Assembly: GCA_030603385.1 (NCBI GenBank)
Contig: JAUVXW010000005.1
Coordinates: 32,001-96,000, forward strand
Length of the DNA: 64,000 nucleotides
Reading direction: 5' to 3'
DNA from: Promethearchaeota archaeon
GTDB lineage: Archaea; Asgardarchaeota; Lokiarchaeia; Sigyniarchaeales; SOKP01
Shown: positions 1 to 64,000 of the stretch, piece after piece
How positions within the stretch are numbered: position 1 is the first letter of the stretch
Layout of the letters: each line of letters begins with the position of its first letter
Translations under genes and position numbers: made by a program
The notes under the pieces: model-generated
Database searches by the model: none
What the model was told of the DNA's origin: nothing
The model's input: only the letters and a program-made list of their open reading frames with translations

Positions 1-1231
1 TATCTGAAAGGGAAACAATACTTTTAGTGCTAATTTGATTATAAAACTTCTGAATGAATTCCTGTTTCCCTCTACTAAGATTTCGAACATAATTTTTAAA
101 TTCAATATTATTATCTAAAATTCTAATATTAAAATTATAATTGAGATTAATATATGAGATGAGGTCTTCAATATCATTGGATAATCCAAATGTAGTTTTT
201 AATTGGTTTAGATCAATATAATTTTCTTTTTCTAATTCTTTAAACAATACTCTTTCTATTTCACCAATAAACTTTTTCCAAATTAATGATAAAAGAATTA
301 TCAGTTTTGAAATTTCCATCAATTGAATAGTGGTCCAATTTTCTTCGCTACTTAAGACTTCATTTAATTTATTATTGATATAAATATACACGCCTGAAGG
401 ATTATAATCTAATAACCATGAATAAATATTAAGGATATACACTATCCAAAAAGTTTCATTAAGATTTTCTGTTTGATTAAAACCAAATCCACCAGTCTCT
501 TTTTGAAATTGAAGAAGATATTGGAGTTCCTTATCTTTAACTTCGGATTCTAAATCCAAATATTTCAAACATAAAAATTTATAAATTATAGCTTGGGTCT
601 TTTTTTTACTATCCCCGATATACGAACGGAATTGTTCTCTACTATTTCGAATATCTACACCTAAAAGCGTGAAAATTTCTAATACGTAAAATAGAGTCCT
701 TGCTGGAGAGATTACTCTACAGATAACACACTCTTTATCATGACAATGTAGAAATGAATTTCCTTTCCTAAGTGATAAAATAAAGTTTTTAATCTCTTCC
801 TTAATATGATTCTGACCTTCAGAAGAAAAATACTCTTTTAAAAGACCTAGACTTTTCAAGCTACCTAATGCTAAATAAGTAGAGTAAATATCGGGGTGTT
901 TTTGAGGATCAAGTGAAAGTTTAAAGCCTAATTGCTCATATTGTCTAATTTCACACTTTTTTATATATCTAAAGATCTCATTTCTAACTTTTTTCCTTTC
1001 TTCTTTAGTATATTTCCTAAATAAGGTAAACCAAAACACATTTTCTAGGGTTAAGTTAGGCTCATTTAGTAAATTATCTTTAAAATAATTATAAAATGAA
1101 ACTAATTTGTTAAAATCCCTTAAATAATAGTTCCCAATATTTCTTTTTTTAATATTGACAAATGATCTAAATGGCTCTTTCTTAAATTTAGTAATATATG
1201 GATAAGCAGACTTCTGTTCTATATTAAGCAA
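1..1231 (-). CDS. Prenyltransferase/squalene-oxidase repeat (alpha-alpha barrel) protein, runs off the window edge (partial)
   Basis: Not in the ORF track. Manual translation from TTG at 1231 gives MLNIEQKSAYPYITKFKKEPF...; sampled segments down to base 1 are open in this frame. Contains repeat motifs 'HPDIYSTYLALGSLKSLGLL' and 'YLLQFQKETGGFGFNQTENLNETFW'. Confidence 0.65.
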   Translation of the reverse strand, partial: MLNIEQKSAYPYITKFKKEPFRSFVNIKKRNIGNYYLRDFNKLVSFYNYFKDNLLNEPNLTLENVFWFTLFRKYTKEERKKVRNEIFRYIKKCEIRQYEQLGFKLSLDPQKHPDIYSTYLALGSLKSLGLLKEYFSSEGQNHIKEEIKNFILSLRKGNSFLHCHDKECVICRVISPARTLFYVLEIFTLLGVDIRNSREQFRSYIGDSKKKTQAIIYKFLCLKYLDLESEVKDKELQYLLQFQKETGGFGFNQTENLNETFWIVYILNIYSWLLDYNPSGVYIYINNKLNEVLSSEENWTTIQLMEISKLIILLSLIWKKFIGEIERVLFKELEKENYIDLNQLKTTFGLSNDIEDLISYINLNYNFNIRILDNNIEFKNYVRNLSRGKQEFIQKFYNQISTKSIVSLSD

Positions 1232-1452
1232 ATTAAAATAAACCTGAAAAACTAAATATTATTATTTTGTAATTAATGAAAATCTTGACATATATTTTTG
1301 TTGAAATTAGAATTATTATGTTTAATTTTAGTTTAGTGAAAACAAGATACTTAAAACTATTAGAATTGCCTTAATAGATTGTTATTAAATCGTGTTAATG
1401 AAAAGAACAAGAAAAAAATAATGTATTTCAATAAATTACTCCGGCTATATCA

Positions 1453-2070
1453 TTATTGCTTTTTAGATGATGAGTAAGCGTGTTTCCTAGTAAAATATAC
1501 GAAGATACTTGCGATTACAACAGAAGCTATAATGAGATATAATATACCATATAGATATCCCGGTGATCTTGAAGTATAAACTGCCACATAAATGTATATA
1601 ACTCCTGACATGCCTAAATTCTCATTTACAGAAGAATCTTTAGCTGTCACCTTAAAAAAATATGTCATATGATTAGGATAGGATGTTATATTATCCCATG
1701 TGAAAGACCATTTGCTTCCTTCATCATTAATCATTGAAGCATTAAAGAGTGACGTAGTAGCATTTAAAACTTCTATTGAAACGTTTCCAAGTAAAGGTGG
1801 GTTGTCATCTGTAATATTCACGATTATATCATAAGATTTACCCGTAAAAAGTGTATCATTTATGTCAGGTTTAATAAACACGATAACAGGGGCAGTTGTA
1901 TCATTATTAGCAGATTTAATTGTATAAGGGAATTTACGTTCATCCATTATATCATCAGTACCAATAGTAGTTAAGGGTGTCTGTGGAATAATAAGAACAG
2001 TGAGATTGGCAAAACAAATAATAAATAGAAGCACAATCTTGGTTTTTCTCTTTGTTAACATAGCATTCAT
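1453..2070 (-). CDS. Secreted/surface Ig-like domain protein with C-terminal membrane anchor
   Basis: N-terminal hydrophobic signal, 'DTTAPVI' and 'YFFKVTAKDSS' Ig-like motifs, many N-x-S/T sequons, C-terminal 'SPGY'-TM-basic tail. Confidence 0.65.
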   Translation of the reverse strand: MNAMLTKRKTKIVLLFIICFANLTVLIIPQTPLTTIGTDDIMDERKFPYTIKSANNDTTAPVIVFIKPDINDTLFTGKSYDIIVNITDDNPPLLGNVSIEVLNATTSLFNASMINDEGSKWSFTWDNITSYPNHMTYFFKVTAKDSSVNENLGMSGVIYIYVAVYTSRSPGYLYGILYLIIASVVIASIFVYFTRKHAYSSSKKQ

Positions 2071-2220
2071 TTGTGATTCTATACAAATGTTATATTAAGT
2101 AAGAATAAATTCTAAGTTTCATATAAAGTTAAGTCAGAAAAATATCAGCAGTTAGAATTTAAAAAAATATGTCATAATTTTATTCTTTATTAGAATAAAA
2201 TGCAAAAAAAAAGAATTAAG

Positions 2221-3741
2221 TTATAGTTGAGGAGTATTGTTAAAACTCCAAGTATTTTTTATTCCTAAGTTATCTTGAATCAAAGGTGACTGAATATCAT
2301 TTATCGTCAGCACTTGTCCTGAAGGTATCCAATTTTTAGCATAATTAAAAGCCTCTTCTATCGTTCGATTTTGACTCAATTGAACCCAAAAATGATGAAA
2401 GAACCAAGTTCCTGCAAAACCATCAGCATTATTGTTATTTCGCCAACACCATGAAAGAACGTCTGTAGACGAAGTGATTAGAATAGCTTTTGGTAGGTCA
2501 TACCAACTGTATGGATCTTGATGAAGAAAATTACCGCTAAAACAAATATCGATATTTATCAGCATTCTCTCACAATTAATCTGCTTTATGAGATTAAAAA
2601 ATTCTAGTTCAGTAATATAGCTATCATCTGCCTCGAAATGGAATGTAGCATTTCCATCACCGAGTACTGCATTTGAACCATGGTCCACCATATAGAGTAT
2701 CAATTGATCTTTTGACTTAATGCTGGAGGCAAAAGAACCAGAAACAGAAATATTCAATTCTTGTTTAAACCTACTTGCATTTACATCATCATTTTCTACA
2801 TCAATTTTTGCAACAACTCCAGACCTATTTAAATCGTTAGGAATCCCATCAGACGTTTCAATATCTATCACATCATCCCCAGTATGATAAAGCATTAAAA
2901 ATATATTATCATCTGTGTATCCCTGATCCTTTAAAATCCAGTAAACTTGGAGGGCTTGAGCGGGAAAACCATCTGAGTTGATATTACTTGGTGGTGGTGT
3001 CGGAATTGGAGGCGGAAACCAATATTCTACTTTGACATCATCAAAAAGCACCATCTCCCCTCCAGTCATATTACCCTCAACTGCTAAAACTAAATGTAAT
3101 TGTGTGATTTCGTTTATAGAAGAACTATTGGCAATACCAGTTGCATTTAAAAATGTCCATCCCGCAAAAGGTCCAAAAATACCATTTGACCAGTCTGTTC
3201 TCACTACAACATTGCTAGAATTTAACCATCGTAAACCTATTCTTGCTCCAGCCCCGGGAGGTATTATTACAGCAGGATTAATAGGTGGTGTGTTTATATT
3301 AGTTGTGATATTAACCCATGCGGATAGATTATATGCCGCAAATTTGAATAGTGGATAATATTTTGTCCAATTGTATACTAATTCCATATTAACATATTTA
3401 GGTGTGGCTGGAGTTTTAACAATAAATTGTACAAACCCAGGAGTATCATGTCCAGGTAGATTACTCTCTTGTACTATATATCCATTGGGAAAATCTACAA
3501 ACTGGGGCCATCTATTGGTTTCAGTACTAAAGTTCGCATCTTCCCCATTATTGAAATCAGGAAAACCCTCCTTTCTATAGAAATCGTTTGCACTACATAG
3601 AATAATTGCTTTTCTCTCTCCCGGGATTTCCTCTCTTCGTGTTGTTTGGAGGTATAATGGCAAAAAAGAAAAAATCAAGACCATTATCAATATAAAAACA
3701 ACCAGAGGACCGTATTTCATTAAATTTTTTTTCGATTCCAT
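2221..3741 (-). CDS. Membrane-anchored peptidase C13 (legumain/GPI-transamidase-like, caspase fold) with inserted beta-sandwich domain
   Basis: N-terminal TM; 'KAIILCS' first strand; 'YWILKDQGYTDDNI'; His in 'LYMVDHGS' and Cys in 'IDICFSG' match the clan CD catalytic dyad. Confidence 0.75.
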   Translation of the reverse strand: MESKKNLMKYGPLVVFILIMVLIFSFLPLYLQTTRREEIPGERKAIILCSANDFYRKEGFPDFNNGEDANFSTETNRWPQFVDFPNGYIVQESNLPGHDTPGFVQFIVKTPATPKYVNMELVYNWTKYYPLFKFAAYNLSAWVNITTNINTPPINPAVIIPPGAGARIGLRWLNSSNVVVRTDWSNGIFGPFAGWTFLNATGIANSSSINEITQLHLVLAVEGNMTGGEMVLFDDVKVEYWFPPPIPTPPPSNINSDGFPAQALQVYWILKDQGYTDDNIFLMLYHTGDDVIDIETSDGIPNDLNRSGVVAKIDVENDDVNASRFKQELNISVSGSFASSIKSKDQLILYMVDHGSNAVLGDGNATFHFEADDSYITELEFFNLIKQINCERMLINIDICFSGNFLHQDPYSWYDLPKAILITSSTDVLSWCWRNNNNADGFAGTWFFHHFWVQLSQNRTIEEAFNYAKNWIPSGQVLTINDIQSPLIQDNLGIKNTWSFNNTPQL

Positions 3742-3855
3742 TAAATATCACATAGTTTTAATTTGATTTCAGTTATAAAATAATACTAAAATAATTGTAC
3801 TTTAAAGTAGAATTACGCGATTTTTTAATTTAAATCTTACTTTTCTTCTTTATTA

Positions 3856-4266
3856 ATTACTAAGTTTTATATTCAATATAAACATGAATTTCCTGATTGG
3901 GGTTTTTTAACTAGGGACTTTATTAATGATGAAATACGTGAAAGAATAATATTTGGAGCTTTATTTGATCGTAAATTGTATTATAGTGTCGAAAAAGGCA
4001 ATCTAATTGAACTTGAATTAGAATTAACTCAAAATCATCCTTCAATACCTATTGAGATCATAAATTTGGGAAAACTAAACACTTTAGTTGTTTATATACA
4101 TGATATGGATACAATAATGCCTGATTTTGGAGTAATATTGGAATCACTAAATAATCTGACCATAGTTACAGACATCCCTTTAGAACAGATTGACATTCCT
4201 TTAGAAAATTTTCCAAGATTAACATTTAATATTGTAAAGAGAAAAATAGTATTGTTTGACAGATGA
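3856..4266 (+). CDS. Hypothetical protein; probably begins upstream of the tracked TTG (3976), possibly at ATT 3856
   Basis: Frame is open from 3829 with protein-like sequence TKFYIQYKHEFPDWGFLTRDFINDEIRERIIFGALFDRK; no ATG/GTG/TTG before 3976. Confidence 0.45.
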   Translation: MTKFYIQYKHEFPDWGFLTRDFINDEIRERIIFGALFDRKLYYSVEKGNLIELELELTQNHPSIPIEIINLGKLNTLVVYIHDMDTIMPDFGVILESLNNLTIVTDIPLEQIDIPLENFPRLTFNIVKRKIVLFDR

Positions 4267-4322
4267 TAATTCCAATTAGTCTAAGTCATTAGTATCTGTT
4301 AGATTACACAATCTATAGAATT

Positions 4323-4341
4323 AAAAAAAAAAAAAAAAAAA
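4323..4341 (-). terminator. Poly-T (19 nt) archaeal-type terminator downstream of the 4359..5780 gene
   Basis: Run of 19 A on + strand immediately 3' of a minus-strand stop codon. Confidence 0.55.
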
Positions 4342-4358
4342 TTAAACGAGGCATTCGC

Positions 4359-5780
4359 TTATTTTTTAGGCTTTTCTTCCATTGACTCTCTGATAGATGG
4401 GCTTAAGAAATCGTCTTCATTGGGCTTCTCTAAAATATCCAAAATATTATATTCTGTAATCATTTGAAGAACACCCATAACAACCATACCGTGATTGTAT
4501 TGATCATTAGCATCGTAAAGATTTCTCCAACAGAAGGGGCATTCGGTTGTTAAAATGTCCGCACCTACTGCATTCGCTTCATCACATCGAAGACTTGCGG
4601 TTCTGAGAGAAAATTCAGGATACCCTGCCCTCACACCTCCACCAGCTCCACAACACATACTATCAAGTTTTATGCGGTACATCTCTTTGAATACTATTCC
4701 TACATCTTCTTCAAGTTTTCTAAGAATTACACGTGGAACTTCATACCAATCATCAATCATTCTCTTAATTTTTCGGCTGTCCATCATTAGATTTTCTGAT
4801 TTCTCAATCATCTCTTGTTCCATATCAACTGCAAAATGTCTACCAGTGTGACAAGGATCATGATAAGTAACAACTTTACCTTTCAATTCTTTGTTAGGTT
4901 TGAATTTGATTTTCTCTTGTTGGACTAACCTTGCCACTAGTTCAAATGCATGTTGAGTTTTAAAAGGAAGTTCTTCGTCTTCAGCCATCCATTTTGGGTA
5001 ATCAATAGTAATAGTTCGATAACAACCAGCACAGCTGAAATACACCATTTCCATGTTTTTAAAAGCTTCAAGATTTTTCCTCATTAATCCCTGTGCTGTA
5101 TCAACTGCTCCTATCCTGAAAAATGGACTTCCACAACATACTTCGTCTGCAACTAGCGTGAAATTCATACCTAATTGTTCAAATAACTTAGCAGTCGTAA
5201 CAGCAACCTCTATTTGTCGATAACTCGCAGTACATCCGACATAATAAGCAATTTTCGCATCTTTATTGTCAATAAATTTTCCCAAGCCCGCATCTTTAGC
5301 CCATTTAAATCTATCAGCAGCAGCACCACCGTATGGGTTATTTCGCTCTTTCACTAGTTTGTCTACTAATTCGTGTTTTTCAATCATCGGTACTCCTGAT
5401 TCTATACAAGCTGCCCTTAAAGCTTCAATAATATCGACAGTACGAATTTTATTATCACATTGAGCTGAACATTGACCGCATGTAATACATGGTAAAAGAA
5501 CATCTCTAACTTCTTCAGTAATTTCTAAGTCACCAGTTAAGATACAACGAGCGATCCACATCTTACCTGCATTCCAAAAGGCTTCCCACCCATATTCAAT
5601 ACCAGCTGGACAAGCATCTATTATACCTTCATAAAGTACAGTTCCTTGTTTACCAGTAAACTCACCAATGCCTTCTCTATCAGGTTCACCACTGTAAGCA
5701 GATCTGCAAGCTTTACAGTGAATACATTTATAAATATCCATTTTAAGCTCTTCGAGCCTTTCCATTCCAGTTTTTGCCAT
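4359..5780 (-). CDS. Fe-S oxidoreductase with two CCG domains (HdrD/GlcF-like)
   Basis: CIHCKAC...CP and CITCGQCSAQC ferredoxin motifs; YVGC...CCG...SCAGC and YHDPCH...CCGAGGG...CPFC CCG-domain motifs. Confidence 0.9.
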   Translation of the reverse strand: MAKTGMERLEELKMDIYKCIHCKACRSAYSGEPDREGIGEFTGKQGTVLYEGIIDACPAGIEYGWEAFWNAGKMWIARCILTGDLEITEEVRDVLLPCITCGQCSAQCDNKIRTVDIIEALRAACIESGVPMIEKHELVDKLVKERNNPYGGAAADRFKWAKDAGLGKFIDNKDAKIAYYVGCTASYRQIEVAVTTAKLFEQLGMNFTLVADEVCCGSPFFRIGAVDTAQGLMRKNLEAFKNMEMVYFSCAGCYRTITIDYPKWMAEDEELPFKTQHAFELVARLVQQEKIKFKPNKELKGKVVTYHDPCHTGRHFAVDMEQEMIEKSENLMMDSRKIKRMIDDWYEVPRVILRKLEEDVGIVFKEMYRIKLDSMCCGAGGGVRAGYPEFSLRTASLRCDEANAVGADILTTECPFCWRNLYDANDQYNHGMVVMGVLQMITEYNILDILEKPNEDDFLSPSIRESMEEKPKK

Positions 5781-5801
5781 TTTTTTCTTTACCTCCTTTA
5801 T

Positions 5802-7292
5802 TTATGGAAGAGCGAGTCTTCCTGGATGCATTATCATATTAGGATCTACCATTTTTTTAAACATTCGTAAGTATTTCCAGTACATTGCAGCTTGATAATA
5901 CGCTTGGATATGAATGTATGGATCTGGTCTATAATTCAACCAACCTTGTTTTAACGCATACTCAGTTGTCTCTCTATTCATATCTTGAACCTTCTCAAGG
6001 TTTTTGGGATCCATACTATCAAAACAAACGATAGGCATACATATGGCTTGTCTACATCGCTCAATAGAAGCAATCCACATTACTGGTGGAAATCCATATT
6101 TCTCCATAGCTTTAGTATACATCTCGGCGAAATGTGCGCATTCTGGCCACGGGACGTACCAAGTAATAAATAGGAAACCTGCTTCCCAGAAACTATATGG
6201 AATAGCAATTTTATTAGGTTTTTTCATCCTGCTTGCGATCTGTTTGGGATGGAGTTGTTGTTTTATAAGGGCATCAGGATCTTTTGCTCTTTTCTTAAAG
6301 TCCTCGGCCATTTTATCAATCCTGTTAGTTACATAATCCAATTCTTCTTGTGTCTGTGCCCAACACTCCCAATTCATCCACCACTGAGAGATTCCTATTT
6401 CTTTATAGAAAGCATAATCATGGGGGATTTTATCTTTGGGCCATCGTGCCATAACAAGGGGATAATTACCTCCTTGAACCATTACAGTGTTGTGAGCGAT
6501 ACCAAATTCTTGTTTAGCAATCTCAAGAGTTAGATCTTGCATATCATAAGGATTAGACATACCCCAAACAACTACAGTCTTATGCTTGGGGTGAGGATAT
6601 ATTTTCACGGCAACTTTAGTAACTACACCAAGCGAACCTTGAGATCCCATTAAGAACGACCACATGTCAGGTCCAAGACCATATTTATAAAATGGTTTCG
6701 CAGTTGGTAATGCCCAAGACCCAGTTCGCACAACATCACCATTAGGGAATACAACCTCCCCGCACATGAAGTTATCTCCTTGCGGTCCAACAGAGCTCGT
6801 GTAGAGTGAAAAACCTCTATCAATAGCATCACCCATAACAGTTGCTGCAGGTGGAGCACCATCAGGGATAGGAGGTGCCCAATCAGGATGGTGTTTATGC
6901 ATATAAGCCCAAAGTTCACCATTCGTGACCCCTGGCTCTACGATACAAAACCTGTTTTCTTCATCAATTTCAATAATTCGGTTCATTCTCCCTAAATCGA
7001 GCAGAACCCCTCCAGGTTTGATCGTCGGACATGCAAATCCACCCGATAATCCGCCGGAAACAGGGCTAACCGCAATCTTTTCTTGAGTGCAATATACTAA
7101 GATTTTACGTATCTCTTCTACATATTTTGGACGAACAACGATATCAGGAATTTGACTCTCTAAGCCCATGACAGACTTTGAAAGATAAGAGGCAGTAATT
7201 GCTTTGTTATTTGTAGCATATTCTTTACCGACAATTCCTATCATGGCTTGTAAATCCTTCTCATTTGGAAGTTTATAGCTCATAATTTCCAA
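5802..7292 (-). CDS. FAD-binding oxidoreductase, VAO/PCMH-GlcD family
   Basis: 'PDIVVRP...GG...LDLGRMNRIIEIDEENRFCIVEPGV', 'GSQGSLGVVT', C-terminal 'VDPNMIMHPG'. Confidence 0.9.
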   Translation of the reverse strand: MEIMSYKLPNEKDLQAMIGIVGKEYATNNKAITASYLSKSVMGLESQIPDIVVRPKYVEEIRKILVYCTQEKIAVSPVSGGLSGGFACPTIKPGGVLLDLGRMNRIIEIDEENRFCIVEPGVTNGELWAYMHKHHPDWAPPIPDGAPPAATVMGDAIDRGFSLYTSSVGPQGDNFMCGEVVFPNGDVVRTGSWALPTAKPFYKYGLGPDMWSFLMGSQGSLGVVTKVAVKIYPHPKHKTVVVWGMSNPYDMQDLTLEIAKQEFGIAHNTVMVQGGNYPLVMARWPKDKIPHDYAFYKEIGISQWWMNWECWAQTQEELDYVTNRIDKMAEDFKKRAKDPDALIKQQLHPKQIASRMKKPNKIAIPYSFWEAGFLFITWYVPWPECAHFAEMYTKAMEKYGFPPVMWIASIERCRQAICMPIVCFDSMDPKNLEKVQDMNRETTEYALKQGWLNYRPDPYIHIQAYYQAAMYWKYLRMFKKMVDPNMIMHPGRLALP

Positions 7293-7481
7293 CCTTTTAA
7301 TTTATCTTCAATTTTTTGTTTTTTTATAAAATAATTTAATATTTTGGTAAATTAAGTACTGAATTTTAAATTTTCTTATATCTTTTTCATACTAAAGATG
7401 AATTCTCCTTATAGAGAATATGTATTACTTTTTAAAATGGATATATCTACTAAAATAAGGATATTTTATTAAAAATCTCAA

Positions 7482-8024
7482 TCAAATTTCTTGATCCAAT
7501 TGAATATGATTATAAATTTCGTTGAATTTAGAATCAATTAAAGATCTATCACGTCTTTTATCACATAGTAAAAATTCTCGAAATTCTTTATTATCTACTT
7601 CAATAAATTCCCAAAATTCTTCATAAATGTCTTTTAATGTTTTCTTTTTTAATATAATCTTCTGTGCTAATTCTCTGTCTTCTTCATTTCTAATATGATT
7701 TGATGATTTGGGGTGTAAAGTCCTATCAGCAGAAATTAGTTCTTTGCCTTCCTTTTCACTTTGATTAAATGCTTTAACTCCATTCCTTAATTTTTTTGAA
7801 TTTTCGTTATTTAATTCAAAATCTACTTTCTGATACCCACGAATTTGTAAATTCTTATCTACAAAAACCTGAAAATGATGGGGGCAAATCAATCCTTTAT
7901 GGATTGAAATTGTAGTCAAATGAGAGTTATTATTTAACTCTCTTTCTGGTACTCCAATAAGATCCTTCGTCTTACAAATTGGGCATATTATCTGAATTTT
8001 TTTGGTAGTAATTGGAACTAGCAT
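7482..8024 (-). CDS. Hypothetical Zn-ribbon protein (paralog of 43415..44263)
   Basis: CPIC...CPHHFQVFVDKNLQIRGYQKVD N-terminal domain. Confidence 0.7.
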   Translation of the reverse strand: MLVPITTKKIQIICPICKTKDLIGVPERELNNNSHLTTISIHKGLICPHHFQVFVDKNLQIRGYQKVDFELNNENSKKLRNGVKAFNQSEKEGKELISADRTLHPKSSNHIRNEEDRELAQKIILKKKTLKDIYEEFWEFIEVDNKEFREFLLCDKRRDRSLIDSKFNEIYNHIQLDQEI

Positions 8025-8209
8025 TATATTGTTAGAATATAGATACTATTCACGTAGTTGATATTTATTTGAATCTAAATATTTAAACTCCAGAATTTCA
8101 TGACTATTAATTCAATATTGTCAAGATTTCATTGGATAACCCAATCTTTAAGTTCAAATCACAATTTTTTTTTATTATTATATTTTATTCAATTTAATCT
8201 TGATGAAGG

Positions 8210-9619
8210 TTGAGTAACATTTCAGAAATGGATGTTTTTTTTAATCCTAAGACCGTAGCAATAATAGGAGCATCAGAAAAACCAAAGTTTGGTATAGGAA
8301 CAACGACCTACCTTCTAAATTCTAAGTTTAAAACGTATCCAGTTAATATAAACAGTGATACAATTTTTGGTCATAAAGCTTATAAAAGTGTTAAAGATAT
8401 ACCAGATCGCATTGATTTAGCAATAATTATCGTTAGTAATGAATTTGTACTTCAATCCATAAAAGACTGTGTTGAAAAAGAAGTAAAAGGAATAATTATA
8501 GAATCAGCAGGATTTGCGGAAACAGGCACAGGAAAATACATAAAAATACAAAATAAAATCGAAACAATTGCAAAAGAATCAAAAATCCGAATTATAGGGC
8601 CAAATTGTATTGGAGTAACTAATTTTCATAACGAATTTACAACATCAGACATGGATTTTGAACAAGCAATAAAAGGTGATATTGCTGTCATAGCCCAATC
8701 GGGTGTATTAGGAAATGTTTTTATTGATTGGGCTAATAGTCAAGGGATTGGGTTTTCAAAATCAATGACTATTGGGAACAAAGTTGATGTTGACGAGGTT
8801 GATCTTTTAGAATATTTAAATACAGACCCCGAAACAAAAGTAATATCTCTTTACTTGGAAGGCACAAAAAGAGGTAAAGCACTAAAAGAAGCACTTGGAA
8901 AGATGACTAAACCGGTATTCATTCTTAAAAACGGGAGAAGTGACATCGGGACAAGAGCAGTTAAAAGTCATACTGGTTCAATAGCGGGGAATGATAAGAT
9001 TTATGATGCTCTTTTTAACCAATTCCCAAATGTCTTTAGAGTTGATAATTTTTATGAATTGTTTAATATTGCCCAAGTTTTTGCCACACAGCCTTTATTA
9101 AGAGGAGAAAATGTTGCAATTGTTACTGGCTCAGGAAGTTTAGGTGCTTTAGCTTGCGATGAAATTGAAAAGCAAGGTCTAAAGCTTGCTAATTTAGAAC
9201 AAACTACAATTGAAAAAATAAAATCTGTTATCCCAAATTGGGTATCAATAGGAGGAACCATTGATTTAGGACCTTCAATGTTTCAAACATTTATCCCTTC
9301 TATTAAGGCAATTTTCCAAGATAATAATGCCGACTGCATATTATATATTTTTTCAGTTCCAAGAGTACCACTCCAAAGAATGGCTTCATATGCTTTAGAA
9401 GGAATCAGAGCACAATTTACTGCTCTAAAACAATCTGCTGAAAAATTTAAGAAACCTTGTATTATTGTTTGTTTTGGCTCAAGATGGGTTTTTGACTTTG
9501 TAAGTGAAGCAGCAACACATTCTGAATTAAAATTAATTATTCCCATCATGACCAGAATAAATCAGGCGATAAAAGCCTTCAAAATGATGTATGAGTATGC
9601 AAAATCAGAAAAAAATTGA
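8210..9619 (+). CDS. acdA: Acyl-CoA synthetase (NDP-forming) alpha subunit
   Basis: 'NPKTVAIIGAS' CoA-binding fold, 'IGPNCIG', 'AQSG', 'GNKVDV', phospho-His motif 'SHTGS'. Confidence 0.85.
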   Translation: MSNISEMDVFFNPKTVAIIGASEKPKFGIGTTTYLLNSKFKTYPVNINSDTIFGHKAYKSVKDIPDRIDLAIIIVSNEFVLQSIKDCVEKEVKGIIIESAGFAETGTGKYIKIQNKIETIAKESKIRIIGPNCIGVTNFHNEFTTSDMDFEQAIKGDIAVIAQSGVLGNVFIDWANSQGIGFSKSMTIGNKVDVDEVDLLEYLNTDPETKVISLYLEGTKRGKALKEALGKMTKPVFILKNGRSDIGTRAVKSHTGSIAGNDKIYDALFNQFPNVFRVDNFYELFNIAQVFATQPLLRGENVAIVTGSGSLGALACDEIEKQGLKLANLEQTTIEKIKSVIPNWVSIGGTIDLGPSMFQTFIPSIKAIFQDNNADCILYIFSVPRVPLQRMASYALEGIRAQFTALKQSAEKFKKPCIIVCFGSRWVFDFVSEAATHSELKLIIPIMTRINQAIKAFKMMYEYAKSEKN

Positions 9620-9751
9620 GTAATTTTACCATTCTTATTCTGTCTTATTTTAGATCTTCTTCTAGTGTTTAAATACTAAATCTAAAAATTGGACCCCATA
9701 TTTTTTTAATTTGATAAAAATCACATTTTAATTAAGAAAAAATAATAAAAT

Positions 9752-10270
9752 TTGAGTGATAAAGAAATGAGAGAAGTAAATATTTTTGGTGTACCATGGG
9801 AAGAAATTGTGAATTGGTATTTAGCTCAACCAATATACGGACAAATCCTAGTTTTGGTTGGTTTAGTCGCGCTATTAGCTTTAGCAGTAGTTATCTTATA
9901 TTACGTCATAAAGGGGGTCGCTTATTTAGTATATTATGTTCTTAAGGGAATATATTATCTTTTGAAAGGAATTGGACTGCTTTTTTATAAGATATGTGAA
10001 GGTTTATATTATGCAATTTCAGGAAAGTCAAAGCCTGAACCTGCTTCTGCTCAAGAACAACAAGCACCACCTCAAGTTGAAAAGGAACCAGAGCCAATTA
10101 TTCCTGTTCAAAGAACTTATCAAACAGTACATCCTGAAGTTGCTTTTTGTAGTGAATGTGGTAGTCAATTCTCAGAATCAATGGTTCAAACTTTATCTAG
10201 TAGAGGATTTGTTTATTGTATTCATTGTGGAAATGGTTTTCAAGTAAATTCAATGAAAATTGAATCCTAA
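9752..10270 (+). CDS. Membrane protein with C-terminal zinc ribbon
   Basis: Hydrophobic segment with repeated YYxxKG units, Pro/Gln linker, CSECG...CIHCG. Confidence 0.7.
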   Translation: MSDKEMREVNIFGVPWEEIVNWYLAQPIYGQILVLVGLVALLALAVVILYYVIKGVAYLVYYVLKGIYYLLKGIGLLFYKICEGLYYAISGKSKPEPASAQEQQAPPQVEKEPEPIIPVQRTYQTVHPEVAFCSECGSQFSESMVQTLSSRGFVYCIHCGNGFQVNSMKIES

Positions 10271-10357
10271 TAATTTTTTTATTTTCCTTTTTTTAAAGTT
10301 CAATAATTGATGAATAAACAAAATATAAAAAATTAAATGAAATATTAATTGTAGAAT

Positions 10358-11251
10358 TCAATTTAGAGCTTTTTCAAATAAGATAACTCCAAAACGATCA
10401 TCTTCAGGATACATAAACCCCATCTTTTTAATGAGATCGACTACATCGGGTTTACAAAATACCTCAAAAAGTTTTGGATCTTCAGATTCACTCTCTTTTT
10501 GAATCGTATATTGAATTAACTCGCGTGCTGCTTTAGGTTTTCCATAAGCGATCATCCACAATTCTTGTTCTGATGGAAGCTCATAATCATGAGATCTTCC
10601 AAATTCGGCTTTTTGTAAAATTGCCTCTTTATTGTATATCCAGGAGCCATGTTCATCAGATATATATTTTAATGGAATATAAGACCAGCCCATACAGACT
10701 TCATCTCCCGGACCGATATTAAATTCCTTAATTAGCTCTCTTACATCCTTTGCAGCAAGTTCTTCAACTTTAGGAGCAATTTTCTCAGGTAATTTTATAT
10801 CATTAGAATTTACCATAACAAGATCCATGCATTTTTTACGTTTAAAACCGTAAAATTTAGCCAAAGAAATTGATGCAAAATTGTCTGATGCTGTATCATA
10901 CTGAGCTATTTTAACCCCTATTTTAGTAGCATATTCTACTGCATGACCCAGCTGTAATTTACCAATACCTCGCCCTTGATAAGAGACTTTAATTCTTCCT
11001 CCTTCTAACCAAGCGATATCCTTATTGTATAACTTAACTCTTCCAAATCCTATTAATTCTGTTTTATCTTCATCTATAAAAGTTCCATAATTCATAGAAT
11101 TTTTATCTTGGAGCCATTCTTGGATAACATAAGGAATATAATCATCTCCTTCCCAAATATCTTTACTAATACCCTTTATAGCTGGTATATCTTCATTCTT
11201 TAATTCTCGAAAGTAAACTTTCATACTAATTCTTTCAAAACAACTAATCAA
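10358..11251 (-). CDS. GNAT family N-acetyltransferase
   Basis: Acetyl-CoA motif 'YQGRGIG' and 'NFASISLAKFYGF'; likely start at MKVYFRE. Confidence 0.85.
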   Translation of the reverse strand: MISCFERISMKVYFRELKNEDIPAIKGISKDIWEGDDYIPYVIQEWLQDKNSMNYGTFIDEDKTELIGFGRVKLYNKDIAWLEGGRIKVSYQGRGIGKLQLGHAVEYATKIGVKIAQYDTASDNFASISLAKFYGFKRKKCMDLVMVNSNDIKLPEKIAPKVEELAAKDVRELIKEFNIGPGDEVCMGWSYIPLKYISDEHGSWIYNKEAILQKAEFGRSHDYELPSEQELWMIAYGKPKAARELIQYTIQKESESEDPKLFEVFCKPDVVDLIKKMGFMYPEDDRFGVILFEKALN

Positions 11252-11410
11252 TGCTTATTATTAATTAAAAGAACACTGTAAAATTTATCATTTTTTAAAT
11301 TTCCTTGAGAATCTTATAATTAACCTTATCAAATAAAGGATTTATAAAAAGATTAAAATATGTGAGTGATAGTTTATATCTCACAACTATTTAAATAAAA
11401 GGTTAAGGAT

Positions 11411-12748
11411 ATGAAGAGTAAAATTTGGAAAATAATATTAGTATTCGTAATAATAATTAATCTTGCTCTTTTTGGGGTATTTTCGATTTCAAGAAACGAT
11501 AGCACTTCTTTACCACAAATTTCTAGTATTGGTGTAGATGGGATTATCACTGAAACTGAGTGGTCAAATGCAGATTGGAATATATCCTTTTATCTAGATG
11601 TTAATAATACAGCAGATTGGAATGGTAAAATTAATGTTGATGGAAACAACACTATGTACCTTGGACAAGATGGAAGTAATCTTTATATAGCACTTGATCT
11701 TTGGTGTGATAGATCTGATAACGGAACTGGAGAATGGGTTGGTGTATGGTTAAATACAAACAACAGGACATTCATTGGATATACAGAATGGATGGATTAT
11801 CTAAATGACGGTGTAGAATCTTTAGTTCATAATGTAGAAACAGACCAACCTTGGGATCCTTTTACTGATTATGTTGCTGCTTATGTTCAATATTTGGAAG
11901 ATGATAGTGCTTATACTTCCACATATGGAGAAACTGAAGGGACTTGGGGTAATTTCCAATATCCTTGGCGTGATGACTTCAATATAACTTCCGAATTAGT
12001 TGGATCAGATCACTTATATAGATTAGATTTTTCAATTGATATAGATGACTGGTTTCCTTATTTTGAAGTGTTTGATGTGCTTCAAGGAATGGAAGTTTGG
12101 GTAGCTACTAAATCAAATATTACTATAGATAATCATGACATCATTTTCTGGAATAATGATGGATCAATGCCCCCAATAACAGATAGTAATCAAGTTAAGC
12201 CCTTAAATACAGGAACTTCCTACCAAACGGATATAATTTTTTATGGGATGGGTAATTTAACTGCTGATCACATATTCAAATTTAGTTTATTTGGTAATCA
12301 TACAAATCCATTCATGATTAATTTAGATATACTGAACTTTAGGGTATTCTTGAATGAGAACAATTGGGCAGGACCTGTTGGAGCTCCTCTTTCATCAATC
12401 AAAAATTACCAGATTGAATGGGGCTTTGGACCAAGCCCAGGTAACTCAACCGATCATCGCATGTTTGAAATTTCAATCCCAAAAAGTGAACTTGAACATT
12501 ATAAGTCTAATAAAGAATTGGGTATTGTCGTAGGGGGTTATGGTACAATGGCAATTACTGGAACAAACTGGTGGTGCTTTGCAAAAATAGACTACGCCAT
12601 TCCATATTTGGAAAGTTCTCAATACAATTATTATGAAATGAAAGCCATTCCTTCCAAGGCAATTCCAGGATTCAATACTATCTTAATATTAGCTACTATA
12701 GGATTAATTTCAATAGTTCTTGTCAAAAAAAAGTTAAAAAAAATTTAG
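11411..12748 (+). CDS. Secreted surface glycoprotein (DOMON/CBM9-like) with IPGF-TM-basic C-terminal sorting signal (Loki-CTERM/PGF-CTERM type)
   Basis: Signal peptide; 'VDGIITETEW...NLYIALD' and 'HRMFEISIPKSEL' DOMON-like motifs; ends AIPGFNTILILATIGLISIVLVKKKLKKI. Confidence 0.75.
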   Translation: MKSKIWKIILVFVIIINLALFGVFSISRNDSTSLPQISSIGVDGIITETEWSNADWNISFYLDVNNTADWNGKINVDGNNTMYLGQDGSNLYIALDLWCDRSDNGTGEWVGVWLNTNNRTFIGYTEWMDYLNDGVESLVHNVETDQPWDPFTDYVAAYVQYLEDDSAYTSTYGETEGTWGNFQYPWRDDFNITSELVGSDHLYRLDFSIDIDDWFPYFEVFDVLQGMEVWVATKSNITIDNHDIIFWNNDGSMPPITDSNQVKPLNTGTSYQTDIIFYGMGNLTADHIFKFSLFGNHTNPFMINLDILNFRVFLNENNWAGPVGAPLSSIKNYQIEWGFGPSPGNSTDHRMFEISIPKSELEHYKSNKELGIVVGGYGTMAITGTNWWCFAKIDYAIPYLESSQYNYYEMKAIPSKAIPGFNTILILATIGLISIVLVKKKLKKI

Positions 12749-12760
12749 TTTTAAAATCTC

Positions 12761-12770
12761 TTTTTTTTTT
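12761..12770 (+). terminator. Poly-T terminator
   Basis: T10 run 13 nt after the stop of 11411..12748. Confidence 0.45.
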
Positions 12771-13087
12771 CTATTTTAAGATTGTAATTTGATCAAATTG
12801 GAAATTATAATTTAAATGAAATTTATTTAAATGCCATTTTTGTATTTTATTAGATTATAGAATAAGGTTAGGAAAATTCCATCTTACCTATAAACAATCT
12901 CCTTACATCAACCACATTTTTGGAATTTTTTGCCTTTTCTTTCTTATTTTCTTAGCTTTCTACTTATACAAAATTGTAGATTTATCCATAAAATTAAGGA
13001 TAATTATTATTAAATATCCTAATGTCTTACATTATAATTATCGAATTTTTTAATCTATAGGAAGAGTTTTCATGAAAGTGATCAAAA

Positions 13088-14818
13088 ATGACTCAAGAAA
13101 TTACTGAAAAAAGTCCATATTCAGAAAAATTATGGTTGAAATCATATGATAAACATGTTAAGCCTGAAATCCCGTTAGAAGCGTATTCTCTAGCAGAAAT
13201 GATGAGAAGGACGGTTAAAAAGTATTCAGATAGTCTTTGTTATGACTTTCAAGGCTCACGTGCGACATTTCAAGAAGCAGAAAAGTATATTATTAGTTTT
13301 GCTAACTTCCTTTTTAAAAATGGAGTAAAAAAGGGAGATCGCGTTGTAATAAATTTACCTAATATACCTCAATTTATTATCTCATTATTTGGAACTTTTT
13401 ATGCTGGATGTGCTGCTTCAGGAATGAACTTTCTTCTACAACCAAATGAAATATTTTACCAATTAAAAGATTGTGGAGCAGTAGTAATTATTACTCTTGA
13501 TTCTTTTTATGAAGAAAAGGTTAGAAAAGCTATTACAACGGGAGAAACTGATGTAAAAATTGTTATTACGACGAATGTAACAGATGTCTTAGATATAGAA
13601 CCAAGCATGAAAGAACAATTAATTAAAATTGGGAAAGTTCCTTCAGGGAAAGTTGAACCAATAGAGAATATCAAATTTTCAACTTTTAATGAGATTTTAG
13701 AAAAATACACCGGTGATAAATCTCCAGACGTGAAAATTGAACCTGATGATGTTTTATTACTTCAATATACTGGTGGAACGACAGGTCCTCCTAAAGGTGC
13801 TATTTTAACTCACAGAAATTTAATATCTATTATTCAAATTGTTAATCATTGGTTTGAACCTGCTCTTAATCCAGGAAATGACGTTTATATCTCCGGTTTT
13901 CCCTTCTTTCATTTAGCAGGATTACAATTTTGCTTGCAAACAGTAAGTCAAGGGTGCATGCAAATTCTGGTTCCAGATCCTAGAGATACAAACTATATGG
14001 CAGGGAAAATGAAAGAATATGAAGGGAATATCTCGTTACTCTATAATGTTCCAACGCTTTATATGATGCTTGTTAAGAACCGAAGATTCAAAAAATTAGA
14101 CCTGAATTCAGTTAAAGGCTATATATCCGGAGCTGCACCCTTTCCAACAGAAAATATAAATGAATTTGAAAATGTAGTTGGAAAAGAAAAAGTAGTCGAA
14201 GCTTATGGGATGACTGAAGCATCTCCAGGAGTTACGATGAATCCATATTTAGGAAAGAAGAAAATTGGAACTGTTGGTGTTCCCTTTCCGAATACAGAAG
14301 TGAAATTAGTGGATGTGTCTGATAGAACTCGTGAAGTTCCCTTAGGAGAACCTGGGGAGATAGCAATAAGAGGCCCTCAAATTTTTAAAGGATATTGGAA
14401 TAAACCTCAAGAAACGGAGAATGCTTTAGTAGAGGGATGGTTCTATAGTGGAGATGTTGGGGTGATGGATGAGGATGGCTATATTACTATTGTCGATAGG
14501 ACAAAGGATATGATTATCGTTTCGGGATATAAAGTCTTTAGCGTAGAGGTTGACGATAAAATGAATAATCATCCAGCAATCGAGCTATGTTCATCTGTAG
14601 GGCTTCCAGATCCAGATAGACCCGGTTCTGAAATAGTTAAATTATATATATTATTGAAAGAGGGATTTGAAGCTTCTGAAGAGATAAAAGCAGATATATT
14701 TAAATACGCTCAAGAAAATTTAGCTAAATATAAAGTGCCAAAAATCATCGAAATACTAAAAGAATTACCACTAACTACAATAGGTAAAGTAGATAAAAAA
14801 GTACTAAGAAAAATGTAG
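13088..14818 (+). CDS. fadD: Long-chain fatty acid--CoA ligase (AMP-forming)
   Basis: YTGGTTGPPKG AMP-binding motif, YGMTE, SGDVG, DRTKDMII, GKVDK. Confidence 0.9.
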   Translation: MTQEITEKSPYSEKLWLKSYDKHVKPEIPLEAYSLAEMMRRTVKKYSDSLCYDFQGSRATFQEAEKYIISFANFLFKNGVKKGDRVVINLPNIPQFIISLFGTFYAGCAASGMNFLLQPNEIFYQLKDCGAVVIITLDSFYEEKVRKAITTGETDVKIVITTNVTDVLDIEPSMKEQLIKIGKVPSGKVEPIENIKFSTFNEILEKYTGDKSPDVKIEPDDVLLLQYTGGTTGPPKGAILTHRNLISIIQIVNHWFEPALNPGNDVYISGFPFFHLAGLQFCLQTVSQGCMQILVPDPRDTNYMAGKMKEYEGNISLLYNVPTLYMMLVKNRRFKKLDLNSVKGYISGAAPFPTENINEFENVVGKEKVVEAYGMTEASPGVTMNPYLGKKKIGTVGVPFPNTEVKLVDVSDRTREVPLGEPGEIAIRGPQIFKGYWNKPQETENALVEGWFYSGDVGVMDEDGYITIVDRTKDMIIVSGYKVFSVEVDDKMNNHPAIELCSSVGLPDPDRPGSEIVKLYILLKEGFEASEEIKADIFKYAQENLAKYKVPKIIEILKELPLTTIGKVDKKVLRKM

Positions 14819-14854
14819 CTTAATCTTTATTATATTTTCTTTTTTACATAATTC

Positions 14855-15433
14855 TTAAATCTTTCTGAAGTTCTTTCTATAAAGATTATAATACAGGTAG
14901 AGTGCAATTAAGTAGTGAATTAAAATACAGACAATAAATCCTAACGTGTAGAATAGATAACCAAGATATAACCCTAATAATAATGTGTAGCTAAGATTTA
15001 TTAGCAGAATTGCTTGGCTTTTATAAGAAAACCATGTATGAATATGGTAAAGTGAGAATGCTATACTTGATATTAAAATGCTTAAGATTATCTTTAACTG
15101 TAATGTTGTAGCTAGAAAACTTATTAAGTAATACCTAAAAATTAATTCCTCCATTATCATAGTAACTGGAAAGAAGATCCATAAAACAATTCTATTGTTA
15201 TTTATGAAAGCATTGATAACATCATGCCTTCTCATTATTTCAATATCATAATTATTAAAGCCAAAAAAATTAATAATCTTACCGATGAATAGAAGCAGAG
15301 AAAAGCCCAGAATTAATAATAGAATTGTATATAAATCAGCATCTCTAACTATAAAGTTTTCGGTGTAAACACCAAATAATATTGGAATTATTAAAACAAC
15401 GGATATAATACTAATAACTGTAGACTTTTTCAT
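14855..15433 (-). CDS. CPBP (CAAX prenyl protease type II/Abi) intramembrane protease
   Basis: EELIFR, FSLYH and ILIH motifs within TM helices. Confidence 0.85.
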   Translation of the reverse strand: MKKSTVISIISVVLIIPILFGVYTENFIVRDADLYTILLLILGFSLLLFIGKIINFFGFNNYDIEIMRRHDVINAFINNNRIVLWIFFPVTMIMEELIFRYYLISFLATTLQLKIILSILISSIAFSLYHIHTWFSYKSQAILLINLSYTLLLGLYLGYLFYTLGFIVCILIHYLIALYLYYNLYRKNFRKI

Positions 15434-15463
15434 ATAACTGACATTACAATATTATAAACAAGT

Positions 15464-15748
15464 TTATTCAACAAAATCTTTTTTTGATCCCATCAATGTG
15501 GTTGTTTCTTCAATCCACATCGATAACTCTTTATCAACTCTACAAAAAGTTACTATTTTATCTATATCTTTAAGTTTAGAAAAAGAACACTCAATAATAA
15601 CATCCCATCCTCCGTAAATTGGAGTTACATATGTTATTTTCCAATCTTCATCAGATTCTGTGGATTTTAAGTCTGTAAGTTTTCTAACAACGTCCCATTC
15701 AGTTCCAATTACTCTCAGTCTTATTAAAATATATCCCCTATAATACAT
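15464..15748 (-). CDS. Stand-alone Lrp/AsnC ligand-binding (RAM) domain protein
   Basis: 'YILI...V...L...VTPIYGGWDVII...ETTTL' pattern; no HTH. Confidence 0.6.
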   Translation of the reverse strand: MYYRGYILIRLRVIGTEWDVVRKLTDLKSTESDEDWKITYVTPIYGGWDVIIECSFSKLKDIDKIVTFCRVDKELSMWIEETTTLMGSKKDFVE

Positions 15749-15875
15749 CGCTAACTTCTATCTTTCTAATTTTCAATCCTATAAATTTCTAACGATTCTT
15801 TAAAATTCATTAATTTTAAGTAGTTTATCTATTCTATTATATTATTTTATAATTACTAATTATGGTATTAAAACG

Positions 15876-17402
15876 ATGTTAGATGTATATCAAAAATTAG
15901 AAAAAATTGTGTTAAAACAATTTATTTCTAATGATCTTTATGTACGCCACGCTTATTCCCGAAATGTAGACGTCGCATTACAGGGAGTTCCTGATATTGT
16001 AATACGACCAAGAGATGCAAAGGAAATCTCAGAAATTCTTAAGATTGCCAATACAGAAAATATTGCCGTAATTCCACGAGGTGCTGGAATTTGCGAGTTT
16101 GGAGGAAGCAAGCCCATTGGAGATAACGGGATTGTGCTGGATTTGAAAAGAATGAACAATATCTTAAGTTTGGATGAAGAAAACCTAATTGTTACTGTCG
16201 AAGCAGGGATTTCTTGGGCTAAACTAAATGAGTATCTTTGTCATTATGGCTTATATACTGGATGTATGGGGCCTGGATCTGGAATGTCTGCATCAATTGG
16301 AGGTGGTATCTCCCATCACTCGGTAGGAGGAGGTGGGTGTGCTAAATATGGCGCATGTACAAATCAATTAGTCTCTTTAGAAGTCGTTTTACCTACTGGA
16401 GATATTATTGAAACAGGATCTCAGGCTAATCGCTACTCAAAACAGCCATTTAATAGGTTTGGTAATGGACCTGATTTAGCTGGGCTTTTTTGTGGTGATA
16501 ACGGAATCTTTGGTGTAAAAACAAAAGTATCACTACAGATTTTTCCAAGACCAGAATTTGCTGCTTATAAGACATTTCAACTACCACGGAAGGAACGAGA
16601 AGTTTCAGCTAAAATAATGTCAGAAGTAAGGCGAAAAGGAATCGATGTATATGATTTAATGTATATTATGGATCTACTGGTAAGAGTGGGGACTCAAGAA
16701 GGCTACATGCCAATGTGGGAACATTTGAAGAAAAAAAGAGGTGTTATTTTTTATACTGTTGAAGCTAATTCGGAAGTAGAATTGAATGAGAAAGTTAAGC
16801 AATTAGATGAAATTATGTTGAATAATAAAACCGAATTGTTAGGAGCTGAAATTTCTGATGGAAATATTGCTAAATGGCATTATGTAGAGCAAGGGCATTG
16901 GCAGTTTTATCATAATTTATGGGGGATGTATCCTTCAATGCAAGCTCTAACAGCAGAATGCTTTGCTCCGATCCATAGATATCCTTCAATATTAAATGAT
17001 ATTGACCAATGGGATATGGAACACGCAGAAGATATGCAGAAAATATCAGAGATTACTAAAATTCGCCCAATAGCTGGAAGTGGTCCTATCTTATTAATTG
17101 ATGGAAATAATGTTGAGATTACATGTGGATTTACCAGTTTTTGGGCATTTTATAACGGAAAAGTTCATAAAACTATTGAAGAAACTAATATTAAACTATG
17201 GAAGTCATTACTAGAAAGAGTTACAAAACAAGGAGTCCAATGGTATATGATGGGAGACTTTATGTCCCGTTTAATGGTAGATATTAATGCTTACTCTGAG
17301 GAATATTATAATTTAATGAAACCCATTAAAGAAATTATAGATCCAAAAATGATATTGAGTCGAGGGAAATTCAATTTTTGGGGGGATGGTAAACGTGTCT
17401 AA
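15876..17402 (+). CDS. FAD-binding oxidoreductase, GlcD/D-2-hydroxyacid dehydrogenase-like
   Basis: 'PDIVIRP', 'PRGAG', 'LDLKRMNNI', 'GDNGIFGVKT', 'IDPKMILSRG'. Confidence 0.9.
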   Translation: MLDVYQKLEKIVLKQFISNDLYVRHAYSRNVDVALQGVPDIVIRPRDAKEISEILKIANTENIAVIPRGAGICEFGGSKPIGDNGIVLDLKRMNNILSLDEENLIVTVEAGISWAKLNEYLCHYGLYTGCMGPGSGMSASIGGGISHHSVGGGGCAKYGACTNQLVSLEVVLPTGDIIETGSQANRYSKQPFNRFGNGPDLAGLFCGDNGIFGVKTKVSLQIFPRPEFAAYKTFQLPRKEREVSAKIMSEVRRKGIDVYDLMYIMDLLVRVGTQEGYMPMWEHLKKKRGVIFYTVEANSEVELNEKVKQLDEIMLNNKTELLGAEISDGNIAKWHYVEQGHWQFYHNLWGMYPSMQALTAECFAPIHRYPSILNDIDQWDMEHAEDMQKISEITKIRPIAGSGPILLIDGNNVEITCGFTSFWAFYNGKVHKTIEETNIKLWKSLLERVTKQGVQWYMMGDFMSRLMVDINAYSEEYYNLMKPIKEIIDPKMILSRGKFNFWGDGKRV

Positions 17403-18630
17403 ATTAGAAAATTTGAAAAAGGAATGGAAGGCAATATTTTCCTGCATGAATTGCGGTGATTGCGGATATGCAATTAGATCCGTAGTTGGAAGGTATTTAA
17501 CTTGTCCAGTGAAAGAAGCAAAGGGAGAAGAAGGGTTTGAAATTGACTTCTCTAGGGGACGAATGAATGTTCTTAAAAGTCTTTTAGAAGAAAAGATTCC
17601 TTTAAGTAAAATACTCGCGGATTGGGTATATCAATGCTCAGAATGTGGGAATTGTACTGAAGTCTGCCATATGTCGCATAATGAAAATCTTATTTTGCCA
17701 ACATGCAATTGGATTGACCATGTTAAAGTATGGGATGCCTTAAGAAAAGACTTAGTGAAAGCGGGATTTGCCCCACTTGATAGGCACAGAGATTTGATTA
17801 ATTATATGAACGATGACTCTATGAAAAATCCTTACGGTGAGAATATGGTAAAAAAGTTCGCATGGGCTTCAGAATTTCCAAACATAAAAGAGAAAGGGGA
17901 ATTAGTCTTCTTTGCCGGGTGTACTATGCCTTTAAGACAACAAGAAACATTGAAAAATATGATGAAAATTCTTATTGCTGCAGGAATGGAAATTGCCTTA
18001 TCGAAAGAAGAATGGTGTTGTGGTTCAATTGGGATCCGTATAGGCGAATATGAATCGGTAGAAGAACTCATGAGGCACAATATTGACATATTTAAGAATA
18101 TGGGAGCTAAAACAGTATTTACAGCATGTGCTGGCTGCTATAGAACTTTAAAAAAAGATTATCCTGAAATGCTTGGAGAAAAATTACCATTTGAAGTTAA
18201 ACATATTACAGAGGTTTTAGTTGAACTACTTAATAATGATCAAGTTCCATTTAAACCTGAAGTGGGGGAGAAATTAAGAGTTTCATATCATGATCCTTGC
18301 CATTTAGGACGACACATGGATTTATACGAAATACCGAGAGAAGTGGTTACTAAAATCCCTGGTGTTGAATTAATTGAAATGAAAAGAAATCGGAAACATG
18401 CTTGGTGCTGTGGAGCAGGAGGAGGGGTTAAAAGTCAATTTCCGGATTTGGCAATAGATATATCAAAGGAAAGAATTGGAGAAGCTTTAGAATCTGGAGC
18501 AGAGATATTAACAACTAGTTGTCCTTTTTGTATAGGAAATTTGCAGGATGCATATAATGAAATGGGTCAAGAAGTTAAGGAAAAAATATTATTAGTAGAT
18601 ATTATTGATTTAATCGCTTCTAAAATATAA
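17386..18630 (+). CDS. Fe-S oxidoreductase with two CCG domains (HdrD/GlcF-like)
   Basis: CMNCGDC...CP and CSECGNCTEVC; FAGC...CCG...CAGC; YHDPCHLGR...CCGAGGG...CPFC. Overlaps the upstream gene by 17 nt. Confidence 0.9.
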   Translation: MVNVSKLENLKKEWKAIFSCMNCGDCGYAIRSVVGRYLTCPVKEAKGEEGFEIDFSRGRMNVLKSLLEEKIPLSKILADWVYQCSECGNCTEVCHMSHNENLILPTCNWIDHVKVWDALRKDLVKAGFAPLDRHRDLINYMNDDSMKNPYGENMVKKFAWASEFPNIKEKGELVFFAGCTMPLRQQETLKNMMKILIAAGMEIALSKEEWCCGSIGIRIGEYESVEELMRHNIDIFKNMGAKTVFTACAGCYRTLKKDYPEMLGEKLPFEVKHITEVLVELLNNDQVPFKPEVGEKLRVSYHDPCHLGRHMDLYEIPREVVTKIPGVELIEMKRNRKHAWCCGAGGGVKSQFPDLAIDISKERIGEALESGAEILTTSCPFCIGNLQDAYNEMGQEVKEKILLVDIIDLIASKI

Positions 18631-18772
18631 ATTAATATAATAATTATCTGAAAATAAGGCTTTTTCCTTTTTATATAATCAAATTTAAATATTTTTTCTT
18701 TTATTTGATATTAAAAAAACTCCTTATATTTATTTGAGAAAATAAATTTTACGATTAGTTTGAGGTTATAAA

Positions 18773-19681
18773 ATGGCTACTATGAAGGTGTGTTTTATTG
18801 GAAAGCCCTCGATGGGGAAATCTACCATTAAAAAGGTTATCTTTGAAGGAGAGGATCCGAGTGAATTAGTTCTTAGCCCTCTTGAAGCAACAATTGGAAT
18901 TAAGTATTCTATACATGAATTTATGGATTCAAAAGTTAGTTTAATTGACGCTCCTGGTCAATCACTACCGATCATATTAGAGGATGAACAAAAACAGATA
19001 CTAACGTTTGGCGACACAAGCGCAATCATATATATATTCGATTATCCAACATGGATATCGGATTCTCAAGACATCATTGACGATGTTAGAAAAATCTATG
19101 AAATCAATAAAAAACATGATTTTGGCGCGAAAATTATATTATTTCTACATAAAATTGATCTTATAATTAAGAAAAAGATCGGTACTCTACTCTCCTTTAT
19201 AAGGCGGCAGATAATCAAACAATTAAATCTTCCAGAAGAAATTCCGGTTTATTTTACCAGTTTACATCCAAACTTAATATATACTACTTACAATGCAATT
19301 TCGAATACAATTAGTGATTTCTCTGAAAACACCTCATCTTTAAAGGAAAGTATCAAGAATCTTTTAAAAAATTCATCAAAAACAAGCTGTTTTGTAACTA
19401 ATCGAGACGATTACCTTGTAATTCAAGAAATATCAAATGATTTTGATGCTAACATTTTGTATTATTTATATGAGGAAGTTTATAATATTAGCAAGTCTCC
19501 TGAAATAATTTCAACAAAAAGCAATGTAGTAAGCTTGGGTCCGAAATTGTTTAATAGGGTAATAGGTAGTATAATTAACCATAATTCTAATTTTAAAAAT
19601 ATTGTACTATTTTCTGAAACTTTAGAGAAAGAGGATATGATAAAGATATTAGATGAATTAAAGAAGGATTTAAATCAATAA
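18773..19681 (+). CDS. Rag/Gtr1-like small GTPase with C-terminal roadblock-like extension
   Basis: G1 GKPSMGKSTIKKVIF, G2 EATIG, G3 DAPGQ, G4 with Rag-typical His (LHKID), G5 FTSL; about 120-aa C-terminal domain. Confidence 0.8.
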   Translation: MATMKVCFIGKPSMGKSTIKKVIFEGEDPSELVLSPLEATIGIKYSIHEFMDSKVSLIDAPGQSLPIILEDEQKQILTFGDTSAIIYIFDYPTWISDSQDIIDDVRKIYEINKKHDFGAKIILFLHKIDLIIKKKIGTLLSFIRRQIIKQLNLPEEIPVYFTSLHPNLIYTTYNAISNTISDFSENTSSLKESIKNLLKNSSKTSCFVTNRDDYLVIQEISNDFDANILYYLYEEVYNISKSPEIISTKSNVVSLGPKLFNRVIGSIINHNSNFKNIVLFSETLEKEDMIKILDELKKDLNQ

Positions 19682-19718
19682 TTTTAAACGTACATAATAG
19701 AATAACAAGATTCATAAC

Positions 19719-20768
19719 ATGCTACGCGAAATATTTATAATTTTAAATGATAAATTGATCTATCAGAGGAGTTATGCCAAAGGATTAGATACTTCTCTTT
19801 TTACAAATGTATATCAAAAAGTTAAAAAAGTAGCATTTTCTAAGTTTGGAAGCGAAACTGGAATATATGAATTTTTTGAGTATAAACTCTCATATATAGT
19901 CAATGAGAATTCTGATTTAGTTTTACTTTTTGTATCTGGATTAGGCGATGATTTTAAAGATATTGAACCCCAACTGAAAAAATTCAAAAAAGAATTCTTA
20001 GAATATTATGGTGATAGTCTCAAAAAAGATGATTTCGAAATAATAAATGAAGTTTTAGATCCAATAGTTGACAATATCCATAGAAACCTTAAACCTAAAA
20101 TTTCAATTGTTGGGTTTTCTGGAGTTGGGAAAACAACTACTACTAGATTAATAAAATCAGAGGAAATCCCAATGCAACACATTCCTACAATAACAGGTGA
20201 GGTGGCAACCATCAAGATTGGCAAACTAAACTTCTACCTTTGGGATTTCGCTGGCCAAAATCAATTCGATTTTCTATGGGAAAAGTTCATAAGAGGGAGC
20301 GATGCAGTGCTCCTAATGACCGATTCGACACTGGAGAACTTAGAAAAAAGCCGATTCTTTATTGAACTAGTTAATAAGGCGGTGCCTTATGCTCGATTTG
20401 CGGTAATTGCGAATAAACAGGATTTGCCCGAAGCGAAGGAAGTCGAGGACATAGAAAGATTAATGGGCAATAAGACATATGGATTTGTAGCAATAGATAC
20501 TAATAATCGTCCAAAAATGATACGTATAATAGCAGATTTATTAGATATGGATAGAAAAGTATCACCATTATTAAAACCCTTACTTGAGAGAGATAACCTG
20601 ATGGATGAAGCACAGAAGGCTTTGGAAGATGGAGAATTTGGAGAAGCTGCTGCACTTTTTGAAAATATCAGCAATTTGTGTCTCGAATTAGGAGATGACT
20701 CCCTTGCTATTGATTTTCAAAACAAAAGTGAGAAAATAAGTAGTATGTTAAAATCACTTACTAGTTAG
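19719..20768 (+). CDS. Longin domain-Arf-like small GTPase fusion with C-terminal helical hairpin
   Basis: Longin-like N-terminus (MLREIFIILNDKLIYQRSY...LVLLFVSG); G1 GFSGVGKT, G2 PTI, G3 WDFAGQ, G4 NKQD; TPR/MIT-like tail. Confidence 0.85.
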   Translation: MLREIFIILNDKLIYQRSYAKGLDTSLFTNVYQKVKKVAFSKFGSETGIYEFFEYKLSYIVNENSDLVLLFVSGLGDDFKDIEPQLKKFKKEFLEYYGDSLKKDDFEIINEVLDPIVDNIHRNLKPKISIVGFSGVGKTTTTRLIKSEEIPMQHIPTITGEVATIKIGKLNFYLWDFAGQNQFDFLWEKFIRGSDAVLLMTDSTLENLEKSRFFIELVNKAVPYARFAVIANKQDLPEAKEVEDIERLMGNKTYGFVAIDTNNRPKMIRIIADLLDMDRKVSPLLKPLLERDNLMDEAQKALEDGEFGEAAALFENISNLCLELGDDSLAIDFQNKSEKISSMLKSLTS

Positions 20769-20804
20769 TAAAACTCAATTTCATTATTGTCTAATTTTCT
20801 AATA

Positions 20805-22472
20805 CTAATTCTTCCAGGTTCTTGTTAAATTTTGTAAAAATACTAAGACTTCTTTATCTCCAAGTGGAATTATATTTGATTGAAAGATTATTTGATTATT
20901 GTCTATTGGTACAATGAATTTCATTTCTTTAGGTTCATTGTCATTTAGAGCTTGTTCTATTTTTTCTTGAGCCTCTTCTGCAGTTTCGAGCGGTAGAAGC
21001 TTATTTATAGGTTTTCCTATAAAGTTTTTTGTAGTAAACATTTGTTCCATTATTGCTTCAATTTTTTTATCTAATTTAATATCTAACAATATACCATTCT
21101 TTGATATTCTGAAAATCGAGAATGGAATATGTTCAAAGAGAATGTTATTCTGTATTTCACTTTGTCGTAGCTCCTCTTTATTTTGCATCCTTTCTATTGC
21201 AGTGCCTAATTCTAACCCAATTGTAATTATTAATTCCATCTCTTCAGGTAATAGCGATCTAGTATCTTTAAAGACCATGTTTAATGAACCAATAATTTCA
21301 AGCTTTGAAAATAAAGGAATTATTGCAGTAGAATTAACTTCTATTCCATCAAAAAATCTTTTAATAACTTCTGGAAAATTATCATTAATAAGTGCTACAC
21401 CTTTAGTAAACACAATATCATAAGGATCTTTGTTAATATCCAATTCACTATGCTGTAGGACAAAATAAGACGGAAAACCTTTATGTACTTTAATTCTTGC
21501 CACATTTTGAGATTTTTCTATTAAATAAATGCTACATCCCTTAAGATCAAATAAATCAATAAAACTATCTCGTATCTTCGCTAACAATTCAGATAAATTA
21601 TTCGCTTGATTAGCTATACTTATGATTCTATTCAAGATATCAGTCTTTTTAACTTGCTCCTTAAGTTTATCTTCAATCAAATGTATATCAGTTATATCAT
21701 GAAATAGATATTGAATAAAATATTGATCTGCCAGTTGTATTTCGTTTACACTAACTTCTAAATACATTTGTGTACCTGTAGATTTTTTTATTCTAGAAAT
21801 AATTGGAGGTGGTTGATCAATTAAATGTTTTACCATATTTCGATCAACTAAACCTTCATCAAACAATTCAAACTCTAATGCCTCAATGCCAATAATGTCA
21901 TCTCTTGTTTTTTCGACTAATTTTTCTCCTTCTAAATTAACATCAACTATTACTCCTGATTCCCGATTCATTATGAAAATAGCATCCCTCGCTGCTTTAA
22001 ATAGAGCCTGATATCGGTGTTCAGCCATTACTAAAGTCTTAATTGCGGGTTTAATTGATTCAAAATAAGAAAAAAAGAAGTTTTTAATTTCATGTAATTT
22101 GTTAGGATCAGCTTTAAAATCTTTGGGTTCATGATCGAAAGCCCTATATGCATCATCAAGTTTTATGATATATTGAGCACATCCGGCTAGAAGTTCATTG
22201 GCAAGCATTAAAGTTAAATTTGTACTTGATTCAGTAACTAGCGACAGTAGAAAACTCTCGTATCCACCTCTAGCAAATGGACTGAGTAGTTTGAAAAACA
22301 AATTTGCTGTTTTTAATTTTCCAAATATATGAATAAATACACCTTTAGTTGGAAGCTCCATTAGTGAAGGAATCTTACTCACAATTTCATCCTCTAATGA
22401 TTGAGGTGCTTTTAAAACTATCTTGGGTCCGTATAGAGGATCGAAACGACTTAAAATTAATGCAACTTCCAA
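20805..22472 (-). CDS. uDENN/longin-PAS-GAF-PAS protein with no kinase output
   Basis: N-terminus 'LILSRFDPLYGPKIVLKAP...FFKLLSPFARGGYESFLLSLV'; PAS 'YQALFKAARDAIFI...DVN...HDITD'; GAF 'IIPLFSKLEIIGSLNM...LGTAIER'; second PAS ending 'QNLT'. Confidence 0.8.
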   Translation of the reverse strand: MEVALILSRFDPLYGPKIVLKAPQSLEDEIVSKIPSLMELPTKGVFIHIFGKLKTANLFFKLLSPFARGGYESFLLSLVTESSTNLTLMLANELLAGCAQYIIKLDDAYRAFDHEPKDFKADPNKLHEIKNFFFSYFESIKPAIKTLVMAEHRYQALFKAARDAIFIMNRESGVIVDVNLEGEKLVEKTRDDIIGIEALEFELFDEGLVDRNMVKHLIDQPPPIISRIKKSTGTQMYLEVSVNEIQLADQYFIQYLFHDITDIHLIEDKLKEQVKKTDILNRIISIANQANNLSELLAKIRDSFIDLFDLKGCSIYLIEKSQNVARIKVHKGFPSYFVLQHSELDINKDPYDIVFTKGVALINDNFPEVIKRFFDGIEVNSTAIIPLFSKLEIIGSLNMVFKDTRSLLPEEMELIITIGLELGTAIERMQNKEELRQSEIQNNILFEHIPFSIFRISKNGILLDIKLDKKIEAIMEQMFTTKNFIGKPINKLLPLETAEEAQEKIEQALNDNEPKEMKFIVPIDNNQIIFQSNIIPLGDKEVLVFLQNLTRTWKN

Positions 22473-22705
22473 GATCTTTCACAGTTTTTAAGTTAATATT
22501 CTCGAATTCTAAGTAAAAATTGAATTATTTAAATTTATTTTTAAGCAATTATTTTTAAATTATTTTACTATTGAATATAGAACTATTATCTTAATGGCTA
22601 ATTGGGTTTTAACTTTAATCTTTAATTGCACTCTTCTTATGTAATAAGATCATTCCTTAATTATTTAAAGCAAATCTTATAAAACGATCTTTTTTTTACC
22701 TTATT

Positions 22706-23365
22706 ATGACTATGGAAGAATATTTACAACCAACAGAGTTTCTTGATTTTGACAAAAGTCGTGTATATAAAAAAGCCATAGAAATTACTAAAGAATTGAA
22801 AACCGATAAAGAAAAAGCGATCGCTCTTTTTTACTGGGTTAGGGATCAAATCAAGTATAATATGTATACATATAATCCAAGTAATAGAGCAAATCTTAAA
22901 GCTTCTGTTACATTACGCAGAAGTAATGGTTTCTGTATGTCAAAAGCCGTACTATTATCTACTTTTGCTCGAGCCGTTGGTATTCCTGCAAGAATCCACA
23001 TGATAGATATCATAAATCATAAAATTCCTAATTGGATTGAAGAATTAATGGGGACTCGGACATTTCATTGTCACGGATATAGTGAATTATATATTGATGG
23101 AATATGGAGAAAACTAACTCCTGTATTTGATAAAGATACAGCAATTAAGGCAGGCTACGTTCCGACAGTAGAATTTGATGGAGAAAAAGACGCCTTGTTA
23201 TCACATCATGATAAAGAAGGAAACCTATTCGTGGAGTATGCCGAAGATTGGGGAATTTATACTGATGTACCCTTAGAAAAAATTAGTGAGATCTTCTCAA
23301 ATAATTATGGGAAAATTTATACTAAATACAAATTTCAAAAACCAGACAAATTAGAAAATTCATAA
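22706..23365 (+). CDS. Transglutaminase-like superfamily protein
   Basis: 'FYWVRDQIKY', 'GFCMSKAVL...RAVGIPAR', 'HGYSELYIDGIW'. Confidence 0.85.
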   Translation: MTMEEYLQPTEFLDFDKSRVYKKAIEITKELKTDKEKAIALFYWVRDQIKYNMYTYNPSNRANLKASVTLRRSNGFCMSKAVLLSTFARAVGIPARIHMIDIINHKIPNWIEELMGTRTFHCHGYSELYIDGIWRKLTPVFDKDTAIKAGYVPTVEFDGEKDALLSHHDKEGNLFVEYAEDWGIYTDVPLEKISEIFSNNYGKIYTKYKFQKPDKLENS

Positions 23366-23375
23366 AATTTTGAAT

Positions 23376-24302
23376 TTAAGAAAAATAAAACTCTTTTAAA
23401 CCTAATTCTCGTAAAAATATTTTATATTTCCCTAATTTTCCTCCATAATTACCTGTTGAAATTTTAATAAGCCCCTCTAAATCAATAATTCCCTCAATTA
23501 CTTTTAACATTGTTTTTTCAATGGTTTCAATATCTAAAGCATTAAATACTATTTCTGGAATAGATAATACTCCATCAGGAACCTTAAATTCTTCCAGTGA
23601 GAGCTTGGATTTCAATGTTGGACAATATGGGTGATTTGTTGATGGTCCAATCTCAGGAAAATTTGTTTCAGGTTTAGAACCGGCGGAACATACATCAAAT
23701 GTTGTACAGACATTGTCAATTTCAGCAATTATTCTTACAGCTTCTCTTCCAACCTTTATTCCTGATTTAATTGAATCGCAATATAGCCATAAATTACCTC
23801 CCATAACTCCTGGAGCATAGGAGATTTCTTCCTCTATTATAAAATCATAACCCATCATTATGGGGACCGAAATTAGTTTTCGATTGAAATCTTCTATTAT
23901 CCATTCATATCCATCCCCGCAATGTCCTACATTATTCATCATGTTAAAACTATTTTCAATTGCTTTTGGATAATAATCGAAAACGGCAGTAGTAGGCACT
24001 ACCAGAATGCCTTGTCTCATTCTTCTTCCCAATTGATCATAAAATTTTGCAGTAGCTTTTTTGCCAGTCCCAGTTACCCACAATTGAACAATAGAACCTA
24101 ATCTACCGTCAATAGTTTCACTCTCACTAAGCCACCTTACAATTCCTCCTTCAGCATCCCCAAATACAGTTGAAGGAAGCGCCGTAAACGCGTTTACAGC
24201 CCTAGTTAAAAATTCAGCATCTTGGGCTGTTACCATTAATTGGATACATAGCCCTTCAAAAGCTTCACAATATGCATCTTCAATTATTGCCATTTTCAAC
24301 AC
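23376..24302 (-). CDS. ftr: Formylmethanofuran--tetrahydromethanopterin N-formyltransferase
   Basis: 'IEDAYCEAF', 'AEGG', 'PTTAVF', 'GDGYE', 'GGN', 'SGS/AGSK...STNHPYCPTL', 'EIV', 'GNYGGKLG'. Confidence 0.9.
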   Translation of the reverse strand: MLKMAIIEDAYCEAFEGLCIQLMVTAQDAEFLTRAVNAFTALPSTVFGDAEGGIVRWLSESETIDGRLGSIVQLWVTGTGKKATAKFYDQLGRRMRQGILVVPTTAVFDYYPKAIENSFNMMNNVGHCGDGYEWIIEDFNRKLISVPIMMGYDFIIEEEISYAPGVMGGNLWLYCDSIKSGIKVGREAVRIIAEIDNVCTTFDVCSAGSKPETNFPEIGPSTNHPYCPTLKSKLSLEEFKVPDGVLSIPEIVFNALDIETIEKTMLKVIEGIIDLEGLIKISTGNYGGKLGKYKIFLRELGLKEFYFS

Positions 24303-24422
24303 TTTATTGTTTGTTTCTTTTAAAATTTCTAGTAATATTTTTATATCTTATAAGATCCAATAAAAATTTAAAATCTATTATTAACTCTTAATTATTAACT
24401 TTAAAAACAGAGCTTAAAAAAA

Positions 24423-25346
24423 ATGCCAAAAGCTATAATTTTATACGAAATAGATCAATCATTTGGACCAAATATATTAGCAGAATATTATTTAAAACAA
24501 GATGATAAAATACCAACAAGTATATTAAGAGAATTTTCTGAAAAACATGTAAAAAAAGGTTATTCGGATGTAACTATTCGCGACGAAAACAATCGCTATT
24601 ATTCAAATATAGTTAATGCTGAGTCAATTGATAAAGAAAATCTCTATTTAGGATTTATATTACAAGAAGGAGAGGATCTTCTCTCGTTAAAAAGCATCTT
24701 TGAAAATATTGAAGGAAAAGTTGTGCAAGACTTTTCCGCTGATAAGAAGGAGATGACTGAACTTCTAAAAGATGGTTTAAATTCAATATTAAGTTTAATT
24801 CAAAAACTCCAAGAACCTAAAATTATAAAAGAAATTTTGAATGAAAGAACGAAAAAAATGCTTGATGATGGTCTTCTCCAAGAAGCAAGAGAATTGATTG
24901 ATATTGGTGAAGAAATTCCTGAAAAACTTGCAGAAGAAGTTAAAGTTGCTGAAAAATTACTAACTGCTAAAGAATATAGAAAAGCAAAAAAAAGTTTTCT
25001 TAAAGCTTCAGAGTTGGCAACACTCGTACAAGAAGAGAAAATTGCTTCTTTTTTAAAAAATAAAGGCGAACAAGTTGGTATGTTCCCTGATTTGCTAAGA
25101 GAACGTGAGAATCTTCAGAAAGAAATAGTAAAAATCACAAGTGAATTTGAGGATAATAAATTACATCTAGATGATTTATTAGTCGAACCGGTAGATAGGT
25201 TAATCGAAATTTCAAATAATTTTGAAGAAAATGAAATAATAAGGGAATTAACAAAATTAAAAAACAATATACAAAGAGTTTCTCGATTAGCAAAAGAATT
25301 AGAAGGATTAAAAAATAAGATAAAAGAAAATTTAACAAATATTTAA
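24423..25346 (+). CDS. uDENN/longin-like domain protein with helical/coiled-coil C-terminus
   Basis: 'AIILYEIDQSFGPNILAEY' longin/uDENN start; helical module resembling the tail of 19719..20768; C-terminal coiled coil. Confidence 0.6.
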   Translation: MPKAIILYEIDQSFGPNILAEYYLKQDDKIPTSILREFSEKHVKKGYSDVTIRDENNRYYSNIVNAESIDKENLYLGFILQEGEDLLSLKSIFENIEGKVVQDFSADKKEMTELLKDGLNSILSLIQKLQEPKIIKEILNERTKKMLDDGLLQEARELIDIGEEIPEKLAEEVKVAEKLLTAKEYRKAKKSFLKASELATLVQEEKIASFLKNKGEQVGMFPDLLRERENLQKEIVKITSEFEDNKLHLDDLLVEPVDRLIEISNNFEENEIIRELTKLKNNIQRVSRLAKELEGLKNKIKENLTNI

Positions 25347-25347
25347 T

Positions 25348-27165
25348 TTATTCTGATGAATCTTCATCTAGAGTAGGTTCTTCTGTTTTAGGTGGTACAT
25401 ATTCACCAATATCTTTAAAAATAATCTTAGCTATATCCCATCCTCTTTGTGTTGGATATTTTAAGGCATTTTTAATCAATTCTTCTCCAATCTCATTATT
25501 TAACTCTACCCTATGAATATCCGGATTGCCTTTTAGAATCATCTCATACTTTGCGCCTCCAGTCCCTTGGGGTACTATTAGAATTCCATAATCTATTACT
25601 TTTTCTGAAATCGCATCTTTTAAACGTTTTGCAGCGTAATACCCTGCTACTCCCGCGCTTCTATCGAAAGTTTTAATAGATGGAATTTCCAAACCCCATT
25701 TTCTACCTTCTGCTTCGATCAAAGCAGCTAAAGTTTGCGCTCTTTTACCCATCTTAAACTTAAATTCCATTTGAGTTTTATATTTCTTTCCTTTATTATC
25801 ACCCACCATATTAATACACTTTAAAGTAGCACCGGCTACAGATTGAGGATTTACATCTATAGAATATTCTTCTTCTGCCAATATGTCTTCAATTGTCTTT
25901 TTAATAACTTCTCTGGGTTTTGAAAAATCTATTGCTTCTTCTTCAACATCCGATTTAGGTCTAGCAGTTGCAACAATGTCCGCTCCTACTTCTAAAAGCT
26001 CTTCTACAGTCATCTCTTCCATAACCACTTTGTCAATAAATCTTCTGCAAAGTTTGATAGAATTCCTTGGATTTCCTTTAGTCTTTTCATAAATCATTTC
26101 AATTAATTTTTCATTCAAGGGAAATAATGGATATAAAGGAGGATTTAAATTGTTATCCTCCCAAAAACTCTCCATGGATTTGGAGAAAAATATTTTAAGG
26201 TCATTTAGACTGAAAGGTTTTAATTCTTGTTCTGGTTCCATTCTCGAGCGTAATGGGGCGTCTGCTATTTCAATAATTCTTGGCCATATTTCCTTTAACA
26301 CAGCTATAGTAATGACTAATCCTTTCACTTCATTATACAATCTCTTTAAAATTTCCAAAAACTTTCTTTCAGCAACTTCACCTAACATGCGATAGGGCGA
26401 CTCGAGTTCATCAAAATATAGAATTAGAACTTTATCTAAATTCTCCGTGATGATTTTAATAAGGGCTAAGCACACATCATCTTCCTCAACAACAGAATTT
26501 ATTCCTAATTCATTTAATTCCTCATCCTCTAAACCTTCTCCGAGGAGCCATCTTTCTGCTAAAGCCTTCTTATTTTTATCTAATTGATAAGTAACTAATG
26601 CTTTCACACAATCTGCAAAAACACCAGGAAATTCCCTAATACCAACTTGAATTACTTCATCAATTTTAGGTTTTTGAAATAATCCTTTTTTCTCACCGCC
26701 CCACTTTTTAATTAATCTTTCAGAAACAGTATCTAATAGTTCTGCACCGAGTTCCTCGATAATACAAGTATATACATGAAGTAATACTCGAATACTCGCA
26801 GGAGGACTAGGAACATAAACAATTGTCCAATCTACAGGTAAAACGCCTACTTCTATTTCTTGAACTTCTTGTGATTGTTCTAATTTCTTTTTGTTCTCTC
26901 TTTCCTTAACCTTAAATGAGTGGTATGCGTGGGTTTTACCTGAACCCGCGCTTCCCAACAAGGGAATTAATCGGCTACTTCTGTCCCTAGAAGTTTGTTG
27001 TACGAGTCTAAAGACTTCTCGATCTATATAACTCCTTGGCCTAGCAATGTCAACTCTATCTGGGATGTCACCACGACTCACAAAGTTCGAAAAGGGCATA
27101 ATTGGAGCTTCACGTAAAACATCCAAATACATTGCCTTGTCATCGTCACTTAATTCACTATACAT
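25348..27165 (-). CDS. P-loop AAA-type ATPase (BrxD/DUF2791-like) with C-terminal alpha/beta domain
   Basis: Walker A GSAGSGKT, Walker B LYFDELE, 'AERWLLGE', 'LRSR', 'GNPR'. Confidence 0.7.
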   Translation of the reverse strand: MYSELSDDDKAMYLDVLREAPIMPFSNFVSRGDIPDRVDIARPRSYIDREVFRLVQQTSRDRSSRLIPLLGSAGSGKTHAYHSFKVKERENKKKLEQSQEVQEIEVGVLPVDWTIVYVPSPPASIRVLLHVYTCIIEELGAELLDTVSERLIKKWGGEKKGLFQKPKIDEVIQVGIREFPGVFADCVKALVTYQLDKNKKALAERWLLGEGLEDEELNELGINSVVEEDDVCLALIKIITENLDKVLILYFDELESPYRMLGEVAERKFLEILKRLYNEVKGLVITIAVLKEIWPRIIEIADAPLRSRMEPEQELKPFSLNDLKIFFSKSMESFWEDNNLNPPLYPLFPLNEKLIEMIYEKTKGNPRNSIKLCRRFIDKVVMEEMTVEELLEVGADIVATARPKSDVEEEAIDFSKPREVIKKTIEDILAEEEYSIDVNPQSVAGATLKCINMVGDNKGKKYKTQMEFKFKMGKRAQTLAALIEAEGRKWGLEIPSIKTFDRSAGVAGYYAAKRLKDAISEKVIDYGILIVPQGTGGAKYEMILKGNPDIHRVELNNEIGEELIKNALKYPTQRGWDIAKIIFKDIGEYVPPKTEEPTLDEDSSE

Positions 27166-27416
27166 AAGATTTCATTCCATTAATTTTAATAATATTCCTT
27201 TACTTTCCAATAACTTTACTTTTATTTGGAATATTATATAAGCGTTTACGATATTTGGAAAAACATTTTCTAATATAGATAAAAAATTTTTTTCCTAACA
27301 TTTAAGCTATTATGTATTTATATCTAAATAGACAAATAAAAATTTAAGGTGAAATTTATATCCATGTATTTATATCTTACATTCGCAGAAAAATATTGTT
27401 AACGAGATGATTTTTT

Positions 27417-28085
27417 ATGCCTAAAAAAGATAAATATGATGATGAGGAGGATGAAGATGAGGAACAAGATCCTTTTGAATTTTCCAAATTTTTTGGTGAT
27501 CCAAGTAAATTCTTTTCAGATCCTAACAAGTTTCTCATAGATCCTAATAAAATCTTTGGCTCAAAACAATTTAGACAGCTTTTTAATGATCTATTCGAAA
27601 AAATTTCAAAAAATTTACCACCTGAGTTTCAAAATCTTTCCCCGGAAGATCTTATGAGAGAATTCAGAAAAAATAAGTCTAAATTCGGTTTAAACTCTCC
27701 AATAATGTATGGTTTTAATATTAATATAGGCCCTGATGGTAAACCTACAATAGATTCATTTGGTAATATTAGACCTAAACCAACTTCAGGAGAACCGGTT
27801 GTCAAATCAAAGAGAGAGCCATTAGTCGAAGTTAGTGAAGAAAAAGACCAATTAATTGTGATAGCAGAAATGCCTGGAGTGGATCGCGATGATATCGAAC
27901 TTGAAGCAACAAATGATAGCTTAATTATTTCCACTAAAGAAAAAGCAAGAATGCATTATTATAAAAAAATTAAATTAACTTCAGCCGTAAATTCAGATGT
28001 TGCAAAAGCTCGTTATACCAATGGAATTCTTGAAGTCCGATTGAAAAAAATTGATGAAAAGCGTACAAACATCCAGATTGATTAA
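27417..28085 (+). CDS. hsp20: Archaeal small heat-shock protein Hsp20
   Basis: 'YGFNINIGPDGKPTIDSFGN', 'EPLVEV', 'AEMPGV', 'ARYTNGILEV', C-terminal IxI motif. Confidence 0.92.
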   Translation: MPKKDKYDDEEDEDEEQDPFEFSKFFGDPSKFFSDPNKFLIDPNKIFGSKQFRQLFNDLFEKISKNLPPEFQNLSPEDLMREFRKNKSKFGLNSPIMYGFNINIGPDGKPTIDSFGNIRPKPTSGEPVVKSKREPLVEVSEEKDQLIVIAEMPGVDRDDIELEATNDSLIISTKEKARMHYYKKIKLTSAVNSDVAKARYTNGILEVRLKKIDEKRTNIQID

Positions 28086-28180
28086 ATTTTTATATAAAAT
28101 TGTGGATAAATATCTACTATCTACATTTAATCTATGGTTTTTTAAATTCTTCTTCCTAAAATAAAAAGATTTATTAGTTA

Positions 28181-30027
28181 ATTGAGTAAATTTTAACTTT
28201 TAATCTTTTTATTTTTTTCTATTTCTTTACTTGGTTATTCGAGTTAAGAAGGTAATCTATAAAGATTTTTAATTCGTCGGCGTAAAACATCCAAGGAATT
28301 CAAGTAAAGATATCCTGATTTTCGTGCTTTATAAGGGAGCATCTGTCTAAAATTGAAATACCGAGAGGATTCGAAGGCAGAAGGCTTCATTATTAAGTCA
28401 GGACGTCCTAATTTGTATGCTGTCAACGTTTTTAACAGTTCTAATATATAAATTGTGCAACGAAGTTTTACCGCCGCGTCCATTCCTCTTGTATTCATTC
28501 GAAAGGCATTGTAGTATGTATTATTATATGAATTTCCTTGCTCAATCATCGGACGAAAGCCGTAGATCTTGAGAAAATAGTCATCCGACCATTCTTTTGG
28601 GATGAAATCCGTATTAAAAAAAAATCCTTTTTTTAACTCCCTTATAGGATGGGTTTTCAGATTCTTCCGTGCTCGAATAATCGGTACTAGACCTTTAGCT
28701 CGGATATTCTCCATGTTTTGCAGAGAATAGGGGCCTGAATCTGCTATGAGCACTTTCCATTCATATTTTGTTAGCTTAAAAAACTCTTCTATTGTTTCTC
28801 TAAACGCGAGGATATCGTTTCGATTTCCAGCAAACATCTTGAAATAAATGGGAAACCAGCGATTAAAACAATGAGCATATAATATTCCAGGATCATATCC
28901 TACCCCCTTTTTTATGCCGTTATGTCGGCAATATCCCGCTTCAAGATCGGAATAATTTGAATGTCCTTTCTCTTTGTTATTGTTACAATTTGACCGTATG
29001 AATTGACCATCCCAAATTAGGATTCTTGGAACGATAATACCACAATCAACGCATTCTTTCGCCAACAGCTGAAAAAACTCAAACAACGCATCCGCAGGGA
29101 TTTTCGTGAGAACATAACTGATATCGTGTGCATCGGGAAAAAAGTCAGGGTCGTGGGTGATACTAATTAAAGGTGGATCAGTTATAAACCTGCCCATTCT
29201 CTGAATTCCGGCGTAATTCTTAAAGCCTAAGTTAATCCGCAACATTTCATACGCGAACACATCTTCAATAAACATATCCTTAAATGACACGCCACGATTC
29301 TCAAGAATTCCTTGCAGGTCTTGGAAAAAGCTTAAATCATTAAATTCAAATAGGTTTTCAAAGAATCCATTAAAACCCTTAAGATATCGATGCATTTCCC
29401 ATTCCATTTTAGAGATCACTCCCAATCCAAATTCTTTAAAACGAGGGATCTTTACGCGAGAGAACCGATATAAGTATTTATCTTTTAGTTTAGGCACCCA
29501 ATCTATGAAGTCCTGTATCTTTTTCTGGAATTTGGACAAGATTCTCGTAGTAGATGATGCCCTCTTCCCCCATGTGGGATGTATTGGAATCCAACGAAAT
29601 TTTTTTCGAGCAATTCTATAATCTCTTGGGACACTCATATCATAAGTTTCGATAGATTTTAATCCAATGAAATCTGTCAATTGTGTTTGATAAATACTGG
29701 GCTTAATTCTATATAAGATTATTATCATGATGAACACTTTTTAAGATCTATAATAAACTATTAGGTAATCGCCTATTTATTCTTTTTGGTTAAGATTTAA
29801 ATCTATAATTAATCGAATACAGATCTCCTCTTTTATTTAAATTCTAATGCAAATAGAAATCCAGAGAATTTAATCTTGATGCTTAAATTTTGCGCTCGCT
29901 TTACGTGTAATGGATGTCTCAAATCGCACGACATAAATCTAATAGGTATAGAACTATTATAAAGGAAGCAATTAATATAAGAATAAGTAAAAAAAGTAAA
30001 AAATTTAGAGTTTAAAATTTACTCAAT
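28181..30027 (-). mobile_element. Insertion sequence (1847 bp) with 16-bp terminal inverted repeats and apparent 3-bp TTA target duplication
   Basis: ATTGAGTAAATTTTAA at 28181-28196 and its reverse complement at 30012-30027; TTA at 28178-28180 and 30028-30030; single transposase; higher GC than flanks. Confidence 0.8.
28244..29737 (-). CDS. DDE transposase (IS4/IS5 superfamily)
   Basis: 'IWDGQFI', 'IADSG', 'YGFRPMIEQGN' (YRE-type motif); likely start is ATG at 29638 (MSVPRDY). Confidence 0.85.
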   Translation of the reverse strand: MFIMIIILYRIKPSIYQTQLTDFIGLKSIETYDMSVPRDYRIARKKFRWIPIHPTWGKRASSTTRILSKFQKKIQDFIDWVPKLKDKYLYRFSRVKIPRFKEFGLGVISKMEWEMHRYLKGFNGFFENLFEFNDLSFFQDLQGILENRGVSFKDMFIEDVFAYEMLRINLGFKNYAGIQRMGRFITDPPLISITHDPDFFPDAHDISYVLTKIPADALFEFFQLLAKECVDCGIIVPRILIWDGQFIRSNCNNNKEKGHSNYSDLEAGYCRHNGIKKGVGYDPGILYAHCFNRWFPIYFKMFAGNRNDILAFRETIEEFFKLTKYEWKVLIADSGPYSLQNMENIRAKGLVPIIRARKNLKTHPIRELKKGFFFNTDFIPKEWSDDYFLKIYGFRPMIEQGNSYNNTYYNAFRMNTRGMDAAVKLRCTIYILELLKTLTAYKLGRPDLIMKPSAFESSRYFNFRQMLPYKARKSGYLYLNSLDVLRRRIKNLYRLPS

Positions 30028-30072
30028 TTAACAAATAGACTTTTTAATTAACTTTATTTTGGTAAAAAAAAT

Positions 30073-31080
30073 ATGTCTGAAAAAAAGGAATATTTATCTA
30101 AGCGTGGGTTAATGGTAATAGGGATTGTTTCTTTAATCATACTAGTCGCAGGGATAATATTATGCTATTTTGGTTTAAACGAGGAATTTTATAGTGAGTC
30201 CGGTTAAACAATCTTCAAGATCATAACTTACCTTGGCGAACCAGTGGTCTTTATAATAATCGCGACAATTATATATTTAGCATATAGTAAAACTTTGGCA
30301 AAAAATACAGTTCTCTGCTTGTTATTCTCTCATTATTTAAACCAAATTTTCAAATCAACATTTCAAGATCCACGACCTAACACTAATGTTGGCGATGAAT
30401 ATGGTTTTGCTGAACCTTCATACGGATTTCCATCAGGTCACACTCAAAATTCATTAAGTTTCTGGGGATATATAAGCTATGAGTTTAAAGATAGATATAA
30501 ATATAAACAAGTTCCAATTGTTCCAGTTATTCTTTCTTGTATAGTTTTTCTTGTCGGTATTTCAAGAATGGTTATCGGTGTTCATGATTTGCAGGATGTG
30601 ATTGGTGGTATTTTATTAGGTATTGGAATTTTATTGTTATTTATATATTTGGAACCAATTATTTCACCACAGTTCAGCAAATTAAGCTTTTTTGCTAAAA
30701 TTGTACTAACAGTGGCAGTTTCTTTATCGTTATTTCTAATTAGTACATTATTATTTCCAAATGCCGGCTTAGGGCTAGTCTCCCCTCAAATTAATTATGC
30801 AGATGATGGTGCTTTTGCTCAAGTTGGAGGTGTAATTTTAGGTTTTGGAGTCGGATATCTTTTGGAACAAGAATATGTTAAATATGAGCCATCACAACTA
30901 AACACTAAGAAAAAAATAATAAACATTATAATAGGAATATTGCTTTTACTCTTAGTTTTTGTACCATTCGAATATTTAATAAAAATAGATAGTGTATTTT
31001 TTCGGTTCTTCAGATATGCTCTTGTCGCATTTATTCTAGCTTATATATCCCCTTTAATTTGCACAAAAATAAATAAATAA
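30073..31080 (+). pseudogene. PAP2 family membrane phosphatase with in-frame TAA at 30205-30207
   Basis: ATG 30073 (MSEKKEYLSKRGLMVIG...) is in frame with the 30244 ORF across one TAA. PAP2 motifs KxxxxxxRP, PSGH and SRxxxxxHxxxD are intact. Confidence 0.7.
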
Positions 31081-31125
31081 GATTTCAATATTTTTTTATT
31101 AATTTTTAAATAGAGCAACTATAAT

Positions 31126-31284
31126 TTAATTAGCTATCTCAATACTTTCCCTTGCGACTTCTTTTAAAAGAATACGATTAATTATAATTTTGTCGCTTTC
31201 TTTAACCTCATTATAAGGTGTCACGATCTGATTAATATAAAGTTCATTACGCGACGGATGTGGAAGAACTTCCTCTAGTATCAT
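31126..31284 (-). CDS. Short ORF/gene fragment (52 aa)
   Basis: MILEEVLPHPSRNELYINQIVTPYNEVKESDKIIINRILLKEVARESIEIAN*; protein-like composition, continues 8 codons past the TAA. Confidence 0.25.
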   Translation of the reverse strand: MILEEVLPHPSRNELYINQIVTPYNEVKESDKIIINRILLKEVARESIEIAN

Positions 31285-31409
31285 CTTAACTAGAAAAAAC
31301 TGATACTAATTTATAAAATTTCCTATTTATCATCCGACTAAAAGGAAATGATTTTGTTATAAAATATTATAGTTCCTATTAAATTTAATTAGCTTTTCAT
31401 CATTGGTTT

Positions 31410-31866
31410 TTAAAATAGTCCTAAATATGGTTTAATCTTCTCCTTCCCATCAGGATCATTAACACTTTCTAAGATTTTTTTAGATAATTCTTTTTTCTTT
31501 TCGTAATATATCTTCATAATTTCTTCAATAGTTTTCCCTGGGTAGCGCTCAACTAAAGCAACATCTCTCCTTGGACAGCCTCCTCTGCGCATGCAACAAT
31601 ATGAAACTGAGCCAAAACATGTAATATCGAAATCCCAATCATTATCTTTTGAAAATTCTTCCTTTATTTTTATAAATTCCTCAGCAGAAATGCCTAACTC
31701 TAGAAGTTTTTCGTCTCTTTTGCATTTAAAACCAAATGTTAAAGAAAATCCCGGTTTACAACAAAAAGTTAAGGCCCTATAATCTCCACCCATACAAATT
31801 GGAACAGGTGCATTTTTTTTCCCATCCAGGTAAATCTCGGAGTTTATCTTTCTCTATGTTTAGCAT
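31410..31866 (-). CDS. Methanogenesis-marker-9-like Cys-rich domain protein; N-terminus frameshifted at an A8 run
   Basis: 'W..NAPVPICMGGDYRALTFCCKP...CFGSVSYCC...CPRRD' motif. ATG at 31866 is one base out of frame with the 31793 ORF, at the homopolymer 31813-31820. Confidence 0.65.
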
Positions 31867-31912
31867 TGGTTAATTTGCTCTTGTATCAGCTAGTTTTAAA
31901 GTTGCCTGGATG

Positions 31913-32046
31913 GGCTCTCGGGGGGAATCGAACCCCCCCCTAGGGATAACTGTTAAAGCAAAATATCTGCGGTTATTCACAGTCCCCAATACTAACCATT
32001 GTACAATGCTCGGTTATCAACCGACCGTTTCTATACTACGAGAGCC
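31913..32046 (-). tRNA. tRNA-His: tRNA-His(GUG) with two introns (15/16: 31999-32030; 37/38: 31948-31976) and encoded G-1
   Basis: Spliced sequence G-GCTCTCG-TA-GTAT-AGTGGTTA-GTAT-T-GGGGA-CTGTGAA-TCCCT-AGGG-GGGGG-TTCGATT-CCCCC-CGAGAGC-C folds as a cloverleaf; both introns have 4-bp central helices (GTAT/GTAC; CTGT/ACAG) with 3-nt bulges. Confidence 0.9.
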
Positions 32047-32125
32047 TTTTCTAAGCCTTATAGAAATTTTGTTTGTTTCTTGCTAAATATAATGATTATT
32101 GCTAAAAAAGATTTATTCAAATTGT

Positions 32126-32701
32126 TTACTTTTCCATTTTATTCATGATATTAATGATATAATCCAATAATTCATTAATCGCATCATCCAAATCTCCGGT
32201 ATTATCTATACAAAAGTCTGCTTCGAGAAATTTCTGATTTTTCTTTGCCCGTTCGATTCTCTCTTTTAATAAATCTTTAGTTTCTCTTTTTCGATCTTTT
32301 ATACGTTGTAAGGTTATTTCAAAAGGAACTTCTATAAAAATAACTTTAACATTTTTATACATTTCTCTTGCTTGTTTTACTATCGTACGGCTAACATTTA
32401 TGATGACAGGGTGTCCTTTGTTAAGAAAATTCTCTATCTCTGTTAGGATTCCATAGTTTAGACCGTAAATATTCCATTTCAAAGCAAATTTTCCATTTAT
32501 TTCCATTTTTTTAAATTCTTCTGGAGTAATTGATATATTTTTTTCAAATTTTGAGGGAGGTCTTGTAATATATCTTTTAGGTGCATAAATTTGCTTTAAA
32601 TTCGAAGGATGTTTACTAATAACTCCAAAAATAATTGAATCTTTGCCAGATCCTGAGTTTCCAACTATTAAAAGTAATATACCATCAAAATCTTTAGCCA
32701 T
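32126..32701 (-). CDS. phnN: Ribose 1,5-bisphosphokinase (guanylate-kinase-like)
   Basis: GNSGSGKDSI, 'RYITRP', 'FALKWNIYGLNYGI', 'NVSR'. Confidence 0.8.
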   Translation of the reverse strand: MAKDFDGILLLIVGNSGSGKDSIIFGVISKHPSNLKQIYAPKRYITRPPSKFEKNISITPEEFKKMEINGKFALKWNIYGLNYGILTEIENFLNKGHPVIINVSRTIVKQAREMYKNVKVIFIEVPFEITLQRIKDRKRETKDLLKERIERAKKNQKFLEADFCIDNTGDLDDAINELLDYIINIMNKMEK

Positions 32702-32743
32702 TATTTTTCTTATTTACTCGAATTGATTTATATTGTTAGTAGG

Positions 32744-32810
32744 TTAGGTTAGAATTTAAAGTCTCTAATAATAATTTTTCATTCATAATCGTTATTAGAT
32801 ATAAACCTAA
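32744..32810. promoter_or_regulatory. Possible DtxR/MntR-type operator in the phnN-regulator divergent intergenic region
   Basis: TTAGGTTAG at 32744-32752 (DtxR-box half-site-like) and imperfect inverted repeat TTAGAT-N4-ACCTAA at 32795-32810. Confidence 0.25.
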
Positions 32811-32891
32811 AAAAATTAAAATATGAGTGATGTTATCAATCTTACTAGAATAATATTTTTTTTTATTGCATCTAAAATTTTTAATTAAGAA

Positions 32892-33314
32892 ATGGCGAAA
32901 AAAAGCAGTAATGGAAATTCAGAAATATCAGAAATACCTGAGAGTTATCAGAGATATTTAGATGAAATTTATAGTATCTCGAGGAAAAAGAAAGGTGGAT
33001 GGGTAACCAACAAGGAGATTGCAGAAAGCCTAAAAATAGAACCTCCTTCTGTAAGCGGAATGCTGGAAAAATTGAAGCAGAAAGGACTGATTAAATGGGA
33101 ACCAAGGAAATCCATAAGATTGACAGAAAAAGGTAAAAAAATTGCCAAGCAGTTGGGTGAAACCCATAGTTTGCTTTACCAATTTTTCGCGAACGTATTG
33201 AAAATTGAAGATAAAGATGTTATAGAAAATTTATCTTGCGAGATAGAGCATCATATTACACACGATGTCAAGAATTCATTAGAAGAATTTCTCTTAAAAT
33301 ACTTAGATGGATAA
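32892..33314 (+). CDS. DtxR/MntR family metal-dependent transcriptional regulator
   Basis: 'YLDEIY', wHTH 'EIAESLKIEPPSVSGMLEKL', 'LTEKG', 'H.LL..F', 'CEIEHH'. Confidence 0.9.
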   Translation: MAKKSSNGNSEISEIPESYQRYLDEIYSISRKKKGGWVTNKEIAESLKIEPPSVSGMLEKLKQKGLIKWEPRKSIRLTEKGKKIAKQLGETHSLLYQFFANVLKIEDKDVIENLSCEIEHHITHDVKNSLEEFLLKYLDG

Positions 33315-33379
33315 GTTTAATTAGTATCTATAATTCATTGAAACAACTAACTTAATAAATTCTTTCATTATGAATTAAG

Positions 33380-34138
33380 ATGTCAGAAGAATTAAAACAT
33401 AAAGTTGAATTGGTACAAAGGCATTTTGAAAATTTTTCTAATTTTATAGAATTACCCGATTTTAGATCTTTTCTACTATTTACTCTAACTAGTCAAATAT
33501 CCTCAAATATTTTAGCTCAAATGGGATTAGGTGGAAATAAAGAGGTAATTAATATACCATATAATCCTATTTTAAAGATATATTACCAGAAGATAAATTT
33601 GATTTCTGCTGGCTCATTAATAATTTATGTTAAAAGTGATCCGATTTCTGAGGAGTTTATTTTAGAAAAAGATAATCCAATTATAAAAAAATTTTTAAAT
33701 CCTAACGAGATGAGCCTTGCTTTTCGAGGAAAAGAAAAATTTTTATTGCCTATGATTAGTGATTGTAGTACTTGTAATGGAGAAAGCAATTCTAAATTAA
33801 TAATTAAAATTGATGATCTATTTCATTCATTACAAAGTTTTCTTGCTGTGGCTGAGCCTAATTTGCTTTTTGTACTTGGAGCTAACAGTGCACAAGAACC
33901 TGATTTATTGTTTACTTTTAATATGATACCAGAGTTGCCAAGTAGATTAGATCGAAAAATTTTAAAGATTGATATCTTCGTGGATAATGAGCATAATACA
34001 AAAGATATTACTTATATAAAGCGAGAAGAGAATTTTATCATCAAGTATCTTAAGGATATTAAAGATGTTAGTCATGCTGATATATACAAATCAGCCTATT
34101 CTTTGTTATTGCACGTTAAATCTTTTAATAAGCCATAA
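33380..34138 (+). CDS. Hypothetical protein
   Basis: 252-aa ORF with typical composition; one CxxC; no family recognised. Confidence 0.7.
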   Translation: MSEELKHKVELVQRHFENFSNFIELPDFRSFLLFTLTSQISSNILAQMGLGGNKEVINIPYNPILKIYYQKINLISAGSLIIYVKSDPISEEFILEKDNPIIKKFLNPNEMSLAFRGKEKFLLPMISDCSTCNGESNSKLIIKIDDLFHSLQSFLAVAEPNLLFVLGANSAQEPDLLFTFNMIPELPSRLDRKILKIDIFVDNEHNTKDITYIKREENFIIKYLKDIKDVSHADIYKSAYSLLLHVKSFNKP

Positions 34139-34383
34139 TTTATTTTTTTCCTACTTTTAACGGATCCTGCTTTTTCTTTAAAAGGATTAATAAAATCTCA
34201 GTCTTATTATTGCATTAATATTTGACTTACATTTATGAGAAAATTGAAATTTTCATATTCGTTAGAACTTAAGCGGTTAATACCATTAAAGGATTAATAT
34301 ATTCAATTTATAAACCCTCCGACAAAATATATAAAGTATAGAATTCATTCAAAATAAATTATAATAATTTCCGGTCTAAAGGG

Positions 34384-34599
34384 TTGAACATTATGAAGAT
34401 AATAACAATAAATTTACCAGAAAAATATTTGCAGGCAATTCAGATTCTGAATGATATGGATATTTATCCCTCCCGAAGTGAAGCAATAAGGATCGCATTG
34501 GGTGATTTTTTAGCAAAAGAGCTTAAGATGTATAACGATCTTGAAGATGAGAGCTTTAAAATACTTATTCGAAGTAAAATGAATAAGCTTAATCACTAA
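34384..34599 (+). CDS. Ribbon-helix-helix (CopG/Arc/MetJ) regulator
   Basis: 'MKIITINLPEKYL...YPSRSEAIRIAL'. Confidence 0.85.
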   Translation: MNIMKIITINLPEKYLQAIQILNDMDIYPSRSEAIRIALGDFLAKELKMYNDLEDESFKILIRSKMNKLNH

Positions 34600-34602
34600 A
34601 CC

Positions 34603-34618
34603 TTTTTTTTTTTTTTTT
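34603..34618 (+). terminator. Poly-T (16 nt) terminator
   Basis: T16 run 4 nt after the RHH stop codon. Confidence 0.55.
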
Positions 34619-34737
34619 AGTAACCTAAGATTTAGCCATTTAAATCATATAGAAATGCAAATACATTAATTATACTATTAAATAGAATAGAGACATATTT
34701 TTATTTATAAATTTTTTTTTAAAGAGTTTGATGATAT

Positions 34738-36009
34738 ATGAGGAAATTAAAGTCTATACAAATACTTACAATTCTGACACTTTTTAGCAGCGCACTATTT
34801 AGTATAATAACCCCAATGTCTCTTGAGATTTCCTTAGCTTTAAACTTTAATGAAAATCAAGTAACTTTTATAAATTCAATGTTTTTAATGGTTGGTGCGG
34901 TGAGTTCTCTTATGTGGGCAATATTAGGAGATAAATTCCCCCGAAAAAGTTTACTAATCATTTCAACTTTTGAATGGGCATTACTTACATTATTTACGAT
35001 TTTTTCTACTAATTTTCTTTCATTATTAGTTTTCCAATTAATTACAGCAATAGGATTCGGGGCAGCATTGCCTTTAATTTTTTCTTTAATCATAGATCTG
35101 GCTGATCCAGAGAGCAGAGGTAAGCAGTTTGGTGTTTTAAGTGCAGTTTATGTTTTGGGCAATGGTTTAGGGCAGATTCTTTCAGGTTTCTTAATTGATT
35201 ACTATACTTGGCAAGTACCAATTCTAATTATTTCTATCAGTGGATTTGCTTGTACAGGGTTGTTGTTTTTTGTTGCTGAGCCAATGAGAGGTGCTAAAGA
35301 CGGAATTTATAAAACAGTTGATGAGAGCGCCCCTGGACTGGCTTATAAGATCAAATCTGGAGACTTCAAGCAGATCTGGAAAAATAAATCAACTCTATGG
35401 ATATTATTGTTAAATTTCATTATGTTTATCTCAATAGGAGCAATATCTTCATTTTTCATATCAATGCTTAAAAATGATTATAATCTAAGTTCTACTTTAG
35501 CAACGGGATTTCTGATTCTAGTCTTTGGTAGTCAGATCCCTAGTGGCCCTATATTTGGAAAGTTAGGAGACAAAAGATATGAATATGATAAGAAAGGTAG
35601 GATGAAGATTGTATTTTTATGCCTTTTCGGTGGATCTATTTTCTATATTATAGCGTTTTCATTATTCTTTATTTCAACTGATTTACCCTTTTTAATAATG
35701 TTTTTTGCTTTAGTTCTTGGAGGTGCGTTTCTATTCGGGGGTATTGATCCATTAACTCAAGCAACCCTTGGGGACATAAATCTTCCTCAGGTTCGCTCTA
35801 CTATTTATAGTCTTAATTACTTAACATATACTTTTGGTAGGAGTATAAGTCTTTTGATTTTAGGTCAATTCTTTCTTACATTTAACAATTCATATAGTCC
35901 AGGATACTTTATATTATCAATTATGGCATTATCATGCACTCTTATACTTTATCCTATTTTGAAAGTAATACCTCGCGATATTGAAAATATTAAATCTAAA
36001 CAAATTTAA
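34738..36009 (+). CDS. MFS transporter
   Basis: About 12 TM helices; motif A-like 'LGDKFPRK' and 'GKLGDKR'; 'SRGKQFG'. Confidence 0.9.
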   Translation: MRKLKSIQILTILTLFSSALFSIITPMSLEISLALNFNENQVTFINSMFLMVGAVSSLMWAILGDKFPRKSLLIISTFEWALLTLFTIFSTNFLSLLVFQLITAIGFGAALPLIFSLIIDLADPESRGKQFGVLSAVYVLGNGLGQILSGFLIDYYTWQVPILIISISGFACTGLLFFVAEPMRGAKDGIYKTVDESAPGLAYKIKSGDFKQIWKNKSTLWILLLNFIMFISIGAISSFFISMLKNDYNLSSTLATGFLILVFGSQIPSGPIFGKLGDKRYEYDKKGRMKIVFLCLFGGSIFYIIAFSLFFISTDLPFLIMFFALVLGGAFLFGGIDPLTQATLGDINLPQVRSTIYSLNYLTYTFGRSISLLILGQFFLTFNNSYSPGYFILSIMALSCTLILYPILKVIPRDIENIKSKQI

Positions 36010-36044
36010 ATCAAAAAGGATTAACCTCCAATAGGGGTATTATT

Positions 36045-36746
36045 GTGGATATTAAAACTGATGTTTGTAATGGTTGCGGACAATGTGTAATTGTTTGTCC
36101 TGTTCAAGCAATACGAATGGTTGATAATAAAGCTGTTATAGATGAAGAATTATGTGTAGAATGTTCAGTTTGTTATAGGAATGCTAATTGCCCTGTCAAT
36201 GCAATTAGAATGAAAAGACTAAAGTGGCCTAGAGTAATACGGGTTCCATTTAGTAATGTGATTGCTACACATAAGGTCACGGGCGTACCTGGGCGTGGAA
36301 CTGAAGAAATGAAAACGAATGATGTTACTAATCGTTTTAACATCGAAGAGATTGGAGTTTCTATTGAATTAGGAAGACCTGGGATAGGAACACGTCTTGA
36401 AAATATTGAATTATTCACAACAAGACTTTCTAAAATTGGTGTAACTTATGAAGAAAAAAGTCCAGTTACAGCATTGATTGTGGACGATAAAGGTCATATA
36501 AATCAAGAAATTAAAGAACAACGTGTACTTTCTGCTATTATAGAATTTAAGATTCCAGACAAGAAATTACCTCAAATTTTAGAAGTAATTAGAAAAGTAG
36601 ATAAAGAAATTGATACTGTTTTTTCTGTGGGGATAGTTTCAAGAATAAAAGATAATAATACAAAAGAAATTATGAATAGAGTATCACAGCTTGGTTTTCA
36701 AGTGAGACCAAATGCAAAAATAAATATTGGGCTAGGCAGGCCATGA
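36045..36746 (+). CDS. 2x[4Fe-4S] ferredoxin-domain protein with conserved C-terminal domain
   Basis: CNGCGQCVIVCP and CVECSVC...CP; 'GRGTEEMKTNDVT', 'ELGRPGIG'. Confidence 0.8.
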   Translation: MDIKTDVCNGCGQCVIVCPVQAIRMVDNKAVIDEELCVECSVCYRNANCPVNAIRMKRLKWPRVIRVPFSNVIATHKVTGVPGRGTEEMKTNDVTNRFNIEEIGVSIELGRPGIGTRLENIELFTTRLSKIGVTYEEKSPVTALIVDDKGHINQEIKEQRVLSAIIEFKIPDKKLPQILEVIRKVDKEIDTVFSVGIVSRIKDNNTKEIMNRVSQLGFQVRPNAKINIGLGRP

Positions 36747-36765
36747 AAATATTGGGGAGAAAAAA

Positions 36766-37356
36766 ATGACTCATTCATTACACAGGAAAGGGATAGAAAA
36801 GGATCTAAAAAAGGATTATGTAGTGTTAGCAATGCTTGCGGCGGGTTTTAATGATAAATATGATGATTCTCGACAAAAGTTAATAAAAATCGGCGAAATC
36901 TTGAAAAAGCATAACCCTGTTAATATTATGCCTGAAATTGGTTGGAGAACATCTCCTACTGTCACGGCTACTTTTAATAATATTAAAACTGTAAAGAAAA
37001 TTATTCGAATTCTTAAAAAAGAAGACTTAGGTCTCTCTATCGTAATTAGTGGATTGATTTCTGAAATAGAAAAGGTTGTTAAGGAAGTTGATTTAGGTGT
37101 TCATACAATACATTTCTCCTTGGGTAATACATTCGGGAGAAAAGAACTATTACCACCAGAGAAAATCCTAGAAATTACTACAATGTGTGGCCATCACACA
37201 ATCTCACCACAATCGATAACCCATTATATTAATTTGATTAAACAAGGAAAATTAACAGTCGAAAAAGCCGCAAAAAAGTTAACAAAACCATGCGTATGCG
37301 GTATTTTTAATACTTCTCGAGCAATTCAGATACTTAATACTTTAGTTAAAGAATAA
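36766..37356 (+). CDS. Conserved hypothetical Cys/His-motif protein, partner of the upstream ferredoxin-domain protein
   Basis: 'MTHSLHR.G', 'TMCGH', 'PCVCGIFN' putative metal ligands; 19 nt downstream of the previous gene. Confidence 0.7.
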   Translation: MTHSLHRKGIEKDLKKDYVVLAMLAAGFNDKYDDSRQKLIKIGEILKKHNPVNIMPEIGWRTSPTVTATFNNIKTVKKIIRILKKEDLGLSIVISGLISEIEKVVKEVDLGVHTIHFSLGNTFGRKELLPPEKILEITTMCGHHTISPQSITHYINLIKQGKLTVEKAAKKLTKPCVCGIFNTSRAIQILNTLVKE

Positions 37357-37468
37357 TTCTGATTTTTTCAAAACTTGCCAACATTGCTCAAGATATAAAT
37401 ATCTAACTATTATATTTTTAATTAAACCCTAGAGATTCATAATTTATACTATTTAGATAATATTCGAT

Positions 37469-38122
37469 TTGGAGGTAGATTTAATGAAAGTTGGGATAAT
37501 TGGAACAGGAAGTTTAGGGAGTGCTCTTGGAAAAATTTGGGCAGAAAAGGGCCATATGATTATGTATGGCTCTCGAGATCCTCAGAAAGCAAAAAAGTTA
37601 GCTAATTCAATCGGATCTAATGCAAGTGGAGGAACCTATGAAGAAGCTGCAAAATTTAGTGATGTTGTCATTCTTGCAGTTCCATGGTCAGGAGCAAAAG
37701 AATCAATCAAAGCAGCAGGAGATTTAGATGGTAAGATTATTGTAGATTCTACTACTACTGCTGCACCTCATTTGGGTGGGCCTTTAATAGGACGTACTCC
37801 CTCTGCAGCAGAAAAAGTCGTAAAATGGGCAGTAGGGGCTAAAGTAATAAAAGCAGTTCATACTATTGGTGTAGAAAGTTTAAATAAATTACAGTTTGGT
37901 TCCCAACAAGCAAGTTTATTTATTTGTGGAGACAATTTAGAAGCAAAATCAATTGTTCGTACTTTAGGAGAAGATATCGGTTTTGAAGTAATAGATGCTG
38001 GTCCACTCACAAATGCGAGGCTTACTGAACCCCTCGGGATGCTTTGGATTGAATTAGCTTACAAACAAGGTATGGGTACGGACATAGCGTTCAAATTATT
38101 ACGACGTAGGAAAGCTAAATGA
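37469..38122 (+). CDS. NADPH-dependent F420 reductase family (dinucleotide-binding) protein
   Basis: GTGSLG Rossmann motif, 'GSRDP', 'ILAVPW', 'VIKA', 'CGDN..AK', 'DAGPL..AR..EP'. Confidence 0.85.
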   Translation: MEVDLMKVGIIGTGSLGSALGKIWAEKGHMIMYGSRDPQKAKKLANSIGSNASGGTYEEAAKFSDVVILAVPWSGAKESIKAAGDLDGKIIVDSTTTAAPHLGGPLIGRTPSAAEKVVKWAVGAKVIKAVHTIGVESLNKLQFGSQQASLFICGDNLEAKSIVRTLGEDIGFEVIDAGPLTNARLTEPLGMLWIELAYKQGMGTDIAFKLLRRRKAK

Positions 38123-38197
38123 AAGATTTATCAAATTAAGTTTTACTACTTTTTTTATTTTATATTTACTTTATTAAGAGATAATATAGCGATACTT

Positions 38198-39178
38198 TTG
38201 GTATACTTTAATAAGAATGATTATCAGTATAGAATTATGAAAATTTCAAATTTTAATACTAATTCTCCACTTATTCATACTTATTCTATCGTGGCAAGAG
38301 ATCCAAAAACAGGACAAATGGGTGTAGGAGTACAGAGTCATTATTTCTCAGTAGGTTCCGTTGTAGATTGGGGGCGTTCTGGAGTTGGTGTAGTAGCCAC
38401 ACAATCGTTTGTAAACAAATCTTTTGGATTAAGAGGTCTTGATCTAATGGAACAAGGAAAATCACCAGAAGAAGCATTAAAGATATTACTTTCAGATGAC
38501 GAAGGAAAAGATGTAAGACAAGTTGCTTTATTAGATAATCAAGGTAAGACCGCTGTTCATACGGGATCAAAGTGTATTAAATATGCTGGGCATGAAAAAG
38601 GAGAGAATTTTTCAGTTCAAGCAAATATGATGTTAACGGATAAAGTTTGGCCAGCTATGGCTAAGGCTTTTAAAAAAAATAAAAACTTACCTCTACCTGA
38701 GAGAATAGTAAAGACATTGGAGGCAGCAGAAGCAGAAGGAGGAGATATAAGAGGAAAGCAATCAGCAGCCATATTAATTGTAAAAGGTGAGCAAGTCGAA
38801 AACAAATGGGACGATCCTTTTATTGACATTAGGGTTGAAGATCATCCTGAACCTTTAAAAGAACTTAATAGACTATTGAAACTCTGGAGAGCTTATGAAA
38901 ATATGGATAAAGGAGATATTGCTATGGAAAAAGGCGATACAAATAAAGCCCTAGAAGAGTATAACAATGCAAGAGAAATGTTCCCTGACAATCTTGAAAT
39001 GAAATATTGGACAGCCATATCTCTAGCTAATAAAAATCAAATTGAGGCGGCATTACCACTATTAAAAGAAATTTTTGAAAAGGATAATAATTGGCGAATA
39101 CTTACGGAAAGGCTCCCCGAAGTGGAAATATTAAATATATCAGAAAATGATTTGAATAAAATATTAAATTTAACGTGA
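38198..39178 (+). CDS. DUF1028 (Ntn-hydrolase-like) protein with C-terminal TPR
   Basis: 'TYSIVARD..TG..GVGVQSH', 'ATQS', 'RQV', 'QANMM', 'GGDIRGKQSAA', 'RVEDH..P..EL.RL'. Confidence 0.85.
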   Translation: MVYFNKNDYQYRIMKISNFNTNSPLIHTYSIVARDPKTGQMGVGVQSHYFSVGSVVDWGRSGVGVVATQSFVNKSFGLRGLDLMEQGKSPEEALKILLSDDEGKDVRQVALLDNQGKTAVHTGSKCIKYAGHEKGENFSVQANMMLTDKVWPAMAKAFKKNKNLPLPERIVKTLEAAEAEGGDIRGKQSAAILIVKGEQVENKWDDPFIDIRVEDHPEPLKELNRLLKLWRAYENMDKGDIAMEKGDTNKALEEYNNAREMFPDNLEMKYWTAISLANKNQIEAALPLLKEIFEKDNNWRILTERLPEVEILNISENDLNKILNLT

Positions 39179-40233
39179 AAAGTATGAAAGTTGCACGATA
39201 TTATAATAATAATGATATAAGAGAAGACGAAATCCCTAAACCTGTAATTGGTCCAGGAGAAATTTTAGTAAAAGTAAAAAAATCTGGGATTTGTGGTTCA
39301 GATATACTAGAATATTATCGATTTGCTAAAATGAAGAAATTAGGTGTCGATTCTCTAATTTTAGGTCACGAAATAGCAGGCGACATTGTTGAGAAAAGTG
39401 AAACAGTCAAACATTTGAAAGTTGGGGATCGTGTATTTGTTTCTCATCATGTGCCTTGTTTTGAATGTCATTATTGTAAACAAGGGCATCAAACTGCTTG
39501 TAACTTACTCCATAATACTAATTATGATCCTGGTGGCTTTGCTGAATTTGTACGTATACCTAAGATCAATATTGAAAAAAAAGGTGTATATGTTTTAGAT
39601 AGAAGCGTATCTTATGAAGAGGCTGTCTTTATAGAACCACTTGGTTGTGTATGTCGAGCACAACGATTGGCGAATGTGAAGAAAGGATTAACTGTTTTAA
39701 TTTTAGGATGTGGCACATCAGGATTATTACATATACAATTGGCGAAAGTTAGGGGCGTAAAAAATATTATTGCCACCGATATAAATGAGTTTAGACTTCA
39801 GAAAGCAAAAGAATTCGGGGCTGATACTGTATTTCATGCTAATGTAGATCTTACAAGAGAAATTCAAGAAATAAACAAGTTTAGATTAGCCGATATTGTA
39901 ATTGTATGCACTGGGGCTACATCAGCTGCACAACAAGCCTTGGAATGTGCAGCATCAGGGAGCAAGATTATTTTCTTTGCAGTTCCAGAGCCAGGTATTA
40001 ACCTTGAAGTCCCTATTAATAAATATTGGAGAAATGAAATAACAATTATGACATCTTATGGGGCAGCTCCGCAAAATCTTGATGAGGCATATAATTGGAT
40101 TCTCTCAAAAAGAATTAACGTTGTAGATTTAATCACCCATAGATTTCCACTTTCTAAAGCTAAGGAAGCATTTAAAGTTGTATGCGAAGCAAAAGAATCT
40201 ATAAAAGTAATTTTAAAAACAGAAGGGGATTAA
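39175..40233 (+). CDS. Zn-dependent alcohol dehydrogenase (sorbitol/threonine dehydrogenase-like)
   Basis: GICGSD, GHE, CxxCxxCx7C structural Zn site, GCGTSG. Confidence 0.9.
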   Translation: MKSMKVARYYNNNDIREDEIPKPVIGPGEILVKVKKSGICGSDILEYYRFAKMKKLGVDSLILGHEIAGDIVEKSETVKHLKVGDRVFVSHHVPCFECHYCKQGHQTACNLLHNTNYDPGGFAEFVRIPKINIEKKGVYVLDRSVSYEEAVFIEPLGCVCRAQRLANVKKGLTVLILGCGTSGLLHIQLAKVRGVKNIIATDINEFRLQKAKEFGADTVFHANVDLTREIQEINKFRLADIVIVCTGATSAAQQALECAASGSKIIFFAVPEPGINLEVPINKYWRNEITIMTSYGAAPQNLDEAYNWILSKRINVVDLITHRFPLSKAKEAFKVVCEAKESIKVILKTEGD

Positions 40234-40245
40234 ACCTTCTCAATA

Positions 40246-40479
40246 TTATCCTATAAATCTTGTTTGGACTTGTTCATATAGATTAGTTCCATAAATGGTC
40301 TTTAAACTGATAAAAGACCCTAAAACTATAAGGATTATTGGTGGTACAATTATATATATGATAGCATTTTGGCCAATTACTACTTTAAATGGCCCATCTC
40401 CCTGAAGAATAGCAGCTAGTGGAAGACTTAAAGGATATCTAAAAATAAATGCCAGTATTATAGCTAATCCGTGATTCAA
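40246..40479 (-). CDS. Small hydrophobic protein or membrane-protein fragment
   Basis: 77-aa ORF with two hydrophobic stretches filling an intergenic gap. Confidence 0.3.
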   Translation of the reverse strand: MNHGLAIILAFIFRYPLSLPLAAILQGDGPFKVVIGQNAIIYIIVPPIILIVLGSFISLKTIYGTNLYEQVQTRFIG

Positions 40480-40540
40480 CTCAGTATTGGATAAAAAATA
40501 TGATAAAAATAATAAAATTAGATAGTTGCTTGCTCGAGGT

Positions 40541-41467
40541 TTATTTTAGATCTAATAGCTTAGCTGCATTTCCTCCTAAAATTGCATCAATTTCTTCTTT
40601 TGTAAAACTAATTCCAGGGGGTGCTTCTTTAGGAAGGTTTTTAATTCTTTCAATTAGGTCTTTCACAGGTAGAATAACGTCATAAATAGGACTATCAGAG
40701 CCAAAAAGCACACTTTCAACACCCACATAATCAATAATATCTCTGAGTTCTCGGCAAAATAATTCGAATTTTCCAAAAGCTAAAGGACCCCACATGGCTA
40801 AATCTCCATAGAGATTTGGATGGAATGCGGCAAGTGCAGCCCAAGGTCTCCAATTGATTTGCCCCATGTGAGCCGCAATTATTCTAAGATTAGGAAAGTC
40901 AGCTAAAATATCAGAAAGCAATGAAGGTTCAGTATATTTACTACGTCTATTCTTAAGTGGTCCAGTGTGCGTCAGTAATATTCCATTGTTTTTTTCTAAG
41001 TAATCTAATAATAGGTAGGATTCTGGACTTGTGGGATCAAATCCGTTATCTGGATGATATTTTAAACCTTTCATGCCAAATTCTTCAAAACATTGTTTCA
41101 ACATATCCAAGGCTTCTGGTCGTCTTGGATCGATACCAGCAAAAGCGATCAAGTGATGTTGATGATTATTTGCTATATCACTTATTCTTTTATTAATGAT
41201 TTGATTTACTTCTGGTGTGAGTAATTCATTATCGGCATTATCAACATGACAAACAACTGTAAAATCAATCCCTGCATTATCCATAAGTTTGATTAATTTT
41301 TTTCCATCTTTATCACCATATAACTCGGAGCATTTTTGAATTATCAAATTCTCACTCATCGTTATTCCCATAATTTTAGCCATTCTTAAAAGTTCAGGTA
41401 CCATTGCCTTAGCATTTTCACGTTTGTAATCACCTGGGATAAGATGATAATGGACATCTATTATCAT
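40541..41467 (-). CDS. Amidohydrolase_2 family protein
   Basis: 'IIDVHYH', 'GLKYHP', 'HTG', 'AHMG', 'LFGSDSP'. Confidence 0.9.
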   Translation of the reverse strand: MIIDVHYHLIPGDYKRENAKAMVPELLRMAKIMGITMSENLIIQKCSELYGDKDGKKLIKLMDNAGIDFTVVCHVDNADNELLTPEVNQIINKRISDIANNHQHHLIAFAGIDPRRPEALDMLKQCFEEFGMKGLKYHPDNGFDPTSPESYLLLDYLEKNNGILLTHTGPLKNRRSKYTEPSLLSDILADFPNLRIIAAHMGQINWRPWAALAAFHPNLYGDLAMWGPLAFGKFELFCRELRDIIDYVGVESVLFGSDSPIYDVILPVKDLIERIKNLPKEAPPGISFTKEEIDAILGGNAAKLLDLK

Positions 41468-41515
41468 TTTTTCTACCTCATTTTCTTATTATAATTTGTT
41501 AAACTCATTAACCTA

Positions 41516-42493
41516 TTAATTTTCTTGTATATTTCGAAAAAATTCACTTCGATGGAGATGTTTTCTTATTATCCATGATTCCCAAAATCTGTATACTTCC
41601 AATACAGCACCCTTCAATTTCTTTTTGGGGAAAAATAAATCCATTTTTAGTAGTTTTTTGACAATCTTATTCTCAGATGTTTCCAATACATCATGAAGTT
41701 TCAGAACTCTATCCACTTTATCTTGGTTATTTTTAATTTTGTGTCTCATATACTCAAATGGGCTTAAATCAGGATTCTTCACGACATAAGAATGGCTTGA
41801 AGTTAGAAATTTTGCGTTTTGTATGAAAAATTTCTCCGCTTTTTTGATATCTTTGATACACTGTGAAATTGAGGCTTCCTTAAATCCATACCATGGTCCA
41901 AAACCTTCGATTTCTGGTTTTGGTTTGTCAAACCCTAGACAGCTGATATGAAATATTTTTTCATCAGGTAAAAAGAACCCAACATGAGCTTTAGAGTGTC
42001 CAGAAAAAGAAATGGAATTAATGTTATAATCTTCAAACTCAAGCGTTTCTCCGGGTTTAAAAGCATTTACATTCTTACACCCTTGATATCCGTTTAATAT
42101 GGCAAATTCCTCAACAATTTCATAATCTAATTCCTCATTAAAACCGAAACCTTGGTAAAAGTTATGTAGATTCAATAAATAATTAGATTCTGGGTAAGGG
42201 GCATGTATAGTTGCTCCAATTTCTTCCCAAGCATGAACATTACATGTATGGTCAAGGTGACCATGAGAGTTAATATAATCGGATATAGGTCCATAAATGT
42301 TATTAAGCAAATTAACATATTTTTGTTCTATATTCAGATCGAGGGATATTGTACTATTATTGCGCTTTTTTTTAGGTAAAATTAAAAGTCCATCACAGCA
42401 AGAAAAAAAATATGGTGGATCTGTTTGATGAACAAGAAGTATATCTTCCGATACTTCTGTGATTTCAAGATTATCTATTTTTGGTAACCGCAT
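41516..42493 (-). CDS. MBL-fold metallo-hydrolase
   Basis: 'SHGHLDH', 'GHS..H', 'SSH'. Confidence 0.8.
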   Translation of the reverse strand: MRLPKIDNLEITEVSEDILLVHQTDPPYFFSCCDGLLILPKKKRNNSTISLDLNIEQKYVNLLNNIYGPISDYINSHGHLDHTCNVHAWEEIGATIHAPYPESNYLLNLHNFYQGFGFNEELDYEIVEEFAILNGYQGCKNVNAFKPGETLEFEDYNINSISFSGHSKAHVGFFLPDEKIFHISCLGFDKPKPEIEGFGPWYGFKEASISQCIKDIKKAEKFFIQNAKFLTSSHSYVVKNPDLSPFEYMRHKIKNNQDKVDRVLKLHDVLETSENKIVKKLLKMDLFFPKKKLKGAVLEVYRFWESWIIRKHLHRSEFFRNIQEN

Positions 42494-42526
42494 AAAGGAT
42501 CTTAAATAAAAAATAATTGTAGAAAA

Positions 42527-43318
42527 TTAGAGTCCAACCGGACCATTTTGATAGATTTCAAATGCATCATCGACTGAAGCACTTTCATGTACTATTGCCC
42601 TAACAGCTTTTATCATCCCTATTGGTTTATCTGATTGGAAAATATTTCGTCCCATGTCTACGCCAACGGCTCCCTTGTCAATTGCATTCTTTGCCATTTG
42701 TAGTGCTTCTTTTTCTGGAGTTTTCTTTCCACCTGCGATTACTATAGGTACAGGGCAAATACTTGTTACATTTTCAAAATCATCGCAATAATAAGTCTTT
42801 ACAAATGTAGCCCCCATTTCTGCTGCCATTCTACTAGCCATACCTAAATATCTATGGTCTCTAACCATTTCTCTACCAACCGCGGTGACTGCTAGTGCCG
42901 GAATACCATATTCTTGCCCCCAATTCACAAGTTTTGATAAATTCATTAAACTTTGTTTCTCAAATTCTCCCCCAACAAAAATGGAGCAAGTAATTGCTGA
43001 AACGTTTAATCTTATAGCATCTTCAATCGTTACATTAATCTCTTCATTAGAAAGTTCTTTTAACATGCTGGCTCCCGCTGATACCCTTAATACAATTGGA
43101 ATATCAAAATCGGGAGAAACACAACTTCTTAACATTCCTCGTGTAAGCATTAAAGCATCTGCATATTGAAATAATGGGTTTAAATCTCCAAAACATTTTA
43201 ATTGGCCCGGTACATTTCCAAAATATCCATGATCTATAGCTAACATTACGCAATGTCCAGATTTTGGTTTAATTATTCTTGATAATCTATTTTGCATTCC
43301 CCAATCCATTCTATTCAC
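42527..43318 (-). CDS. lsrF: LsrF-like class I aldolase/thiolase (DhnA family)
   Basis: 'MDWGMQNRLSRII', 'MLAIDHGYF', 'VKTYY', 'PIVIAGGKK', 'GVDMGRNIFQS'. Confidence 0.85.
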   Translation of the reverse strand: MNRMDWGMQNRLSRIIKPKSGHCVMLAIDHGYFGNVPGQLKCFGDLNPLFQYADALMLTRGMLRSCVSPDFDIPIVLRVSAGASMLKELSNEEINVTIEDAIRLNVSAITCSIFVGGEFEKQSLMNLSKLVNWGQEYGIPALAVTAVGREMVRDHRYLGMASRMAAEMGATFVKTYYCDDFENVTSICPVPIVIAGGKKTPEKEALQMAKNAIDKGAVGVDMGRNIFQSDKPIGMIKAVRAIVHESASVDDAFEIYQNGPVGL

Positions 43319-43414
43319 TATTTTTTGTTTATTTTTGATTTAATCTAACATTGTAAAATAATTTAGGATCATTATTTTACTTTTACTAAAATTTAGAGAT
43401 TAAAAAAAGAGTAC

Positions 43415-44263
43415 TTAAATGATACTTAAAAATTCTCCAACTCTGCTTTTTATTTTTGAAGCAAGAGTTTTAGAGATATTTCTTCGAATATATTCCTTAA
43501 TTAAATTTAAGCGATAATTACTAATCGTTTTAATTTTTAAATTTTTAGATAATTGTTCAATTAATTCATCCTCATATATTTTCTTAATATCTTGGAGGAT
43601 ATATGTAGCATGGTTAGCCTCATTTATAAGTCTTCCAATATCTTGTTGAAGAAGTTTAAGTTGTTCTTGTTCATCAATGATCTCTAAAGCTCGTTTTACA
43701 ATTCCTTCTTCAAACTTCATTTTCACATTCCAAGGAGTTTGAAAAATATGTTGCTGTGTGTCCATTATTAATGCATCCTTGTCTTTAATATTCAATTTGT
43801 TTAAAGAAGGTCCATCAAGTAAATAGATTGTTTTACTTCCACTAAAACTCTCTGGTAATATCATATCACCAACAGTGTTAAGTATTTCTTCGCTATATTC
43901 AAAATTCTTATCTTTTATGATATAGGAGGGATAATTAAATATTTTGGCATGGATCAGACTAAATATACCATAGATTCCAAACAATTGAATTAATTTTCTG
44001 AGATTGAGTCTTCTTTCCACTTCTTTATCGGTTTCAGGAGTAATTATCGCCATCTGTATATCTATTTTTTCATAGCCCCTAACAACTCCTTTTGTGTCAA
44101 CAAAAACTATAAACTGGTGCTCTGGACATACAGCATTAACGGGTACTTGAATTTTTACTGTGCCAAACTTTTTTTGTGAAAATATAGCTACTGGAATATT
44201 AATATTCTTCGTTTCTCCGCATACTGGACAAGATACTTCAAGTACTTTAAAGGTTTCACTCAT
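43415..44263 (-). CDS. Hypothetical Zn-ribbon protein (paralog of 7482..8024)
   Basis: CPVC...CPEHQFIVFVDTKGVVRGYEKID N-terminal domain plus helical C-terminus. Confidence 0.7.
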   Translation of the reverse strand: MSETFKVLEVSCPVCGETKNINIPVAIFSQKKFGTVKIQVPVNAVCPEHQFIVFVDTKGVVRGYEKIDIQMAIITPETDKEVERRLNLRKLIQLFGIYGIFSLIHAKIFNYPSYIIKDKNFEYSEEILNTVGDMILPESFSGSKTIYLLDGPSLNKLNIKDKDALIMDTQQHIFQTPWNVKMKFEEGIVKRALEIIDEQEQLKLLQQDIGRLINEANHATYILQDIKKIYEDELIEQLSKNLKIKTISNYRLNLIKEYIRRNISKTLASKIKSRVGEFLSII

Positions 44264-44392
44264 TTTACTATGTATATATTATTTAATAATACTAATAATA
44301 ATACAATAAAACTACATAAAAATTTTAACACATTTTTATCTTAAAGTAAAAATCATCAATAATGTGGATTTTTACTTCTATATAAAAGATAG

Positions 44393-45100
44393 CTACATTA
44401 AAAGTCTAACAAACGAACTTATCCACTTTTCATAGGCCATAACGTAATTATATCCACAAACTTTTTCTAATTCGCTATTCTCGATAATACTATATAATTT
44501 TTTTGCTCCTTCTATTGTTAAATCCTCTGGACCATATGGGTTTAAAACTAAATTTTCGTCTTTAAGAAATACATAATCACAAATAAAGAGTACATCCTCA
44601 AAAACAAAAAATGTAAACCCTGGTGTATGCCCGTTAATATGGAATGCTTTAATGTCGAATAATTTAAAATTTTCTTTAAATTTCTTATCAAATGGATGTT
44701 TTCTCGCAAGAACATGGTTGGAATCTTCTTTATGTATCCATATAAACGCTGTATAATATTCCCTATAAAGATTAGACGCTCCTAGAAAATGGTGATGAGT
44801 AAACAAAATTTTATCCATGGGTTCAAGATCTTTTGAAAATGTAGAAGGGCAATCAATCCAAATTTTTTTCTCACTTATCTCAATACAATATGCTGCATGT
44901 TCAAGTCCTAAGTTTGGATACGAGTTTAATCGTGCTACATTATCTTTTACTTTAGTACTTGTTATTTTATATTTTTGAGAACACTCCTTAGCCGTAATAA
45001 AATTTGTTTTAGATGATCCACAAAAAGGACACTCTTCTGGATAATAATCAATCATATTGTAGCCGCAGATCTTACAAACATATTGAGATTGGTCTAACAT
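44393..45100 (-). CDS. Rubredoxin-like Zn/Fe ribbon fused to MBL-fold domain
   Basis: 'YVCKICGY...CPFCG'; 'FTHHHF', 'GHTPG', 'CD'. Confidence 0.8.
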   Translation of the reverse strand: MLDQSQYVCKICGYNMIDYYPEECPFCGSSKTNFITAKECSQKYKITSTKVKDNVARLNSYPNLGLEHAAYCIEISEKKIWIDCPSTFSKDLEPMDKILFTHHHFLGASNLYREYYTAFIWIHKEDSNHVLARKHPFDKKFKENFKLFDIKAFHINGHTPGFTFFVFEDVLFICDYVFLKDENLVLNPYGPEDLTIEGAKKLYSIIENSELEKVCGYNYVMAYEKWISSFVRLLM

Positions 45101-45129
45101 TCTTAAAACTGAAGGTTTATCAACTAAAT

Positions 45130-46770
45130 TTATAACTTTATTATTGGTATTCCTGATAATGAACCTGTAAAGCTTCCGTTTTTTAGGGCTAATTCTCCAT
45201 TTACAAAAACATATTCAATACCTTCGGAATATAACCTTGGATTTTCATAAGTAGCCTTATCTATTATATTATCAGGATCAAATATTGTGATATCTGCACA
45301 ATATCCTTCCCTCAATAGACCACGATCCTTTAATCCTAATTTTTGAGCGGGATAAGATGTCATTCTTCTAATTGCGTCTTCTAGAATAAGTAAATTCTTT
45401 TCACGAACATATTTACCTAAAACTTGTGTGAAGCAGCCATTAGCATACGGATTGGGAAAATAATTTGGATCATTTTCTGGAATAATTCTCCCATCAGAAG
45501 CAAACATCGTAAGTGGATGAGTAATCGTTATTATATTATCCTCCTCCGTCATGGAGAGATAGGTTCCATTAACAGACCCTTCTTGTTCAATTAAAACATC
45601 AATGATAACTTGTTTTGGCTTACAATCTTTTTCAATTGCATTCTGATATACTGTTTTGCCATTGTATTGTTTACTTCCGGGTGCGTTTATATATACCTTT
45701 TTCCAATCTTCATGTTGATTGATTTTTAGAAAACTTTTACTGATTAGGTCCATATCTTTATATATTTTATTCCTTAGAGCTTCATCAGTTTTAGATTGTT
45801 TTAGCGTTTCAATAGCACCAGGAATATCTATTTTATCATTTGAGAGATATACCCATGGGGGGACTAACACAAATAAAAATGTTGAGTTTGATGCATGAGG
45901 AAAAACATCAAAGGTAACATCTAAATTGTTCGCACGAGCTTTTTCCACATATTTATATGCTTTTCTTATATCTCCTGGCCAAAATCCAAATGGTTTAAAG
46001 TGACTAATCTCTACCGATATCCCAGATCTAGCAATTTCAATAGCTTCTTTTGTAGCTCTTACGAGTCCGTTGGGAAAGCCTCTAAAGTGAGTAGTATATA
46101 TCCCATTATATTTTTTAACAACTTCACAGAGTTCAATAATCTCATCTGTTTTTGCGAATGATCCTGGGGGATAATCTAAACCAGTGGACATACCAAAAGC
46201 TCCAGCTTTCATTTCTTCTTCAAGTACCCCCTTCATCTCTTTCATTTCAATTTCAGTTGGTAATTTGTTTTCTAACCCTAATGTGTATATCCTTAATGTT
46301 GAATGGCCGATTAATGGAATTATATTAATCGGGATACCTTTCTTTTTTAAACCCTCCAGATAATCATGTAAACTATAAAAGCTAAATTCAGAATCCATCA
46401 TAGAAAGCATTGATTTGAATTGCTCATATGCCTCATCATCCTTACTTGTGTTTGGGTTTATCGGCGTCATAGAAAATCCACAGTTTCCTACTACATGGGT
46501 TGTTACTCCTTGTGTTAATATATTTTCACCACGACTGAACAGCACGGTAAAATCTGAATGTGTGTGAATATCAATAAAGCCTGGTGAAACGATAAGATTA
46601 GATGCATCAATAATTTCATCTACGTCTTTATTTGACATGTCTTGAGAAATTTCCTTTATATATCCGTTATCAATTAAGATATCTGCTTTAAACCAAGGAT
46701 TACCTGTCCCATCAATGATTTTACCATGTTTGATTAAAAATGATTTGCTAGATGATGTATTTTCCTTCAT
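45130..46770 (-). CDS. N-acyl-D-amino-acid deacylase (D-aminoacylase) family
   Basis: 'PGFIDIHTHSD', 'GNCG', 'STGLDYPPG', 'SDG', 'DRGLLREGYCADITIFD'. Confidence 0.9.
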   Translation of the reverse strand: MKENTSSSKSFLIKHGKIIDGTGNPWFKADILIDNGYIKEISQDMSNKDVDEIIDASNLIVSPGFIDIHTHSDFTVLFSRGENILTQGVTTHVVGNCGFSMTPINPNTSKDDEAYEQFKSMLSMMDSEFSFYSLHDYLEGLKKKGIPINIIPLIGHSTLRIYTLGLENKLPTEIEMKEMKGVLEEEMKAGAFGMSTGLDYPPGSFAKTDEIIELCEVVKKYNGIYTTHFRGFPNGLVRATKEAIEIARSGISVEISHFKPFGFWPGDIRKAYKYVEKARANNLDVTFDVFPHASNSTFLFVLVPPWVYLSNDKIDIPGAIETLKQSKTDEALRNKIYKDMDLISKSFLKINQHEDWKKVYINAPGSKQYNGKTVYQNAIEKDCKPKQVIIDVLIEQEGSVNGTYLSMTEEDNIITITHPLTMFASDGRIIPENDPNYFPNPYANGCFTQVLGKYVREKNLLILEDAIRRMTSYPAQKLGLKDRGLLREGYCADITIFDPDNIIDKATYENPRLYSEGIEYVFVNGELALKNGSFTGSLSGIPIIKL

Positions 46771-46913
46771 AAAATCACTATTTCCATTTTTATATGTATA
46801 TGTTTCTTTTTTTTTGTATATAAATATTGTATTTTCTTTTCTTCTAAACGTTTCTTAAGTTTTATATGTGTTAATACTGAATAATAACTTAATTCACTTA
46901 GTTGGTGTAAAAA

Positions 46914-48038
46914 ATGATATATTCTGAACCTAAAGAAATTGGAAAGGTTTTAATAAAGAATAGATTTGTTCGATCTGCTACTTATATGAGAATGGCTAAA
47001 GAAGATGGTGATATTTCAAATGAACTTCTGGAGATGTATAAAACATTAGCTAAAGGAGGTGTTGGTTTAATAATAACTGGATACGCTTATGTGCAAAAAA
47101 GCGGTATACCTTTTCCAGGTCAATTAGGCGCAGATAGAGATAGTTCAATACCAAGTTTGAAAAAGATTGCGAAAACAATACATAATAATGGTGATGGTTG
47201 TAAAGTATTTCTTCAATTGGCACACTGTGGTAGACAATCATATTTTGTTGATGAGATTGTAGCCCCTTCTGCCGTCCTTGAACCAATAACAAACAGGATG
47301 CCAAGAGAAATGACAATTGAGGAAATTGAAGAAACTGTAAATGCGTTTGCTGAAGCTTCAAGGAGAGCAATGGAAGCTAATTTCCATGGTGTGCAATTAC
47401 ATTCAGCACATGGGTATTTACTGAGCGAATTTTTATCTCCGCATACAAATAGAAGAACGGATAAATATGGAGGAAACATGAACAATAGGGTTAGAATTTT
47501 AGAAGAAATCTATAAAAAAACCACAAAATTAGTCGGCAGGGATTTTCCAATTTCAATAAAAATGAATGCTGACGATTTTCTAGAGGGAGGGTTAAAGTTA
47601 GATGAATCTAAAAAAATTGCTGAAATTTTTTCAAAGATTGGATATGCCTCGATAGAAGTAAGTGGAGGCATGTGGGAAGTATTAATGCGAAATAAGAAAG
47701 ATCTTGGGTGGCAGCCAGCAATGATACCAGAAAGTCGTTTAAATATTAACACTAGGGAAAAAGAAGCTTATCATAGGACTTATGCAAAAGAAATTAAAAA
47801 GCTAATTGATAAACCATTAATTTTAGTAGGGGGAATAAAATCACTAGATATTATTGAAGAATTATTAACTCGAGGAATTACTGATTTTGTTTCACTTAGT
47901 AGACCTTTAATTCGTGATCCAGATCTTCCGAATAAATGGTTAAAAGGAACTGGAGAAAATACTTGTAAATGTATCTCATGTAATGGATGTGTCGGTGCAG
48001 CAATGACTGGACCAGTTCATTGTACTCAAGAGAAGTAG
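46914..48038 (+). CDS. NADH:flavin oxidoreductase (old yellow enzyme family)
   Basis: 'KNRFVRSAT', 'QLAHCG', 'HSAHGYLLSEFLSP..NRRTDKYGG', C-terminal CISCNGC. Confidence 0.92.
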   Translation: MIYSEPKEIGKVLIKNRFVRSATYMRMAKEDGDISNELLEMYKTLAKGGVGLIITGYAYVQKSGIPFPGQLGADRDSSIPSLKKIAKTIHNNGDGCKVFLQLAHCGRQSYFVDEIVAPSAVLEPITNRMPREMTIEEIEETVNAFAEASRRAMEANFHGVQLHSAHGYLLSEFLSPHTNRRTDKYGGNMNNRVRILEEIYKKTTKLVGRDFPISIKMNADDFLEGGLKLDESKKIAEIFSKIGYASIEVSGGMWEVLMRNKKDLGWQPAMIPESRLNINTREKEAYHRTYAKEIKKLIDKPLILVGGIKSLDIIEELLTRGITDFVSLSRPLIRDPDLPNKWLKGTGENTCKCISCNGCVGAAMTGPVHCTQEK

Positions 48039-48113
48039 TGAATAATTTAAGATGTTCCAAAATACTATAACATGGAAGTAAGATATTAAAAAAAAGTAAT
48101 ACAAAGTTTGAAA

Positions 48114-50693
48114 TTATATTTTCTTGTCTTTAAACAACACTTTTACTAAAAAGATTGTAACTAACGTCGGAAAAACACCTATACCTAAAATTGCAAATAA
48201 TGAAGTACTGAGAAGATTTGCGAATTCACCCATTAAGAATATTTTTCCAAAAGAATCAAATAAATAATGAATTAAAATGCAGGGAAGTAAGTTCCTTGTT
48301 TTTATATATAGATATGCCATACCAATCCCGAAACAGCTCGCATATATAACCTGCAAAAGAGTGCCATACAAATTAGATCCCCATATCAAATTAGTAAAAT
48401 GAAATAAACCAAAAATTATACCATTCAGGATAACTGTAGTAGTGATTGAATATCTCCTTAATTGTAAATTTAAAATAACTCCTCTAAAAGATATTTCTTC
48501 CCATATTCCTGGTATGAGCATAAAAATAAATAGAAACCATCCTAGATTGATTGGAAATGGTTGATCAGGATTAGGATTCTCGAAATACCAATGATCAAAT
48601 TTAATATCTCCAAAAATAAAAGTAAAGAATAAAAGAGAGGAGAAGTAAATACTAGTAATTCCGATACCAAGAGAAAAATTACGCCAAAAGTGTTTTTTCC
48701 TTCCTAATCCAATTGTTTGAGTAAATTCTATAAAAGATTCTTTCTTCGGAAGTTTTAACCCAAGCGGAACTGCTACTAGCCATAGTAATGCTAAAAATCC
48801 AAAATTTAAAATGAAATCAATGAATATTGCTACGGAAAATGGAAGATTAGTAATAAGTGGAGATATAAGAAATGCAATGGGGATTAGCAAAAATCCCCAA
48901 ATAAAGTATAAAACCAACAAAACAATAGTTCCTATATTTACGTGTTCTCTTAAAAAACCTCCCGTCTTGAATTTTGCTATTTTCTCTACTTTTGGAAACA
49001 TACGAGTGAGCGCAAATATCAAAATTGATAACCCTGTTATTCCTATGATCATTAAAATTAACATTGTGGTATAAATACCAAAAGAAAAAATTAATTGACT
49101 GCCTACAATCAAAATCGTAACATATATACCACCCTCAATTAAGATCATAAGTATCCATTTTGCAATTTTATGTTCTTTGTTTAACTCCTCAAGGATATAT
49201 TTATACTTCATTTTCCCAAAGAAGTGAATCTTCATCTCAAACATAACTAACAAAAAACTCCAAGCGATCGGTAGAGTAACCACAAATAGTACTAACACTA
49301 AAATTGAATTAGTTAACAATGTCAGAAGAATAGCTATAAACGTGAGTGAAATTCCCTGGATTGACAACATCAAAATGATTTTTGCTTTTGCCTGATCACG
49401 AGGGATTAAAGGTAATGATGCCTTAATAGAAGAACCAGATTCTTCAAGATTCAAGAATCCTATAATTAACATTGGTGGAATAAATAAATATATACCAACA
49501 ACTGCAGACCATAATATTAGTATACCCTCTATTGTGGTAACTTCGTTGATAATTGGGCCTTGTAGAGTAAAAACTAATACTAGAGGATAAAATATTGGGA
49601 GAAAGATAAACATAAAGGATTGCATATCACGAGTAGTTGAGACTAAATCTTTTCGAATATATGCCTTAATTGTTGAGGTCGGTTTTATTTCAATGATAAC
49701 ATCCTTTTTCTTTACTTTATCAACTATGATCTCAGTAGAAATCGTGGTACGTAGAGCTCGTTGAGCAGATTTGAATAACCCCCATACTACAAATATGAAT
49801 AAAGCAAATCCAATAAGTGTACTTAGTAATAATCCTGAAGGAAATTGGTTTGGTATGGTACTTAATGCGATTAAATATGCAGGAGCAAGTGCGAATGGAA
49901 TTAAACTTAAAATAAGGTTTAAGAAAATGGGAGGTTCGCTTGTTTTGAACATAATAAGAAATCTATCAACAGAACTAAAGCCCAAGCTGAAAATTAATCC
50001 AGATCCAAAAGCAATTGTGAAATAACCAATCATAGTTATCAATCTGACTAAATTCACTCTTTTCGATGTACCTTTTGATTCTGAGAAGAGGAAGCTTAAT
50101 TTCTCCCCTATAATAATAAGTAAGCTAAAATTGAAAACAACATTAAGAAAAGATACTAAGAGTGAGGTAATAAAAATTAAGAAATTCTGAGTACCAATTA
50201 ACATTATAATTGGAAATGCTGCGATTAGTATAATTAGCGGGATGTCGAGATTTCGAAATAATGTCATAAATCCAATCTTTCTCATGTCCTTTTTAGAGAA
50301 TGGGAGCGTTTGCAGCCATTTGAATGAGTTTCCCGACATGAAAGAGCTGGTTGAAACCAACCCAAACATTATCATATATAAAAAAGTTATCCCAAAGTAA
50401 ATTGCAAACATAAAACTAGATATAAACGCGATCGAATTTGATGTATAGGAACCAAGAGAGTTGTCGATTTCTAAGTAGGTAAATAGTGGCAAAATAGGTA
50501 AAAAAGCAAAAAGGAACGCAAAAACTAATTTAAGAGCCAAAAATTGATGATTTATATAATTCTTGTTTTTCTTAAATTTTTCGAAAAGTCTCGCTTGATG
50601 GGCACCAGCGCTTGCTATCTGTCCTTCCATTAAGATTTCGTGTGTTGTAAACTTAGCTAAGGAATAGAAAGATTTCTGTTTGTTTTCTTCCAT
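48114..50693 (-). CDS. ABC-exporter permease-like membrane protein fused to CPBP (CAAX) intramembrane protease
   Basis: About 570-aa multi-pass N-terminus with duplicated 'LQTLPFS'/'ASLPL' permease loops and 'YIRKDL...RD'; C-terminal WEEISFRG, FGLFH, ILIH. Directly downstream of an ABC ATPase. Confidence 0.75.
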   Translation of the reverse strand: MEENKQKSFYSLAKFTTHEILMEGQIASAGAHQARLFEKFKKNKNYINHQFLALKLVFAFLFAFLPILPLFTYLEIDNSLGSYTSNSIAFISSFMFAIYFGITFLYMIMFGLVSTSSFMSGNSFKWLQTLPFSKKDMRKIGFMTLFRNLDIPLIILIAAFPIIMLIGTQNFLIFITSLLVSFLNVVFNFSLLIIIGEKLSFLFSESKGTSKRVNLVRLITMIGYFTIAFGSGLIFSLGFSSVDRFLIMFKTSEPPIFLNLILSLIPFALAPAYLIALSTIPNQFPSGLLLSTLIGFALFIFVVWGLFKSAQRALRTTISTEIIVDKVKKKDVIIEIKPTSTIKAYIRKDLVSTTRDMQSFMFIFLPIFYPLVLVFTLQGPIINEVTTIEGILILWSAVVGIYLFIPPMLIIGFLNLEESGSSIKASLPLIPRDQAKAKIILMLSIQGISLTFIAILLTLLTNSILVLVLFVVTLPIAWSFLLVMFEMKIHFFGKMKYKYILEELNKEHKIAKWILMILIEGGIYVTILIVGSQLIFSFGIYTTMLILMIIGITGLSILIFALTRMFPKVEKIAKFKTGGFLREHVNIGTIVLLVLYFIWGFLLIPIAFLISPLITNLPFSVAIFIDFILNFGFLALLWLVAVPLGLKLPKKESFIEFTQTIGLGRKKHFWRNFSLGIGITSIYFSSLLFFTFIFGDIKFDHWYFENPNPDQPFPINLGWFLFIFMLIPGIWEEISFRGVILNLQLRRYSITTTVILNGIIFGLFHFTNLIWGSNLYGTLLQVIYASCFGIGMAYLYIKTRNLLPCILIHYLFDSFGKIFLMGEFANLLSTSLFAILGIGVFPTLVTIFLVKVLFKDKKI

Positions 50694-50707
50694 AGATAAT
50701 TACCTCA

Positions 50708-51502
50708 TTAATTTTTCACTTTAAAAGAAGCTCTGAGTTTCTTTATTATTTCATTAACTGAAGTATCTTGCTCAGTTAATCGTAAGAAAACATCTTCTAA
50801 GCTTGCACCTACTTTATCAGCTTGTTGTCGAAGTTCTTCAATTGTACCAATCCCTACTATCTTTCCTTTATTAATTATCCCTATTCGGTCACATAATTCT
50901 TGTGCGATTTCCATAATATGTGTAGAAAAAAGAACTGTTCCCCCTCTCTGAGTGTGAAGTTCTATAATGGATTTGACAACTCTTACAGATTTCGCATCAA
51001 GACCTGCAATGGGTTCATCCAAAATAAGCAAATCTGGCTCATGAAGTATTGCAGCAATAATTTGTAATTTTTGTTTATTTCCATGAGATAGAGTTGCAAT
51101 TAATTGATCATAATATTCAATTGCGTCCAGACTTTCCAGATATTCCTTTGCAAGATTGGTAGTTTTATTCGCATCTAAACCTCTGACTGATGCTACAAAA
51201 TTAAAGAGGTCTTTTGGCGTTAAGGACTTGAAGATTAAAGGTTCTTCACTAACATATCCAATACGACGTTTAATTGCAACTTCATTTCGTTCGGGATTTA
51301 ACCCAAATACACTCATTTCACCTTCATTTGGTTCAAGTAATCCTAAAAGGAGTTTGATCGTTGTCGTTTTACCAGCACCATTAGGTCCTAATAATCCAAA
51401 AACCTCTCCCTGTTGAACTTCAAATGAGATACCATTTACTGCTTTTACTTCCCCAAAAAATTTCTTCAAACTTTTAATGATAATTATTTCATTATTTGAC
51501 AT
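50708..51502 (-). CDS. ABC transporter ATP-binding protein
   Basis: GPNGAGKTT, LSHGNKQK signature, ILDEP, STH. Confidence 0.95.
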   Translation of the reverse strand: MSNNEIIIIKSLKKFFGEVKAVNGISFEVQQGEVFGLLGPNGAGKTTTIKLLLGLLEPNEGEMSVFGLNPERNEVAIKRRIGYVSEEPLIFKSLTPKDLFNFVASVRGLDANKTTNLAKEYLESLDAIEYYDQLIATLSHGNKQKLQIIAAILHEPDLLILDEPIAGLDAKSVRVVKSIIELHTQRGGTVLFSTHIMEIAQELCDRIGIINKGKIVGIGTIEELRQQADKVGASLEDVFLRLTEQDTSVNEIIKKLRASFKVKN

Positions 51503-51740
51503 ATCTATCCCATAGAATTGATTCTTTTCTCATAAATCTTATCTTAGAAGATGACCATAACTTAATATATTTCTTTATATACTTATATATATTATTATAT
51601 TTAAATGTTTTGGAAGTCTATAAAATTAAGCGAATAGTAACTCTATCTACACATTACTAATGTTAATTAAGTATATACAGATATATATAGACATGAATTC
51701 ATTAAGAACCTTGGTGATCTTTCTATGTAAAGAATATTAT

Positions 51741-52676
51741 TTAATCTATTTTCTGATTTACAATAACTATTATAGATACTATAACTAAAAAAATTCCGAT
51801 TAAATGGTAAATTGTGAAATTCTCACCTAAAATAAAACTAGCAAATATAGCTGAAATTATCGGCGTTGGAGCAAATATTATAGTTGCTTTAGAAACATCT
51901 AAATAAGAGAGAGTCTTGTACCAACACACTAATCCAGAGCCATAAACTGTGCCCATTATTAGAAAAAAGAATAGATTGTCGGGATCAAGCCACATTTTAT
52001 AATCTATGGGAAAAAAAATAAAATACGTAAAAATTAGAATAAAACCTGAAAGTAAATTCCTAATAAAAACCATTTGTATGGGAGTAACTTCTTTTTTGTT
52101 AAAAATAGGTTTTGTCAATGTATGTCCAATCATCCATAAAAATGATATTGCTAATATTATTGCAACCCCTATTAAAATGGTACTATTAAATTTAACAAGA
52201 GAAAAAAATTGAGTAATTCCTATCGTTAAACCAAAGAATAATACTATTGAAAAAATTAATTGTAATTTTGTTATTTTTTCTTTAAGAATCAAATACCCTA
52301 AAAGCATTGAGAAGAACACCGTTGTTTTTTGTGTTATAGAGCCATTGATAGCACCAGCCATATCATATCCTATGAAGAAAAAGATTTGATTAACCCCAAA
52401 AATGAACCCTATGAAAATAAGTAGCCATAGATTATTTTTCCACCCCTGCAATATAGAATGGGCACTGATATCATGGTTATGAGTATTTTTTTTGTTCTTT
52501 TTCAACTCTATTAACATTAAAGGAAAAAAAATAGCTGTTTCTACTAAACAAGTCATAGCAGCAGAAATGTGAGCATTTACCATTGAGGGTTTTGAAATCG
52601 CAATAATAGGTTGCAACCCTACAAAAATTATCCCAATAAATCCAAATATTAGTCCTTTTTTAGTATGATTAGCCAA
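51741..52676 (-). CDS. DMT/EamA family transporter
   Basis: About 10 TM helices in two repeats ending 'ILKEKIT' and 'ILGENFT'. Confidence 0.85.
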   Translation of the reverse strand: MANHTKKGLIFGFIGIIFVGLQPIIAISKPSMVNAHISAAMTCLVETAIFFPLMLIELKKNKKNTHNHDISAHSILQGWKNNLWLLIFIGFIFGVNQIFFFIGYDMAGAINGSITQKTTVFFSMLLGYLILKEKITKLQLIFSIVLFFGLTIGITQFFSLVKFNSTILIGVAIILAISFLWMIGHTLTKPIFNKKEVTPIQMVFIRNLLSGFILIFTYFIFFPIDYKMWLDPDNLFFFLIMGTVYGSGLVCWYKTLSYLDVSKATIIFAPTPIISAIFASFILGENFTIYHLIGIFLVIVSIIVIVNQKID

Positions 52677-52867
52677 GTTAATTATAAAAAGAAGTTTAGG
52701 GATTAAAAAATTTTAGACAACAAAATTTATATCACATTTCTAGTTCCAAATTCCTTTAATATAAAATAAAATATCGAATTAACTCTTAGATAACTCATAA
52801 AACTTTTTTTATTAGAAAAATTTAAAGAAAATTAATCAAGCAAATAGAAAAATAGCTTGAAATTTGG

Positions 52868-53701
52868 ATGTGTATAAAAATTTCAGAAAATTATGCAATA
52901 ATAACAAATAACCTCACTAAAAATTTCGGAAATATTGTGGCTGTTAATAATTTAAACTTAAAAATCCCTTATGGCTTAACTTTTGGGTTACTTGGTCCCA
53001 ACGGAGCCGGAAAAACTACGACGGTAAGAATGTTAAATTCAATTATTTCACCAACATCAGGTACTGCTAAAGTTGTCGGTTATGATCTCATATCTCAAAG
53101 TCAACAAGTTAAAATTAATTCCGGGTTCCTTCCTGAAACACCTGGCTTATATCAAAAATTAACAGCAAAAGAATTTTTAGAATTTGTAGGGGAGCTATAT
53201 TATTTACCAAAAGAGATTATTTCTAATCGCATAGAGGAATTAATTGATATTTTTAATTTAGAAGGACGTGAAAATGATCTTTTAGAGGGATATAGTAGAG
53301 GAATGAAACAAAAGGTGTGTTTATGCGCAGCCTTAATTCATGATCCGAAAATTATTTTTTTAGATGAACCAACTTCTAATCTAGATCCTGCTGCTGCAAG
53401 AATGGTTAAAGATCTAATATCTGATCTTGCTAAGAAAGCAGATAAAACTATCTTTATATGTACTCATCTTCTTGATGCGGCAGAAGAATTATGTGATTTG
53501 ATAGGAATAATTGATAACGGAGTAATAAAAGTAGAAGGGAGCCCAAAAGAAATAATAGAATCGACGGAAACAAAAGATCTAGAGGAGGCATATCTCAAAA
53601 TAATGGGTGCTACTCGTATTGAAGACTTATTAGCTTGGAGGGAAGAACTTCCAAAAAACCTTGAAAAGAAAAAGAAAACAAAAAAAAAGAAAAGAAGCTG
53701 A
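52868..53701 (+). CDS. ABC transporter ATP-binding protein
   Basis: GPNGAGKTT, YSRGMKQK, FLDEP, CTH. Confidence 0.95.
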   Translation: MCIKISENYAIITNNLTKNFGNIVAVNNLNLKIPYGLTFGLLGPNGAGKTTTVRMLNSIISPTSGTAKVVGYDLISQSQQVKINSGFLPETPGLYQKLTAKEFLEFVGELYYLPKEIISNRIEELIDIFNLEGRENDLLEGYSRGMKQKVCLCAALIHDPKIIFLDEPTSNLDPAAARMVKDLISDLAKKADKTIFICTHLLDAAEELCDLIGIIDNGVIKVEGSPKEIIESTETKDLEEAYLKIMGATRIEDLLAWREELPKNLEKKKKTKKKKRS

Positions 53702-55313
53702 TAAGGGTAGGATGGCTCTTTGGAAATCAATAGCTAAAAATGAGATACGGTTAAGAACAAGTCTTTTTCGCAATAACAGAGTGTTATTTTTAATCATTTT
53801 GTATAGTTTGCTACTAATATGGGCATTTTTTCTATGTCCCGCTATTTTTGATCTTTTTATGCCGACTTTAGTGGATATAGTAGGTTCTGAAATCTTAATG
53901 GCTGTTTCTCTTCTAATTGAATTTGGTATGATGGCTTTTTTTCTTATTATCTTAATTTATCCACTAAATACGGTATATAGAAAAACTGAAATTGGCTTTA
54001 AAGAAATTTTATTAGCATCTCCTGCTACCTCTGGAGATATATTTTTAGGTGAATTTGTAGGAAAATTTCCTATTTATACTGCTATTATTTTAATTATAAC
54101 TCCCCTCATAATAGGAATGCTAAATCCTATTATTAACTTTAATACATTCCAATATAGTATCATATATGTATGCATATTTGGGATGGTACTTTTTGCTGCT
54201 TTACTTGGCTCTATTATTTCATCTTGGCTCGAACATAAAATAGCGAGAAATGAACGTGCTCGAGATTTAGGTAAGGTTCTAATGTTTCTTCTTTCAATTG
54301 CAATGGTTGCATTAATTTATACTTTACAGTTTTTATTTAATTATCTTATAAATAATCCACAATTAAGGAATTGGGTTAGTTTCTATCCCTCGATATGGTT
54401 TTCGAATATTATTTTATACTTTATAGAACCAAACTTGATAAACACCTATTTTTTAAATATATGGTATAGTAGTTTACTTGCTATAACTATTCCCGCATTT
54501 ATTATGTATATAGCTTATAAAAAAGCAGAGGTTTTTTTTACAGTAGAAGGTGGTATTGAAAAAATTACTTCAGTAATTGAAACAGAGAATGTATTTTATT
54601 TACTGATTAGAAGACTTACAGGTCATAAATGGGAAGGATTAATAATTGCTCAATTAAAAGACTTTTTAAGAAAAAGAGAAACAATTATGAAAATCATTTA
54701 TGTATGTGGGATAGTGAGTGTTTTGGGAGTCATATTTTCCTTTACCTTGGGTACAGAAGATTTAATGAGTCAATCAATGATTATTATAATGATTATTGTC
54801 ATGGGAGGAATTATGTATGGATTACTTTTTGGTAGTTATATTTTTGTTGGGACTAAAGATTTAATTTGGGTTTATAAAAGGAGTCCCAGAAATGTTCGAG
54901 CATTAGTTTATTCATATATGTTAGCAATGTTAATACTTAATATAATAATTACATTAGGGCTCACAATTTTTTTTACGATATATTTTGAATTTAATTTCTT
55001 CACTGTTATATTTTTCTTTGCTTTTTATTTAATCTATAATCAATTAGTTATATTTCAAGCTATTGGAATTCAATGTTTTAGCCCCTCATTTGAAGAAAAA
55101 GGTCGAGCTATGACTACTAATAATTTAATACTGATGGTTCTACAAATGGTTCCATTTCAATTTATTCTAATAGTACTCTTAATAGTTTTTACCCCACCTT
55201 CATCTCCTGACCTTATGAAATTCTACTTTTTAAGTCCAATATTACTATTATCGGCATCTATTGCAATACCAATATTAATTTTTGGTATTAACAAAATAAG
55301 CAGAATTGAATAA
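53661..55313 (+). CDS. ABC exporter permease-like membrane protein
   Basis: Multi-pass protein with 'IAKNEIR', 'LLASP', 'YKRSP' loops; follows an ABC ATPase; likely start at MALWKSIAK. Confidence 0.75.
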   Translation: MKRKRKQKKRKEADKGRMALWKSIAKNEIRLRTSLFRNNRVLFLIILYSLLLIWAFFLCPAIFDLFMPTLVDIVGSEILMAVSLLIEFGMMAFFLIILIYPLNTVYRKTEIGFKEILLASPATSGDIFLGEFVGKFPIYTAIILIITPLIIGMLNPIINFNTFQYSIIYVCIFGMVLFAALLGSIISSWLEHKIARNERARDLGKVLMFLLSIAMVALIYTLQFLFNYLINNPQLRNWVSFYPSIWFSNIILYFIEPNLINTYFLNIWYSSLLAITIPAFIMYIAYKKAEVFFTVEGGIEKITSVIETENVFYLLIRRLTGHKWEGLIIAQLKDFLRKRETIMKIIYVCGIVSVLGVIFSFTLGTEDLMSQSMIIIMIIVMGGIMYGLLFGSYIFVGTKDLIWVYKRSPRNVRALVYSYMLAMLILNIIITLGLTIFFTIYFEFNFFTVIFFFAFYLIYNQLVIFQAIGIQCFSPSFEEKGRAMTTNNLILMVLQMVPFQFILIVLLIVFTPPSSPDLMKFYFLSPILLLSASIAIPILIFGINKISRIE

Positions 55314-55351
55314 AATATATTAATAATAATCTTTTGAAACTATAAAGAAAT

Positions 55352-57169
55352 TTATTTTGCATAACTTCCAAATTGTGGGAATGTTTTCAATTGCTCTGAA
55401 TTGAATATTGGGCCATCTTTGCAAACAGAAATGTCATTATCTACACCTATGCAACATGAACCGCATAAACCTACTCCACATTTCATTTTTCTCTCGAGAG
55501 AAGCCTGAATTTTAATGTTTTTTGATTCAGCTAGATCTAGTACTTTTTTCATCATAACTTCTGGACCACACGTAATAATTAAATCTATATTATCATTGGT
55601 TATAATATCTTCAATAGTGTCTGTTACATAACATTTTCTCCCAAAAGAACCGTCATCCGTAGTACAGGTCGTATTTGGAATAAGTTCTATCAATCTATCT
55701 GCAAAAATTAAAGAGGTTTTATCTTGAGCTCCAATTGTTACATTTACATTTTTTCGATTATGTTTTAACGGCTCTATTAATGATGTTATAGCAGCGATCC
55801 CCATACCTCCTCCGACAATAAGAATATTAGAAGCATCTTCGTAATTCCATGACTTTCCAAAAGGACCTCTTATACCCATACTATCCCCTACTTTAAGATC
55901 AAATAATTTAGCAGTACCTTCACCAATCTTCTGGACTGTAATTTCAATAAGACTCCCTTCTATTTTTGAAATTGACATTGGTAAAAAATCTATATCTGGA
56001 AGCCATAGGATCACAAACATGCCAGGTCTATAACCCCTCGCAATCTTTTCGTTCCTAACTATAAAGCTTTTAATTTCTGATGAATGGTTTATTATAGATT
56101 CAATTTTCACAATGTCAGTTTTACACCGAGTAATATCTAATACCAGTTCTTCATTAGTTTTAGTTAGAGGTTTAGTTTCAAGAAATCCCTTCTCTACCGC
56201 CAAATCATAAATCTCTTTTCCTCTATAAGTCCTAATAATTATAGTTTTCCAACCATTATCGCTTCCGATATTACCAATAGAAATATCTGCAAATGAAGCT
56301 GTATAATCAGAACATGAAAAGCATGCATTTCGAATAGATTTATCATAAATATAATTTAGTGGAATCTCCTTAATGCTTGAATTCGTATGTATTTTCATTT
56401 TAAATGTTCCCTTATCATTATTAATTTTAATAATTTCATCGCTTTTGATGTCATATTCATTAAAACATTGATCAATTAGTTGATTATAATAAGTTCCAAA
56501 ACAAAAGGTACCTATTGCTAGAGAGACTAGATCATATGCCTCAAAATCGAATATATGATGATTCTGTATCTTACGTAAAGCTTGAATTTGACAGGGAGTA
56601 CCAACTACAGCAATATTTGTAAATTCTCTATTAATTGCATCCCCAACTAATGATAATGTTGGGCTCTGGCTTGGCTTATAACCTATTCCTTTGAAAATCT
56701 CTTTTTTACTTGCTGCAATTATAGGAAATGGTACAAATTTTTCATCTTTATCTGTAATTATTGTAGCATCTATTAAACCCGCCTCCATTGCTGTAAATAA
56801 TAAGGAAGTAATGGGACCAGCTTCGTTAGGTAGGTGCTCTTTAGCTTTATCTGTTAGTTTAATAGATAAAATATCTATATAATGTCCTAAAATTTGATCT
56901 TTTTCTTTTCCAAAAACCCATTTATCTAACAAAGAGAGGGATATTTGATCTGTCCCAGTTTTTGGACATAAATTATAACATAAGCCAAACCCATCCCTAC
57001 ATGTATTACTATCTTTGCATGAACCATCTTCAATTGGAATCTCTTTTAAGGTATCAAATTTTATATCCGCACAAAACGCTCCACATGCCCCACAATATAC
57101 GCATTTACCCGTTTTAATGATTTCAGTTTCTAATTCCTGCCAACCTTTTTTTATTTTTTCAACATACAT
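55352..57169 (-). CDS. Fusion of F420-binding FrhB/FdhB-type subunit with PyrK/NfnS-type FAD-NAD(P)-[2Fe-2S] electron transfer domain
   Basis: N-half: CVYCGACGAFC, VGTPCQIQALRK, IGTFC, CFSCSD...ADISIG. C-half: IRGPFG, GGGMGIA, CGPEVMMK, ERKMKCGVGLCGSC...CKDGP. Confidence 0.85.
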   Translation of the reverse strand: MYVEKIKKGWQELETEIIKTGKCVYCGACGAFCADIKFDTLKEIPIEDGSCKDSNTCRDGFGLCYNLCPKTGTDQISLSLLDKWVFGKEKDQILGHYIDILSIKLTDKAKEHLPNEAGPITSLLFTAMEAGLIDATIITDKDEKFVPFPIIAASKKEIFKGIGYKPSQSPTLSLVGDAINREFTNIAVVGTPCQIQALRKIQNHHIFDFEAYDLVSLAIGTFCFGTYYNQLIDQCFNEYDIKSDEIIKINNDKGTFKMKIHTNSSIKEIPLNYIYDKSIRNACFSCSDYTASFADISIGNIGSDNGWKTIIIRTYRGKEIYDLAVEKGFLETKPLTKTNEELVLDITRCKTDIVKIESIINHSSEIKSFIVRNEKIARGYRPGMFVILWLPDIDFLPMSISKIEGSLIEITVQKIGEGTAKLFDLKVGDSMGIRGPFGKSWNYEDASNILIVGGGMGIAAITSLIEPLKHNRKNVNVTIGAQDKTSLIFADRLIELIPNTTCTTDDGSFGRKCYVTDTIEDIITNDNIDLIITCGPEVMMKKVLDLAESKNIKIQASLERKMKCGVGLCGSCCIGVDNDISVCKDGPIFNSEQLKTFPQFGSYAK

Positions 57170-57173
57170 AGTT

Positions 57174-57770
57174 TTAGTTTTCCTCTTTTAATTTCCTAAT
57201 AAAATCTAGAGCCTCTTTTTTTCCAAGTTCAAATGCTTCCAGATTTTTTTCTAATGTAGAACTAGGTACAAATTTTTTCAGAGTTTCTATAGCTGATTCT
57301 TCAGAAATTATCCCAGAAAGGATTGTAAAAGCCCCAAAAAGGATTGAATTACCAAATACAATATTCCCAAATTTTTCAACAGCTATTTTCTGAACAGGAA
57401 TACTTAAAGCTTTTTTGATATTTCTCACAGCTCCAAACTTCTGTATAGTTGATGGATCCCAAAGTAAATATCCTGTATTTTCACCTTTCTTAATATAATC
57501 AGGATTAACACTGGCAGCAGATTCCCCAGAAAGTATTATTAAAAAATCATATGGTCTTAAAGCTTGAGGATAATCAATAGTTTCAATATTTTTATCTAAT
57601 TCTACTATAACTTCTGCCCAGCATCGACCTCCTCTAGCTGAAGCAGAATAGGCTTCTGTTTGAGTTGCCGCTAGATTTTCATATAATGATACAGCAGTTA
57701 TTATCATCTTTGAAAGAGTAATTACTCCTTGCCCACCAAATCCCGCTATACGTATTTCATATCGAACCAT
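57174..57770 (-). CDS. korC: 2-oxoacid:ferredoxin oxidoreductase gamma subunit
   Basis: 'IRIAGFGGQGVI', 'YSASARGG', 'NSILFG', 'NLEAFELG'. Confidence 0.88.
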   Translation of the reverse strand: MVRYEIRIAGFGGQGVITLSKMIITAVSLYENLAATQTEAYSASARGGRCWAEVIVELDKNIETIDYPQALRPYDFLIILSGESAASVNPDYIKKGENTGYLLWDPSTIQKFGAVRNIKKALSIPVQKIAVEKFGNIVFGNSILFGAFTILSGIISEESAIETLKKFVPSSTLEKNLEAFELGKKEALDFIRKLKEEN

Positions 57771-57773
57771 TTA

Positions 57774-58691
57774 TTATTTTCCCTCCATTGCGATTTTCTT
57801 AATTTTAGCGTATTCTTCTGAGTATTCTGGTTTGTTAGGATCTATTTTAAACTCTCCAATAACATATTTATTTAATAATTCCTCTTCTGTCATGAATTTT
57901 GCTTGGTTAATACGTATACTGTTCCTTTTTATCCAATCAATCATTATGCCAGTGTTTTCCATTTTTTGTCCTTCTATACCTAAATTTTCAGCTCCTAAAT
58001 TATCCAGATTTTTTCTCCCAAAATATGTAACGCATGGAGTAATTACTTCTATTACTGAAGTACCTTTATGCTTTAGTGCCTTTCTAAAATATTTCATTAA
58101 CGTACGAGGATGTGCTACTGTTGTTCGTGTAACATAAGTCGCTCCAGCAGTTAGAGCAAGCTTTATTCCATCAATCCTATTTTCAAACATTTTATATGGT
58201 GTGGTAGTGCTCATAGCTCCAAATAAAGTCGTTGGTGCTCCTTGCCCTCCAGTCATTGCATAAATACTATTATTAAAAATGAAAATTATGCAATCAAGGT
58301 TTCTTCGGCAAATATGCATAAAATGGTTCCCCCCTATTCCAAGACAATCACCATCTCCAGAAAATATTATAGGCTTCATTTTTGGATTTGCCATTTTCAT
58401 ACCAGTAGCAAGTCCAGGTGCTCGACCATGCAGTGCTAGGATTCTTTGAGTAGCATGATGTAGTGTTAATAATATTTGGCCATAACAACCGATCCCGATA
58501 ACCATAGGATATAATTTTGGATCTAGTTTTTCATCTTCAAAAACACGATTAAAAAGATGACCAATGATTCCATAACCACATCCTGCGCAGAAAAGAGAGA
58601 AATAACTATTGAAGTATTTACCTGGCATAGATATTGAAAGATATGGATGTTCTGGTTTTTCACTTGGATACATAGGTGGTAATCCTGACAT
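57774..58691 (-). CDS. korB: 2-oxoacid:ferredoxin oxidoreductase beta subunit
   Basis: CAGCG, GIGC, LHGRA, TPP motif GDGD...NN, MTGGQ, PC. Confidence 0.92.
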   Translation of the reverse strand: MSGLPPMYPSEKPEHPYLSISMPGKYFNSYFSLFCAGCGYGIIGHLFNRVFEDEKLDPKLYPMVIGIGCYGQILLTLHHATQRILALHGRAPGLATGMKMANPKMKPIIFSGDGDCLGIGGNHFMHICRRNLDCIIFIFNNSIYAMTGGQGAPTTLFGAMSTTTPYKMFENRIDGIKLALTAGATYVTRTTVAHPRTLMKYFRKALKHKGTSVIEVITPCVTYFGRKNLDNLGAENLGIEGQKMENTGIMIDWIKRNSIRINQAKFMTEEELLNKYVIGEFKIDPNKPEYSEEYAKIKKIAMEGK

Positions 58692-59863
58692 TATTTTACC
58701 ACCTCCCTTATCTTTTCTAAAATATCGTTTGGATGGTGAAAATCACAAACCTTTGGGATCCGTATGATCGGTGTTTCTAATTTAGTTACTCTTTCGACTT
58801 GTTCAGCAATGATCCCTGTATAATTTAGTTCAGGCACAATTACAGCTTTGGCATCCTTAACTACTTTTTTTACTTTTTCATCTGGAAATGGCCATACTGT
58901 TATAAGCCTAAAAATTCCTACTTTAATTCCTTCCTTACGTGCTATATCAACAGCCCGATAACTTGTTCTTACAGGTAATCCATAAGAAATGATGACTATC
59001 TCAGCATCTTCTAATTTATATTCTTCAGTAAGAGAAATTTTATCCATATTTGATTTAATTTTATCAATTAACATCTGAGTAAAGGGTAATGCCAATCTGC
59101 GGGAAGACATTCCATTAGGGTTATGAGCTTGATGAAGAAACATTAGTGGAACATAATCAGTACCCATGATTGGTGCTTTAGGAGTTATATATTTGTTTGT
59201 AGTTGGATCCATATATGTAAATTTGTTTTCAAAATTATTAGGCAGTTCACGTGGAATAACTTTCTTCATAATTTCTTCTTTTGGTGGGATATAAATTGCT
59301 TCATGAAGGTGTCCCAAGTAAGCGTCGGAGATAATGAAGACAGGACAACGATAAGTTTCAGCAAAATTAAATGCTGTAATTGTTAAATCAAAAAGTTCTT
59401 GACAGTTCATTGGTGCTAATGCTATAACTCCAAATTCACCATTACCAGCAAAGCGCATTAATCCCAAATCATTATGGTGTGGTTCAGTTACAAAACCTGT
59501 ACCTGGACCGTTCCTTTGAACATCACAAAATACAAAGGGGATCTCTAGACAAGCTGCCATACTTATTGTTTCCACCATCAAGGAAAAACCTGGACCTGAT
59601 GTCGCGGTCATTGATTTTGCTCCAACAAGAGAAGCACCCATAATAGCATTAATCGAGGCTAATTCATCCTCCATTTGCATACAAACTCCACCAACCTCAG
59701 GCATTCTTTTAGCTAAATGCTCAATAACCTCTGTGCTTGGAGTAATTGGATAACCCCCAAAGAATTCGAGACCCGCAGCTAAAGCACCTTCTGACATTGC
59801 TACATTACCCATCATTACATATTTACCTTCCGGTAAAAATCTTTTATTATTTTCTTTACTCAT
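58691..59863 (-). CDS. korA: 2-oxoacid:ferredoxin oxidoreductase alpha subunit
   Basis: GYPITPSTE, QMEDE, TSGPG, DVQR.GPGTG. Start placed at ATG 59863 (MSKENNKR), preceded by AAGGAGGT. Confidence 0.92.
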   Translation of the reverse strand: MSKENNKRFLPEGKYVMMGNVAMSEGALAAGLEFFGGYPITPSTEVIEHLAKRMPEVGGVCMQMEDELASINAIMGASLVGAKSMTATSGPGFSLMVETISMAACLEIPFVFCDVQRNGPGTGFVTEPHHNDLGLMRFAGNGEFGVIALAPMNCQELFDLTITAFNFAETYRCPVFIISDAYLGHLHEAIYIPPKEEIMKKVIPRELPNNFENKFTYMDPTTNKYITPKAPIMGTDYVPLMFLHQAHNPNGMSSRRLALPFTQMLIDKIKSNMDKISLTEEYKLEDAEIVIISYGLPVRTSYRAVDIARKEGIKVGIFRLITVWPFPDEKVKKVVKDAKAVIVPELNYTGIIAEQVERVTKLETPIIRIPKVCDFHHPNDILEKIREVVK

Positions 59864-59870
59864 TATATTT

Positions 59871-59878
59871 ACCTCCTT
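59871..59878 (-). promoter_or_regulatory. Shine-Dalgarno-like site upstream of korA
   Basis: AAGGAGGT 7 nt upstream of ATG 59863. Confidence 0.55.
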
Positions 59879-60149
59879 AAGTTTTAGCTTTCTCACTAGA
59901 CGTCTCTTTTTCGTCTAAAACATAGATACACCAGTCTGGACATAAATACTCACAACGTCTGCATCCAGTGCAATATTTTTCCTTACCTTCCTTTACTTTT
60001 GGGATATATGCAATCCTGTAATTTAATTCATCACTCATTTCTAAAATACCAGTGGGGCATATGGCGATACACGCTCTACAACCACCACATCTACCCTTAT
60101 TTAAAAATAATGAAAACTTATTTTCTTTATTCTCGATTAATTTCGGAAT
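59877..60149 (-). CDS. korD: 2-oxoacid:ferredoxin oxidoreductase delta subunit (2x[4Fe-4S] ferredoxin); apparent ATT start
   Basis: Not in the ORF track. Manual translation (I)PKLIENKENKFSLFLNKGRCGGCRACIAICPTGILEMSDELNYRIAYIPKVKEGKEKYCTGCRRCEYLCPDWCIYV...; in-frame TAG at 60153-60155 and no ATG/GTG/TTG before the first CxxCxxCxxxCP. Confidence 0.85.
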   Translation of the reverse strand: MPKLIENKENKFSLFLNKGRCGGCRACIAICPTGILEMSDELNYRIAYIPKVKEGKEKYCTGCRRCEYLCPDWCIYVLDEKETSSEKAKT

Positions 60150-60313
60150 ATTCTATCAACTTCCTATTTTTTCAATTATAATTAGAAAATATTCTAATAA
60201 TTATAAATCTCAATCAATTTTGTATTAAGTTTTTCTTTAATATCGCAAATAATATAAAAAGACAAATAAGTTTATTTATAATATTTGAATTTATTGATAA
60301 AGGACTTAATAAT

Positions 60314-61030
60314 ATGCCTCTTAAACCAATGGAACCTTTAGGGTTAGCTCTAAAAGAATTCTATGAAGGAAATAAACAGGCTAAAGTAATTTTCCATAGA
60401 GATGATGGGTTAAGAGATAATCACTATGTTTTTCATTATTTTCACACTGAAAAAGAATTTTCTTTAATAGAAAAATAAGCAATTGCATTATGTCGTGGAA
60501 AGGTTTTAGATATTGGGGCAGGTGTAGGCCCTCATAGCCTCGAACTTCAAAAAAGGGGATTAGAAGTATATGCCATTGATATTTCTCTCAACGCATGTGA
60601 AATTATGAAAAAGATAGGTATTAAAAATGTTAGATGCTTGATAGTTTATGATTTAGATGAAAGAAATTTTAACACGATATTATTAATGGGAAGGGCTATT
60701 GGATTTGTTGAGGATTTATTAGGATTAAAGAAATTTTTGAACTTCTGTAAGAGTTTACTAACCCCAGATGGATATATCTTATTGGATTCATTAGATGTAC
60801 GATCAACCACAGTTCCAGAACATTTAGTATATCAAGAGAGAAATCAAAAATTAGGACGTTATATCGGAGTAATAGGGCTTCAAATGGAATATAAAGGTAA
60901 GTTAGGGGAAAAATTCAAACTCTTACATGTTGATCCTCAAACATTAAAAGAGTTTGCTAAAGAAACGGGTTGGTCATGTGAAATTTTGAATAATGAAAAT
61001 GGAAATTATTTAGCTAAAATCTTCAAATAA
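60314..61030 (+). pseudogene. Class I SAM-dependent methyltransferase with in-frame TAA at 60476-60478
   Basis: ATG 60314 (MPLKPMEPLGLAL...) reads ...SLIEK*AIALCRGKVLDIGAGVGPHSL... in frame with the 60605 ORF. Confidence 0.75.
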
Positions 61031-61035
61031 CTTCT

Positions 61036-61557
61036 TTATTTCTTTAATTCTTCAATGATTTGTTTTTCTAGACCTCCAGCTTTAAGAAGATTTAAAAGAA
61101 TTGGGTGAACTTTTGTTCCTTTGAATTTTTTACCAGTAGTTAAGTTTGAGGCTTCCGCATTAGGAATATTAATTTCAATTTCGTCTCCCGTCTTGAATTC
61201 CTTAGAAATATCATTAATTTCCAATAGAGGGAGAGCGAGAGCAAATGAGGATCGATAAAAAATCCTGGCAAACGATTCCGCTATTATAGCAACAATTCCT
61301 TTTTGTTGAAGAATTGAGGGTGCTGTTTCTCGACTTGAGCCACAACCAAAATTTCTACCTGCTACAATGATATCACCATCTTGCACTTTATATGCAAAAT
61401 CCTTGTTGATCGTTTCACAAGTATGTTTTGCCATTTCTTTTGGATCATTTATATATTGACTAGGTGAAATGGCATCAGTATCAACATTATCAGGAAAAAC
61501 CCAAACTTTTCCTTTTAAAACATCGCTATATTTTTTATCTTTTCGTGAAATTTTCAA
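61036..61557 (-). CDS. leuD: 3-isopropylmalate dehydratase/homoaconitase family small subunit
   Basis: 'NVDTDAISP', 'AGRNFGCGSSRE', 'AESFARIFYR', 'AGGL'; substrate not certain. Confidence 0.85.
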   Translation of the reverse strand: MKISRKDKKYSDVLKGKVWVFPDNVDTDAISPSQYINDPKEMAKHTCETINKDFAYKVQDGDIIVAGRNFGCGSSRETAPSILQQKGIVAIIAESFARIFYRSSFALALPLLEINDISKEFKTGDEIEINIPNAEASNLTTGKKFKGTKVHPILLNLLKAGGLEKQIIEELKK

Positions 61558-61564
61558 TCACCTT

Positions 61565-62833
61565 TTAAAAATCTCTTGGATCTGTTATCTCTCCTTTTAA
61601 TGCAGAAGCAGCTACGGTTGCTGGCGATCCTAAATAAACTTTTGAATTAATACTTCCCATTCGACCCTGAAAATTTCTATTTGAGCTAGATATACATGTT
61701 TCACCCGGAGCAAGAATTCCTCCTTGACCTCCAAAACAAGCACCACAACTAGGATTTGTAATAATTGCTCCTGCATTTATTAAAATTTTAAAAATGCCCG
61801 ATTTTGATGCTTCTAACCAAATCCTTTTTGAAGCGGGTGTTACAATCAATCGAACATCTCTATGAATTTCTTCTCCCTCTAATATCTTTGCAGCTATTTC
61901 CAAGTCTTCATACCTTCCATTTGTACAAGATCCTAGAAATGCTTGGTTAATTTTTGTACCTTCTACATCAGAAACAGTTTTTACATTATCTATTGTATGT
62001 GGGCAAGAAACTTGAGGCTCTAAATCGTTAACTTCCATTTCATAAATCTTTTCATATATCGCATCATAACCAGGTTTTACTAACTTGAAGGGTTCTTTAG
62101 TTCTCTCTTTAATCCAATGAACCACTTTCTGATCAGGAACTCCAAATGCAAATTTTGCTCCTAATTCTAAGGCAAAATTAGACATTGTCATTCTTGAGGC
62201 AATACTTAATTTTTCCATAGTTTTTCCAGTAAATTCTATTGACTTATAACTAGCAACTTCAGCCGTATAATCTCCAGCAATTTTGATGATAATATCTTTA
62301 CTCATCACATTATGAGGAAGATTGCCAGAGATATTGAATTTTATAGTATGGGGTATCTTAAACCATAATTCTCCCTTCAAGTATGCATAAAAAAGATCAG
62401 TATTCCCAACACCACAACTTGCTGCATTGAAAGCCCCATATGTTGTTGTATGGCTATCTCCTCCTACTATTAGCATACCTGGTCTGACATGACCTTTTTC
62501 AGGTAGAACTTGATGACAAATACCTTCTCTAATATCATAAAAATTAGCTATTCCTTGCTTCTTTACAAATTTTCGAATCAAATCATGAATAGCAGCCCAT
62601 CTTTCGGTTGGAGCGGGATTATAGTGGTCAAATAATATTACAATTTTATTTGGATCAAATACCTTTCTTTTCTTCAAGGGTTTAATTTTGTTAAAATCTA
62701 AAGAAACCTTTGCTGTACCAAAATGGCTCATAATCAGATCGATTTTTGCATTTATAATGTCCCCCGGTTTGATGTTATTTTCTGAAAGATTATGTGCTAA
62801 TAAAATTTTTTCTGCAATTGTTTTTCCAATCAT
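61565..62833 (-). CDS. leuC: 3-isopropylmalate dehydratase/homoaconitase family large subunit
   Basis: 'GICHQ', 'GGDSHTTTYGA', 'GSCTNGR', 'CGACFG', 'NRNFQGRMG'; substrate not certain. Confidence 0.88.
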   Translation of the reverse strand: MIGKTIAEKILLAHNLSENNIKPGDIINAKIDLIMSHFGTAKVSLDFNKIKPLKKRKVFDPNKIVILFDHYNPAPTERWAAIHDLIRKFVKKQGIANFYDIREGICHQVLPEKGHVRPGMLIVGGDSHTTTYGAFNAASCGVGNTDLFYAYLKGELWFKIPHTIKFNISGNLPHNVMSKDIIIKIAGDYTAEVASYKSIEFTGKTMEKLSIASRMTMSNFALELGAKFAFGVPDQKVVHWIKERTKEPFKLVKPGYDAIYEKIYEMEVNDLEPQVSCPHTIDNVKTVSDVEGTKINQAFLGSCTNGRYEDLEIAAKILEGEEIHRDVRLIVTPASKRIWLEASKSGIFKILINAGAIITNPSCGACFGGQGGILAPGETCISSSNRNFQGRMGSINSKVYLGSPATVAASALKGEITDPRDF

Positions 62834-62920
62834 TTAATAACATCTAATAAGAATTGTATAAAATTAATTATTCCACAAAATAAATAAAATGCAATTTTTC
62901 ATATATTTCTCCAAAATGAT

Positions 62921-64000
62921 TTATTTTACATACGTTGAAGCGATTTTATCTAACTCGTTCTGAAGTGATACTTCAATAGGTTTTACAGGAGGCTTATCAA
63001 GTAATTTAGTAGCTTCCTCTTTTGCCCTTTTTCTCGCTGATTTGGATCCCTGTTTTCTCCATGAATCCCGAGTCATTCTGTCTATTATTGGGCTTGGAAG
63101 AAACAGTTCTTTTCTAAAATATTTCAAAGTAGATGGGTGAGAAAGTAATTCTTCTTTATCTTCATAATCTTTTAAAATTTCTGAAGCAAATGGTGTCCCA
63201 TAATCCTCAATTCCCTTAATAAACCTTTGTACCATACCCACTATTTCATTATCAATTATTAATTTTTCTATACTTTGAGTAGATTCGAAGTCAAGCATTC
63301 CTGGACCTGAAATCATATTAATCCCTGCGAGACCCCCAAGCAAAGCACCCATTCCTGCTTCAAAGCCAGCCTGACAATCAGGAATTTTAGAGTCACTGAG
63401 CGACATATAAGCGTGTGTTGGTAATTTTAAGAATTTGCCCATTTCAACATCTCCAAGATTAATCATCATTGTTTCAATAGCACCCATTGGAGTTGTCCCA
63501 TATTTCATATCAAATACAGCAGGAGAACCACCCCAAATTAATGGAGCTCCTTCCTTTGCTAATTGAACAATTACTACTCCTGCAAGGCATTCAGCACAAT
63601 GTTGAGTAATAGAGCCAATCAGAGTAATTGGAGCACTCGCTCCCGCTAATGGCATTGACACAAATTCAGAAGGTATCATGCTTTTTGCAGCATCAATTAG
63701 TGATTGTGTAGTTAGATCAGACCATTTTAACGGTGGACTGGGACAAGCATCAAATATAGCTAATGGTTTTCGAGCTAAATCATCTTCCGAGGTTCTACAT
63801 GCTAATAAGATCTCTTTCATAATAGAAAAACTTTCTTTTCTAAATGTCCCGGTCACTATTGGTTTATAACAATTGGATAATGCTAAATATAAACGATGCC
63901 AATCTTGAGCATTATTCGGAACATCTTGATAGATCAATGCTGTGCTTTGAGCATCAATATATTTTAATTGTTCAACAACCTTAGAAAATCGAATAAAATC
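62921..64000 (-). CDS. mttB: Trimethylamine methyltransferase (MttB) superfamily protein, non-pyrrolysine; N-terminus outside window
   Basis: Frame open to base 64000; 'SPPLKW', 'GASAPITLIG', 'DMKYG', 'LSDSKIPDCQAGFE', 'GMLD', 'DNE'. Confidence 0.88.
   Translation of the reverse strand, partial: DFIRFSKVVEQLKYIDAQSTALIYQDVPNNAQDWHRLYLALSNCYKPIVTGTFRKESFSIMKEILLACRTSEDDLARKPLAIFDACPSPPLKWSDLTTQSLIDAAKSMIPSEFVSMPLAGASAPITLIGSITQHCAECLAGVVIVQLAKEGAPLIWGGSPAVFDMKYGTTPMGAIETMMINLGDVEMGKFLKLPTHAYMSLSDSKIPDCQAGFEAGMGALLGGLAGINMISGPGMLDFESTQSIEKLIIDNEIVGMVQRFIKGIEDYGTPFASEILKDYEDKEELLSHPSTLKYFRKELFLPSPIIDRMTRDSWRKQGSKSARKRAKEEATKLLDKPPVKPIEVSLQNELDKIASTYVK

Follow-up and report, generated by a model that had tools for sequence, protein, structure and literature searches.

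A longin of the FLCN/NPRL2/SMCR8 type fused to PAS and GAF domains and encoded beside Rag-like and Arf-like GTPases in a Promethearchaeota archaeon

Could an archaeal longin protein that carries its own small-molecule sensor control the small GTPases encoded next to it? The question is raised by a cluster of genes in a 64,000-nucleotide stretch of a contig from a lokiarchaeial (Asgard) Promethearchaeota archaeon, here referred to as the window. GATOR1, through NPRL2-NPRL3, is the GAP for RagA/B, FLCN-FNIP2 is the GAP for RagC/D, and C9orf72-SMCR8 is an Arf GAP. The original prediction combined four genes of the window, here P0001 to P0004, into one sensor-gated module of this kind. All four open reading frames are present at the predicted coordinates, and the 37-nt gap between the two GTPase genes, the convergent orientation of P0003 and the separation of P0004 from the other three by a transglutaminase-like gene and ftr are confirmed. 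The features discussed below are as follows (positions in the window).

18773..19681, + strand: P0001, Gtr1/RagA-type GTPase, 302 aa (Pfam, PDB matches, HKID motif)
19682..19718, + strand: P0001-P0002 spacer, 37 nt (read off the sequence)
19719..20768, + strand: P0002, Arf-like GTPase preceded by an additional domain, 349 aa (Pfam, PDB, motifs)
20805..22472, minus strand: P0003, longin followed by PAS-GAF-PAS (Pfam, AF2)
22023..22472, minus strand: P0003 residues 1–150, FLCN/NPRL2/SMCR8-type longin (AF2, Foldseek, VIA-align, Atlas)
22425..22430, minus strand: P0003 codons G15-P16, GP motif opening strand beta-2 (conservation, published definition)
22269..22271, minus strand: P0003 codon R68, candidate arginine finger in the "ARG" motif of the beta-4/beta-5 loop (conservation)
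20808..22022, minus strand: P0003 residues 151–555, PAS-GAF-PAS sensor region (Pfam, TIGR00229)
24423..25346, + strand: P0004, generic longin plus helical half, 307 aa (predicted fold)

The 37-nt spacer suggests that P0001 and P0002 are co-transcribed. P0003 lies tail-to-tail with P0002 at a distance of 36 nt and converges on the P0001-P0002 operon, and is therefore not co-transcribed with the GTPases.

Residues 1–150 of P0003 adopt a longin fold in the AF2 model (pLDDT 93.2), with the topology strand-strand-helix-strand-strand-strand-helix-helix (strands at residues 4–11, 15–22, 45–50, 53–63 and 71–81; helices at 28–39, 88–104 and 123–149). In a Foldseek search with this model, ranks 1–10 are occupied by GATOR1 (NPRL2), SEA (Npr2) and FLCN complexes. 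VIA-align yields Z scores of 12.5 for NPRL2, 12.0 for FLCN and 11.2 for Npr2, compared to 8–10 for SNARE, AP and TRAPP longins; the margin of the GAP longins over the others is modest, and the lokiarchaeial longin 8yqg is level with them at Z 12.2. The only eukaryotic Atlas neighbours of the domain are NPRL2 and SMCR8, the latter with a TM score of 0.75. Sequence profiles do not detect the relationship: residues 1–150 have no Pfam match, neither to Folliculin (PF11704) nor to NPR2 (PF06218), just one of the 77 family members touches Folliculin (E = 0.0028), and a search of the PDB with the family profile found no FLCN or NPRL2 chain. Homologues are annotated as Promethearchaeota.

The GP motif (G15-P16) opens the strand at residues 15–22 of the model and is kept in at least 90% of the 77 family members and in all 16 P0003 orthologues. 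Its position agrees with the definition given in PMC12290439, according to which FLCN, NPRL2, SMCR8 and C9orf72 have the motif and FNIP2, NPRL3 and non-GAP longins do not. At least 90% of the sequences in the 77-member family alignment (A1) and 16 of 16 orthologues retain R68 and G69, and both residues are invariant in alignment A6; judged by this conservation, R68 is a candidate arginine finger. The N-terminal domain of P0003 is a FLCN/NPRL2/SMCR8-type longin with a GP motif and a conserved arginine, and the original assignment to the FLCN/SMCR8-like longins is borne out by the model confidence, the top structural matches to NPRL2 and FLCN, and these two motifs.

The fusion of this longin to a PAS-GAF-PAS region was likewise predicted correctly. 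Pfam places a PAS domain at residues 153–262, a GAF domain at 291–428 and a second PAS domain at 479–550 (PAS_9 and PAS, E = 1e-9; GAF_3, E = 1e-7; PAS_4, E = 2e-4), and TIGR00229 matches with E = 5e-12. Residues 151–555 contain no kinase or other output domain, which leaves the longin as the only non-sensor domain of the protein. There is no C-terminal DENN or NPRL2-specific C-domain, the C-terminal 400 residues being PAS-GAF-PAS.

P0001 is a GTPase of the Rag/Gtr type, as anticipated. Pfam Gtr1_RagA covers residues 5–238 with E = 7e-23 and 81.6 bits, above the curated cutoff of 22, and the best solved relatives in the PDB are Gtr1 and RagA (E 1e-9 to 1e-7, residues 4–248). The protein has the motifs GKPSMGKS and DAPGQ, a Rag-typical HKID (HKxD) G4 motif, and a C-terminal extension located, by position, where the Rag roadblock domain would be. 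It is the sole GTPase of the Gtr1/RagA kind in the genome.

P0002 consists of a 118-aa N-terminal domain, an Arf-like GTPase (approximately residues 120–290) and a helical tail. Pfam Arf matches residues 123–253 (E = 4e-18; 65.8 bits, cutoff 22.3), the top match in the PDB is Arf1 (E = 4e-16), and the motifs are GFSGVGKT, an interswitch-type WDFAGQ and NKQD. With P-loop, DxxGQ and N/HKxD motifs kept, both P0001 and P0002 look active. There is no Arf-type N-terminal amphipathic helix; the separate domain of residues 1–118 precedes the G domain. That domain is probably a longin without GP/Arg, a weakly supported assignment: it matches AP-2 sigma weakly (E = 0.1) in the same register, and Atlas Arf-family clusters of 341–347 aa, which may or may not correspond to P0002, have N-termini that fit the P0003 longin model with a TM score of 0.77. 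No profile match links the domain to the GP/Arg longin family. Of the predicted "longin-Arf" GTPase, then, the Arf part stands firmly and the longin part is tentative.

The linkage among the three genes was to be assessed by synteny, and the outcome is mixed. P0001, P0002 and P0003 are adjacent in 16 of 16 genomes although the flanks rearrange, and the trio is absent as a unit from the same conserved backbone in two others (G012 and G074). The adjacency is limited to one genus, throughout which the region is collinear, and it probably reflects one single gain or loss event. In genus g16, a 49%-identical PAS-GAF longin keeps the TGase, Ftr and HSP20 neighbours with no GTPase within 8 kb; in genus g14 (two loci), Rag and LngArf are arranged as P0001 and P0002 are here, with no GP/Arg longin near this operon. 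At one locus (L026) tandem duplications leave Rag and LngArf together beside P0003.

On a wider scale, a GTPase domain directly follows the longin in 45 of 150 (30%) database-wide clusters of the P0003 longin family, and longin-GTPase fusions occur at 11 of 40 sampled distant loci. Arf is the best-scoring family for the fused GTPase domains; the GTPase domain of P0002 shows no specific kinship with them. A family longin has a stand-alone GTPase gene no more than 350 bp away in L035, L041/L044 and L056, and another such neighbour is present at C22 in this genome. The genome contains about 83 GTPase-like ORFs and 8 family longins; two of seven family members are within 100 bp of a GTPase ORF compared to a background of 1.9%, an approximately 10-fold enrichment (binomial p = 0.007). 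PAS domains are found in 24 and HATPase_c in 12 of the 31 long family members. One protein (L030) combines longin, Arf, two PAS domains, GAF and HATPase_c, and two others (L031 and L032) combine longin, Arf and PAS and adjoin Gtr1/RagA-type GTPase genes. The linkage of the P0003 longin family to small GTPases, specifically to the combination of Arf, PAS/GAF and Rag, is supported by these patterns.

These results lead us to propose that P0003 is a sensor-gated longin GAP acting on a neighbouring GTPase, most likely P0002, perhaps paired with P0001. P0003 would be a soluble, kinase-less sensor whose N-terminal longin is controlled by the PAS-GAF-PAS region, the binding site for a small-molecule or redox cue. 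The longin would dock onto the GTP-bound form of the neighbouring small GTPase, of which the Arf-like P0002 appears the likeliest target, and would insert R68 beside the GP motif and accelerate GTP hydrolysis. P0001 and P0002, probably made from one transcript, may form a Rag-like pair through the C-terminal roadblock-like region of P0001 and the N-terminal longin-like domain of P0002. We regard the proposed GAP role as a realistic possibility that falls a little short of being probable. Counting against it, FLCN, NPRL2 and SMCR8 each work in a heterodimer whose other subunit is also a longin, and such a partner is not established here. A more ambitious version, in which the trio would be a minimal archaeal counterpart of Rag/GATOR-FLCN logic with a ligand-gated arginine-finger longin GAP acting on a Rag-like/longin-Arf heterodimer, we consider doubtful.

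The original prediction supplied the missing subunit in P0004, as an arginine-less partner comparable to FNIP, NPRL3 or C9orf72, such that a P0003-P0004 heterodimer would be the GAP. Residues 1–130 of P0004 do adopt a longin fold of the generic type (pLDDT about 83; the remainder is helical), in which beta-2 begins with an invariant D-x-S-F-G-P, and hence with a GP, and which has no ARG motif and no conserved arginine; GP without an arginine finger is the C9orf72 pattern in PMC12290439, and remote homologues of P0004 share compact operons with small GTPases (L105, L106). However, P0004 is structurally nearer to VAMP7-type longins (Z 12.2) than to NPRL3 (9.3) or FNIP2 (8.8), it has no HMM match to the GP/Arg family profile once it is taken out of that profile, and a non-circular hhalign comparison aligns just 17 residues (E = 0.012). 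It is conserved in 47 of 49 genomes of the taxonomic family, including some that lack P0003, and its constant neighbours, even in genomes without the trio, are a 605-aa ATPase and HSP20. P0004 belongs to this older Lng2-ATPase-HSP20 block, which is conserved across the whole taxonomic family; genomic context gives no sign of a partnership, P0004 is probably a bystander outside the module, and a role as partner longin seems to us very improbable.

The P0003 longin could also lack catalytic function and serve as a platform, exchange factor or effector module that binds a GTPase, or pairs with the longin-like part of P0002 or the roadblock-like part of P0001, and scaffolds, localises or exchanges nucleotide, with the arginine serving a structural or binding role. 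Most longin and roadblock dimers are GEFs or platforms, with GAPs as exceptions (PMC10933270), the generic longins and roadblocks also reach Z 8–10 against the P0003 model, and a GAP attached permanently to its GTPase, as in the family members fused in cis, would be odd unless regulated. On the other hand, the best structural matches are catalytic subunits, GP and Arg are both conserved at 90% or more in the family, and the GP motif is restricted to longins of GAP complexes according to PMC12290439, and we view the non-catalytic role as unlikely. Slightly less likely still is the absence of any functional link, with the adjacency a relic of insertion history and with another GTPase, or a protein that is not a GTPase, as the target of P0003. 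The density of paralogues in the genome, the convergent orientation of P0003, the g16 orthologue without a GTPase neighbour and the report by Tran et al. that GTPase genes of MK-D1 do not, in general, share operons with genes for longins or roadblocks would all fit this explanation. It is at odds with the enrichment of close adjacency in this genome, with the gain or loss of the trio as a block, with the retention of Rag and LngArf beside P0003 in the L026 duplications, and with the recurrence of longin, Arf and PAS/GAF beside Rag in other genera.

As a protein type, P0003 is already published, which makes the original claim of novelty overstated. Liu et al. (bioRxiv 10.1101/2020.10.19.343400, later Nature 2021) described NPRL2-like longins fused to two-component-type signalling domains in Asgard archaea, and a 2025 study in Traffic (PMC12290439) described Asgard FLCN/SMCR8-type longins that carry the GP motif together with an arginine finger. 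P0003 shares with them the longin type, GP and Arg, the fusion to PAS-type sensors and the Asgard origin, and differs as a kinase-less PAS-GAF-PAS variant. PMC12290439 leaves the GTPase partners of the GP-motif longins open, and the accessible text of neither study describes a pairing of a sensor-longin with specific GTPase genes. The locus names P0001 and P0002 as testable partner candidates for a sensor-fused GAP-type longin. If the more ambitious version above is true, the trio reveals which GTPases, long sought, are the clients of the GP-motif longins of Asgard archaea, and the coupling of small-molecule sensing to longin-GAP control of Rag/Arf-type switches predates eukaryotes.

Among known systems, GATOR1 and FLCN-FNIP2 resemble the locus in the top structural matches of the P0003 longin, in GP and arginine, and in the presence of a RagA/Gtr1-type gene, whereas P0003 has PAS and GAF where the DENN or NPRL2 C-terminal domain would sit, and it comes without an established second longin subunit, DEPDC5, Ragulator, a TOR context or a sequence-profile match. 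C9orf72-SMCR8 provides the precedent of a GP/Arg longin for an Arf-family GTPase, and the gene adjoining P0003 is Arf-like; the locus differs in lacking DENN domains and WDR41, and in that P0002 has an N-terminal domain instead of the amphipathic helix. MglB, a bacterial roadblock homodimer, is the GAP for the small GTPase MglA, and the pair is a prokaryotic precedent for a regulator of roadblock/longin fold encoded beside its GTPase; MglB has no such arginine finger or sensor domains, and ranks 46th in the Foldseek search with the P0003 longin, far below the GAP longins. Orthologues apart, the P0003 longin has its nearest relatives (37–46% identity) in the three single proteins introduced above (L030, L031 and L032), which come from related lokiarchaeial genera. 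They contain the GTPase in cis and often a kinase ATPase domain, whereas the window distributes these functions over three genes, but the parts are the same and there, too, Rag-type GTPase genes are adjacent.

The window, positions 32001-96000 of contig C10, belongs to a genome of 3.9 Mb in 58 contigs, and close homologues of the window's proteins carry the annotation Promethearchaeota, i.e. Lokiarchaeia. All four open reading frames of the original prediction were recovered at exactly the positions listed here, together with the two unrelated genes that it had placed before the fourth.

18773-19681, plus strand: P0001, a Rag-like GTPase of 302 aa; Pfam Gtr1_RagA at residues 5-238 (E = 7e-23; 81.6 bits, cutoff 22)
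19719-20768, plus strand: P0002 (LngArf), 349 aa; Arf-family G domain at residues 123-253 (Pfam, E = 4e-18)
20805-22472, minus strand: P0003, 555 aa; 150 N-terminal residues, then PAS, GAF and PAS domains
between P0003 and P0004: a transglutaminase-like gene (22706-23365), then ftr
24423-25346, plus strand: P0004 (Lng2), 307 aa; no family match
24423-28085: block of P0004, a 605-aa P-loop ATPase and an HSP20-domain protein, conserved family-wide

Gtr1 and RagA are the only solved relatives of P0001, whose motifs include a P-loop, DAPGQ and the Rag-typical HKID. P0002 carries a 118-residue domain upstream of its G domain and has Arf1 as its best PDB match (4e-16). The Gtr1_RagA and Arf domains and the 37-nt gap between the two genes confirm the predicted Rag/Gtr-type GTPase with an Arf-like GTPase downstream. 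P0003 and P0002 are convergent, with a 36-nt gap. An Atlas feature search with the N-terminal domain of P0002 returned no match. Many LngArf members reach 615-690 aa, with about 300 aa added C-terminally to a 345-aa longin-like and Arf unit (loci L070, L072-L074, L076-L081, L086 and L087). The transglutaminase-like gene beside P0003 occurs in 2-3 tandem copies at loci L016, L019, L022, L028, L095 and L104. Just past the HSP20 gene, 28244-29737 encodes a DDE transposase of 497 aa (Pfam DDE_Tnp_1, E = 3e-8), which none of the other genomes examined has at its syntenic locus.

The first 150 residues of P0003 matched no Pfam family. Their AlphaFold2 model (pLDDT 93) has longin topology, and three structure searches concur that the modelled domain is a longin of the FLCN/NPRL2 type. 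Foldseek placed NPRL2, Npr2 and FLCN-complex chains on top. In an exhaustive VIA-align search the Z scores were 12.5 for NPRL2, 12.0 for FLCN and 11.2 for Npr2, with 12.2 for the solved Lokiarchaeial longin 8yqg, whereas SNARE, adaptor and TRAPP longins reached 8-10. In the ESM Atlas, NPRL2 and SMCR8 clusters were the sole eukaryotic neighbours. These matches, together with the PAS-GAF-PAS domains, bear out the proposed fusion of an FLCN/SMCR8-like longin to PAS/GAF. At the sequence level, phmmer with the longin alone found no match in the PDB, the family profile gave only chance helical matches there and no FLCN or NPRL2 chain, and neither Pfam Folliculin nor Pfam NPR2 matched the longin. Since P0003 also has no DENN domain and no NPRL2 C-domain, it is not a full member of the eukaryotic FLCN/NPRL2 families.

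A search among 1.8 billion representative proteins found the domain in 181 clusters. Positions L7, F10, G15, P16, F46, N57, F60, R68, G69 and S77 are at least 90% conserved in a 77-sequence alignment. In the model, G15-P16 (the GP motif) opens strand beta-2 and R68, the candidate arginine finger, lies in the beta-4/beta-5 loop; RFDPxxGP and [F/Y]ARG are kept in 16 of 16 P0003 orthologues. PMC12290439 places the GP motif at the start of beta-2, reports it in FLCN, NPRL2, SMCR8 and C9orf72 and its absence from FNIP2, NPRL3 and non-GAP longins, and describes Asgard longins with an equal GP-plus-arginine arrangement, posing their client GTPases as an explicit question.

In MK-D1, GTPases can seldom be paired with longin or roadblock genes from gene order (Tran et al.). 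For the GP/Arg longins (relatives of P0003 residues 1-150), a link to GTPases holds at the family level. Of the 7 family members in the window's genome, 2 have one of the roughly 83 GTPase ORFs no more than 100 bp away, compared with a background of 1.9% for such adjacency (p = 0.007). One of the two lies on contig C22 (L109:4950-6723), where a 366-aa longin protein is followed after 77 bp by a 199-aa Arf/Ras-like GTPase on the same strand, an independent two-gene unit flanked by unrelated metabolic genes. Database-wide, a GTPase domain directly follows the longin in 45 of 150 representative clusters; in a class-wide sample of 40 loci, 11 are longin-GTPase fusions and several more have a GTPase gene alongside. 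Other genera again combine longin, Arf, PAS/GAF and Rag, in different packaging. One 1119-aa protein combines longin, Arf, two PAS, GAF and HATPase_c (L030), a 967-aa protein with longin, Arf, two PAS and a kinase ATPase lies beside a Gtr1/RagA-type GTPase gene (L031), and an 844-aa protein with longin, Arf and three PAS is followed by two Gtr1/RagA-type genes (L032). The longins of these proteins are among the closest relatives of P0003 (37-46% identity). A quick tree, with SH-aLRT values of 80-89 at the key forks and an arbitrary root, places the sensor-only clade of P0003 next to, and within, longin-GTPase(-PAS) proteins, a position that would fit the loss of a GTPase domain once present in cis.

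We rejected an origin of P0002 by fission of a longin-Arf-PAS fusion, as its G domain is no closer to longin-fused G domains than it is to other GTPases of the genome. Paralogous pairs of a GP/Arg longin and an Arf/Ras-like GTPase lie on contigs C22 and C14 (L110:4748-8331), with 366/369-aa proteins beside 197/199-aa ones; the C-terminal 220 residues of the 366/369-aa proteins contain no Pfam domain.

A full-length P0003 orthologue is present in about 17 of the genus's 24 genomes, and the Rag, LngArf and PAS-GAF genes (hereafter the trio) are neighbours in all 16 loci examined. Because the entire stretch between the CAAX protease gene and HSP20 keeps its gene order throughout, this adjacency alone says little. 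Rearrangements in these loci spare the trio: the FAD-oxidase/CCG genes, ftr and the transglutaminase copies vary around it, Rag or LngArf is tandemly duplicated beside it, and at L026 the Rag and LngArf pair is duplicated as one unit. Trio-less genomes of the same genus (G012 at L103, G074 at L104) keep the family-wide backbone FADox-CCG...TGase-Ftr-Lng2-ATPase-HSP20, and genomes lacking a P0003 orthologue also lack a P0002 orthologue of 69-76% identity. The trio behaves as a block. Its presence or absence probably goes back to one gain or loss, which leaves this behaviour little statistical weight.

From the observed domain types, motifs, fusions and neighbourhoods we tentatively infer, as the best-supported reading, that P0003 would be a ligand-gated regulator. 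A ligand of the PAS-GAF-PAS part would gate the protein, and its FLCN/NPRL2-type longin would bind a neighbouring GTPase and act on it in trans. The most plausible role would be that of an arginine-finger GAP for the Arf-like P0002, with P0001 as a co-expressed partner. The locus and the single-chain longin-Arf-PAS proteins suggest a PAS/GAF ligand as the input. The longin might instead serve as a non-catalytic platform or a GEF, which we regard as rather doubtful in a domain that keeps both the GP motif and R68. Somewhat less probable still is that P0003 has no link to the neighbouring GTPases, and several observations speak for it. P0003 converges on the GTPase genes and so does not share one transcript with them. 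Its orthologue in genus g16 (49% identical, 425 aa) keeps the TGase, Ftr and HSP20 neighbours and has no GTPase within 8 kb; the predicted conserved linkage stands for the 16 loci of the genus and fails for this orthologue. In genus g14 (L069:6438-9016, L071:6378-9035) a Rag-like protein of 308-310 aa, a LngArf of 349-351 aa and a small GTPase of 176-184 aa form a one-strand operon with no GP/Arg longin nearby, which indicates that the Rag-LngArf pair is older than its link to P0003. The G domain of P0002 has no specific relationship to those fused to longins. Finally, LngArf proteins are universal across the class, several paralogues to a genome, so a chance neighbour is no rarity. On the other side stands the family-level association of GP/Arg longins with GTPases.

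The heterodimer of P0003 and P0004 that a four-gene module would require is improbable. For residues 1-130 of P0004 a longin fold is predicted (pLDDT about 83), which by its best matches (VAMP7 longin Z 12.2, against 9.3 for NPRL3 and 8.8 for FNIP2) is of a generic type in this model. An invariant FGP opens its strand beta-2 and the arginine is lacking, a pattern shared with C9orf72. Membership of P0004 in the GP/Arg family was rejected: the HMM match and the hhalign probability of 96.6% were circular, P0004 being a row of the profile, and both vanish on its removal. An Atlas feature search yielded weak leads (0.83), one cluster having NPR2 on 19% of its members. P0004 is single-copy in 47 of 49 family genomes, and its gene always adjoins those for the 605-aa P-loop ATPase and HSP20, whether the trio is present or not, so its position near the trio is incidental and it probably has no place in the module. 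The ATPase is 62-94% identical across the family and weakly matches BrxC/BrxD (E = 4e-4). Two further families of the class have remote homologues of P0004 (L105:6830-8313, L106:6518-8005; 308-314 aa, 25-31% identity) whose genes form tight operons with a gene for a small GTPase of 180-185 aa, overlapping or directly adjoining it in the same orientation. P0004 may itself regulate a GTPase, and longins of its type may have their own GTPase partners.

The arrangement had also been put forward as novel, a claim that has to be narrowed. Longin fusions to signalling domains (Liu et al., bioRxiv 10.1101/2020.10.19.343400) and the GP/Arg motifs (PMC12290439) are already published; Liu et al. report many NPRL2-like longin fusions to two-component-type signalling domains, as well as fusions of longins with Rag-family GTPases. 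In our sample of 31 long family members, 24 contain PAS and 12 HATPase_c. We found the trio described neither in the Asgard Arf paper nor by a further literature search. The longin type, the sensor fusion and the motifs were known already; added here are the concrete pairing and the recurrence of longin, Arf, PAS/GAF and Rag together. Crystal structures released in 2025-2026 (8yqg, 8yl2, 9m28) show Lokiarchaeial Rag-like GTPases (LokiRagO, LokiRagM) and a Roadblock-Longin protein, and biochemistry on related proteins may already be published.

The trio and the longin-Arf-PAS proteins beside Rag-type genes provide defined pairs of proteins that a simple GTPase assay could examine. If confirmed, the proposed regulation would show how a pre-eukaryotic form of the longin-GAP/GTPase switch was controlled. 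Eukaryotic Rag and Arf GTPases are turned off by the longin-domain GAP complexes GATOR1, FLCN-FNIP and C9orf72-SMCR8, which control nutrient signalling at the lysosome. By analogy, P0003 would work like the FLCN/NPRL2 families without belonging fully to them: it shares with the longins of FLCN, NPRL2 and SMCR8 the GP at the start of beta-2, whereas its longin is followed not by a DENN or NPRL2 C-domain but by PAS-GAF-PAS.

What the first reader, a model, noticed from the sequence alone, without database searches (positions are those of the whole stretch)
20805..22472. Kinase-less PAS-GAF-PAS sensor whose only output domain is a longin with a putative arginine finger (Arg68)
Seen: the protein ends right after its second PAS domain, with no HisKA/HATPase, GGDEF or HTH, so the N-terminal ~145 aa is the only candidate effector. 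It begins 'LILSRFDPLYGPKIVLKAP', like the F-x-x-x-x-GP hairpin of NPRL2/uDENN longins. It also contains 'FFKLLSPFARGGYESFLLSLV' (Arg codon AGA at 22269-22271). From memory, the catalytic arginines of FLCN (R164, '...FFIKDSLARGF...') and SMCR8 (R147, '...ARGF...') sit in the same beta4-beta5 loop context. Inference: a ligand- or redox-regulated one-component GAP.
Basis: partly seen in the sequence, partly recalled or inferred. Interest (0 to 1): 0.85.

Follow-up and report, generated by a model that had tools for sequence, protein, structure and literature searches.

The report
Sensor-fused folliculin-type longin beside GTPases
A Lokiarchaeial (Asgard) protein joins a longin domain of the folliculin/NPRL2/SMCR8 kind, with that kind's conserved arginine and Gly-Pro motif, to PAS-GAF-PAS sensor domains and lies tail-to-tail with a Rag-like and an Arf-like GTPase gene; it is a good but unproven candidate for a signal-controlled GTPase off-switch of a protein type already in the literature.

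Summary
Window 20805-22472 (-) encodes a 555-aa protein with PAS (153-262), GAF (291-428) and PAS (~452-550). It has no kinase, cyclase or DNA-binding domain, and Arg68 is AGA at 22269-22271.

Residues 1-150 fold with high confidence (pLDDT 94.7) as a longin. The best solved matches are NPRL2, a Lokiarchaeal longin, FLCN, Npr2 and C9orf72/SMCR8. Arg68 sits in the beta4-beta5 loop, where the literature places the FLCN and SMCR8 arginine fingers. It is kept in 134 of 140 diverse family representatives; Gly15-Pro16 is kept in 87 of 92.

About a third of family representatives carry an Arf-like GTPase domain in the same chain. Others carry PAS/GAF arrays, with or without a histidine kinase. The sensor, Arf-like and Rag-like genes stay adjacent in homologs down to 48% longin identity. 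Within the genus, all three are present or all three are missing.

GAP activity, the ligand and the partner are untested. I could not superpose coordinates, and the complex prediction gave no verdict.

[quoted passage not shown] This scan has also found and followed up the same protein on other DNA (e1-5513043).

Verdict: new member of a known kind, with a useful regulator-target pairing.

The parts
20805..22472 (-). Sensor gene: 555-aa longin-PAS-GAF-PAS protein (P0001), TTG start
   Evidence: ORF list and translation. Pfam and NCBIfam domains. More than 100 full-length homolog clusters in Lokiarchaeia/Promethearchaeota.
22023..22472 (-). Residues 1-150: longin domain of the FLCN/NPRL2/SMCR8 ('GAP') type, with topology b-b-a-b-b-b-a-a
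   Evidence: AF2 model pLDDT 94.7, pTM 0.89. Foldseek top hits are NPRL2, Npr2 and FLCN, E 5e-6 to 1e-3. VIA-align: NPRL2 Z 12.6, Loki longin 8yqg 12.2, FLCN 12.0, Npr2 11.4, C9orf72-SMCR8 entry 10.7. ESM Atlas search agrees.
22425..22430 (-). Gly15-Pro16: 'GP motif' at the start of strand beta2
   Evidence: Kept in 87 of 92 diverse family members. Strand beta2 spans residues 15-22 in the model. The motif is defined in PMC12290439.
22269..22271 (-). Arg68 (AGA): candidate arginine finger in the beta4-beta5 loop
   Evidence: Codon read directly. The loop lies between strands 53-63 and 71-81. Kept in 86 of 92 and in 134 of 140 family members. The FLCN and SMCR8 fingers are placed in the longin bL4-bL5 loop in the literature.
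21687..22016 (-). Residues 153-262: PAS domain 1, reached from the longin by one unbroken helix (123-160)
   Evidence: Pfam PAS_9/PAS E 1e-9 and TIGR00229 E 5e-12. Full-length AF2 secondary structure.
21189..21602 (-). Residues 291-428: GAF domain, flanked by long linker helices 261-289 and 409-447
   Evidence: Pfam GAF_3 E 1.4e-7. Full-length model.
20823..21119 (-). Residues ~452-550: PAS domain 2, the last domain of the protein
   Evidence: Pfam PAS_4 479-550, E 2e-4, just under the curated cut-off. Model strands 452-548.
19719..20768 (+). Arf-like GTPase (P0271, 349 aa). It has an N-terminal ~115-aa extension (probable plain longin, no GP/Arg) and a C-terminal helical tail. It is convergent with the sensor, with stop codons 36 bp apart.
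   Evidence: Pfam Arf E 4e-18 at 123-253. Best PDB hit is Arf1, E 4e-16. G motifs read in the sequence. Adjacent to the sensor in all homolog loci examined. The longin assignment of the N-terminus is inferred and was not folded here.
18773..19681 (+). Rag/Gtr-like GTPase (P0272, 302 aa), 37 bp upstream of the Arf-like gene on the same strand
   Evidence: Pfam Gtr1_RagA E 7e-23, above cut-off. Best PDB hits are Gtr1 and RagA, E 1e-9 to 6e-8, over residues 4-248. Rag-type H-K-x-D motif read in the sequence.
24423..25346 (+). 307-aa protein (P0273) with an N-terminal D-x3-G-P hairpin like the sensor's, no arginine in the equivalent loop, and a coiled-coil-like tail. It is a possible second longin; whether it belongs to the module is uncertain.
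   Evidence: Translation. Orthologs conserve the GP hairpin. Profile comparison with the sensor family covers only 17-18 columns, probability 5%. It is present in two same-genus genomes that lack the sensor.

Best explanation
The gene encodes a soluble, kinase-less signalling protein of a Lokiarchaeial archaeon. Its N-terminal domain is a longin of the folliculin/NPRL2/SMCR8 type, and a PAS-GAF-PAS array follows it. Long continuous helices join the domains.

Most likely it is a signal-controlled regulator of the two GTPases encoded tail-to-tail with it: a Rag/Gtr-like protein and an Arf-like protein with its own N-terminal extension.

The proposed mechanism has four steps.
1. The PAS/GAF domains bind an unknown small molecule or cofactor.
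2. The change passes along the helical linkers to the longin domain. The protein is probably a homodimer, or a heterodimer with another longin.
3. The longin platform docks the GTP-bound GTPase.
4. Arg68, next to the Gly15-Pro16 hairpin, enters the nucleotide pocket and speeds GTP hydrolysis.

Shown here: the fold, the motifs and their conservation, the family's frequent fusion to Arf-like GTPase domains, and the conserved gene triad. Inferred: binding, GAP chemistry, which of the two GTPases is the target, and what is sensed.
For: Fold:
- AF2 pLDDT 94.7 with longin topology.
- The nearest solved structures are the GAP longins: NPRL2 Z 12.6, FLCN 12.0, Npr2 11.4 and the C9orf72-SMCR8 entry 10.7. 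DENND1A scores 10.6 and the other longin classes 7.5-10.1.
- Foldseek E 5e-6 for NPRL2.
- After Asgard proteins, the ESM Atlas search returns Npr2/NPRL2, a Heimdall folliculin-like cluster and SMCR8.

Motifs:
- Arg68 lies in the beta4-beta5 loop. That is where the FLCN R164 and SMCR8 R147 fingers lie.
- G15-P16 lies at the start of beta2, as the GAP-specific GP motif is defined.
- Conservation: Arg68 134/140, Asn57 139/140, G15 and P16 87/92 each.

Link to GTPases:
- 40 of 130 family representatives carry an Arf-family GTPase domain in the same chain. Some also carry PAS/GAF and a kinase.
- In this genome, 4 of 8 paralogs are fused to a small GTPase gene or lie within 2 kb of one. The background is 13% within 3 kb.

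Triad:
- Sensor, Arf-like and Rag-like genes are adjacent in homologs of 62-76% identity.
- They are also adjacent in a 647-aa longin-PAS relative with 48% longin identity and a different upstream neighbour.
- Within the genus, three genomes have all three orthologs. Two genomes that are 99% complete have none.

Linkers: the full-length model shows unbroken helices 123-160, 261-289 and 409-447 joining the domains.
Against: - There is no activity or binding data.
- The sequence-level link to eukaryotic NPRL2 or FLCN is not significant. The best is NPRL2, E 0.57, over the GP hairpin only. Only 2 of 92 family members hit Pfam Folliculin, weakly.
- The structural margin over non-GAP longins is modest. 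DENND1A scores Z 10.6.
- The genes are convergent, not co-transcribed. The whole region, including Ftr, a transglutaminase-like gene and Hsp20, is syntenic among close relatives. Much of the adjacency could therefore be inherited gene order.
- In one genome of another genus (98% complete), a shortened longin-PAS-GAF ortholog with Arg68 and GP intact persists. It has no Arf-like or Rag-like gene at the locus, and no ortholog of this Rag-like protein was found in that genome.
- Four other longin-PAS(-kinase) relatives have no GTPase gene within the sequence available. Three of them sit beside MFS_2 transporters.
- Eukaryotic longin GAPs need a second longin subunit. None is established here.
Confidence: 0.5

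Rival explanations
1. The longin domain binds a small GTPase but is not a GAP. It would act as a docking platform, exchange factor or effector, as most longin and roadblock dimers do. Arg68 would serve binding or fold stability. The PAS/GAF array would control or report the interaction.
For: Longin/roadblock platforms act mainly as GEFs or scaffolds (PMC10933270). The same longin precedes PAS arrays that end in histidine kinases (P0134, P0131, P0129). There it occupies the usual input position, which suggests that GTPase state could be read by the signalling protein. Structural similarity to the DENND1A GEF longin is nearly as high as to the GAP longins: Z 10.6.
Against: The GP motif and loop arginine are described as specific to GAP-type longins and absent from GEF-type longins (PMC12290439). 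Arg68 and G15-P16 are kept at 94-96% across all architecture classes. Such retention is expected for catalytic residues.
Confidence: 0.25
2. The neighbouring GTPases are not the partners. The adjacency is inherited gene order. The longin acts on other GTPases among the roughly 87 small-GTPase genes in this genome, or on a partner that is not a GTPase.
For: The genes are convergent and the wider region is syntenic among relatives. An ortholog in another genus persists without the two GTPase genes. Several longin-PAS relatives have no nearby GTPase. The genome has at least 11 other Gtr1/RagA-family matches. Tran et al. note that Asgard GTPase genes are generally not in operons with longin genes.
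Against: The triad recurs with a changed upstream neighbour and a changed sensor architecture. The three orthologs are all present or all missing within the genus. However, a single deletion of adjacent genes would give the same pattern.
Confidence: 0.15
3. The protein is a kinase-less modulator. It would pair, through its PAS/GAF/longin domains, with kinase-bearing paralogs of the same family and tune their signalling. The longin would have no enzymatic role.
For: PAS and GAF domains commonly dimerise (established knowledge). Kinase-bearing relatives with the same N-terminal longin exist (12 of 130 representatives carry HATPase_c).
Against: In this genome the other seven family copies lie in ORFs or open frames of 148-376 aa, too short for a longin-PAS-kinase protein. 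This reading also does not explain the near-invariance of Arg68 and GP, or the fusions to GTPase domains.
Confidence: 0.07

Closest known systems
Asgard 'NPRL2-like longin' domains fused to two-component signalling domains (Liu et al., bioRxiv 10.1101/2020.10.19.343400; Fig. 5c)
   Same: Same phylum and the same idea: an NPRL2-like longin joined to prokaryotic signalling domains. The present family includes longin-PAS, longin-PAS-HisKA-HATPase and longin-Arf-PAS/GAF-HATPase forms.
   Different: This member has no kinase or receiver. The paper does not describe, in the text I could read, the fixed pairing with a Rag-like and an Arf-like GTPase gene or the arginine/GP conservation.
Asgard FLCN/SMCR8-type longins with GP motif and arginine finger (Traffic 2025, PMC12290439)
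   Same: GP motif at the beta1-beta2 junction and a neighbouring arginine, in an Asgard longin structurally close to the eukaryotic GAP longins. That paper asks which Arf-related or Rag/Gtr GTPases are the partners.
   Different: That paper rests on 15 mostly Heimdallarchaeial proteins whose sequences I could not obtain, so identity of the families is not shown. Here the longin is fused to PAS-GAF-PAS, in Lokiarchaeia, with candidate partner genes next door.
Eukaryotic longin-domain GAP complexes: GATOR1 NPRL2-NPRL3 (RagA/B), FLCN-FNIP2 (RagC/D), C9orf72-SMCR8 (Arf)
   Same: Longin fold, nearest structural neighbours, GP hairpin, and an arginine in the beta4-beta5 loop. The substrates are Rag- and Arf-family GTPases, the two families encoded beside this gene.
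   Different: There is no DENN or NPRL2-specific C-terminal domain, no established second longin subunit, and no significant sequence similarity. Sensing here would be by PAS/GAF in the same chain rather than by separate sensor proteins.
Asgard longin-GTPase fusion proteins (Tran et al. 2024, PMC10933270; Liu et al.)
   Same: The same longin family is fused directly to Arf-like GTPase domains in about 40 of 130 representative clusters.
   Different: In this protein the GTPase is not in the chain but is encoded by the neighbouring genes.
MglB, the roadblock-fold GAP of the bacterial small GTPase MglA
   Same: A small alpha/beta platform of the roadblock/longin superfamily that regulates a prokaryotic small GTPase. 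It appears among the weaker structural matches (rank 42).
   Different: It has the roadblock, not the longin, topology. From my own knowledge, its GAP mechanism does not use an arginine finger. It has no sensor domains.

Membership tests
Longin domain (fold) | Five-stranded antiparallel sheet with b-b-a-b-b-b-a-a order and no N-terminal helix | tested here: met
   AF2 elements are E3-11, E15-22, H28-39, E45-50, E53-63, E71-81, H88-104 and H123-149, at pLDDT 94.7. Rows with Z of 8 or more in the listed VIA matches are longin-domain proteins.
FLCN/NPRL2/SMCR8-type GAP longins | GP motif at the end of the beta1-beta2 loop or the start of beta2 | tested here: met
   G15-P16 at the start of strand 15-22. 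Kept in 87 of 92 family members. Definition from PMC12290439.
FLCN/NPRL2/SMCR8-type GAP longins | Conserved arginine in the longin beta4-beta5 loop (arginine finger) | tested here: met
   Arg68 lies between strands 53-63 and 71-81 and is kept in 134 of 140. The loop assignment for SMCR8 R147 and FLCN R164 comes from 10.1101/2020.04.16.045708. The equivalence is topological; no coordinate superposition was possible.
FLCN/NPRL2/SMCR8-type GAP longins | Closer in structure to GAP longins than to other longin classes | tested here: met
   VIA Z scores: 12.6 NPRL2, 12.0 FLCN, 11.4 Npr2, 10.7 C9orf72-SMCR8 entry. DENND1A scores 10.6 and the SNARE, adaptor, TRAPP and Mon1-Ccz1 longins score 7.5-10.1. 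Foldseek gives the same order. The margin is modest.
FLCN/NPRL2/SMCR8-type GAP longins | Detectable sequence homology to Pfam NPR2 (PF06218) or Folliculin (PF11704), or to solved NPRL2/FLCN chains | tested here: inconclusive
   This protein has no Pfam hit at 1-150. Two of 92 family members hit PF11704 at E 0.0028. Profile against PDB: NPRL2 E 0.57-1.4 over the GP hairpin only. Nothing was found for the arginine region.
FLCN/NPRL2/SMCR8-type GAP longins | C-terminal DENN domain (FLCN, SMCR8) or NPRL2-specific C-terminal domain | tested here: not met
   The longin is followed by PAS-GAF-PAS. The protein is therefore not an ortholog of FLCN, SMCR8 or NPRL2. At most it shares their longin module.
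FLCN/NPRL2/SMCR8-type GAP longins | Works as a dimer of two longin domains | not testable with these tools
   Candidate partners are a second copy of the sensor, the N-terminal extension of the Arf-like protein, or P0273. None was tested successfully.
FLCN/NPRL2/SMCR8-type GAP longins | Arginine-dependent stimulation of GTP hydrolysis by a Rag- or Arf-family GTPase | not testable with these tools
   This needs a biochemical assay.
Asgard NPRL2-like longin fused to signalling domains (Liu et al.) | NPRL2-like longin in one chain with domains of prokaryotic signal transduction, in an Asgard archaeon | tested here: met
   Longin plus PAS, GAF and PAS. Homologs are named Lokiarchaeota or Promethearchaeota by their sources. 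The family was found in 54 of 151 sampled genomes of the phylum.
Rag/Gtr GTPase family (neighbour P0272) | Match to Pfam Gtr1_RagA above the curated cut-off, with a Rag-type H-K-x-D G4 motif | tested here: met
   81.6 bits against a cut-off of 22. Best solved relatives are Gtr1 and RagA. H-K-I-D read in the sequence. It is one of at least 12 strong matches (E 1e-15 or better) to this family in the genome, so it is not unique.

The most novel reading that the evidence does not exclude
The sensor, the Rag-like GTPase and the longin-Arf-like GTPase form an archaeal forerunner of the GATOR1/folliculin-Rag nutrient switch. A small molecule bound by PAS/GAF would directly gate an arginine-finger longin GAP. 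That GAP would pair with the plain longin of the Arf-like protein, mirroring NPRL2-NPRL3 or FLCN-FNIP, and switch off one of the two GTPases. This would be the first defined regulator-substrate pair for Asgard GP-motif longins.
Probability: 0.3. Interest if true: 0.75.

Novelty: new member of a known kind. Interest (0 to 1): 0.45.

Why it matters
Eukaryotes control Rag and Arf GTPases with longin-domain GAPs (GATOR1, folliculin, C9orf72-SMCR8). These sit at the heart of nutrient sensing and lysosome biology. The origin of these GAPs and the partners of their Asgard look-alikes are open questions, asked explicitly in Traffic 2025.

This locus offers a compact, soluble, three-protein test case. 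It has one longin with the catalytic-type motifs, two candidate substrate GTPases of the right families next door, and built-in sensor domains. A positive GAP assay would show that the arginine-finger longin mechanism predates eukaryotes. It would also show that in Asgard archaea the mechanism is wired to prokaryotic-style small-molecule sensing. A negative result would caution against reading GAP function from the motif.

Tried and rejected
1. Complex prediction. I sent the Arf-like protein with GTP and Mg, and the sensor longin as partner. It gave no verdict (ipSAE 0.01 and 0.00, mark 0.32, controls not run). This is no evidence either way.
2. Profile searches of the longin family against PDB sequences. 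I tried the whole domain, residues 1-86 and residues 40-90. There were no significant hits. NPRL2 appears only at E 0.57-1.4 over the GP hairpin.
3. Profile-profile comparisons. The N-terminal extension of the Arf-like protein against the sensor family gave no match. P0273 against the sensor family matched only 17-18 columns at the GP hairpin, probability 5%. Neither is shown to belong to the sensor's longin family.
4. ESM Atlas search by sequence features gave no usable hit. The search by shape did work.
5. I first thought the Rag-like gene was the only one of its kind in the genome, because phmmer found only itself. A search with Pfam Gtr1_RagA found 20 matches at E <= 1e-5, at least 12 of them strong (E 1e-15 or better). 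That claim is withdrawn.
6. The first GTPase profile I built included the N-terminal extension of the Arf-like protein and gave overlapping envelopes. I rebuilt it from core G domains.
7. Supplementary sequences of the Traffic 2025 Asgard longins are not held. I could not test whether they are the same family.
9. Bacterial promoter and terminator scans are uninformative for an archaeon.
10. A match in genome G144 was flagged as containing stop codons, suggesting a pseudogene. On reading it, it is an intact but shorter ORF that ends after the GAF domain.
Full report
**Observation**

The ORF at window 20805-22472 on the minus strand encodes 555 residues from a TTG start. More than a hundred homolog clusters of 552-555 residues begin at the same point. 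Those that carry a name are labelled Lokiarchaeota or Promethearchaeota.

Pfam and NCBIfam find PAS at 153-262, GAF at 291-428 and a weaker PAS_4 at 479-550. They find nothing at 1-150, and no kinase, cyclase, receiver or DNA-binding domain. The protein ends five residues after the last PAS. The next gene is convergent, 36 bp away.

The quoted motifs are present, and codon 68 is AGA at 22269-22271. The window has about 31% G+C and lies in a 3.9-Mb, 58-contig assembly.

**The N-terminal domain**

A search of 1.8 billion representative proteins with residues 1-150 found 181 clusters. From these I aligned 92 domain sequences of 23-68% identity.

Conservation in that alignment:
- Arg68: 86 of 92
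- Gly15: 87 of 92
- Pro16: 87 of 92
- Asn57: 91 of 92

With this alignment AlphaFold2 gives a model of mean pLDDT 94.7 with the longin order of elements. Gly15-Pro16 opens strand 2. Arg68 lies in the loop between strands 4 (53-63) and 5 (71-81).

Structure searches agree on the closest relatives:
- Foldseek against the PDB puts NPRL2, yeast Npr2 and FLCN first, at E 5e-6 to 1e-3.
- An independent all-against-representatives alignment gives NPRL2 Z 12.6, a Lokiarchaeal longin (8yqg) 12.2, FLCN 12.0, Npr2 11.4 and the C9orf72-SMCR8 entry 10.7. DENND1A scores 10.6 and other longin classes about 7.5-10.1.
- The ESM Atlas search by shape returns Promethearchaeota proteins first. Eukaryotic Npr2/NPRL2, a Heimdall folliculin-like cluster and SMCR8 follow.

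The literature places the GAP-specific GP motif exactly at the beta1-beta2 junction (PMC12290439). It places the SMCR8 Arg147 and FLCN Arg164 finger in the longin bL4-bL5 loop (10.1101/2020.04.16.045708).

The fold and the topological position of both motifs are therefore confirmed. What I could not do is a coordinate superposition of Arg68 on the eukaryotic fingers. Sequence-level links to NPRL2 or FLCN are also not significant.

**What the family is fused to**

Of 130 family representatives, 40 carry an Arf-family GTPase domain, 39 carry PAS domains and 12 carry a histidine-kinase ATPase domain. A few carry HisKA, receiver, GAF or CBS domains.

Individual proteins show a continuum:
- longin-Arf GTPase, about 310 aa
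- longin-PAS x13
- longin-PAS x5-HisKA-HATPase
- longin-Arf-PAS x6
- a 2317-aa longin-Arf-PAS/GAF-HATPase protein

Arg68 is kept in every class:
- 28 of 29 longin-PAS
- 30 of 33 longin-GTPase
- 11 of 13 with both
- 29 of 29 stand-alone
- 36 of 36 others

The frequent fusion to Arf-like GTPase domains is the strongest evidence that this longin works on small GTPases. The kinase-bearing forms warn that the longin need not be an 'output'. It occupies the N-terminal position usual for input or docking modules.

The family was found in 54 of 151 sampled genomes of the phylum. That includes all 25 genomes of the window's family, at 2-8 copies each. It was not found in several other families.

**The neighbourhood**

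Upstream on the other strand lie two genes 37 bp apart.
- The first is a 302-aa Gtr1/RagA-family GTPase. Its Pfam score is 81.6 bits, its best solved relatives are Gtr1 and RagA, and it has the H-K-x-D motif.
- The second is a 349-aa Arf-like GTPase with a ~115-residue N-terminal extension and a helical tail.

From its sequence pattern, the extension looks like a plain longin without GP or arginine. Asgard longin-Arf proteins of 341-347 aa also match the sensor's longin model in shape. I did not fold the extension, and profile comparison with the sensor family finds nothing.

The Rag-like gene is one of at least 12 strong Gtr1/RagA-family matches (E 1e-15 or better) in the genome, so it is not unique.

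**Is the triad a unit?**

For:
- The arrangement recurs in homolog loci of 62-76% identity and in two same-genus species genomes.
- It also recurs beside a 647-aa longin-PAS relative that has only 48% longin identity, no GAF hit and a different upstream gene.
- In the genus, three genomes have orthologs of all three genes. Two genomes that are 99% complete have none.
- A longin-PAS-HATPase relative has a different, Ras-like GTPase gene convergent about 0.5 kb away.
- In this genome, 4 of 8 family copies are fused to a small GTPase gene or lie within 2 kb of one. The background is 13% within 3 kb. My own binomial estimate gives p of about 0.013, on a small sample.

Against:
- The genes are convergent.
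- The whole region is syntenic among close relatives.
- Loss of three adjacent genes can be a single event.
- In a genome of another genus, a shorter but intact longin-PAS-GAF ortholog persists with Arg68 and GP kept. It has no Arf-like or Rag-like gene at the locus, and no ortholog of this Rag-like protein was found in that genome.
- Four other longin-PAS(-kinase) relatives show no GTPase gene in the sequence available. Three of them lie next to MFS_2 transporters.

**How it most likely works**

The full-length model has mean pLDDT 81.9. Its pTM of 0.44 means the relative domain placement is not reliable. It shows the last longin helix running unbroken from residue 123 to 160 into PAS1. It also shows long helices 261-289 and 409-447 joining PAS1 to GAF and GAF to PAS2. 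From established knowledge of PAS/GAF sensors, such helical linkers are typical of dimeric proteins that pass conformational signals along the chain.

Eukaryotic longin GAPs need two longins to cup the GTPase, and neither alone is active. A dimer is therefore expected here, either a homodimer or a pairing with another longin.

I rate 'signal-controlled regulator, most likely an arginine-finger GAP, of the adjacent GTPases' at about 0.5. The rivals are:
- a non-catalytic docking, GEF or effector role: 0.25
- partners elsewhere in the genome: 0.15
- a kinase-less modulator of paralogous sensors: 0.07

The single complex prediction allowed gave no verdict and counts for nothing either way.

**Comparison with what is known**

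Liu et al. [quoted passage not shown] They argue that growth regulation there runs through such systems.

[quoted passage not shown] It asks whether Arf-related or Rag/Gtr GTPases are the partners.

Tran et al. (PMC10933270) describe longin-GTPase fusions and note that GTPase and longin genes are generally not in operons.

The protein is not an ortholog of FLCN, SMCR8 or NPRL2, because it lacks their C-terminal domains. It shares their longin module.

This scan has already met the same protein in other genomes. A follow-up there reached the same reading (e1-5513043).

This report adds:
- family-wide numbers for the motifs
- the architecture census
- the genus-level presence/absence pattern
- the exception in G144
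- the correction that Rag-like genes are numerous in this genome

**Verdict**

This is a new member of a known kind. Its value is as a compact, testable regulator-target candidate rather than as a surprise.

Noticed in passing
window 24423-25346 (+): A 307-aa protein (P0273) starts with a strand-D-x3-G-P hairpin like the sensor's. It has no arginine in the equivalent loop and a long charged helical tail. It has hundreds of 307-aa orthologs, all unnamed. It is missing from the locus and genome of G144 but present in two genomes that lack the sensor. It may be a second, non-catalytic longin.
   Followed up: partly
window 25348-27165 (-): A 605-aa protein has only a weak P-loop hit (BrxC/BrxD-like, E 4e-4). 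It is conserved next to P0273 in relatives and is missing together with P0273 from the syntenic locus of G144.
   Followed up: no
L039, L041, L042 (relatives' loci): Three longin-PAS-histidine-kinase relatives of the sensor each have an MFS_2-type transporter gene immediately downstream and no GTPase gene nearby. This subfamily may be tied to transport rather than to a neighbouring GTPase.
   Followed up: no
P0001 residue 57 (window 22302-22304): Asn57, in strand 4 of the longin, is the most conserved position of the whole family (139 of 140), more so than Arg68. I did not find it mentioned in the papers I read. It may belong to the active pocket.
   Followed up: partly
P0131 (metagenomic relative, 2317 aa): A giant single-chain protein has GP/Arg longin, Arf-like GTPase, many PAS and GAF domains, and a histidine-kinase ATPase domain. 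A GTPase switch and a two-component sensor are joined in one polypeptide.
   Followed up: partly
L056 7654-8979 (genome G144): This ortholog of the sensor ends after the GAF domain (about 445 aa) and lacks the second PAS. The longin motifs are intact. The locus lacks the two GTPase genes, P0273 and the 605-aa gene.
   Followed up: yes
window 28244-29737 (-): A DDE transposase gene (Pfam DDE_Tnp_1) lies about 6 kb from the module. It may mark a breakpoint of local synteny.
   Followed up: no
window 1-64000: ARAGORN finds no tRNA gene in the window. I did not check this.
   Followed up: no
genome G000, 8 places: This genome has eight copies of the GP/Arg longin family. One is fused to a GTPase-like region (C8:40857-41894). 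Two are 366-369-aa proteins, each within 2 kb of a ~198-aa small GTPase gene (C22, C14).
   Followed up: partly
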